This document shows, piece by piece, positions 1 through 32,789 of a stretch of DNA of 32,789 nucleotides (position 1 is its first letter; every line of letters begins with the position of its first letter). The position numbers and the translations under genes are program-made. This stretch comes from Candidatus Eiseniibacteriota bacterium. Its GTDB lineage: Bacteria; Eisenbacteria; RBG-16-71-46. The notes under the pieces are model-generated. The model ran no database searches and was not told where the DNA came from. It saw only the letters and a list, made by a program, of their open reading frames with translations. The stretch spans positions 1-32,789 of the forward strand of contig JANLOX010000227.1 in the NCBI GenBank assembly GCA_031366795.1, given 5' to 3'.

Positions 1-737
1 AGGAACATCACCGCGATGCCGGCCGCATAGAACGAGATCAGCGCGCCGCCCTTGTCTTCTCCCAGGATGTCGACAAGATCGACGGCCATCAGCCCGCCCG
101 TTCCGTTGGAGCTACCTGTGCCACTCGTGTCGGTGCTCGCCGTTTCGGCGTTCTCCTTGAGCAATGGCAGCCAGCGATCGATCGATGTGCGCTGCGTCGC
201 TGTGAGTCCTCCGCCCACCTGGTCGAGCACCTCAATGCCGTGCCGCGCGAACACATCGGGCGCCGCGGTCATTGCCACCTTCTGCAGCAGGCCCATCACC
301 ATTTGCGGGGCGACGGGATCGGACTTGTCGGCGAGCAGCACGACATGCGCGCCGCCGCCATCGAAGCGCATGAGCGAGGTATCGATCCCCGCGGGGATCA
401 CGACCGCTACCGGCAGGTCGCCGCCCTTAACCAGCGCCGTCGCGCGTTCGCGTGTCAGCGGGATCTCGGGCGCATTCTTAGAAGCACCCTCCGGCTGTGC
501 CGCCAGCGTGACCTTGAGGCCCTTCTCCGCAGCCAACGCCTTGACCAACCGCGCGCTTAATTCGGTGTGCGCTTCGTCGACGACCGCCAAAGGCACGCGC
601 GCGGTCGCTTGCGACGAACCGCCGAACACCTTCGCGAAGATCGTGAAGAACAGGACGGGCAACAAGAACGCCATCGCCTGGGCCACGCGATCGCGGCGCA
701 GCGTGGTGAACCATACCTTCAGCATGGTCGCGATCAT
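1..737 (-). CDS. ABC-2 type transporter permease (3' end runs off the window)
   Basis: ATG at 737 overlaps the ATPase stop (ATGA). Manual translation [39 protein letters not shown]...VPLAVVDE...ISFYAAGIAVMF shows the ABC-2 layout: TM1, extracytoplasmic loop, then TM2. Confidence 0.85.
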   Translation of the reverse strand, partial: MIATMLKVWFTTLRRDRVAQAMAFLLPVLFFTIFAKVFGGSSQATARVPLAVVDEAHTELSARLVKALAAEKGLKVTLAAQPEGASKNAPEIPLTRERATALVKGGDLPVAVVIPAGIDTSLMRFDGGGAHVVLLADKSDPVAPQMVMGLLQKVAMTAAPDVFARHGIEVLDQVGGGLTATQRTSIDRWLPLLKENAETASTDTSGTGSSNGTGGLMAVDLVDILGEDKGGALISFYAAGIAVMF

Positions 738-1651
738 TCGCGCAACTCCCTTCCCGTGAGATGGAGGAATACCGACTGGAGACTGGCGCCGCGAACCTGG
801 AGATCCTCGACCGCCGAGCCGCCTGCGCGCAGTTGCTCGAGCAGCACCGGCAGCTCAGACGAAACGTCACGCATGCGCGTGGTGAACTGGCGGTCATTCC
901 ATTCGCCCTTGAAGCCCTCGGCCGCGGCGGGCACGCGATCGAGCCGCAACGCAACCTGCAAGTGCCCGCCCACCGTGCTCTCGACGAGTGCGGCGAGCGA
1001 GCCCTCGGCGATGATCTTGCCGTGATCCACGATCACGATGCGGTCGCACCGCGCCTCGGCCTCCTCGAGCTGGTGCGTGGTGAGCAGCAGCGAGGCGCCG
1101 CTCGCGCGCAGGCGATCCAGCATCTCGTAAATGCGCTCGCGACTCTGCGGATCGACGCCGACGGTGGGCTCGTCGAGCAGCAACGCCTTGGGCTCGTGCA
1201 GGACCGCGCAGGCGATATTGAGCCGGCGCTTCATGCCACCCGAGAAGGTCTTGATGGGTTCGTTCGCGCGGTCGGCCAGCGCCGTCCACTCGAGGGCCCA
1301 GTCGACGCGAGTCTTCAGCGCCGCGCCGGTGAGCCCGTTCAAGCGTCCAAAGGTGGCGAGGTTCTCGCGCGCCGTCAGCAACGGGTAGAGCGCGATCTCC
1401 TGCGGCACCACACCGAGCGCGTCGCGACCCGTTGCGCCCTCGACCTTGCGGCCGAACAGTTCGATCTCGCCGCCATCGAGCGCCACGCGGCCGGCGATGG
1501 CGCGGATCAAGGTAGTCTTGCCGGCGCCGTTGGGCCCGAGCAGCGCCAGCAGTTCGCCGGCGCGCAGCTCGAACGAGAGTCCCTTCAATGCGGCAGTGTT
1601 ACCGAATGTCTTGCGCGCGTCCTGGACGCGGAGCACTGGGGCAGAAGTCAT
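734..1651 (-). CDS. ABC transporter ATP-binding protein (drug/peptide exporter type)
   Basis: Walker A GPNGAGKT, signature FSGGM, Walker B LLLDEPT, H-loop TTH; GGAGG RBS upstream. Confidence 0.95.
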
Positions 1652-1712
1652 GCGGTCCCTCCCTTGGGCAGGGACACTAGCCGAATACCATTGGGCGAGA
1701 ACGGGAGTCCCG

Positions 1713-1762
1713 CTGAAATGTCGATCAGCGGCGACGAACGGTTGCGGACCGGGCTGGGCGGT
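1713..1762 (-). promoter_or_regulatory. Putative LytTR-type direct-repeat boxes upstream of the ABC exporter
   Basis: Minus strand ACCGCCCAG-N11-ACCGTTCGT-N12-ACATTTCAG, imperfect 9-mers with a 20-21 bp period. Confidence 0.4.
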
Positions 1763-1787
1763 CGGCCCTAAGGGGAGTCGGCGCCGC

Positions 1788-3101
1788 TCATAGCCCCTGC
1801 GCGACGCCCCCTCGCCACGCGCGCTCCACCCGTCCGATCAGTGGGTGACCGGCGTACGGCGTGATTTTGTGACGCTGGCGCAGCAGCGCGGCCTCGACGG
1901 TCCACGCCGCGTCCGGATCGAATGCGAGGAGGTCGGCGCGCCGGCCCGGCACAATGCGCCCCACTTCGCCAGCGACCCCCGCAAGCACCGCGGGCTGCTC
2001 GGCCATCCAGCGCGCGATGTCGGACAACGTGGCGCCACGCTGGCGCTCCGCGGTCCACATCACCGGCAGCCCGAGCTCGAGCGATGCGACGCCGCCCCAG
2101 GCTGCGAAGAAGTCGCCGCGATCGAGGTTCTTGAGCGCGGGCGGACAGGGTGAATGGTCACTGGCGACCAGATCGATGTCGCCCGCGAGCAGGGCTGCCC
2201 ACAGCGCATCGCGATTCGCGCGCGAGCGGATCGGCGGCGCGCACTTGAATTGCGTGGCGCCGTCGGCGATGTCTTCAGCGGCGAAGCTCAGGTAGTGGGG
2301 GCAGGTCTCAACGGTCACCGCAACGCCGCGCGCGCGCGCCGCGCGAAGAGCGGGCAGCGCCTCCATCGCCGCGAGGTGCACGATGTGCACGCGGCAATCT
2401 GTCTCGGCCGCGAGCCGCAACACCAACTCGATCGCCTCGACCTCCGCGGCCGCGGGGCGGCTGTCGAGCCAAGTGGCGTAGGCGCGGGGATCGCGGCCAA
2501 CAACGGCGCCCGCCGCCTCATCGATCACGCGCGGCGACTCGGCGTGCACGAGCAGCGGCAGCCCGAGCCGCGCGATGACCGGCATCGCCTCGCGCAATTC
2601 CGCTTCGCCCACATGGCCAAACTCATCGACGCCCGAGGGCACCATGAAACACTTGAAGCCACGTACGCCCGCGGCCGCCAGCGGCTCGAGCTGCGCGGTG
2701 TTACCCGGCACCACGCCGCCCCAGTACTCAACGCTAACCGTCGCCGCACGCGCCGCCTGGCGTTTAAGCGTGAGGGCTTCGACGCTCGTGGTCGCGGGAA
2801 CGCTGTTGAGCGGCATGTCCACGAGCGTCGTGATGCCGCCCGCGAGCGCCGCCCGGCTCGCCGTGGCGAAACCTTCCCATTCGGTGCGCCCTGGCTCGTT
2901 GATGTGCACGTGCGTGTCGACGAGTCCCGGCAGCAACGCGAGCGCGCCAAGGTCTTCGATGCGCAGGCCCTCCAGCGCTGGGCCCGCGCTCACGCCGGCA
3001 ATGCGGCCGTCATCGACGACGACGTGGCCATCGATGATGCCGAGCGGCGTGATGATGCGGGAGGACCGCATGGCGAAGGGCGGATGCGAGGGGAAGGCCA
3101 T
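1788..3101 (-). CDS. allB: Allantoinase (amidohydrolase family)
   Basis: PGLVDTHVHINEPGRTEWEGF, GGITTLVDMPLNS, GFKCF, ETCPHYL, FKCAPPIR, SDHSPCP, AWGG. Start placed at ATG 3101 (TATCGT-N6-ATG); the ORF is open to 3179. Confidence 0.93.
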   Translation of the reverse strand: MAFPSHPPFAMRSSRIITPLGIIDGHVVVDDGRIAGVSAGPALEGLRIEDLGALALLPGLVDTHVHINEPGRTEWEGFATASRAALAGGITTLVDMPLNSVPATTSVEALTLKRQAARAATVSVEYWGGVVPGNTAQLEPLAAAGVRGFKCFMVPSGVDEFGHVGEAELREAMPVIARLGLPLLVHAESPRVIDEAAGAVVGRDPRAYATWLDSRPAAAEVEAIELVLRLAAETDCRVHIVHLAAMEALPALRAARARGVAVTVETCPHYLSFAAEDIADGATQFKCAPPIRSRANRDALWAALLAGDIDLVASDHSPCPPALKNLDRGDFFAAWGGVASLELGLPVMWTAERQRGATLSDIARWMAEQPAVLAGVAGEVGRIVPGRRADLLAFDPDAAWTVEAALLRQRHKITPYAGHPLIGRVERAWRGGVAQGL

Positions 3102-3171
3102 CGCCTGACGATAAGCGGGAGGCTTACCGGACAGAAATGGGGGCGCCGTGGTCATTCTCAAGAACTCTTGT

Positions 3172-3223
3172 AATTTCAAGTTGAAATTTACTGATTTTAC
3201 ACATAACGTTAAAGCGTTAAATT
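3172..3223 (+). promoter_or_regulatory. higBA promoter/operator region
   Basis: AT-rich island with perfect palindrome AATTTCAA-G-TTGAAATT (3172-3188), palindrome TAACGTTA (3204-3211) and TTTACA-N16-TAAATT (3196-3223). Confidence 0.55.
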
Positions 3224-3257
3224 TATATGTCGATAACTACCGGGAGCGACCGACATC

Positions 3258-3426
3258 ATGAAGGTGTCGTTCAGGAGCAAGAGGCTCGAGACCCTTGATT
3301 CAAAGCCGAGCGAGTCAGGCTATCCGGCTGATGCCGTGAGGTCATTCTGCAAACGCCTGCAATTTATCCGAGCCGCGCCGGACGAACGGGACCGTCGTCG
3401 TCGTCGACATTGAGGACTACCACTGA
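3258..3426 (+). pseudogene. higB: HigB/RelE-family toxin with internal deletion and frameshift
   Basis: GGGAG RBS. MKVSFRSKRLETL...KRLQFIRAAPDERD is joined at ~3391 to a +1-frame tail TVVVVDIEDYH* (typical HigB C-terminus). The central strand region is missing and the reading frame stops at 3413. Confidence 0.8.
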
Positions 3427-3455
3427 TAGGGAGCATGTAAGCATGGACGACCCAC

Positions 3456-4601
3456 ATGCCCGCTGAAGTCTTCGCTCCGGGCGAATTCATCCGCGAGGAG
3501 ATCGAGTCCCGCGGGTGGACGCAGGAGACGCTGGCCGAAGTCCTGGGAAAATCGGCGCGGTTGGTGAACGAGATCCTCACCGCCCGACGGAGCATTACAC
3601 CGGAGACTGCCAGCGCTCTGGCCGAAGCGTTTGGCACCACTGCGGAGCTCTGGCTGAACCTCGAAAGCGCCTACCAGCTCTCCAAGATTTCCGGCGACGG
3701 CGGCACGGTTGCGAGGAGGTCCAAGCTCTATAGCAAGGCGCCTGTGAACGATATGGTCAAACGCCGGTGGATTGAGCGCTCTGACGATATCGATGTGCTC
3801 GAGCAGCGCGTCGCCGATTTCTTTGGCCTCGAGAATATTGAGGATGCAATCGAGCTGATTCCCCACGCAGCCCGTAAGTCCACGTCGTACGAATCCGTGC
3901 ATCCCGCCGTGTGCGCATGGCTCACGATGGCTCGCAGGCTGGCGACGCGGGTGTCGGCAGTTACCTTCAGCGAGGCACGGTTGAAGGAAGCCCTGATCGC
4001 CCTTCGAGCCCTGCTCGGTTCCGCAATCGAAACTCGACGGGTCTCGGCCGTACTCGCCAAGGCGGGCGTCCGCCTCGTGATTGTCGAACAACTTCCCCAG
4101 AGCAAGGTCGACGGCGCAGCGTTCTGGCTTGATGGCGCCGGTAAACAGCCAGTCGTTGCGTTATCGCTGCGATACGATCGAATTGACTGCTTCTGGTTCA
4201 CGTTGGTCCACGAACTCATGCATATCGCGTACGGAGATGGATTGCAGGGTAAGGCTGACTTTGCGGGCTACGACTTCGACTTGGTCGGGCACGGCGCTCG
4301 AACAAGTTCCGCGCCTGCCGGCATCGAGAGGGAGCGCAACCAGCAAGCGGCTGCGTACATCGTTCCCCCGCAGGATCTCGACGGATTCATCGCCCGCGAA
4401 GGCCCCCGCTTTTCGAAGCGTCAGATTGTCGAATTCGCCACTTCCCAAGGGTTGCATCCGGGCCTTGTGGTAGGACAGCTTCACTATCGCGGCGCACTCT
4501 CATGGGCTCAGAATCGCGTCCTGCTTGAACGAATCCGCCAGCACGTCACCGCAACTGCGATAACGGATGGCTGGGGATACTCGAGTCGCCCGGCAAGCTA
4601 A
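3456..4601 (+). CDS. higA: HigA-family XRE HTH antitoxin fused to an ImmA/IrrE-like metallopeptidase domain
   Basis: PGEFIREEIESRGWTQETLAE...ITPETA...WLNLESAY HTH; C-terminal LSLRYDRIDCFWFTLVHELMH (HExxH). Confidence 0.88.
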   Translation: MPAEVFAPGEFIREEIESRGWTQETLAEVLGKSARLVNEILTARRSITPETASALAEAFGTTAELWLNLESAYQLSKISGDGGTVARRSKLYSKAPVNDMVKRRWIERSDDIDVLEQRVADFFGLENIEDAIELIPHAARKSTSYESVHPAVCAWLTMARRLATRVSAVTFSEARLKEALIALRALLGSAIETRRVSAVLAKAGVRLVIVEQLPQSKVDGAAFWLDGAGKQPVVALSLRYDRIDCFWFTLVHELMHIAYGDGLQGKADFAGYDFDLVGHGARTSSAPAGIERERNQQAAAYIVPPQDLDGFIAREGPRFSKRQIVEFATSQGLHPGLVVGQLHYRGALSWAQNRVLLERIRQHVTATAITDGWGYSSRPAS

Positions 4602-4780
4602 TCCGGTCTGACGCCCCCCCGGCCAAGACTGGGCGCCGCAGCCAGAATGTTGGCCGTGCCTCGCATGTGACTCTGCCTGCAGCCTGGCGGGACGCAGCGG
4701 GAAGTGCTTCGAGTCGTGTGACTTCACACCCACGACTACCCCCCGCCACGCATGGCACCCGTCTTGCGGATTGTCCCACC

Positions 4781-6784
4781 ATGCTCGATGCGATCCTGTC
4801 TGCACCCGCCGCTTTCCCGCCCCACCTGCATCGCCACCTGCTGCAGCTGTATGCGATCAAGCACCGCCGCGCGCCGAAGACCCAGTCGGAGCAGCGCCGC
4901 GCGGTCTACGACTACCTGACCCGCACGCAGCGGGACAAGACGGGTGCCCTTCGCATTCACCTGAGCGCGGAACTCGAGACATGGCTCAAGGGGACGGATG
5001 AATGTGTGCGCGGATGGGGACCGATCCCACGGCTGGCCGGCGTCGTCTACCAGTTCAGCCGCGACCTGCGAAAGCGCTTCGACCTTTCGGTGGAACGCGA
5101 CTACAAGGAATTCGCGCTCTACCTGTCACTGTCCGTGCGCAGCGCATTGCGCTGGCCGGAAGCGGTCATTGGCGATGACTTCATGCGCGTCCTGTGGGAG
5201 CCGGCGCCCGGCATCACATCGCCGAGCCGGATCGGCGTCACCCGCGCCTTCAACTACTTGCGCAGGAAGTCGCCCGATTCGCGGCGCCTGGACGCCAACA
5301 AGGTTCAGGACTTCAGCCGCCTGCTGGTGCGCGTGCTCTCGGAAATCGACGAGGGCAACCTGCCAGGCTACGTGCTGTCCCCCGCGCAGTACGATTACCT
5401 CGGCAAGCCCGTGAAGATGAAGAACCCCACGCTCCGTCTCACCGGCCTGATGCATCACGTGGTCGTCGAACGCGGCAACATCTCCGAGCAGGAACTCAAT
5501 CGCCCCGAGATGGCCCTGACCGTCGGTCGCGAAGCACCGAACATCGTGAAGCGTCTGCGCATGCCGCAGTGCCTGCGCGAGGCGCACGGCATCCGCCAGC
5601 CGTCCGTCACATCGATCGAGTCCACGCCGCCACCCGCGATCCAGAAGGTGACGGTGGTCGGGCCGCTAAGCCATGGTTCTGGCCTCGGCGCCGCGGCGCG
5701 CGCCTGCGGTGAGGCGTTCAAGGCAGCTGGCGTTGCGGTGGATGTCCTGAATCACGTCGCCGGTTGGGGGCGCACCGATGAGGACGAGGGCAGCGGACTG
5801 GTACAGCGTGTCCGCGGCGACATCAACATCATCCACTTCAATCCGGACGTCATCATCGAGAACCTGTCGCGCTGCGGTCTCGACCAGTTCGAGGGCTGCT
5901 ACAACATCGGCTTCGCATTCTGGGAGACCTCGCAGGCCAGTTTCGCGCACCGTCTCGGGCTCGACATGCTCGATGAAGTCTGGGTGTCGAGCGAGTACTG
6001 CCGCGAAGTCTTCCAGCGGGCGACGAGCAAACCCGTGGTACTTGTGCGCACACCGATCCCCAAGTTCGAGGACCTGTCGTGGGCGAAACGAAGCTGCTTC
6101 GGCATTCCCGATGGCCCTTTCACCTTCATCTTCACCTTCGATGGCGCCTCGCGTGTCACGCGCAAGAACCCGATGGCCGTGGTCGATGCGTTCCAGCAGG
6201 CCTATCCCTCAGACGATGGCGTGCAACTCGTCATCAAGACCCAGAACACCCACAAGCTATCGACCGCCGATGAGCGGGCCTACGCCAACATCCGCGCGCG
6301 TGCCAGACAGGACCGCCGCATCTTGATCATCGACGAGAGTTTCTCGAGCAATGAAGTGCACGGGCTGATCTCGGTGTGCGATTGCTATGTGTCGCTGCAC
6401 CGCTCGGAAGGCTTCGGCTTCGGCATGGCGGAGGCGATGAAGCTCGGCGTCCCGGTCATCGCCACCGGCTACTCCGGCAACGAAGACTTCACCACCGAGG
6501 CGAATGCCTACCCCGTTCGCTACCGCCTGGTGCCGGTGCCCAAGCAGGACTTCGTGTTCGACGAAGCTGGCCAGGAGTGGGCGGACGCCGAGGTCGCGCA
6601 TGCCGCCGAGCGCATGCTCGAGGTGCGTACGGACCCGCAGCGCGGGGCGAAGATCCAGCGCGCCAGGGAGACCATGCGCGAGCTCTATGACGAGGCCGTC
6701 GTGGGCGAAGCCTACCGCGCGCGCATCGAGGCGATCCGCGCGGGCGCGGGCGCGCTCGCCGAAGCCGGCGCTGTCAGCGCTTGA
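4781..6784 (+). CDS. Glycosyltransferase family 4 with a long N-terminal extension
   Basis: SGLGAAARA, YNIGFAFWET, RKNPMAVVDAF, DCYVSLHRSEGFGFGMAEAMKLGVPVIATGYSGNEDF. Start uncertain (ORF open from 4667). Confidence 0.88.
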   Translation: MLDAILSAPAAFPPHLHRHLLQLYAIKHRRAPKTQSEQRRAVYDYLTRTQRDKTGALRIHLSAELETWLKGTDECVRGWGPIPRLAGVVYQFSRDLRKRFDLSVERDYKEFALYLSLSVRSALRWPEAVIGDDFMRVLWEPAPGITSPSRIGVTRAFNYLRRKSPDSRRLDANKVQDFSRLLVRVLSEIDEGNLPGYVLSPAQYDYLGKPVKMKNPTLRLTGLMHHVVVERGNISEQELNRPEMALTVGREAPNIVKRLRMPQCLREAHGIRQPSVTSIESTPPPAIQKVTVVGPLSHGSGLGAAARACGEAFKAAGVAVDVLNHVAGWGRTDEDEGSGLVQRVRGDINIIHFNPDVIIENLSRCGLDQFEGCYNIGFAFWETSQASFAHRLGLDMLDEVWVSSEYCREVFQRATSKPVVLVRTPIPKFEDLSWAKRSCFGIPDGPFTFIFTFDGASRVTRKNPMAVVDAFQQAYPSDDGVQLVIKTQNTHKLSTADERAYANIRARARQDRRILIIDESFSSNEVHGLISVCDCYVSLHRSEGFGFGMAEAMKLGVPVIATGYSGNEDFTTEANAYPVRYRLVPVPKQDFVFDEAGQEWADAEVAHAAERMLEVRTDPQRGAKIQRARETMRELYDEAVVGEAYRARIEAIRAGAGALAEAGAVSA

Positions 6785-6844
6785 GCGGGACGTTCCGCTT
6801 GAGCATGACCTTGTGAGTGAGAGGCTCGCCTTCGTGGCGAGCCT

Positions 6845-6866
6845 CCCTGCTATACTACGCCGCGTG
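6845..6866 (+). promoter_or_regulatory. Extended -10 promoter leading into a probable leaderless GTG start of oppA (copy 1 of a 22-nt repeat)
   Basis: CCCTGCTATACTACGCCGCGTG = TGn-TATACT-N7-GTG. Confidence 0.55.
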
Positions 6867-8573
6867 CTCCGCACCTCCTTCCTGCCACTCTGCTGCACCG
6901 CGCTGCTCATCGCGTCCTGCGCCCCCGCGCCACCTGTGGGCGGCGCACACGCGCCGCGCTACTTCGGTGCGACGACCGCGCCCAGCGACGACGTGCTGCG
7001 CTTCGATCTCGCGACGGATCCCGAAACGATCGATCCCGCGCTCGCCACCGGCCAGCCCGATGGTCGCGTCTGCCACATGCTGTTCGAAGGCCTCACGCGC
7101 GAGGATCCACGCACCCTCGAACCACGCCCCGGCCAGGCCTCGCGTTGGGAAATCTCGGCCGACGGTCTCACTTATACCTTCCACCTGCGGCGGGGCATCC
7201 AGTGGAGTGACGGCACTCCGATCCATGCCGAGGACTTCCGCTGGTCATGGGAGCGCGTGCTGACCCCCGCGACCGCCTCACGCAGCGCCGGATTACTCGC
7301 GCCCATCGTCAACGCCGAAGCGTTCACCAAGGGCGAGCTGAAGGACGCGCGCCAGCTCGGGATCGCCGCACCTGATGACAGCACGTTCATGGTACGACTG
7401 CGCGCGCCGACGCCTTACCTGCTCTCGCTGGCGAGTTACAACGCCTTCATGCCAACGCCGCGCCATGCGGTCGAACGTTGGGGCGACCGCTGGACGGTCG
7501 CGGGCAATATCGTGGGCAATGGCGCGTTCTCGCTGCGCAGCTGGCGGCAGAACGAGAAGTTCGTGTTCGACCGCAACCCCCTTTACTGGGACGTCGCGAC
7601 CGTTCGGCTCAAGGGCGTGGTCGCCTACACCGCGGACGCGTTGAGCATCTCGGCCAACCTCTACAAGGCCGGCATGATCGACTGGGACCCGAGCGGCAAC
7701 ATCCCCTCGCCGTTCCTGCCCTACCTGCGCGGCTACGCGGATTATCGCCAGGGCCGCTACCAGGGCCTCTACTTCTATTCGATCAACTGCACGCGCAAGC
7801 CCTACGACAACGTGTGGGTGCGCCGCGCGCTGTCGTGGTCAGTGGACCGCAACGCCATCGCCAACGACCTGCTCAAGGGCACGCGCGACAGCTGGGGCAA
7901 CTTCACCCCGGCGGGCTATCCGGGCTATGACGCGCCACCTCCCGTGGGCTTTAATCCGGGTTATGCGCGCGAGTGCCTCGCCAGGGCCGGGTTCCCCGGC
8001 GGCAAGGGCTTCCCGAAGCTCGAGATCACCTTCAACACGAGCGAGGATCACCGCCGCATCGCCGAAGCGATCCAGGCCATGTGGCGCAAGGAACTCGGCG
8101 TCACGGTGGAGCTGGCGAACCAGGAGTGGGGCTCGTACATGAAAGCGACCACGGGGCTCCAGTACGACGTGGCGCGACGCTCGTGGATCGGCGACTACCT
8201 GGACCCCAACACCTTTCTCGCCAGCTACGTCACAGGCGATGGCGGCAATCGCACCGGTTGGAGCAGCGCGCGCTACGACACGCTGATTCACGGCGCTGCC
8301 TTCGAGCCCGACGCGGCGAAGCGAATGGCCATGCTGCGCGATGCCGAGAGCCTGCTGCTGAGCGAGAGCCCGGTGATCCCGATTTATCACTACACCACCA
8401 CCGAGCTGGTGAAACCCTACGTGCGCGGGCTGTATTCGACGCCGCTCGATTCGCATCCGCTGACGCATGTGTGGATCGATCGCGACTGGCAGGCGCACGC
8501 GGGTGAGGCCGCGCAGGCGGACTACGGATCGCGTGGCCGATCGAGCGGCCCGCGGAACAGCAGGACGCCATAA
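6864..8573 (+). CDS. oppA: Oligopeptide ABC transporter substrate-binding lipoprotein
   Basis: Lipobox LLIASC, DPETIDPA, LFEGL, WEISADGLTYTFHLR, WSDGTP, GNGAF, WIGDYLDPNTFL. Confidence 0.93.
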   Translation: MLRTSFLPLCCTALLIASCAPAPPVGGAHAPRYFGATTAPSDDVLRFDLATDPETIDPALATGQPDGRVCHMLFEGLTREDPRTLEPRPGQASRWEISADGLTYTFHLRRGIQWSDGTPIHAEDFRWSWERVLTPATASRSAGLLAPIVNAEAFTKGELKDARQLGIAAPDDSTFMVRLRAPTPYLLSLASYNAFMPTPRHAVERWGDRWTVAGNIVGNGAFSLRSWRQNEKFVFDRNPLYWDVATVRLKGVVAYTADALSISANLYKAGMIDWDPSGNIPSPFLPYLRGYADYRQGRYQGLYFYSINCTRKPYDNVWVRRALSWSVDRNAIANDLLKGTRDSWGNFTPAGYPGYDAPPPVGFNPGYARECLARAGFPGGKGFPKLEITFNTSEDHRRIAEAIQAMWRKELGVTVELANQEWGSYMKATTGLQYDVARRSWIGDYLDPNTFLASYVTGDGGNRTGWSSARYDTLIHGAAFEPDAAKRMAMLRDAESLLLSESPVIPIYHYTTTELVKPYVRGLYSTPLDSHPLTHVWIDRDWQAHAGEAAQADYGSRGRSSGPRNSRTP

Positions 8574-8704
8574 CCCAGGGCGAGTAACAACACCGGCGCG
8601 GCGGCGAGACCAAGCATTCCTGGAGCACCTGGCGCAAACAGCAACGCGAGGCCGCACACCAACAGCAGCAGGGCGCAGGAGCGTGTGATCGCCGAGGAGA
8701 TCAC
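8522..8704 (-). pseudogene. Small membrane protein, probably internally deleted
   Basis: GTG at 8704 overlaps the upstream stop (GTGA). The product has only two TM segments, ISSAITRSCALLLLVCGLALLFAP and LAAAPVLLLALGYGVLLFRGP, resembling the first and last helices of a longer membrane protein. Confidence 0.4.
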
Positions 8705-8910
8705 GGGGTGATCCGGAGCCATGAAGCGCGCCACGCGTTTGCCTCTGCCGGCGACCGGAACCGGTGGACGCCCCGCGGGCGGTCCACCGGGTAGAGCTGC
8801 GCTCCCATATATAGCACTTGGCGCAGTCGCTCGGGAATGCGCGGATCACCGGGCTCCAGGGCCTGCGCGCGCCTCGCCTCATCGTGCGTCCGGAATTTTC
8901 GCACCGGCAT
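8701..8910 (-). CDS. Small basic hypothetical protein, partner of the nucleotidyltransferase
   Basis: ATG 8910 overlaps the NTase stop (TGATG). 69 aa, MPVRKFRTHDEARR...PRGVHRFRSPAEANAWR, with an internal V(R/H)(K/R)FR(T/S)xxEA repeat. Confidence 0.7.
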   Translation of the reverse strand: MPVRKFRTHDEARRAQALEPGDPRIPERLRQVLYMGAQLYPVDRPRGVHRFRSPAEANAWRASWLRITP

Positions 8911-9380
8911 CAGACGTCCTCCCATTCGAATTTCTCGCGCAAGACCGCCGCATCCGCGGCATCCTGCGGTCGGATCGTGTCTCGCTTCATCCGGAACAAC
9001 ATCCGCGGAGTCGCGACGCGAACCATCACACCACCGGCATCGATCTCGTGCCATTCGATGTCCCCGAAGGCGAAGGCTTCGCCGAGCCGGGCAATCACGT
9101 CGATGGTCAGGTCGCCCGAGGGCGGCACGTAGCTCACCACCCCAAACTCGCCCGCCAGATCGTCCGCGCGAATTTCTGCGATCGCTGGATCCTGCCACAC
9201 GTCGCCGATCGCATCCCTGAGCCGGGCAATGTTCTCGGCGGTGGGCTTCACGAAGAGGTCGACATCCTGGGTCGATCGCACGATGCCATGTAATCCCAGC
9301 GCGATGGCGCCCACGATCACATATTCGACTTCGCGTAACTGCAGGGCGCGGAACAACCGCAAGACCTGATCGTAGTCCAT
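8910..9380 (-). CDS. Pol-beta superfamily nucleotidyltransferase (MNT/AbiEii-like)
   Basis: YVIVGAIALGLHGIVRSTQDVDLFV (G[GA]...RxTxDxD), IDVI, C-terminal K..T.RPQDAADA. Alternative start at 9395. Confidence 0.8.
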   Translation of the reverse strand: MDYDQVLRLFRALQLREVEYVIVGAIALGLHGIVRSTQDVDLFVKPTAENIARLRDAIGDVWQDPAIAEIRADDLAGEFGVVSYVPPSGDLTIDVIARLGEAFAFGDIEWHEIDAGGVMVRVATPRMLFRMKRDTIRPQDAADAAVLREKFEWEDV

Positions 9381-9496
9381 GTCCCCAATCTTCATCTCCA
9401 GCTTCCCCGCGGGGGCGTTCCCACGGGGGCGGGTCGGAGTCCCATTCTGTGCGGCGCCGCGGCCGTTCGCAAGCCGCAATCTGCGCCGCGCGGCCG

Positions 9497-9518
9497 CCCT
9501 GCTATACTGCGCCGCGTG
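9497..9518 (+). repeat. Copy 2 of the 22-nt promoter-like repeat (21/22 identical to 6845-6866)
   Basis: CCCTGCTATACTGCGCCGCGTG versus CCCTGCTATACTACGCCGCGTG. Confidence 0.75.
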
Positions 9519-9557
9519 ATTCGTCCCGTCTTGCACTCACTCGAGCTCGCGCGGTGA
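9516..9557 (+). other. 13-codon ORF (MIRPVLHSLELAR*) coupled to oppB; uORF or collapsed gene remnant
   Basis: Begins at the GTG of the repeat; its TGA (9555-9557) overlaps the oppB GTG (9554). Confidence 0.45.
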
Positions 9558-10471
9558 TCGCGTTCCTCACGCGGCGCATCCTGCTCATGATCCCCACGTT
9601 GTGGGCGATCGCGACGCTGACGTTCTTCATGATCCGCCTCGCCCCGGGCGGACCATTCATGTCCGAGAAGGACATCCCCGCTTCGGTCGTCGAGCAGTTG
9701 CAGCACCGCTACGGCCTTGACCGTCCGCTGGGCGAGCAGTACCTGACGTTCCTCGGCAACGCGGCGCGCTTCGACTTTGGTCCGTCCTACCGCTTCCCCG
9801 CGCGCTCGGTGCGCGAGATCATCCTCGAAGGGCTGCCGGTCTCGGCGGAACTGGGCGGATGGGCGCTGTTGCTCGCGCTGCTCGTGGGCATCCCGGTCGG
9901 CGTGCTGGCCGCGCGCAAGCAGAACACCGCGATCGACTTTGGCGCCATGACGCTGGCGCTCGCCGGAGTCTCGATCCCGAATTTCGTGCTCGGCCCCGTG
10001 CTGGTGTTGCTGTTCTCGCTGACGTGGTTCCTGTTCCCGCCCGCGTTGTGGCAATCGCCGGCGAGCCGTGTGCTGCCGGTCCTCACGCTGTCCACATCCT
10101 ACATGGCCTACATCGCGCGGCTCACCCGCGGCGGCATGCTCGAAGTGTTGCGGCAGGACTTCGTGCGCACCGCGCGCGCCAAGGGACTTCCCGAACGCGT
10201 CGTGATCGGCAAGCACGCGCTCAAACTCGGTGTGCTGCCCGTCGTGTCGTACCTTGGGCCGGCCGCCGCGGGCATCATCATGGGCTCGATCGCGGTGGAG
10301 ACGATCTTCGGCGTGCCCGGCACTGGCCGCTATCTCGTCAACGCCGCCTTCAACCGTGACTACACGCTGGTGATGGGTGTGGTGCTGTTCTACGCCGCGT
10401 TGCTGCTGGTGCTCAACCTGGTCGTGGACATCGCCTACACTTGGCTCGATCCGCGCGTGGAGCTGCGATGA
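9554..10471 (+). CDS. oppB: Oligopeptide ABC transporter permease
   Basis: RLAPGGPF, YGLDRPLGEQY, EAA-like motif QDFVRTARAKGL, VETIFGVPGTG, NRDYTLV. Confidence 0.95.
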   Translation: MIAFLTRRILLMIPTLWAIATLTFFMIRLAPGGPFMSEKDIPASVVEQLQHRYGLDRPLGEQYLTFLGNAARFDFGPSYRFPARSVREIILEGLPVSAELGGWALLLALLVGIPVGVLAARKQNTAIDFGAMTLALAGVSIPNFVLGPVLVLLFSLTWFLFPPALWQSPASRVLPVLTLSTSYMAYIARLTRGGMLEVLRQDFVRTARAKGLPERVVIGKHALKLGVLPVVSYLGPAAAGIIMGSIAVETIFGVPGTGRYLVNAAFNRDYTLVMGVVLFYAALLLVLNLVVDIAYTWLDPRVELR

Positions 10472-11397
10472 GCGCCACGCCGCTCTCGCCCTTGACCGCA
10501 GCGGATCTGGCCGGTGACGTGCTCGACCGGACACCGGTGACGAGTGTTGCACGTGACGCCTGGAAGCGCCTGCGACGCAATCGCGCCGCGGTGATCTCGG
10601 GCGCCTTCATCATCGTGCTGTCGCTGGCGGCATTCGCCGCGGCGTGGATCCCTGGGCTACAGGACCCGACGCTGCAGAACCTCAAGCTCAGCGCCACGCC
10701 ACCGACGCTCCTGCACTGGTTCGGCACGGACGAGCTCGGACGCGACCTGTTCGCGCGCGTGTTGTGGGGTGGCCGCATTTCGTTGCTCGTCGGCTTCGTC
10801 GGCACGCTCGTCAGCCTGGTGATCGGCGTCAGCTACGGCGCGATCTCCGGCTACGCGGGCGGGCGCACCGATGATGCCATGATGCGCGTCGTCGACGTGC
10901 TCTACTCCCTGCCTTACATCTTCCTCGTCATCCTGCTGCTGGTGTTCTTCAGCAAGAGCATCGTCATGCTGTTCGTGGCGCTCGGTCTTGTGCAGTGGCT
11001 CACCATGGCGCGCATTGTCAGGGGCCAGGTGCTCTCGCTCAAGACACATACGTTCGTGGAAGCAGCGCGCGCGCTGGGCGCCAGCGATGCGCGCGTCGTG
11101 TTCCGCCACATCGTCCCGAACACGCTTGGACCGGTCATCGTATACGCCACGCTCACCGTGCCCGCGGTCATCCTGCAGGAAGCATTTCTGTCTTTCCTCG
11201 GGCTCGGCGTGCAACCGCCCGCGGCCTCGTGGGGCACGCTCGTCGCGGATGGTGCCAAGGTGCTCGCATTGTTTCCGTGGCTCGTGTTCTTTCCCGGAGC
11301 GGCACTGTCGTTGACGCTCATGTGTTTCAATTTCCTCGGCGACGGCCTGCGTGATGCACTCGACCCGCAAGGCCGCCGCGAAGCTGGAGGCCCATGA
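10468..11397 (+). CDS. oppC: Oligopeptide ABC transporter permease
   Basis: HWFGTDELGRDLFAR, FVEAARALGAS, EAFLSFLGLG, NFLGDGLRDALDP. Confidence 0.95.
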   Translation: MSATPLSPLTAADLAGDVLDRTPVTSVARDAWKRLRRNRAAVISGAFIIVLSLAAFAAAWIPGLQDPTLQNLKLSATPPTLLHWFGTDELGRDLFARVLWGGRISLLVGFVGTLVSLVIGVSYGAISGYAGGRTDDAMMRVVDVLYSLPYIFLVILLLVFFSKSIVMLFVALGLVQWLTMARIVRGQVLSLKTHTFVEAARALGASDARVVFRHIVPNTLGPVIVYATLTVPAVILQEAFLSFLGLGVQPPAASWGTLVADGAKVLALFPWLVFFPGAALSLTLMCFNFLGDGLRDALDPQGRREAGGP

Positions 11398-11813
11398 CTT
11401 CTCCCCCCGAAACGATTCCGCCCGCAAGCCTCAGCATGCGCTTCGGCGCCGCCGGCGCAATGCTCGGTTTCCTCGGCGTCGCGGCAGGCGCCTTCGGAAC
11501 GCACGCCGTGCGCGCCACCATGCCGCCCGCGTTGATGACCGCGTATGAGACCGCGGCGCGCTACCAGTTGATCCATGCCGTCGCAATCGTCGTCGTGGCG
11601 CTGGCGGTGGAACGCATCGCCTCGCGCGGGCTGGTCATGGCGGGCGGGCTGTTCATCGCCGGGATCGTCCTGTTCTCCGGTAGCCTGTACGCGCTGGCGC
11701 TCACCGGGCAAACGTTCTGGGGCATGGTGACGCCGTTTGGCGGATTGAGCTTCCTGATCGGCTGGCTGTGCCTCGCCGCGGGCTTCGCCGGTCGCCGCCG
11801 GGAAGCGGCATGA
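11394..11813 (+). CDS. DUF423 (YgdD/TMEM256) family membrane protein
   Basis: GAFGTHA, ETAARYQLIHA, GIVLFSGSLY, TPFGG. Confidence 0.9.
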   Translation: MTSPPETIPPASLSMRFGAAGAMLGFLGVAAGAFGTHAVRATMPPALMTAYETAARYQLIHAVAIVVVALAVERIASRGLVMAGGLFIAGIVLFSGSLYALALTGQTFWGMVTPFGGLSFLIGWLCLAAGFAGRRREAA

Positions 11814-12358
11814 CCACGCAGGACATGGTCGCCGCCGCGCAATTCGATCACGCTGCACTCGCCTCGATCTTCAATGACAGCTACACGGGTTACGAGTTCC
11901 ACACACACATGGACGGAGTGGCGATTGAGTCCATGGCGCGGCTCGTCGACATAGACGTCGCGAGATCGGTCGTCGCGCGGGACGGCGATCGCCCTGTCGC
12001 CTTCGCGATGCTGGCGCTGCGCGGGCACCGCGCCTGGATCGGCGGCATGGGCGTCTCGCCGGCGGCGCGTGGCCGCGGGCTCGGCACGGAAGTGATGCGC
12101 GCGGCGATCGCCAACGCCCGTTCGGCCGGCGCCACGACGGTTGACCTCGAGGTGCTGGTGGGCAATGCCCACGCCTATCGCATCTATGAAGCACTGGGCC
12201 CCATGCTCGATGCGCTCGTCGACGGAGTATTGTCGCGGCACCCGGGTGTTCCCGTGCGGCTGCTCAACCTGCCCGAAGGTGATCCCGCCGAGCCCGTGTT
12301 CGCACGGCTCAAAGCCCGCGCCGAAGCGCGACAGATCCACATGAGGCTGACCTTATGA
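11810..12358 (+). CDS. GNAT family N-acetyltransferase, probably with an in-frame internal deletion
   Basis: WIGGMGVSPAARGRGLG, LEVLVGNAHAYRIYEALG, then an abrupt join to a second GNAT-like C-terminal fragment (LLNLPEGDP...RQIHMRLTL). Confidence 0.75.
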   Translation: MTTQDMVAAAQFDHAALASIFNDSYTGYEFHTHMDGVAIESMARLVDIDVARSVVARDGDRPVAFAMLALRGHRAWIGGMGVSPAARGRGLGTEVMRAAIANARSAGATTVDLEVLVGNAHAYRIYEALGPMLDALVDGVLSRHPGVPVRLLNLPEGDPAEPVFARLKARAEARQIHMRLTL

Positions 12359-12873
12359 ACCGGCTTGAACGATGGGTGCGCTGCACACGAACTTGGGGAC
12401 TGCTTTTCGTGATGGCAGCCCTGCTGCAATCCGCAACTGGCCATGCCGAACCCATTCCCCTGCCGGCCGGCGCTGTCCTCGCATCCGATCCGTGGAGTGC
12501 CGCGCAGATCATCCGCCCAGCGGAGCTCGCAAAGCTGATCACCGGCCCTGCCGCGGATGCACCCATGTTGCTGCACGTGGGCTTCAAGCCGCTGTTCCGT
12601 GGCGGCGCGATTCCGGGATCACGCTACGTGGGCCCGGGCCGCACGGCCGAAGGAATCGCCAGCCTCAAGCGCGCCGTGAAGCCATTGCCGAAGAATCGCA
12701 GCATCGTGCTGTACTGCGGCTGCTGCCCGTGGGATCACTGCCCAAACATGCGCCCGGCGTTCAAGGTAATGCGCCAGCTCGGCTTCACGAACGTGCGCGC
12801 GCTGTACATCACGAAGAACCTGGACACCAACTGGGTCGACAAGGGCTTCCCGATCGAGACCCCAAAACACTAG
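12355..12873 (+). CDS. Exported rhodanese-like domain protein
   Basis: Signal peptide-like N-terminus, GAIPGS, IVLYCGCCPWDHCPN, LGFTNVR, WVDKGFP. Confidence 0.8.
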   Translation: MNRLERWVRCTRTWGLLFVMAALLQSATGHAEPIPLPAGAVLASDPWSAAQIIRPAELAKLITGPAADAPMLLHVGFKPLFRGGAIPGSRYVGPGRTAEGIASLKRAVKPLPKNRSIVLYCGCCPWDHCPNMRPAFKVMRQLGFTNVRALYITKNLDTNWVDKGFPIETPKH

Positions 12874-12881
12874 CCCGCGGC

Positions 12882-14096
12882 CTAGCCCGTCGCCGATTCC
12901 AGCACCATCGCTTCGCGCTCCTCGTACGTGGTCGGCTTGCGCATGCGCATCGCGGCACGCGCCCACTCGGGGCCGCCGATCAGGTTCCACATCAGCACAC
13001 CACGCACGATGTCGTTGTGCAGGTAGAATAGCACGCCTTCCTGGTAGGGCTCGCGCCACACCGCATGCGTTTCCCACGTCGAATCGACGTCGCCCACCGC
13101 CTCGAGTGACACATCGAACACGGTTCCTGCGAACAGGGGAATGTGCGCGTAGGGCTGGTTGGCGCCGGCCATGTTGGCGCCGGCGCAGCGACCGTGATGG
13201 ATCGCGTGGTCCCACTGGTCCAGCCGCATCTGGCGGCCGAGCACGAGATGCGGGAACTCCGCGACATCGCCCGCAGCCCAGATGCCGGCCGTCGAACTCG
13301 CGGCGTACTCGTTCACCTCGATACCATTGCCGATCTCGAGCCCGGCGCCTTCGGCCAGTTCGACGTTCGGCTCGCCGCCGATCGCCACGATCGCCGTCTG
13401 CGTCGTGATGGTGTTGCCATCGTGGGTGCGCGCCTGCAGCAGCCCGCCGCGGTCCTCGAACGCCACGATCGTCCCGTTGGACACGAGCTCCACCCCGGCA
13501 TTGCGGCAGTGCTCGAGCAGCACGTTGCCCATGTCACGCGGCAGCATACGCTGCATCGGGTAGTCGTGCGCCACGACCAGGGTGACTTCGCGCCCGAGAC
13601 GGCGGATCGTCGCCGCGAGCTCGAGCGCCAGGAAGTCCTCGCCGATCAGCAGTACGTGATCCACTTGGGCGATACGCTTCTCCATCGCGAGGTAGTCCTC
13701 GAGCGAGCGGAAGTAATGAATTTCAGGGTGGTCGGTGCCCGGCACATCGAGCACCCGCGGGCGCACGCCGGTCGCCAGCAGCAGCTGATCGTAGCCGTAC
13801 TCGGTGCCGCGGTCGTCCACCAGCACTTTGCGCTCGGGCGACACCTCGACGATATCGCGGCGCAGTGACAGCTCGACCCGTTTGTCGCGGTAGTACGCAT
13901 CGTCGAAGTACGACAGGTCCGCCCTGCTGCCCGCGCGCAGCCACAGGTCGCGCGACAACAGCGGGCGCCGGTAGGGCGCGTGGTTCTCACGCGAGAGCAT
14001 CAGGATGCTGCCCTCAGGGTCGTGCGCGCGGATGCCCTCAATCGCCGAGGCGCCTGCGACGCCTCCTCCGACGATGACGTAGCGGTGGTGTTTCAA
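12882..14096 (-). CDS. FAD-dependent pyridine nucleotide oxidoreductase (ferredoxin reductase/AIF-like)
   Basis: TTG start after GAGGAG; VIVGGGVAG, PYRRPLLS, LLLATG, IWAAGDVA, WDHA..HG..AG.NM. Confidence 0.85.
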   Translation of the reverse strand: MKHHRYVIVGGGVAGASAIEGIRAHDPEGSILMLSRENHAPYRRPLLSRDLWLRAGSRADLSYFDDAYYRDKRVELSLRRDIVEVSPERKVLVDDRGTEYGYDQLLLATGVRPRVLDVPGTDHPEIHYFRSLEDYLAMEKRIAQVDHVLLIGEDFLALELAATIRRLGREVTLVVAHDYPMQRMLPRDMGNVLLEHCRNAGVELVSNGTIVAFEDRGGLLQARTHDGNTITTQTAIVAIGGEPNVELAEGAGLEIGNGIEVNEYAASSTAGIWAAGDVAEFPHLVLGRQMRLDQWDHAIHHGRCAGANMAGANQPYAHIPLFAGTVFDVSLEAVGDVDSTWETHAVWREPYQEGVLFYLHNDIVRGVLMWNLIGGPEWARAAMRMRKPTTYEEREAMVLESATG

Positions 14097-15580
14097 GCGG
14101 AGTCTCCTCGCTGCGGGGGCTCGTCCGGGGTGTTCGTAGCCGCACCGCGACCCGGCGCCTCGGATGAGGCCACGGGACCGCCAAGCATACCACGGGGCGG
14201 CGCACCGCCGCGCAACTCGGAGGCAAGACCATGCCGCCACTTGCCACGCGCCGCCCACCACACGATGGCGATCATCCGCAGGTTGCAGCTGACCATGATC
14301 AACCACGCGATGCCGAGGGCGCCATTGTGCATGACGCTGGGCAGCCAGAACGCCAGCGGGATGCGCGCCAGCGAGACGCCGTTGTAGAGCAGCGACACGG
14401 CGCGGGTGTGCCCAGAACCCAGCACGGCTTCAGCGGTCACCATCTCGATGCCGCTGGCGGTGACGCACAGCGCGATGAGACGCAGGTAGGGCACGCCGAT
14501 CCTGAGTGCTTCCGCGTCGCGTGTGAACATCGACAGGAACGCGGTAGGCCACACGAGCATCGAGGCGGTGAGCACCAGTGAGATGCATACGACCCACGAC
14601 AGTCCCGTTCGAATCACCAGCCCGACGCGCTCGTGCCGGCCGGCGCCGATGTTCTGGCCGACAAGCGAAGCGCAGGCGCTGCCAATCGAGACGCCAACCA
14701 CGAACTGGATCGCTTCGATGCGATTCACGATGCCGACCACAGCAAGTGATGCCGCGCCGAACTGCGCCGCGGCGCGAGAGAAGGCGACATACACCAGCGA
14801 GAACATCAGGCCGATCATGGCGACCGGCAGCCCGATGCGTCCCAGCGCCAGCGTGCGCACCGGTGGTCCCGGCGCCGAACGCGCGAAGGGGAACGCGGGA
14901 TGGCGCCGCAGGATGAGCACGGCGTAGCACACGAGCAATGCAGCTTCGGCGATCACCGTGGCCCACGCCGCACCCACCACACCCAGACGGGGGAATGGCC
15001 CGATCCCATAGATCAACAGTGGCGCGAGCAGGATGTTCAGGCCCACAGCACCCAGGTCGAATACCATCGACAGCCGCGTGTTGCCTGCCGCGCGCATGAT
15101 CGCTTCGCAGTTGGAGGCGAGCATCGGCAGCACCGCAGCCCCGGCCACCACCGACAGGTAGCTGGCGCCATTCTCGACCACGCCCGGCGTCGCGTGCATC
15201 AGCTGGTAGATGCGGCGCGCGCCGAACATCCCGAGCACCCCGCAGACCAGGCCGATCACCGCAGTGGCGCGCAGGCCCTTGTAAGCCGCGAGCCCGGCGC
15301 GCCGCGTTTCTCCGGCGCCGCGCAGCTGGCTCACATAGGCAGAGATTCCCGCGCCGAAGATGTCGCCCAGCGAGTAGACGCTCCACATCACGAAGATCGA
15401 TGTGGTGACTGCGGCGGTCGCCTCGATGCCCAACCCACGCACCCACACCGCATCGACCCATTGGTAGGAGATTCGCAGCAGCTGCGAGATGAACAGCGGC
15501 AGCGCCAGCCGCAACAATTCGCGCGGGATTGGGCCGGTGACGCCGCGTGGCGGCGCCGCCGCGGGTGCCAAATCGCTCAC
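14093..15580 (-). CDS. MATE family efflux transporter
   Basis: GTG overlapping the solA stop; LLRLALP, YQWVDAVWV, GAG, RAAGNT, GAAWAT, VGQNIGAGR; about 12 TM segments. Confidence 0.9.
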   Translation of the reverse strand: MSDLAPAAAPPRGVTGPIPRELLRLALPLFISQLLRISYQWVDAVWVRGLGIEATAAVTTSIFVMWSVYSLGDIFGAGISAYVSQLRGAGETRRAGLAAYKGLRATAVIGLVCGVLGMFGARRIYQLMHATPGVVENGASYLSVVAGAAVLPMLASNCEAIMRAAGNTRLSMVFDLGAVGLNILLAPLLIYGIGPFPRLGVVGAAWATVIAEAALLVCYAVLILRRHPAFPFARSAPGPPVRTLALGRIGLPVAMIGLMFSLVYVAFSRAAAQFGAASLAVVGIVNRIEAIQFVVGVSIGSACASLVGQNIGAGRHERVGLVIRTGLSWVVCISLVLTASMLVWPTAFLSMFTRDAEALRIGVPYLRLIALCVTASGIEMVTAEAVLGSGHTRAVSLLYNGVSLARIPLAFWLPSVMHNGALGIAWLIMVSCNLRMIAIVWWAARGKWRHGLASELRGGAPPRGMLGGPVASSEAPGRGAATNTPDEPPQRGDSA

Positions 15581-16746
15581 GCGCCGCGCCCGGCGATCTT
15601 CGCTATGCCGGAGCCGGGACCGCCGCTCCACCGGCGTGCGCCGAACATCGACAGGTCGTGACGCGTGCTGCCCTCGACGATGAGATCGGAGATCGCCTCG
15701 CCGATCGCCGGAGCGAACTTGAAGCCATGGCCCGAGCATGCGCTCACGACGATCGCCTGCGGCGAATCGGGGTGGCGGTCGAGCACAAAGTGCCCATCCG
15801 GCGTGTTCGTGTACATGCACACCGCGGTGGACATCAAGGGACCACTCGCGAACGGCATGTAATCCTGCACCAGCCGCCGGCATTCGGCGACCTCGGCAGG
15901 CGTGACGGTGCGATCGAGGGCATCCGGGTTCGCCGGCAGGCCCTCCCCATGAATCGCCACCTTCACGCCCATTTCCGCGCGCGGGAAGCTGTAGAAGAAC
16001 CGCTCGGGCGCGTGCTCCCAGATCGAGATCGGGCACCAGCCCGAATCATGCGCCGTGCGCGCGCCGACGGGCTCGAACCAGAACAGCACCTGGCGCGTCA
16101 CGCTCAAGGGCAATTCCGGCAGCAATTGCGGCATCCACGCCCCGGCGGACAACACGCAGGCGCCGGCGTGGATCTCGTCACGCGTGGTGCGCACCGTGAC
16201 GCCCCCGCCATCGGCTCGCCACGACAGCGCCGGCTCGTTGGTGTGCAGCGCCGCGCCATGGCGCGTGGCACTCGCCAGCATGGCGGCGATCCCCGCTTCG
16301 GGCCGCAGCACGCCATCGTTGGGCTCGTACACACCGACCCAATCGGCGCGCGGCCTGAACGCGGGCACGCGCCGGGCTATCCCTTCGGCGTCGAGTACTT
16401 CGTGCGGCAGGGCGTGCGCCTCGGCGCTGGCCAGGGCCCCGCGCACCAGCGAGCCCTCCCGCGCCCCGATCATCAGCCCGCCGGTTCGCGACAGGAGCGG
16501 GCGCGCGGCCTCGCGTTCGATTTCCTCCCACAACAGGTAGGCGCGCTGCACCAGCGGCACGTAGGCCGGATGCTCGTAGTAGGCCTCGCGAATGATGCGC
16601 GTGTCGCCGTGGGAAGAGCCGAGCGCGTGCGGCGGTGCGAAGCGGTCGAGCCCGATCACGCGCAACCCGCGCCGCGACAGCGCGCGCGCGGCAGCGGAAC
16701 CCATGGCGCCGAGCCCGACGATGACGACATCCGCGCTACGGGGCAT
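15577..16746 (-). CDS. solA: N-methyl-L-tryptophan oxidase / monomeric sarcosine oxidase family
   Basis: VGLGAMGS, GSSHGDTRIIR, CMYTNTPDGHF (covalent-FAD Cys), CSGHGFKFAP. Confidence 0.92.
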   Translation of the reverse strand: MPRSADVVIVGLGAMGSAAARALSRRGLRVIGLDRFAPPHALGSSHGDTRIIREAYYEHPAYVPLVQRAYLLWEEIEREAARPLLSRTGGLMIGAREGSLVRGALASAEAHALPHEVLDAEGIARRVPAFRPRADWVGVYEPNDGVLRPEAGIAAMLASATRHGAALHTNEPALSWRADGGGVTVRTTRDEIHAGACVLSAGAWMPQLLPELPLSVTRQVLFWFEPVGARTAHDSGWCPISIWEHAPERFFYSFPRAEMGVKVAIHGEGLPANPDALDRTVTPAEVAECRRLVQDYMPFASGPLMSTAVCMYTNTPDGHFVLDRHPDSPQAIVVSACSGHGFKFAPAIGEAISDLIVEGSTRHDLSMFGARRWSGGPGSGIAKIAGRGA

Positions 16747-17497
16747 GCGGCTCCAGTGGGGTGAGGGTGGCGGCTGTGTGCGCCTGTGCCGCCAAATCGG
16801 CGGCTTCGCTCTCGTACACGCGCCACGCGAGATCGCCCGAATGGAGGTCCATCAGGCAGTGGATCAACATCGATGCGTACAGCGAACCGGTGAGAAAGTA
16901 GATCGCCGCCAGGAATGCGCCGAGCAGGCCGGTGACGACGACGCCACGCGCGCCCTGGTAGGCATGACCGAAGCCGAACGCCACCGCGGTGACGAGGCCT
17001 GCGCCCCACCATGGCAGCGCGTGCGAAAAATACCAGATGAGGTAGCCGCGATAGAGCAACTCCTCGCAAATGCCCGCCGTCAGGGCGAGCCAGGCGAAGG
17101 TCTTGAATTCGTCGCGCGTGTGTGGCAGCACGAGGCGGATGTTGTCGAGGTGCTCGCGCAGCTCCCGCCGCCCTTCGGGGTCGGCCAGAGCCTCGCGGCG
17201 CTGGCGGATCATCACCACGATGATGATGGCGAGCCCGACAACCACGCCCAGCAGACCTGCGCCGGCGCGAAGCTCAAGCCCGAGGGTCGCGAGCGAACGC
17301 CGCGTCGCCCACCACACCAGCGCCACCGCGATCACACGCGCGACCTGGGCGAACATCGAGCCGCGGTACGCCTTGAGGCGGACGCGCGGCAGATCATGAC
17401 TGGCGGCGTTCTGGAATCGCTTGAGCCCAATCACGCCGCTGCGCAACGGTCCCACGACGACCAGGAACACGGCAAGCAGGTGATCGATCAGGCTCAT
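16736..17497 (-). CDS. CPBP (CAAX/Abi) family intramembrane metalloprotease
   Basis: AGICEELLYRG, FGFGHAYQG, H-xxx-D (IHCLMD). Confidence 0.92.
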   Translation of the reverse strand: MSLIDHLLAVFLVVVGPLRSGVIGLKRFQNAASHDLPRVRLKAYRGSMFAQVARVIAVALVWWATRRSLATLGLELRAGAGLLGVVVGLAIIIVVMIRQRREALADPEGRRELREHLDNIRLVLPHTRDEFKTFAWLALTAGICEELLYRGYLIWYFSHALPWWGAGLVTAVAFGFGHAYQGARGVVVTGLLGAFLAAIYFLTGSLYASMLIHCLMDLHSGDLAWRVYESEAADLAAQAHTAATLTPLEPHAP

Positions 17498-17566
17498 CGG
17501 AATTCGGCGCCTCGCGTGGGGAGCGTGAAGCGCCGGATCATGACGAGGGGCCAGCCCGGACGCAAC

Positions 17567-17601
17567 AAAGCGAAACGGCCACCTCCGTGAGGAAGTGACC
17601 G
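17567..17601 (-). terminator. Intrinsic terminator
   Basis: Minus strand CGGTCACTTCC-TCAC-GGAGGTGGCCG (11-bp stem with G-U pairs) followed by TTTCGCTTT. Confidence 0.65.
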
Positions 17602-17757
17602 CTCGAATCCGTCCCGCGTCGTCTCATCCTTAAGAACACTCTGGCCTGGAACGAAGCCTCCCTGGCGTCCGTCCGATGATTCGCAAATGACGTTTGGGCT
17701 TGGCCTGAGTGAAACCGGTCATGGGTCTCATCGGCGGAACGGCGAACTTTCGTTCGC
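17567..17757 (-). ncRNA. Candidate sigma54-dependent structured small RNA or 5' leader (~190 nt)
   Basis: Bounded by a sigma54 promoter and a terminator. 5' hairpin GCGAAC-GAAA-GTTCGC, long stem 17728-17741 with 17666-17679, five ANGGA motifs. Confidence 0.5.
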
Positions 17758-17766
17758 GTGGATGAA

Positions 17767-17782
17767 CGCAAGCCCAATGCCA
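17767..17782 (-). promoter_or_regulatory. Sigma54 -24/-12 promoter
   Basis: TGGCATTGGGCTTGCG = GG-N10-GC with TGGCA and TTGC cores; predicted +1 near 17756-17757. Confidence 0.65.
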
Positions 17783-17864
17783 CGCGACGCGTCAGCCGGG
17801 AGACGTTGCGAGTACGTCAGTTGCGTGCAGGCGCCGCACGCACCGGGCGTCCCAGGGAATGGAG

Positions 17865-17901
17865 GGACGGCCAGAACTGGTCCCCGGACGGCCAAAATGG
17901 G
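17865..17901. promoter_or_regulatory. Tandem direct repeat, candidate upstream activator sequence for a bacterial enhancer-binding protein
   Basis: GGACGGCCAGAACTGG (17865-17880) and GGACGGCCAAAATGGG (17886-17901), 21-bp period, about -110 to -145 from the predicted +1. Confidence 0.45.
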
Positions 17902-17963
17902 GCCGCGGGGCCCGAACGCGGCCGGCTTGGCGACCGGATTCCGCAGGGCGCAGCCAGCCCCGA

Positions 17964-19583
17964 CTAGTCGCGGCGCATCAACAGCAGCGTGATGTCGTCG
18001 GTCCGCCGCGCGCCGGCCATGAAGGTGTCGACACCCTCCAGCACGCGCCGTCCGAGCACGTCGAGCGAAGGCTCGGCCGCGCCGGCCGCGACCAGCTCCA
18101 GCAACCGTTCCTCCTCGAACATCTCGCCGCCGCGGTCCGCCTCGGGTATGCCGTCCGTGAACACCGTGAGCAGGCCGCCGCGCTCGATCGTCGTCTCACC
18201 ACGCTCGAACTTGGCGTCTTCCAACACGCCCACCGGAACGCCGCCGGCCTCGAGCCGCTGGATGACGCCGTTGTGGATCAGCATCGGTAGGTTGTGGCCG
18301 GCATTGACGTAGGTCAGCGCGCCCGTCGCGGGATCGAGCACGCCCACGAACAGCGTGACGAAGCGGCCACGGTCGGTGCTGCGGTGCATGACGGCGTTGA
18401 GCCGCGACACCAGCTCCGCCGGGTCGGCGCAAATGTCATACAGCGTTCGCGAGGAGGACAGCGCGGACGACATCAGCAAAGCGGCGCCCATTCCCTTGCC
18501 CGAGACGTCGCCCAACAGGAACACGATCTTGCCGTCGGCGCGGATATGGAAGTCGTAGAGATCCCCGCCCACTTCGTGGCAGGTCTCGAGGCGCGCGTCG
18601 ATCGCCCAACCGGCGATCGGCGGCGGCTCGGGCAGCAGCGTGCGCTGGATGCGCGTCGCGGTTGCCAATTCCTGGGCCATGCGCTGGCTCTTTTGCTCGG
18701 CTTCGATCAGCCGCGCGTTGGTGATCTTGACCGCCGCCATGTTGGCGAGCAGCGTGAGCACTTCGACGTGCTCGCGGCCGAAGCTGGCGGTCGGATCGAC
18801 GCTGTCGGCATACAACACGCCCAGCACGCGCTCGTTGTCGAACAAGGGCGCCGCCATCGCGGCGTGGATCGACTGGGCAACCACGCTGTGCTGGGCCTTG
18901 AAGCGCGGGTCGACCGCGGCATCGCCGATGACGATCGAGGTGCAGTCCTGGAACACCTTCTCGAGAATGGTGCGCGAGATCGCCAGTGGCTGGCGGCTGC
19001 TGCCGCCGAGCAAGCGCGCCGCGACCTGCTCGGGCTCACCGCCCCCTTCGGGCATCATCAGGATCACGAGGCGCGTCGCCGGCACCGCCTGCTCGACGAT
19101 GCGCAGGATCTCGTCGCAGGTCTCGCGCAGCGGCCGCGGCAGGACCAGCATTCGGCCGGCCTCGACGAGCAGGTGCACGAGCCGGTTGGCGTCGGCGCTG
19201 CTCTGCACACCGCGGGCAAGGATCTCGCGCGCGCCGAGATTCAAGGACGATGACAGTTGCGCGGCGGGCGTGAACACCGTCTTCGCCTCGCCGCCCGGCG
19301 CCGAGACACGCACGAAGATCTTGCCGATTTCGAGCACGTCACCGTCGCGAATCGCGGTCGCCTCGTGCACCTCGATGCCATTGAGCCGCGTGCCGTTGCG
19401 GCTGCCGAGATCGCGGATCGTCACCTTCCCACCGTCGCGAACGACCTCGGCGTGTTCCTTGGAGACCGTAGGGTCGGCGATCTGGATCGCGTTCTGGGAC
19501 GCCCGGCCAATGCGCAGCGCCTCCCGGTCGATAGGGAACGTCCGATGCTCGGGGCCGATCGAAACGACGAGTTGCAGATCCAT
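17964..19583 (-). CDS. FHA-GAF-SpoIIE (PP2C) serine/threonine phosphatase
   Basis: FHA: IGRASQN...VSKEHA...DLGSRNGT. GAF: APLFDNERVLGVLYAD. PP2C: VGGDLYD, GDVSGKG, NAGH, FTDG, DDIT. Extended -10 TGCTATCGT at 19617-19625. Confidence 0.93.
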   Translation of the reverse strand: MDLQLVVSIGPEHRTFPIDREALRIGRASQNAIQIADPTVSKEHAEVVRDGGKVTIRDLGSRNGTRLNGIEVHEATAIRDGDVLEIGKIFVRVSAPGGEAKTVFTPAAQLSSSLNLGAREILARGVQSSADANRLVHLLVEAGRMLVLPRPLRETCDEILRIVEQAVPATRLVILMMPEGGGEPEQVAARLLGGSSRQPLAISRTILEKVFQDCTSIVIGDAAVDPRFKAQHSVVAQSIHAAMAAPLFDNERVLGVLYADSVDPTASFGREHVEVLTLLANMAAVKITNARLIEAEQKSQRMAQELATATRIQRTLLPEPPPIAGWAIDARLETCHEVGGDLYDFHIRADGKIVFLLGDVSGKGMGAALLMSSALSSSRTLYDICADPAELVSRLNAVMHRSTDRGRFVTLFVGVLDPATGALTYVNAGHNLPMLIHNGVIQRLEAGGVPVGVLEDAKFERGETTIERGGLLTVFTDGIPEADRGGEMFEEERLLELVAAGAAEPSLDVLGRRVLEGVDTFMAGARRTDDITLLLMRRD

Positions 19584-19771
19584 GGGGTCAGTCCTAAGGG
19601 TTTGGGGGTGGCCGCGACGATAGCAGGGCCGCCCGGCACCGGCCAGACTGCGCAGACTACCCACGCAGGCTACGAATGCAGGCTACCCACCATTGCCCCG
19701 GCGCCCCCCGCGTGGGAAGCTTGTCCGCACAGCGCCCCGCTGGCCTCATCGCGTTCCCTTCAAGGACACCC

Positions 19772-22700
19772 ATGCCCGCAGCCCAGGTCCATCGCGTCAT
19801 ACGGCCGTGGCACTCGCTTGTCCTCTTGGGGTTAGCAGCCGCTGCGGCGGCATGGCCGTTGACCGTTCAGGCCTTCGTGCCGGACACCGCGGCCCCGGGC
19901 GAAGTCGCGCGCGCGATGGGCGGCGCCTCCGAGATGGCGAGCCATGCGCGTAGCGAGGCGCTGGATGGCAGCGAGGCATGGCTGGCGTTCCGGGCCCGCA
20001 ACGGCGAGTGGACCGCGGAGTGGAACGGCATCACGGCAACGCCCCACCGGGCCACCGGGCCTGCCATCCCGCTGCCCGGGTTCGCCAATGATTCGGCGAG
20101 CATCGACGGCGCGATCCAGCGATTCGTGGCGGAGTCACCCGGTGTGTTTGGCGCCGGGACACGCATCGAAGCGCGCTCGGTGCGACACCACGGCAACGTG
20201 TGGTACGCGAGTTACCAGCAGATGGTGGGCGGCCTCGAGGTGCTGTTCGCGGACTGGGAGTTCCGCGTGTCGGATCGCGGCCAATTGATGTTGTTCGGCG
20301 CCGATGCGTGGCCGCTGGCGGTGCACAAGTCGCGCGCCCTCGCCGCGACTGCTTCGTTGCGCATGGCGGCCACCTTGGGGCTTGGGTTCTTGGCGGATCG
20401 CGACGCGATCGAATCGCTCGGGGATCCCGCGCTGCTGCCTACGACCGACGCCGCGGGAAATATCACCTCGCGGATCGTCGAGCGCTTCCGCGTGCGCACG
20501 ATGCAGCCGGTGGCAAGCTGGTGGACGCTGGTGGACGCGGAGCAGGGCACCGTGGTGATGCGCGTGAACCAGGCCCGCCCGATCACCGGCCATGTGAGCG
20601 GTTTCGTTCACGAGCACCTGCCGACCGACCTGAAGACACAGCGCCCGTTCGGGAACGAGCTCATCTACGCGGGCACCGACAGCACCGCCGCTGACAGCGC
20701 CATCACCGACGCCTCCGGTGCCTACGCGATCGCCAGCGCGGGCACGGTAACGATGAGCAGCGCCCTGTCCGGCCCGTTCGTGAATGTCCAACGCATCGAC
20801 CTGCCGTCGGGGAGCACGTCCAACGCGTTCGTGACCGCGAAATGGCCTGCGGGGGCCGTCTACGACTTCGCATGGGGTGACACGTTGTTCTCGCACGATG
20901 CCGAACGTGACGCGTTCTACCACGGCAATATCGCACACGCCTACGCCAAGTCGCTGGAGCCGACGATGACGGGATTGGATTTTTCGATGCCCATTTTCGT
21001 CAACTATCCCTACGCGCACTGCAACGCGGTGTGGACGGGCTACGGCATTTACCTGTTCTCCGCGGGGCGGGGCTGCGTGAACACCGCCACCGCGCCCTCG
21101 GTGCTCTACCACGAATATGGCCATGCGGTGAACGATCGCGTCTATGAAGGCGATGGCATCACCAGCGGCATGCTCAACGCCTCGATGCAGGAAGGGTTGG
21201 CTGATCTGTTCGCGGCGTTCCTGATGGATGCCCCGCAGGTTGGCGACGGCTTCAACGGGCCTGGCACCTACGTGCGCACGGTGTACAGCCGCAAGCGCTG
21301 GCCCGACGACCAGGTGACGGATGTTCACGCCAACGGCGAGATCCTCTCCGGCGCGTTCTGGGACCTGCGGCGCGCGCTCGGGTTGAGCGTCGCATCACAC
21401 CTGGTGCACCAGGCCAAGCACGGGCACCCCGACGACGAGCACGACATCATCGCCTTCAAGGAAATGTTCCTCGAGGTGCTGGTCGCCGACGATGACGACG
21501 GCAACCTCGCCAACGGCACGCCTCACGGCGCGGCGATCGCACACGCCTTCAGCGCGCACGGGTTGGGGCCGAATGCCTGGCTGACGATCGACCACACCCC
21601 AGTCGTCGAGCCCACGTCAAGCGGGCCGGTGCCGGTGACGGCGACGATTCGCTACACCGGGCCTGTCCTGACGACGCTCGATGTCAACTCACCGGCGGTG
21701 CACTACAGCATCGATGGCGGACCGTTCAGCACCTTGGCGATGGCGGCGAGCGGCGGCCTCGGCGAATTCGGCGCCGCGATTCCCGCCGCATCCGGTTCGG
21801 TCGTCGCGTACTGGATCACCGCGGGCGACGCCTTCGGCGACGAATCGGCGGCGCCGGCTGGCGCCCCCTTCCACCGGCTGTTCCAGATCGTGACGGGACC
21901 GGCGTTGCCGGCGATCACCTGGGACATGGAGAGCGACGCCGGCTGGACGGCCGGCGCGCCCGATGACGACGCGACCGCGGGCGTGTGGGTGCGGGTCGAT
22001 CCCACGGAATCGGCCAACTACGACACGGCGAATTTCGTGGTGCTGCAGCCCGCCAACGATCACTCCTTGATTGGAACGCAGTGCTGGGTCACCGGCAATG
22101 CCGACACGCAGTACGTGCAGGGTTACAACGATGTCGACGGCGGCAAGACGACGCTGACATCGCCCATCTTCGACGCGGCGCCGAGCGGCTACGAGAACCC
22201 AGTCATCGACTACTGGCGCTGGTACACGAACAATGCCGGCAGCGCCATCGGCGGCGACGTGTGGCGCGTGGAGATCTCGAACAACGGTGGCGGCTCGTGG
22301 ATTCCGCTCGAAACCACGGCATTGTCCGCCAACTCGTGGGAGCGGCAGGCCTTCCGCATCGAGGACGTGCTGACGCCGTCCCACTCGATGCGGCTGCGCT
22401 TCACCGCCAACGACGACCTGCCCAATTCGCTCGTCGAGGCGGCGCTCGATGACGTGCGGCTGCTGATGTTCCCCCTCGGCACCGCTGTCGCCGGACTGCG
22501 GCGTGTTACGCGCACGCTCGAACTCTTGGCGCCCTCGCCTAATCCCGCGCGTGGCACCACGACCCTGCGGCTCAGCCTGCCCACCGCGGCACATGTGTCC
22601 CTGGGGATCTTCGATGTCGGCGGACGGCGCGTGCGGGGCCTCGGCGACGGCGACCTCGCGGCGGGCGAACACGTGATCGCGTGGGATGGGCTGGATGCCG

Positions 22701-22789
22701 CGGGCCACCCTGTCCCTGCAGGTCTCTACTTCGCGCGGCTCGATGCGGACCGCGAACACCTGATGCGTCGGGTGGTGCGGATTCGTTGA
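19772..22789 (+). CDS. Secreted M4/M36 (thermolysin/fungalysin-like) metallopeptidase with beta-sandwich domains and a C-terminal FlgD-Ig tail
   Basis: Signal peptide; propeptide-like region (YQQMVGGLEV, VDAEQGTV); HEYGH...QEGLAD...HANG; C-terminal PSPNP...IFDVGGRRVR...WDG.D..G..VPAGLYFARL. Confidence 0.85.
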   Translation: MPAAQVHRVIRPWHSLVLLGLAAAAAAWPLTVQAFVPDTAAPGEVARAMGGASEMASHARSEALDGSEAWLAFRARNGEWTAEWNGITATPHRATGPAIPLPGFANDSASIDGAIQRFVAESPGVFGAGTRIEARSVRHHGNVWYASYQQMVGGLEVLFADWEFRVSDRGQLMLFGADAWPLAVHKSRALAATASLRMAATLGLGFLADRDAIESLGDPALLPTTDAAGNITSRIVERFRVRTMQPVASWWTLVDAEQGTVVMRVNQARPITGHVSGFVHEHLPTDLKTQRPFGNELIYAGTDSTAADSAITDASGAYAIASAGTVTMSSALSGPFVNVQRIDLPSGSTSNAFVTAKWPAGAVYDFAWGDTLFSHDAERDAFYHGNIAHAYAKSLEPTMTGLDFSMPIFVNYPYAHCNAVWTGYGIYLFSAGRGCVNTATAPSVLYHEYGHAVNDRVYEGDGITSGMLNASMQEGLADLFAAFLMDAPQVGDGFNGPGTYVRTVYSRKRWPDDQVTDVHANGEILSGAFWDLRRALGLSVASHLVHQAKHGHPDDEHDIIAFKEMFLEVLVADDDDGNLANGTPHGAAIAHAFSAHGLGPNAWLTIDHTPVVEPTSSGPVPVTATIRYTGPVLTTLDVNSPAVHYSIDGGPFSTLAMAASGGLGEFGAAIPAASGSVVAYWITAGDAFGDESAAPAGAPFHRLFQIVTGPALPAITWDMESDAGWTAGAPDDDATAGVWVRVDPTESANYDTANFVVLQPANDHSLIGTQCWVTGNADTQYVQGYNDVDGGKTTLTSPIFDAAPSGYENPVIDYWRWYTNNAGSAIGGDVWRVEISNNGGGSWIPLETTALSANSWERQAFRIEDVLTPSHSMRLRFTANDDLPNSLVEAALDDVRLLMFPLGTAVAGLRRVTRTLELLAPSPNPARGTTTLRLSLPTAAHVSLGIFDVGGRRVRGLGDGDLAAGEHVIAWDGLDAAGHPVPAGLYFARLDADREHLMRRVVRIR

Positions 22790-23241
22790 ACTCCCTGAGG
22801 GTCGCGACCCTCAACATGCTGTTCCCCAATGCGCTGGAGCGCCCAGGCACATGGGCGCGCCGCAGCGAACTGATGAGCACGGCAATCGAGCGGGCGCGCC
22901 CCGATGTGATCGGGTTGCAGGAAGTGCTGCCCTCGACACTTGATGAATTGCCCCGCCTGCTCGGCGACTTCAACGCGTTGCGTTCGTCGTTGCTGATTCA
23001 AGCGCTCACTTCGCCCTGCGGCACGGCATTGGTCGATGCCACTCGCACGGCGGCGCCTCAATCCGGGCCACCGGTCACGTTTCACTGGGGCGTGGGCGCC
23101 ACGCGATGGGGGCTGTCGATCGACTACGTGCTCGCGGAGACGGCCCTGCGAGCGACGTCTTGCGAGCGTATCGGCGAGCGTGATGGCTCGCTGTATGCCT
23201 CGGACCATCACCTCGTAGTGGTAGAGTTCTCAGCTCAATGA
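22786..23241 (+). pseudogene. Endonuclease/exonuclease/phosphatase (EEP) family protein with a large internal deletion
   Basis: TTG overlapping the upstream stop. Motifs VATLN, DVIGLQEV, GDFNA, IDYV and SDHHLV are all present, but only ~12 aa separate QEV from GDFN (normally about 100); total 151 aa. Confidence 0.7.
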
Positions 23242-23535
23242 CCCGCCACGTGATCGAAGCGACTGCCCATGCGCTGGCTGACCCGGATCGAGGAGTGGGT
23301 CCCGGAGCAGCGCTTTGTGAACGTGCAACTGCGCGGCCCCTACGCGCAATGGATCCATTGCCATACTTTCGCATCCAAGGACGGCGGGACCGAACTGGGT
23401 GACCGGGTGGCCTACGCGCTGCCGCTCGAGCCGCTGACCACGCCCGTTCACGCCCTGTTCGTCCGGCGGACGGTCGAACGCATCTTCACGCACCGTCGCG
23501 CGACCATCGCGCGGCTGTTTGGCGGCAGCGGATAG
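23238..23535 (+). pseudogene. SRPBCC family protein with internal deletion and frameshift
   Basis: The coupled ATG at 23238 (MTRHVIEA) is out of frame with the C-terminal half LPMRWLTRIEEWVPEQRFVNVQLRGPYAQWIHCHTF...IFTHRR. The N-terminal helix/strands are missing. Confidence 0.7.
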
Positions 23536-23613
23536 GCCGCAACGCGAATCTTCAGTAGACACTCCCGTAGCACTCGCGAACGGGATCCCTTGATTGGTGA
23601 ACAGGAGAGCTGG

Positions 23614-24258
23614 ATGACGCTACTCCGCTGGACTGTAGTTGGCGCTGGAGTCGCAGTGATCGCAATGCTGGCGCAGGGCGCATTTGCGAAACCTGCCAAA
23701 GCAACGAAACCCCACAAGCCGGTCGCGTCCGCGGCGCCGGCAGGAGTGCGAGCCGTGAACCTCTACCAGTTCAACGTCCAGACGATCGATGGCACCCAGC
23801 GCTCGCTGGCCGACTTCAAGGGCAAGACGCTGCTGATCGTGAACACGGCATCAGAGTGCGGCAACACGCCGCAGTACAAGTCGCTTGAGGCCCTGTACGA
23901 GAAGTACAGACCTAAGGGCTTCGAAGTGCTGGCGTTCCCCGCGAACAATTTCGGCGGCCAGGAGCCGGGCACCAACGCCGAGATCAAAACGTTCTGCTCG
24001 ACCCAGTACAAGACGACCTTCCCGCTGTTCGCCAAGATCAGCGTCAAGGGCAAGAATATCGCCCCGCTCTACCGGTACCTGACGACCGAAACGGGTTTCC
24101 CCGGCGATGTGGGTTGGAATTTCGCCAAGTTCCTGGTGGACCCCGATGGCAAAGTGGTCGCGCGCTTCGAGCCAAGTCTCGACCCGCTCAAGCCCGAGGT
24201 GACGAAACAGATCGAGACGACATTGGCGGCCGCGGCGGAGAAGAACCCCACGCGCTAG
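23614..24258 (+). CDS. Glutathione peroxidase family protein with N-terminal signal peptide
   Basis: AGGAGAG RBS; VNTASECG, LAFPANNFGGQEPG, WNFAKFLV. Confidence 0.92.
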   Translation: MTLLRWTVVGAGVAVIAMLAQGAFAKPAKATKPHKPVASAAPAGVRAVNLYQFNVQTIDGTQRSLADFKGKTLLIVNTASECGNTPQYKSLEALYEKYRPKGFEVLAFPANNFGGQEPGTNAEIKTFCSTQYKTTFPLFAKISVKGKNIAPLYRYLTTETGFPGDVGWNFAKFLVDPDGKVVARFEPSLDPLKPEVTKQIETTLAAAAEKNPTR

Positions 24259-24644
24259 CGCTTCCGCTTCCTCATCGCGTCGATGCTCAAACCCCCGGCG
24301 CCATTGCCCGCGAGGAACAGGAAGATGAAGCACAACAACGCCGCCGGCTCGCCATGGTTCTGGATCGGCAACATACCGTTCGGGGCATGCGCCATGAAGT
24401 AGGCCGAGGCCATTTCGCCGGAGGCGATGAAGGCGATCGGCTGCGTGAACCAGCCGAGCATGATCAGGGCGCCACCCACCAATTCGATCACTCCCGCCAC
24501 CATCATCAATGGCGGCAGCGCTCCTGACGCTCCCATCCCGCCGAACCAGCCCAGCAACTTCTGCCCGCCGTGGCACATGTACATGAGGCCCGCGGCGAAG
24601 CGCAGCAGCGAGTGACTGATGCCTGCGAGTCGATTGAGGATCAT
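24255..24644 (-). CDS. DoxX family membrane protein
   Basis: AAGGAG RBS; LLRFAAG..HGGQKLLG, AGVIELVGG, AFIASGEMASAYF..H, GAGGLSID. Confidence 0.9.
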   Translation of the reverse strand: MILNRLAGISHSLLRFAAGLMYMCHGGQKLLGWFGGMGASGALPPLMMVAGVIELVGGALIMLGWFTQPIAFIASGEMASAYFMAHAPNGMLPIQNHGEPAALLCFIFLFLAGNGAGGLSIDAMRKRKR

Positions 24645-24895
24645 TGGCAATTCGCTCCTTGGGATAAGTACCGGTCTTCGAGCGGCACATGCGGCGCTCC
24701 ACGCTACCGCGATCCGCTCACGGTGCAATAGGCAATATTGGGGGAGCCCCTGAAGGCAACGGGCGGGCAGTTTGCACGGGGCGTGGGTCAAATATCGCGC
24801 CACCGGACACAGAAGCGTTTGGGCATCGATATCATTGAGTCGCGCCCCCGCTGTGCGACGGGGCCACGTCTTCGCCACCTTTGGAGCTCCTCCCC

Positions 24896-26206
24896 ATGCC
24901 GGGCAGGCCGACCGCCACGCGAAACAACTGCTTCCGCGCACTCGCGACTCTCGTGGTGTGCGCCGCGCTCGCCGCCATTGTGGCGCCCCCAGCAAGCGCC
25001 GCCACCTATGTAATCCCGCACTGGATTGAAACGAGTGGATCGACCTCAACGGCCACCTACGCCTTCGACGACTTCATCTACATGCGCTACGCGCCGGGGC
25101 TCGCGGGAACCGCCTCGGGCAGCGGCGCCACCGTGGGGCTCTATCTCTACGACAACTCGACCGGGGCGCCGCTGGCCATCGCCGGCACCCAGATCTGCAA
25201 CCCCTGCAGCTACAGCCTGGGCGGGACGAACCCGCGCAATGCCGTCGCTTCGATCGGCCAGATCATCACCGCCAAGACCGGTTTCGTCTCGTCCGCTTAC
25301 GTGGGCTACGCCGTGCTCGCGGTCGGCGGCGCGGACCCCGGCGGCGTCACGCTCGAGCAGGATCTCGTCAACAGCCACAGCAGCGCGTTCGACCTGTCGG
25401 TCACCGCGACCCCACCGCTGCGGTTGCGCAAGGAAGACCCTGCTCTTCCCGCGGCGCGCGTGTTCTCGATACCGCACATGCTGGACACCTCGGGCAGCAC
25501 CTCGACGCAGACCTACGCGTTCGACGAAAGCATCTTCGCCACCTATACCGGTGGCCAGGCGGGCACCACCGGCAGCGGCGGCGCTACGGTCTCGCTTTAT
25601 CTCTATGACGAAGACACAGCGGCGCTACTCACGAACAATGGCATGAACGTGTGCGCGCCCTGCGTCTACGGTATCGGCGGGGCGAACCCGCGCAAGCTGA
25701 CGATGCGCATGGAGGACATCATCGTCGCCACGACAGGCAGCATGGACGCCCTCGCCAAGCGCGCGGCGGGCGTTGTCGTGGTCGGCGGCACCGATCCCGG
25801 CGACGTGACGCTGCAGCCGTGGCTGATCAACTCGCACTCGAACACGTTCGATCTGGCGATGACCGCCCAGACCGCGCAGCCGGTCAGCGGCGCGGGCCTG
25901 CTCGCCGTCATGCCGGACGATCGCGGCGGCGCGGTTCGCTCACTCACCGTCTCGCCCAATCCCGCGCAGAGCGCGGTGCGCATCAACTTCGATCTCACCA
26001 GGGCGGGCAACGTCGATCTCGCAATCTACGACGTCAGCGGTCGCGAAGTGGCCAAGGTGTTCCGCGGCCGCTGGGACGCCGGCGCGCATGAACTCGGCTG
26101 GGATGGCCGCGATGCCTCAGGGCGTCAGGTCGAGGGCGGCATCTACTTCGCGCGCATGAACGGCGCCGACCACTCGACGGTGTCGCGCGTGGTGATGCTG
26201 AAGTAA
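24896..26206 (+). CDS. Secreted protein with two tandem ~135-aa repeats and a C-terminal FlgD-Ig tail
   Basis: Signal peptide ending ASA-A; duplicated domain with CxPC; C-terminal SPNP...IYDVSGREV...WDGRD..G..V.GGIYFAR. Confidence 0.85.
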   Translation: MPGRPTATRNNCFRALATLVVCAALAAIVAPPASAATYVIPHWIETSGSTSTATYAFDDFIYMRYAPGLAGTASGSGATVGLYLYDNSTGAPLAIAGTQICNPCSYSLGGTNPRNAVASIGQIITAKTGFVSSAYVGYAVLAVGGADPGGVTLEQDLVNSHSSAFDLSVTATPPLRLRKEDPALPAARVFSIPHMLDTSGSTSTQTYAFDESIFATYTGGQAGTTGSGGATVSLYLYDEDTAALLTNNGMNVCAPCVYGIGGANPRKLTMRMEDIIVATTGSMDALAKRAAGVVVVGGTDPGDVTLQPWLINSHSNTFDLAMTAQTAQPVSGAGLLAVMPDDRGGAVRSLTVSPNPAQSAVRINFDLTRAGNVDLAIYDVSGREVAKVFRGRWDAGAHELGWDGRDASGRQVEGGIYFARMNGADHSTVSRVVMLK

Positions 26207-26296
26207 CACCCATTCAACGCGCGCTGCGCGAGCACCCGGCGCGAGACCTGACGTGAACACACGGCCCGAGCGCGCTGCGTTCGTCCGCAGCGGCAT

Positions 26297-27256
26297 CTAG
26301 ATCCGCGAGGCCAGCCCCGGCTGAGCATCCGCGTTCTGCAGCCACTCCACGGTGCGGCGCAGACCTTCTTCGAGCCCGATATTCGGCGCGTAGCCCAGCA
26401 GGCGCGACGCCTTGCCGATGTCGGCGAGCGAGTGCTTCACATCGCCGCTGCGCGTCTTCTCGTAGATCGGCTGCATGGGGTTGCCTGTCAGCTTGCCGAT
26501 GATCTGCACCAGCTCGTTGAGCGACACACGGCTGCCACAGGCTATGTTGATGGTCTCGCCCGAAGCGCCCTGCGCCTTGCACGCGAGCAGGTTGGCCGAG
26601 ACCACGTTGTCGACGTAAGTGAAGTCGCGCGATTGTTCGCCGTCGCCGTAGATCACCGGCGGCTTACCCGCCAGCGTCGCCCCGATGAACTTGGGGATCA
26701 CCGCCGAGTACTGCGACATCGGATCCTGCCGCGGCCCGAACACATTGAAGTAGCGCAACGCCACGGTCTCGAGCCCGTAGACCTGGTGGAACACGCGGCA
26801 ATACAGCTCGCCCGCAAACTTGTTGACGGCGTAGGGCGACAGCGGCAGCGCCGCCATCGTCTCGACCTTGGGCATCACCTCGGTATTGCCGTAGGCCGAG
26901 GAGGACGCGGCGTACACGACACGCTTGACGCCGGCATCGCGCGCCGCGATCAACACATTGAGGGTGCCCGTGATGTTGACGTCGTTGCTCTCGATCGGCG
27001 TGCGGATCGAACGTGGCACCGACGGGAGTGCCGCAAGATGGATGACGTAGTCAACACCCTTCATCGCTTCCTGGACGACGTTCAGGTAGCGGATGTCGCC
27101 TTCCACCAACTCGACGCGGCCCTCGAGCGGGAACAGCGACTGGCGCTTGCCGGTGGCGAAGTTGTCGAGCACGCGCACGTGTTCGCCCAACTCGAGCAGA
27201 CGGCTCACGGTGTTCGATCCGATGAATCCGGCGCCGCCCGTCACGAGATACGTCAT
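26297..27256 (-). CDS. NAD-dependent nucleotide-sugar epimerase/dehydratase (extended SDR, WbpP-like)
   Basis: LVTGGAGFIGS, HLAALPSVPRS, ASSSAYG, YAVNK (YxxxK), LRYFNVFGPRQ, GDGEQSRDFTYV. Confidence 0.95.
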   Translation of the reverse strand: MTYLVTGGAGFIGSNTVSRLLELGEHVRVLDNFATGKRQSLFPLEGRVELVEGDIRYLNVVQEAMKGVDYVIHLAALPSVPRSIRTPIESNDVNITGTLNVLIAARDAGVKRVVYAASSSAYGNTEVMPKVETMAALPLSPYAVNKFAGELYCRVFHQVYGLETVALRYFNVFGPRQDPMSQYSAVIPKFIGATLAGKPPVIYGDGEQSRDFTYVDNVVSANLLACKAQGASGETINIACGSRVSLNELVQIIGKLTGNPMQPIYEKTRSGDVKHSLADIGKASRLLGYAPNIGLEEGLRRTVEWLQNADAQPGLASRI

Positions 27257-27392
27257 GGGGATCAATTCCTTTTGGTTCGCAGCGAACAAGTGTTGGGCAG
27301 AGCAGCAGGCACCGCCCTTAAGTCCCTGTGGTTTTCGGCAGTTCGGGCGCAGCTCTTGATCCCGGCGGTAAGGCTCCCTTTAGGGGCGCACT

Positions 27393-28538
27393 CTAACGCG
27401 GAATTCGGCGATCCAGCAGCTGGCGGTAAAGAATTTCCGTATTCCTTACCATCAGCTCGGCGGTGAAGCCTGCCTCCCAGCGCAGGCGCGCCGCGGCCCC
27501 CCAGGCGGCCTGCCTGGCCGCATCGGGCAACAGGGCAATGAGCGCGCGCGCAAAGGATTCAGGGTCCCCGGGTGGCACCACCAGCCCCGTTTCGTTCTGG
27601 GCGACCGCCTCGGCATTGCCGCCGACATCGGTCACCACGCACGGTTTGGCGGCGCGCATGGCCTCAAGAATGGACATCGACAGCCCCTCGCGCGAGGACG
27701 ACAGCACGTACACGTCCGCGGCCGCGAGCAGCGCGGGGATGTCCTTGCGAACGCCAAGGAAACGGACTCGTTCACCGAGGCCATGACGTAATACCTGCGC
27801 TTCGAGCTCACCACGCAGGGGACCATCGCCGACAAACAGCAGTCGCGCGCGTGGGACAGCCTTCACGACCTCAGCGAAGGCATCGACGAGCACATGTTGC
27901 GCCTTGGCCGGCGTCAGGCTGGCAACGGTGATCGCGGCGCATTCGTCGGGCGCGAGCCCGAGGGCGGCGCGTGTGGGGTCACGCAATTCCGGCTGCGCGG
28001 GCGCGCTGGCGATGCCGTTCATCACGGTCACGCACTTGTTCGCGGCCCAGCCCATCCGCACCAACTGGCTGCGCCGTACGGCGTCGCACACACAGATGAC
28101 GCGATCCGTTTGCGAAGTGAGGAGCGGCTCGACGACCGAGTCGTAACCCCAAGCGAAGCGGCCGGGATGGCGAATGCTGTGCTCGGTGCGCACGATTGCG
28201 CGCGTGCCGGCGAAACGCCCGGCGATCGCGGCGTAGAATCCACCGGAAGGGTTGTGGCCGTTGACCACGTCGATCCGCTCGCGCTTGAGCGCATCGACGA
28301 GACGGCCCATCGCCCCGAGCCGCCCCCCTTGTTTGCCGAGCACCAGCGGCTTCGCCCCGAAGCGTTCGGCTTCCTGCATCGCCCAGCCGCCCTTGTTCAC
28401 GGCGCACACGGTGCTCTCGACATCCGGCCCCGCCTGGCGCACGTGCTCGAGCACGACCATCTCGGCGCCGCCCAAGTTCATGGCGTTGATGACGTGCATC
28501 ACGCGCGTGCGCGGCGCCATCGAGGTCGCCGTGCTCAT
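27393..28538 (-). CDS. Glycosyltransferase family 4
   Basis: GGAE, TEH, KAQHVL, VGDGPLR, SSREGLSMSILEAM, TDVGGNAE. Confidence 0.93.
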   Translation of the reverse strand: MSTATSMAPRTRVMHVINAMNLGGAEMVVLEHVRQAGPDVESTVCAVNKGGWAMQEAERFGAKPLVLGKQGGRLGAMGRLVDALKRERIDVVNGHNPSGGFYAAIAGRFAGTRAIVRTEHSIRHPGRFAWGYDSVVEPLLTSQTDRVICVCDAVRRSQLVRMGWAANKCVTVMNGIASAPAQPELRDPTRAALGLAPDECAAITVASLTPAKAQHVLVDAFAEVVKAVPRARLLFVGDGPLRGELEAQVLRHGLGERVRFLGVRKDIPALLAAADVYVLSSSREGLSMSILEAMRAAKPCVVTDVGGNAEAVAQNETGLVVPPGDPESFARALIALLPDAARQAAWGAAARLRWEAGFTAELMVRNTEILYRQLLDRRIPR

Positions 28539-29542
28539 CGAGGCGCCAGCACCCGCTGGTACACTTCGATGATGCGCTCGGCCACACGCCGGGTACTGAT
28601 GCTCGCGACGGCGTGCTGGCCGTTGGAGCGCGCCGGATGCTCGATCAACGCCGCGATGGCGCGCGCCAGTTGGGGTGCGTCACGCTCCACGATGGCGCCG
28701 GGTGTCACGCCCTCCATGCGCTCGCTCACATCACCGACATCGACGGACACGATCGGCAGGTTGCAGGCGAGTGCTTCCTTGATCACGTTGGGCGAGCCCT
28801 CGGCCTCGCTCGTCAGCAGCAGGCAATCGGCGGCGTTCATGTACACCGCGATCTGCGCCGGATCGACTCCGCCATAGAGCACTTCTAGTCGCGAGCCGGG
28901 CACCAGCGGCAACACCGCGGCGGCGGCGGCCTGCGCAATGTCGAGCCGCTTCACCTTCGCCCTGCTGCCGCTGTTGAACAGGATGACGCGCTCATCCAAC
29001 GGCCAGCCGAGCATCGTCCGGGCCTGGTTGCGCGGCATCGGGTGGAACACGTCAATGTCCACGCCGCTCGGGATCACCACAACGCGATCCTTGCCCCACC
29101 ACAGCAGGCGGCTCAAACGCGTGCTCACCGAGATGATGCCGGCGGCGCGTAACGCGGCAAGCTGCGACATCAGCACGCCCATGCGCGAACGCATCCCAGA
29201 AACCTCGGCGGAGCCATTGAGGTCGCTGCCGCGGTAGGTGATGACGAGCGGTGGACCGCCCGCGAGCGCCGCCACCAGCGCGGTCACCGTGCCGTAGTGC
29301 GCGTGCACGATGTCGGGTCTAACGCGTGCAATTTCACGGCGCAGCCGGGCCAACTCGGCCAGCAGGCCGCCGGGCGAGGTCCGCTCACCCAGCCAGAACA
29401 GGCGGACGTCGACGCCGCACTCGGCGACCATCGACATCTGGCGGCGCGCGAAGATGAATGACGATTTCGTTTCGGAGCCGGGTATGATCGCCAGCACCTT
29501 GAGTAAGCGTTGCGGGGAAACGGCGGCTCCAGCGTAAGTCAT
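28535..29542 (-). CDS. Glycosyltransferase family 4
   Basis: PDIVHAHYG, TYRGSD, KRLD, SEAEGSPNVIKEALAC, VDVGDV. Confidence 0.9.
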   Translation of the reverse strand: MTYAGAAVSPQRLLKVLAIIPGSETKSSFIFARRQMSMVAECGVDVRLFWLGERTSPGGLLAELARLRREIARVRPDIVHAHYGTVTALVAALAGGPPLVITYRGSDLNGSAEVSGMRSRMGVLMSQLAALRAAGIISVSTRLSRLLWWGKDRVVVIPSGVDIDVFHPMPRNQARTMLGWPLDERVILFNSGSRAKVKRLDIAQAAAAAVLPLVPGSRLEVLYGGVDPAQIAVYMNAADCLLLTSEAEGSPNVIKEALACNLPIVSVDVGDVSERMEGVTPGAIVERDAPQLARAIAALIEHPARSNGQHAVASISTRRVAERIIEVYQRVLAPR

Positions 29543-29549
29543 CGGGTGA

Positions 29550-29578
29550 ATCGTGCCACCACCGCTTCGTACCGTCAA
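29550..29578 (-). promoter_or_regulatory. Sigma70-type promoter for a leaderless GT4 transcript
   Basis: TTGACG-N17-CACGAT-N7-ATG(29542), with a TG extension before the -10. Confidence 0.5.
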
Positions 29579-29608
29579 TTCCTCCTGGCCCCGGCTGGCG
29601 AACCGGTC

Positions 29609-30643
29609 TCAGCGAACCAGGTGCGCGCTGTAGGTGATGGCGCCGGCGCCCGGCTTACCACCACCCACGCCTGCCGTGCTGATGTAGATGAACTCGCCAA
29701 CGAGTCCGCCGTTCTTCTTGTCAGCACGCGATTTCAGGAAGAACGAGGCAAAGCCCTGCACGGTCGCGCCGCCCGATCCATTCGGAAAGGATGCCAGCAC
29801 GGGCACCGTGACAATTCGTAGCCCATTGCCATTATAGTCGCTGTAACAAATGTTCTCGCGACGGTCGGAGTCGTTATCGAATCGGAAATCGATGCCATCG
29901 ACCGCCGGCGTCTTCGTACCGGGAGCGGTATTGACGACATCCCCAACCGACATTCCGCAACAGTAACCGCTCCTGATCTGGCAGGCGATTTGGTGAGGGT
30001 TCCCGGGAGTCATGTCGCAGTCGCTACCCGGGCAAACGGCCAAGGCCAGATAGCCGTAATTCCCGCGCGAACCCGTTCCGGGACCGTACTTGAGCGTATA
30101 GCTATTGCCACAACCCGGATAGAATGACTCCCCGGGAGCCGCCACGACGCCGATCGGCAGGACACACTGGACGCTGCTCGATGTCTCGGCCCTCGCTACC
30201 GCGGTGGCATGGACCTCCAATACCGGGATGCCGAGCACTTGCGCAAAATGCGAGACGATCGAACTGCCGCCCGCGCGACTCACTGTGACACGGACAGTGT
30301 TCGGGTCCTGCAGTACGACTTGTGATGCATCCACGATGACGTTTTCGGGATTCAGGACGAATGCCTTGTTGAGCGATCCTGTCTCCTGCGCTCGCGCCAC
30401 GGCCGTGGGGAAGTTGAGGTGCCCGGTACTGAAGTCGACAGCCGATGCGCCCGCCAGCGCGGCAGCGTCGGCGGCATTCTGCAGTTGGGTGCGCGTCGCC
30501 GTGAGCTTTGCGACGTCGACACCAAGGGCGATGAAGCCGAGGCTCAGAACCAGGAACACGGCAAACCAGAAGATAGTGAAACCGCGATCCGCTTTCTGTC
30601 GCGGCGAGCCCGTGACGAGCGGGGGTGAAGCGGACCGCAACAT
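29609..30643 (-). CDS. TadG-like (Tad N-terminal domain) pilus-associated protein
   Basis: GGAG RBS; RG|F prepilin-like site, TM helix, LGVD, RTQLQNAADAAALAGA; Cys-rich C-terminal domain with GNYGYL. Confidence 0.85.
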   Translation of the reverse strand: MLRSASPPLVTGSPRQKADRGFTIFWFAVFLVLSLGFIALGVDVAKLTATRTQLQNAADAAALAGASAVDFSTGHLNFPTAVARAQETGSLNKAFVLNPENVIVDASQVVLQDPNTVRVTVSRAGGSSIVSHFAQVLGIPVLEVHATAVARAETSSSVQCVLPIGVVAAPGESFYPGCGNSYTLKYGPGTGSRGNYGYLALAVCPGSDCDMTPGNPHQIACQIRSGYCCGMSVGDVVNTAPGTKTPAVDGIDFRFDNDSDRRENICYSDYNGNGLRIVTVPVLASFPNGSGGATVQGFASFFLKSRADKKNGGLVGEFIYISTAGVGGGKPGAGAITYSAHLVR

Positions 30644-30663
30644 GGGATCTCCGGTTTGTCGAG

Positions 30664-31074
30664 TCAAGGCAACTCCCGCCGCATCCACGCTTCGGCCGAG
30701 AGCTTCATTGGGTTCGTGAATTTCGCACCGACGAGCCAGTAGACGCCGGGGTACAACCACTTGAACTGCGTCTCCACTCGAATCCCCATCTGGCGGTTAG
30801 ACCGGAGGTGCGTGATCACGCTCGGCGTCGAATTGGCGGCGCTCATGACCTGAAGGACCCGGACGTCAGCGCTGTCGGGCTCCGGGTTCACCACGAGAGT
30901 GCGAACCCCCTCTCGCGCTGCTTGGTGAAGGAGGTTCTTCACGAAGAACGCGCGGCTGATGTCGATCAGCGAAAAGGTCAGCAGCACGAGCAACGGAAAG
31001 ACCATTGCGAATTCGATGATCGCCACGCCCCGCTGGCGATGAGACGGCGAAGCCCGTCTGGGGGATGAATTCAT
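30664..31074 (-). CDS. TadE-like pseudopilin
   Basis: QRG|VAIIEFAMVFPLL, TM helix, LHQAAREGVR. Confidence 0.88.
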   Translation of the reverse strand: MNSSPRRASPSHRQRGVAIIEFAMVFPLLVLLTFSLIDISRAFFVKNLLHQAAREGVRTLVVNPEPDSADVRVLQVMSAANSTPSVITHLRSNRQMGIRVETQFKWLYPGVYWLVGAKFTNPMKLSAEAWMRRELP

Positions 31075-31195
31075 GGGCATCTCCGAAATGAGGGTTTGGC
31101 CCGTCCAGCAATTGGACGGAGCTCGCGGTGCGGGGGATGCAGGAACGATTGGGCAAAGCGTCAGTGAAACAATTCCGCTACAGTAGGCAAGGTTG

Positions 31196-31210
31196 ATATT
31201 ACCGTAATAT
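31196..31210. promoter_or_regulatory. Palindromic operator-like site upstream of tadE
   Basis: ATATTAC-C-GTAATAT in an AT-rich intergenic patch. Confidence 0.4.
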
Positions 31211-31303
31211 ATCGGCATAAACAACGACACACTTAACGACGCGAGCTACCAAGCCGCAAGGTCAGTCGCGCACCCGTAATTCGCGTAGCCCACGCAGGTT
31301 GCG

Positions 31304-32523
31304 TCACCAACGATAGTCGATGCTCGCTTAAACGGCCCGCGGTGCATCGTACAGATGTGCATCGTGAACCGGCACCCACACTGGATCACCGAACCCGGTG
31401 CGTGACAGGTAGGCGCCGCCCTCGCCGGTCTGGGTCCGGTAGGCTCCGTAGTCGTCGTAGATCGTGTTGACCAGGATGTTGGGAAATCCGTCCACGGTCG
31501 CGGCGCGTTCATTCAGGTGATTGAACAGGTTGGGCGCCGAGCAGCCCAGCAGCGAGAACACATCGCGGACCGAGACCGGGTAGGCGATCCCCACGCGCGG
31601 CGAGGGCGACAGCACGCCGCGGGAACTGCCGGGCAACGTCTGGGCTGCGGCCTGGGGACCGGGCGTCCAGTATTCGGCACGTAATCTGCCATTGACCACC
31701 ATTCCACCGTTGACCCAGCGGCCCTGCACGTAACTGAACGCACCCGGCGCCCACGCCTTGATGCTTCCCAGGGTATCGAGCCCTGTCGTGGGGTAATCCC
31801 CGCCCACCGACCAGCCCAAGGGGAGCCATTCGATCTCGCGAACATCGATGTGTTCGTAGCTGACTCCAGCGCCACCCTTCAACGTGTTGCCGCCCCGCAG
31901 CGACCATTCCCCATCGCCGCGCAACGACCACGCCAATCCCGAGCACGCGCGTAGGCACCGCGAGGCGGCCGCTCAAGCGATCATACCGCGTGTCCATGCG
32001 GCCATCGCTCTGCGAGCGCAGTTCTCCCGCCGGATTCGGCGTGGGATCGAACGTGCGCAGGTCCAGTGCTCCCGCGAGTCCGGCGGCATAGCGCGCATCG
32101 GGAGCGCCGCTCACCAGATCGGCGCCGCGCAACGCGAGCAGGGGTATATCGAGGGCGCGGTTGCGCAGCGGCTCATTGAGCACAGTCCCGTCGAGCAGGG
32201 CAGCGGTCTCGCCGGTGCGGCCACCGCGAACGTGAAGTTCCTCACCCTGCGCCACGACACTCGCGTGCAGCGCGAGCACACCGGCGAAATCGTCGACCGG
32301 GAGGAAACGGAGCGCCGCAGCGCCGATCGGCTGAACCGTCTGGCTCGACAACAGGTCGAGCGGCGAAGCGCGGATCTCGACCGGCGGGAAGCGCCGCACG
32401 ATGCGCGTGAGGCGGGAACTGGAGTCGGCGCTCACCGTGAGCACCGCCGAATCGGGCGCGGGCGGCGGGCGTGCGGATGGCGGGGATCGACGGCACGGCG
32501 AGCGCGAGCAAGAGGGCGATCAT
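31304..32523 (-). pseudogene. TonB-dependent receptor pseudogene (frameshifts, internal deletions, nonsense codon)
   Basis: Signal peptide from 32523; frameshift at ~32485; plug motifs LHVRGGRTGE..LDG, GAPDARY...AG; frameshift junction at ~31925; barrel strands GRLRAEYW, SPRVGIAYPVS, NLFN; TAA at 31328-31330 followed in frame by ASIDYRW* ending at 31304. Confidence 0.85.
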
Positions 32524-32697
32524 GGAATCCTGTGCCCGGTTCGCCCGGCCCGGCGCTCTCGATGAGCGCACGACGGCCGAGCTCGTGAAAGCCCGGCCGG
32601 GTGTTCATCGTCGCGGCTCGTGACGCAACGATCAAGTACAGCCATGCAGGCCTTAAGCGCTCGCGGCCACGGGTGGGTTCCCGCCGGGCATTGCCCG

Positions 32698-32789
32698 CTA
32701 GTTCATCGTGGCGGAGAAGCGCAGGGTGAAGCTCGTCCCCGACCAGTTCTCGCTCACGTCCTTGTCGGCGATCGAGTGATACGTGAGTC
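32698..32789 (-). CDS. C-terminal end of a hypothetical, possibly outer-membrane, protein (partial)
   Basis: Open frame ...LTYHSIADKDVSENWSGTSFTLRFSATMN* with GC-biased codons and an alternating beta-strand-like end. Confidence 0.5.
   Translation of the reverse strand, partial: LTYHSIADKDVSENWSGTSFTLRFSATMN

Follow-up and report, generated by a model that had tools for sequence, protein, structure and literature searches.

Does the 466-bp gap between the gene of a SpoIIE phosphatase and a run of genes beginning with a CPBP protease encode an RNA of its own, and what would such an RNA do? The question arises from an initial annotation of the 32,789-nucleotide stretch of DNA analysed here (“the window”), which placed a complete sigma-54-driven RNA unit on the minus strand inside this gap and suggested that its product might sequester CsrA or serve as an attenuator or riboswitch leader. 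The neighbours, given as context only, are the FHA-GAF-SpoIIE phosphatase gene upstream (17964..19664, minus strand) and the CPBP/Rce1-like protease gene downstream (16736..17497, minus strand), the first of a CPBP-solA-MATE-oxidoreductase series.

The host belongs to Candidatus Eisenbacteria, and its genome (G000, 96% complete) was compared with those of two congeners, G001 and G002, the latter being 92% complete. The presence of rpoN and csrA, which the initial annotation had named as a check, was confirmed: the window's genome carries rpoN, about 21 sigma-54 activators (21 strong PF00158 matches of 25) and one csrA (PF02599, 91 bits), and it encodes flagellin-family genes; fliW and hfq were both searched for in this genome and not found. 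Of the 89 genomes of the family, 83 contain csrA and none contains fliW. The local CsrA has, as read from its sequence, the R44-type arginine in HREE; R44 is described as important in CsrA (PMC7366521).

Several features of the host genome were noted in passing. In the stretch L001:1501-1924 (G000:C425), the csrA gene (C425:24834) encodes 80 amino acids with an extended C-terminal helix; the gene immediately behind it is small, its product basic, and it matches FlgM weakly and below cut-off (E = 0.032). A sigma-54 activator gene lies about 2 kb from csrA. Elsewhere in the same genome (G000:C471:585-4196), where fliW was not found, a sigma-54 activator gene is divergent from an FlgL-like and a flagellin-family gene. 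In the window itself, positions 3456-4601 (plus strand) encode a HigA-type HTH antitoxin-like protein fused to an IrrE/ImmA-like peptidase region, the translation having been judged by eye, and a second sigma-54-like motif at 4753-4768 (plus strand), also present in G001 (L178), precedes a glycosyltransferase-like gene.

Predicted promoter, upstream sites and RNA

Every string quoted in the initial annotation was recovered at its coordinates by a string check. The proposed sigma-54 promoter, TGGCATTGGGCTTGCG at 17782-17767 on the minus strand, is a -24/-12 motif of the form TGGCA-N6-TTGC with the canonical GG-N10-GC spacing, and both elements are kept in G001 as a TGGCAC variant with two spacer changes. 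We take the TGGCAC of G001 to be closer to the sigma-54 consensus. The similarity found in the metagenome run X7 ends at 17783, which is the edge of the -24 element. Genome-wide, the motif is not enriched (31 sites at spacer 6 vs 22-34 at spacers 3-5 and 7-9), and because the motif alone occurs at chance frequency, support for the promoter rests on its conservation.

The 21-bp-period repeat described upstream was likewise recovered, as GGACGGCCAGAA at 17865 and GGACGGCCAAAA at 17886; these two direct repeats (GGACGGCCARAA on the plus strand, 17865..17897) lie 109-141 bp upstream of the predicted +1 and form a putative upstream activating sequence (UAS). The repeat has three copies in the whole genome, and its 9-bp core and 21-bp period are kept in G001, making an activator-binding site likely as judged from sequence; at other sigma-54 sites the UAS motif is not enriched (4 vs 3.1 expected). 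Between the repeats and the promoter lies a conserved block that the initial annotation had missed (17806..17829). It contains two CGCAAC copies 15 bp apart, a spaced pair that is unique in the genome, is identical to G001 at 23 of 24 positions (96%) with flanks at 65%, and is likely a protein-binding site, presumably at an IHF-type position. Taken segment by segment, identity to G001 along the upstream spacer runs at 48%, 80% (the repeats), 65%, 96% (17806-17829) and 65%.

Other stretches of DNA recall parts of this arrangement. G000:C45:1239-1265 and G001:C542:309 (L214) resemble the promoter region of the window, the G001 copy preceding a lipoprotein gene with a GGA-bearing leader. A sigma-54-driven cluster in G002 (C95, L157:465-2555), which encodes secreted beta-rich proteins and an FlgD-Ig protein, lies upstream of CPBP, and its own upstream DNA holds one copy of the 9-bp core of the window repeat.

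The predicted non-coding RNA of about 190 nt spans 17567..17757 on the minus strand; from the promoter spacing we infer a start at 17756-17757, and its end would fall in the U-rich tail. The corresponding 201-nt strand folds better than 200 of 200 shuffles (z = -2.52). In both genomes, the preferred predicted fold comprises a 5' hairpin with GAAA tetraloop, a closing stem, internal hairpins and the terminator. The 5' hairpin, already recognised as GCGAAC-GAAA-GTTCGC (17742..17757), has a pair probability of 0.97-0.98 and is identical in G001, as is an internal hairpin with a 7-nt loop (17710..17730). The closing stem pairs 17741-17734 with 17617-17610 and encloses a multi-branch body (17610..17741), with a pair probability of 0.98-1.0 in both genomes. 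It displaces the long stem that had been proposed for 17741-17728 and 17679-17666, which is worse by 5.5 kcal/mol in the window and 3.9 in G001 and whose pairs have probabilities below 0.01. The 5' half of the RNA (17757-17688) is free of GGA and invariant between G000 and G001, with poorly paired stretches.

Concerning the terminator, there is one terminator-like site (17567..17604, minus strand) with a 14-pair stem (17604-17573) and a broken U-tract, and a single site is not significant alone against shuffles (0.5 +/- 0.8). The changes observed keep the pairing, with U-A replaced by C-G on both sides in run X8, U-G by C-G in G001, X8 and X12, and U-A by U-G in G001, the variants from the runs being single low-depth contigs.

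The RNA had been presented as new, and no Rfam family matches it at gathering score; at E <= 10 three matches appear, all unrelated and none of them Csr/Rsm. It is not 6S RNA, since the genome's 6S RNA lies elsewhere (C384) and the strand obtains no score against RF00013, and the hammerhead- and c-di-GMP-like resemblances seen by eye have no Rfam support. Reading the GCGAAC-N4-GTTCGC palindrome as a LexA operator was also rejected: CGAAC-N4-GTTCG is not enriched, with 25 sites against 2-41 at other spacers, and what the promoters of lexA and recA show is a different palindrome of the type TGCAC-N4-GTGCA, intact at lexA (G000:C230, L138) and as a degenerate copy at recA (C395, L139). This latter palindrome is likely the Eisenbacteria SOS box and resembles, we assume, the Fibrobacter type.

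Conservation and distribution

The predicted RNA (17567-17757) is identical to G001 at 184 of 191 positions (96.3%); in the flanking genes, third codon positions reach 69-80%. The difference is strong against third codon positions of the upstream gene (Fisher p = 5e-11) and smaller against all positions of solA (0.019), and the 6S RNA of the same two genomes is 93.5% identical (216/231). Close variants of part of the RNA occur in each of the four metagenome runs examined out of 18 listed, in low-share DNA contigs. The initial annotation had looked to relatives for conservation, and promoter, RNA and terminator are indeed kept in G001 far above neutral sites; this pattern, which includes the pairing of the terminator, is the main reason to believe that the locus specifies a functional sigma-54-driven RNA.

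Beyond these two genomes the RNA is rare. A DNA search of 206 genomes of the phylum retrieved full-length homologues in two, G000 and G001, and the covariance model R1 detected the full RNA in the same two among 89 genomes of the family; the 15 weaker places that R1 returned in those 89 were partial or coding, the best of them, in G071, sharing 16 letters and having no -24 element. The RNA was not found downstream of the 29 best SpoIIE phosphatase relatives, all of which were covered by an nhmmer scan, and among the loci of 29 CPBP relatives it lies upstream of the gene in G001 only. In G002, whose 6S RNA is 72% identical to that of the window's genome, it is absent at both flanks, and CPBP-solA-MATE is kept behind an unrelated gene cluster. 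Metagenome scans gave 0 matches and then 7 chance matches, with no true homologue among them, and of 16 matches in a collection of genomes from 185,579 species, 15 were due to chance and one was a true homologue, from Candidatus Eisenbacteria. The distribution is narrow and the RNA lineage-restricted. As a separate observation on the neighbouring gene, in many CPBP relatives (L057-L083) a -10-like hexamer stands some 10 nt ahead of the start codon and a Shine-Dalgarno sequence is missing, a layout that suggests leaderless transcription.

CsrA-type motifs and the weighing of explanations

The five ANGGA motifs reported for the RNA are present, as ACGGA (17672-17668), AGGGA (17663-17659), AAGGA (17631-17627) and two further ACGGA (17612-17608 and 17588-17584). 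Of 43,286 windows across the genome, 14 reach five per 191 nt, as do 8 of 5,000 shuffles, whereas the seven plain GGA are unremarkable against shuffles (p = 0.22); since the locus was picked for its GGA content, these enrichment figures are inflated. G001 keeps three ANGGA and five GGA (p about 0.013 when windows are counted in the same way). Those lost are 17612-17608 and 17588-17584, the second being buried in the terminator anyway.

High-affinity CsrA sites are described as ANGGAX hexaloops on a stem and as AGGGA or AAGGA pentaloops (PMC4005645). The best site of this type in the RNA is an AAGGAU hexaloop hairpin (17622..17635, minus strand), whose predicted probability rises from 0.65 in the window to 0.99 in G001; its loop (17631-17626) is closed by a U-G pair in the window and by C-G in G001, the C variant being found also in X12. 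A possible pentaloop site, GCC-AGGGA-GGC (17656..17666, minus strand), is kept in G001, with hairpin probabilities of 0.51 in the window and 0.09 in G001. The predicted closing stem largely pairs the GGAs at 17614 and 17610. The predicted fold thus exposes one robust loop (17629) and one part-time loop (17661), the other sites being largely paired, and a majority of GGAs in hairpin loops or single strands is not seen. The genome contains 50 clusters with at least five ANGGA per 200 nt; at least three hairpin-capable motifs occur in two of these, and only the cluster of the window has a sigma-54 motif upstream, a figure that is likewise optimistic given how the locus was chosen.

Taken together, the locus likely encodes a discrete, novel, sigma-54-driven sRNA of about 190 nt, and we consider it rather probable that transcription of this free RNA is activator-gated. 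That it acts as a low-valency CsrA decoy, titrating through one strong and one part-time loop, is a more tentative reading to which we give slightly less than an even chance. According to it, one activator would bind the 21-bp-period repeat and, on its signal, transcription would start near 17757 and end at about 17570; the RNA would present the AAGGAU hexaloop and, 32 nt upstream, the part-time AGGGA pentaloop, which together could bridge one CsrA dimer, so that CsrA control of GGA-bearing mRNA leaders would be relieved. The sequestration proposed in the initial annotation is retained in a reduced form: the genome has csrA, and no fliW was detected in it, but only three of the five ANGGA survive in G001 and one loop is robust. 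Speaking against a decoy are the absence of GGA from the best-conserved part, the 5' 70 nt, and the single robustly exposed site, where CsrB or RsmZ have far more. The exposed sites are too few for a multivalent sponge of that kind and would fit the two-site binders McaS and GadY, for which two GGA suffice to bind CsrA (PMC7652899). By analogy with McaS or GadY, the 5' half, invariant and without GGA, may serve a further purpose, in stability, protein contact or base-pairing. A recent machine-learning survey expects activity on the B. subtilis hag leader from few Eisenbacteria CsrAs; its authors caution that the prediction concerns one assay and does not imply inactivity (PMC13443453). Because the RNA was found full-length in 2 of 206 genomes and not in G002, and csrA is near-universal, it cannot be the family's general CsrA antagonist.

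The same RNA could act independently of CsrA, as a free sigma-54-driven sRNA that pairs with mRNAs without Hfq or binds another protein, the GGA being incidental or only protective. The invariant, partly unpaired and GGA-free stretch at 17757-17688 would suit such a role, two ANGGA were lost freely in G001, and NrsZ and CrcZ, like Qrr, GlmY and Pxr, are sigma-54-driven sRNAs that do not titrate CsrA. However, hfq was not found in the host, a crude blastn search gave no complementary genome match better than E = 1.8, and the ANGGA excess and the consensus hexaloop would be left unexplained, so that we regard this explanation as unlikely, though it deserves some weight. Far less probable is the absence of any functional transcript: the promoter-like match would have arisen by chance and the hairpin would terminate the phosphatase gene upstream, or the locus would be what is left of a sigma-54 gene since deleted. 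The chance frequency of the motif, the very narrow distribution and the use of similar hairpins, in other Eisenbacteria (L005-L007), as normal terminators at gene ends agree with it; yet the 190 non-coding bases are as constrained as 6S RNA, the constraint sets in at the -24 element, and the UAS retains its period next to spacer DNA that drifts to 48-65%.

Two further explanations would tie the RNA to translation or to the downstream genes. As a long 5' leader or attenuator, it would decide whether transcription continues into CPBP-solA-MATE-oxidoreductase, and CsrA might be the ligand that triggers the switch: it is co-oriented and lies 70 nt upstream of CPBP, the broken U-tract makes read-through possible, two mutually exclusive long-range stems lie within 4-5.5 kcal/mol of each other, and a locus in G014 likewise places a sigma-54 motif, a GGA-rich stretch and a hairpin before a phosphoribosyltransferase gene. 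Opening the terminator would nevertheless cost about 20 kcal/mol with no replacement helix, the sole candidate antiterminator pairing is broken by the change at 17598 in G001, X8 and X12, G002 keeps the operon without the element, none of 28 other CPBP relatives has the RNA upstream, and no Rfam riboswitch matches. With neither an antiterminator fold nor a conserved link to the operon, this part of the initial annotation finds little support, and we hold an attenuator to be improbable. Slightly more improbable still is a short mRNA for a 33-residue peptide (17731-17630) or another small ORF, in which the CsrA sites would reflect ordinary regulation. G001 retains the frame and its ATG at 17731, and X11 and X12 show two third-position synonymous changes, but the ORF has no ribosome-binding site, as was noted at the outset, and it is not conserved as a peptide: both G001 substitutions within it are non-synonymous, its stop is lost in G001 and X12, and four of the six changes seen are non-synonymous or stop-removing. 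The GGAs, moreover, lie at the 3' end and not at the start codon.

Related candidates in the phylum and comparison with known systems

The pattern of a promoter followed by two CsrA-type motifs occurs in 12 of 206 genomes, with four matches for the reversed control. Ten new loci were read, and one of them, in G048 (family f3), is non-coding, with nine GGA and a clear terminator with a U-run. This f3 RNA (L206:1501-1690 in G048:C266; L215:1534-1720 in G042:C108) combines a sigma-54 motif with about 150 nt of non-coding sequence, nine GGA (four of them in AGGGA) and a terminator; it is flanked by a NUDIX-like and an NAD synthetase-like gene and is 87-93% conserved, with variation at the N position of ANGGA. 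G042, one of the five f3 genomes searched, keeps promoter, GGAs and terminator and changes an AGGGA to ACGGA at the free N position. The f3 RNA has no match in Rfam and is a cleaner candidate for a Csr sponge than the RNA of the window. The 11 letters of the window's pentaloop site recur in the G048 RNA at nearly the same distance from the promoter, and neither of the models R1 and R2 detects the other's RNA.

A second pattern was found in 45 of 206 genomes (control, 4), and among the 48 loci read, two of them in part, only G048 and G042 represent terminated non-coding units. All others are leaders or the beginnings of coding regions, many of them containing several ANGGA, although Shine-Dalgarno sequences inflate the ANGGA count in leaders; as a search for further decoys, promoter and CsrA-site patterns mostly return such mRNA leaders or coding starts. 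In family f11 (L270, L271, L273-L276) and in G089 (L264), sigma-54-driven leaders of type IV major pilins carry several ANGGA, some of them in hairpins, and these leaders are candidate CsrA targets by analogy with Bacillus flagellin leaders.

Further sigma-54-motif-led elements were recorded. The one at G014:C4:4549 on the minus strand (L180/L163) has about 215 nt of non-coding sequence with eight GGA, one of which forms part of a perfect ACGGAC hexaloop hairpin, and a 15-bp hairpin that precedes a pyrE-like phosphoribosyltransferase gene; it has no Rfam match. Another, of about 130 nt and non-coding, occurs in three genera (G030:C11, L160; G014:C3, L161; G002:C2, L162), with a 5' hairpin, a conserved C-rich tract resembling an anti-Shine-Dalgarno sequence and a closing hairpin. 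It was not found in G000, has no Rfam match and is possibly a family of base-pairing sRNAs. In several genera, a conserved sigma-54 promoter with the common upstream GCAAGTGTCAA precedes a lytic transglycosylase gene (L084-L086, L089, L166, L167, L169). It is possible, if on balance doubtful, that Eisenbacteria control CsrA by sigma-54- and enhancer-driven RNA decoys arising lineage by lineage, comprising the RNA of genus g1, that of G048 and G042 and perhaps the G014 element.

Among known RNAs, the Csr/Rsm sponges of Gammaproteobacteria (CsrB/CsrC, RsmX/Y/Z) resemble the RNA of the window in being free intergenic units with their own promoter and terminator, in their ANGGA excess and in an ANGGAX hexaloop on a short stem, of which the window's RNA has one; its host, moreover, has CsrA and no detectable FliW. 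Unlike them, it shows one to two exposed sites in the predicted fold instead of many, has a long GGA-free 5' half, belongs to the phylum Eisenbacteria with neither an Rfam nor a sequence match, and is predicted to depend on sigma-54 and an enhancer, where for the sponges BarA/GacS-UvrY/GacA control is reported (PMC7366521). Should the decoy reading hold, it would function as a minimal Csr sponge, but we do not file the RNA as one, lacking as it does both exposed multiple sites and an Rfam match. McaS and GadY, base-pairing sRNAs of E. coli that contact CsrA via at least two GGA, share with it few CsrA sites and a conserved non-GGA region; it differs from them in its sigma-54 promoter, in a host in which no Hfq was found and in having no sequence relation.

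With the sigma-54 sRNAs CrcZ/CrcY, NrsZ, Qrr1-5, GlmY and Pxr, the locus shares a -24/-12 promoter and upstream repeats leading to a short terminated RNA, and its conserved spacing, its upstream repeat and the rpoN and activators of its host agree with a sigma-54 sRNA gene, yet none of the covariance models of these sRNAs in Rfam matches it. CrcZ is also a protein sponge, but it titrates Hfq/Crc via A-rich motifs, and Qrr and GlmY need Hfq, which was not found in the window's host. With 6S RNA (RF00013), the window's RNA shares a similar length and a similar conservation between congeners, but it is not a single rod and obtains no score.

An open-access literature search retrieved neither an Eisenbacteria sRNA nor a sigma-54-driven Csr sponge. 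If CsrA binding fails, the RNA would keep a modest interest as a sigma-54 sRNA that is new and comes from a phylum not yet characterised. Antagonism of CsrA is presented as following two mutually exclusive ways, by sRNA mimics or by proteins such as FliW (PMC7366521). For this family, in which CsrA is near-universal and FliW was detected in no genome, the RNA of the window and the f3 RNA are the first concrete candidates for an antagonist that these searches found. If Eisenbacteria do control CsrA by such lineage-specific decoys, they would represent a Csr sponge circuit far outside Gammaproteobacteria, run on sigma-54 instead of GacA/UvrY and acting on sigma-54-transcribed leaders of pilins and surface proteins.
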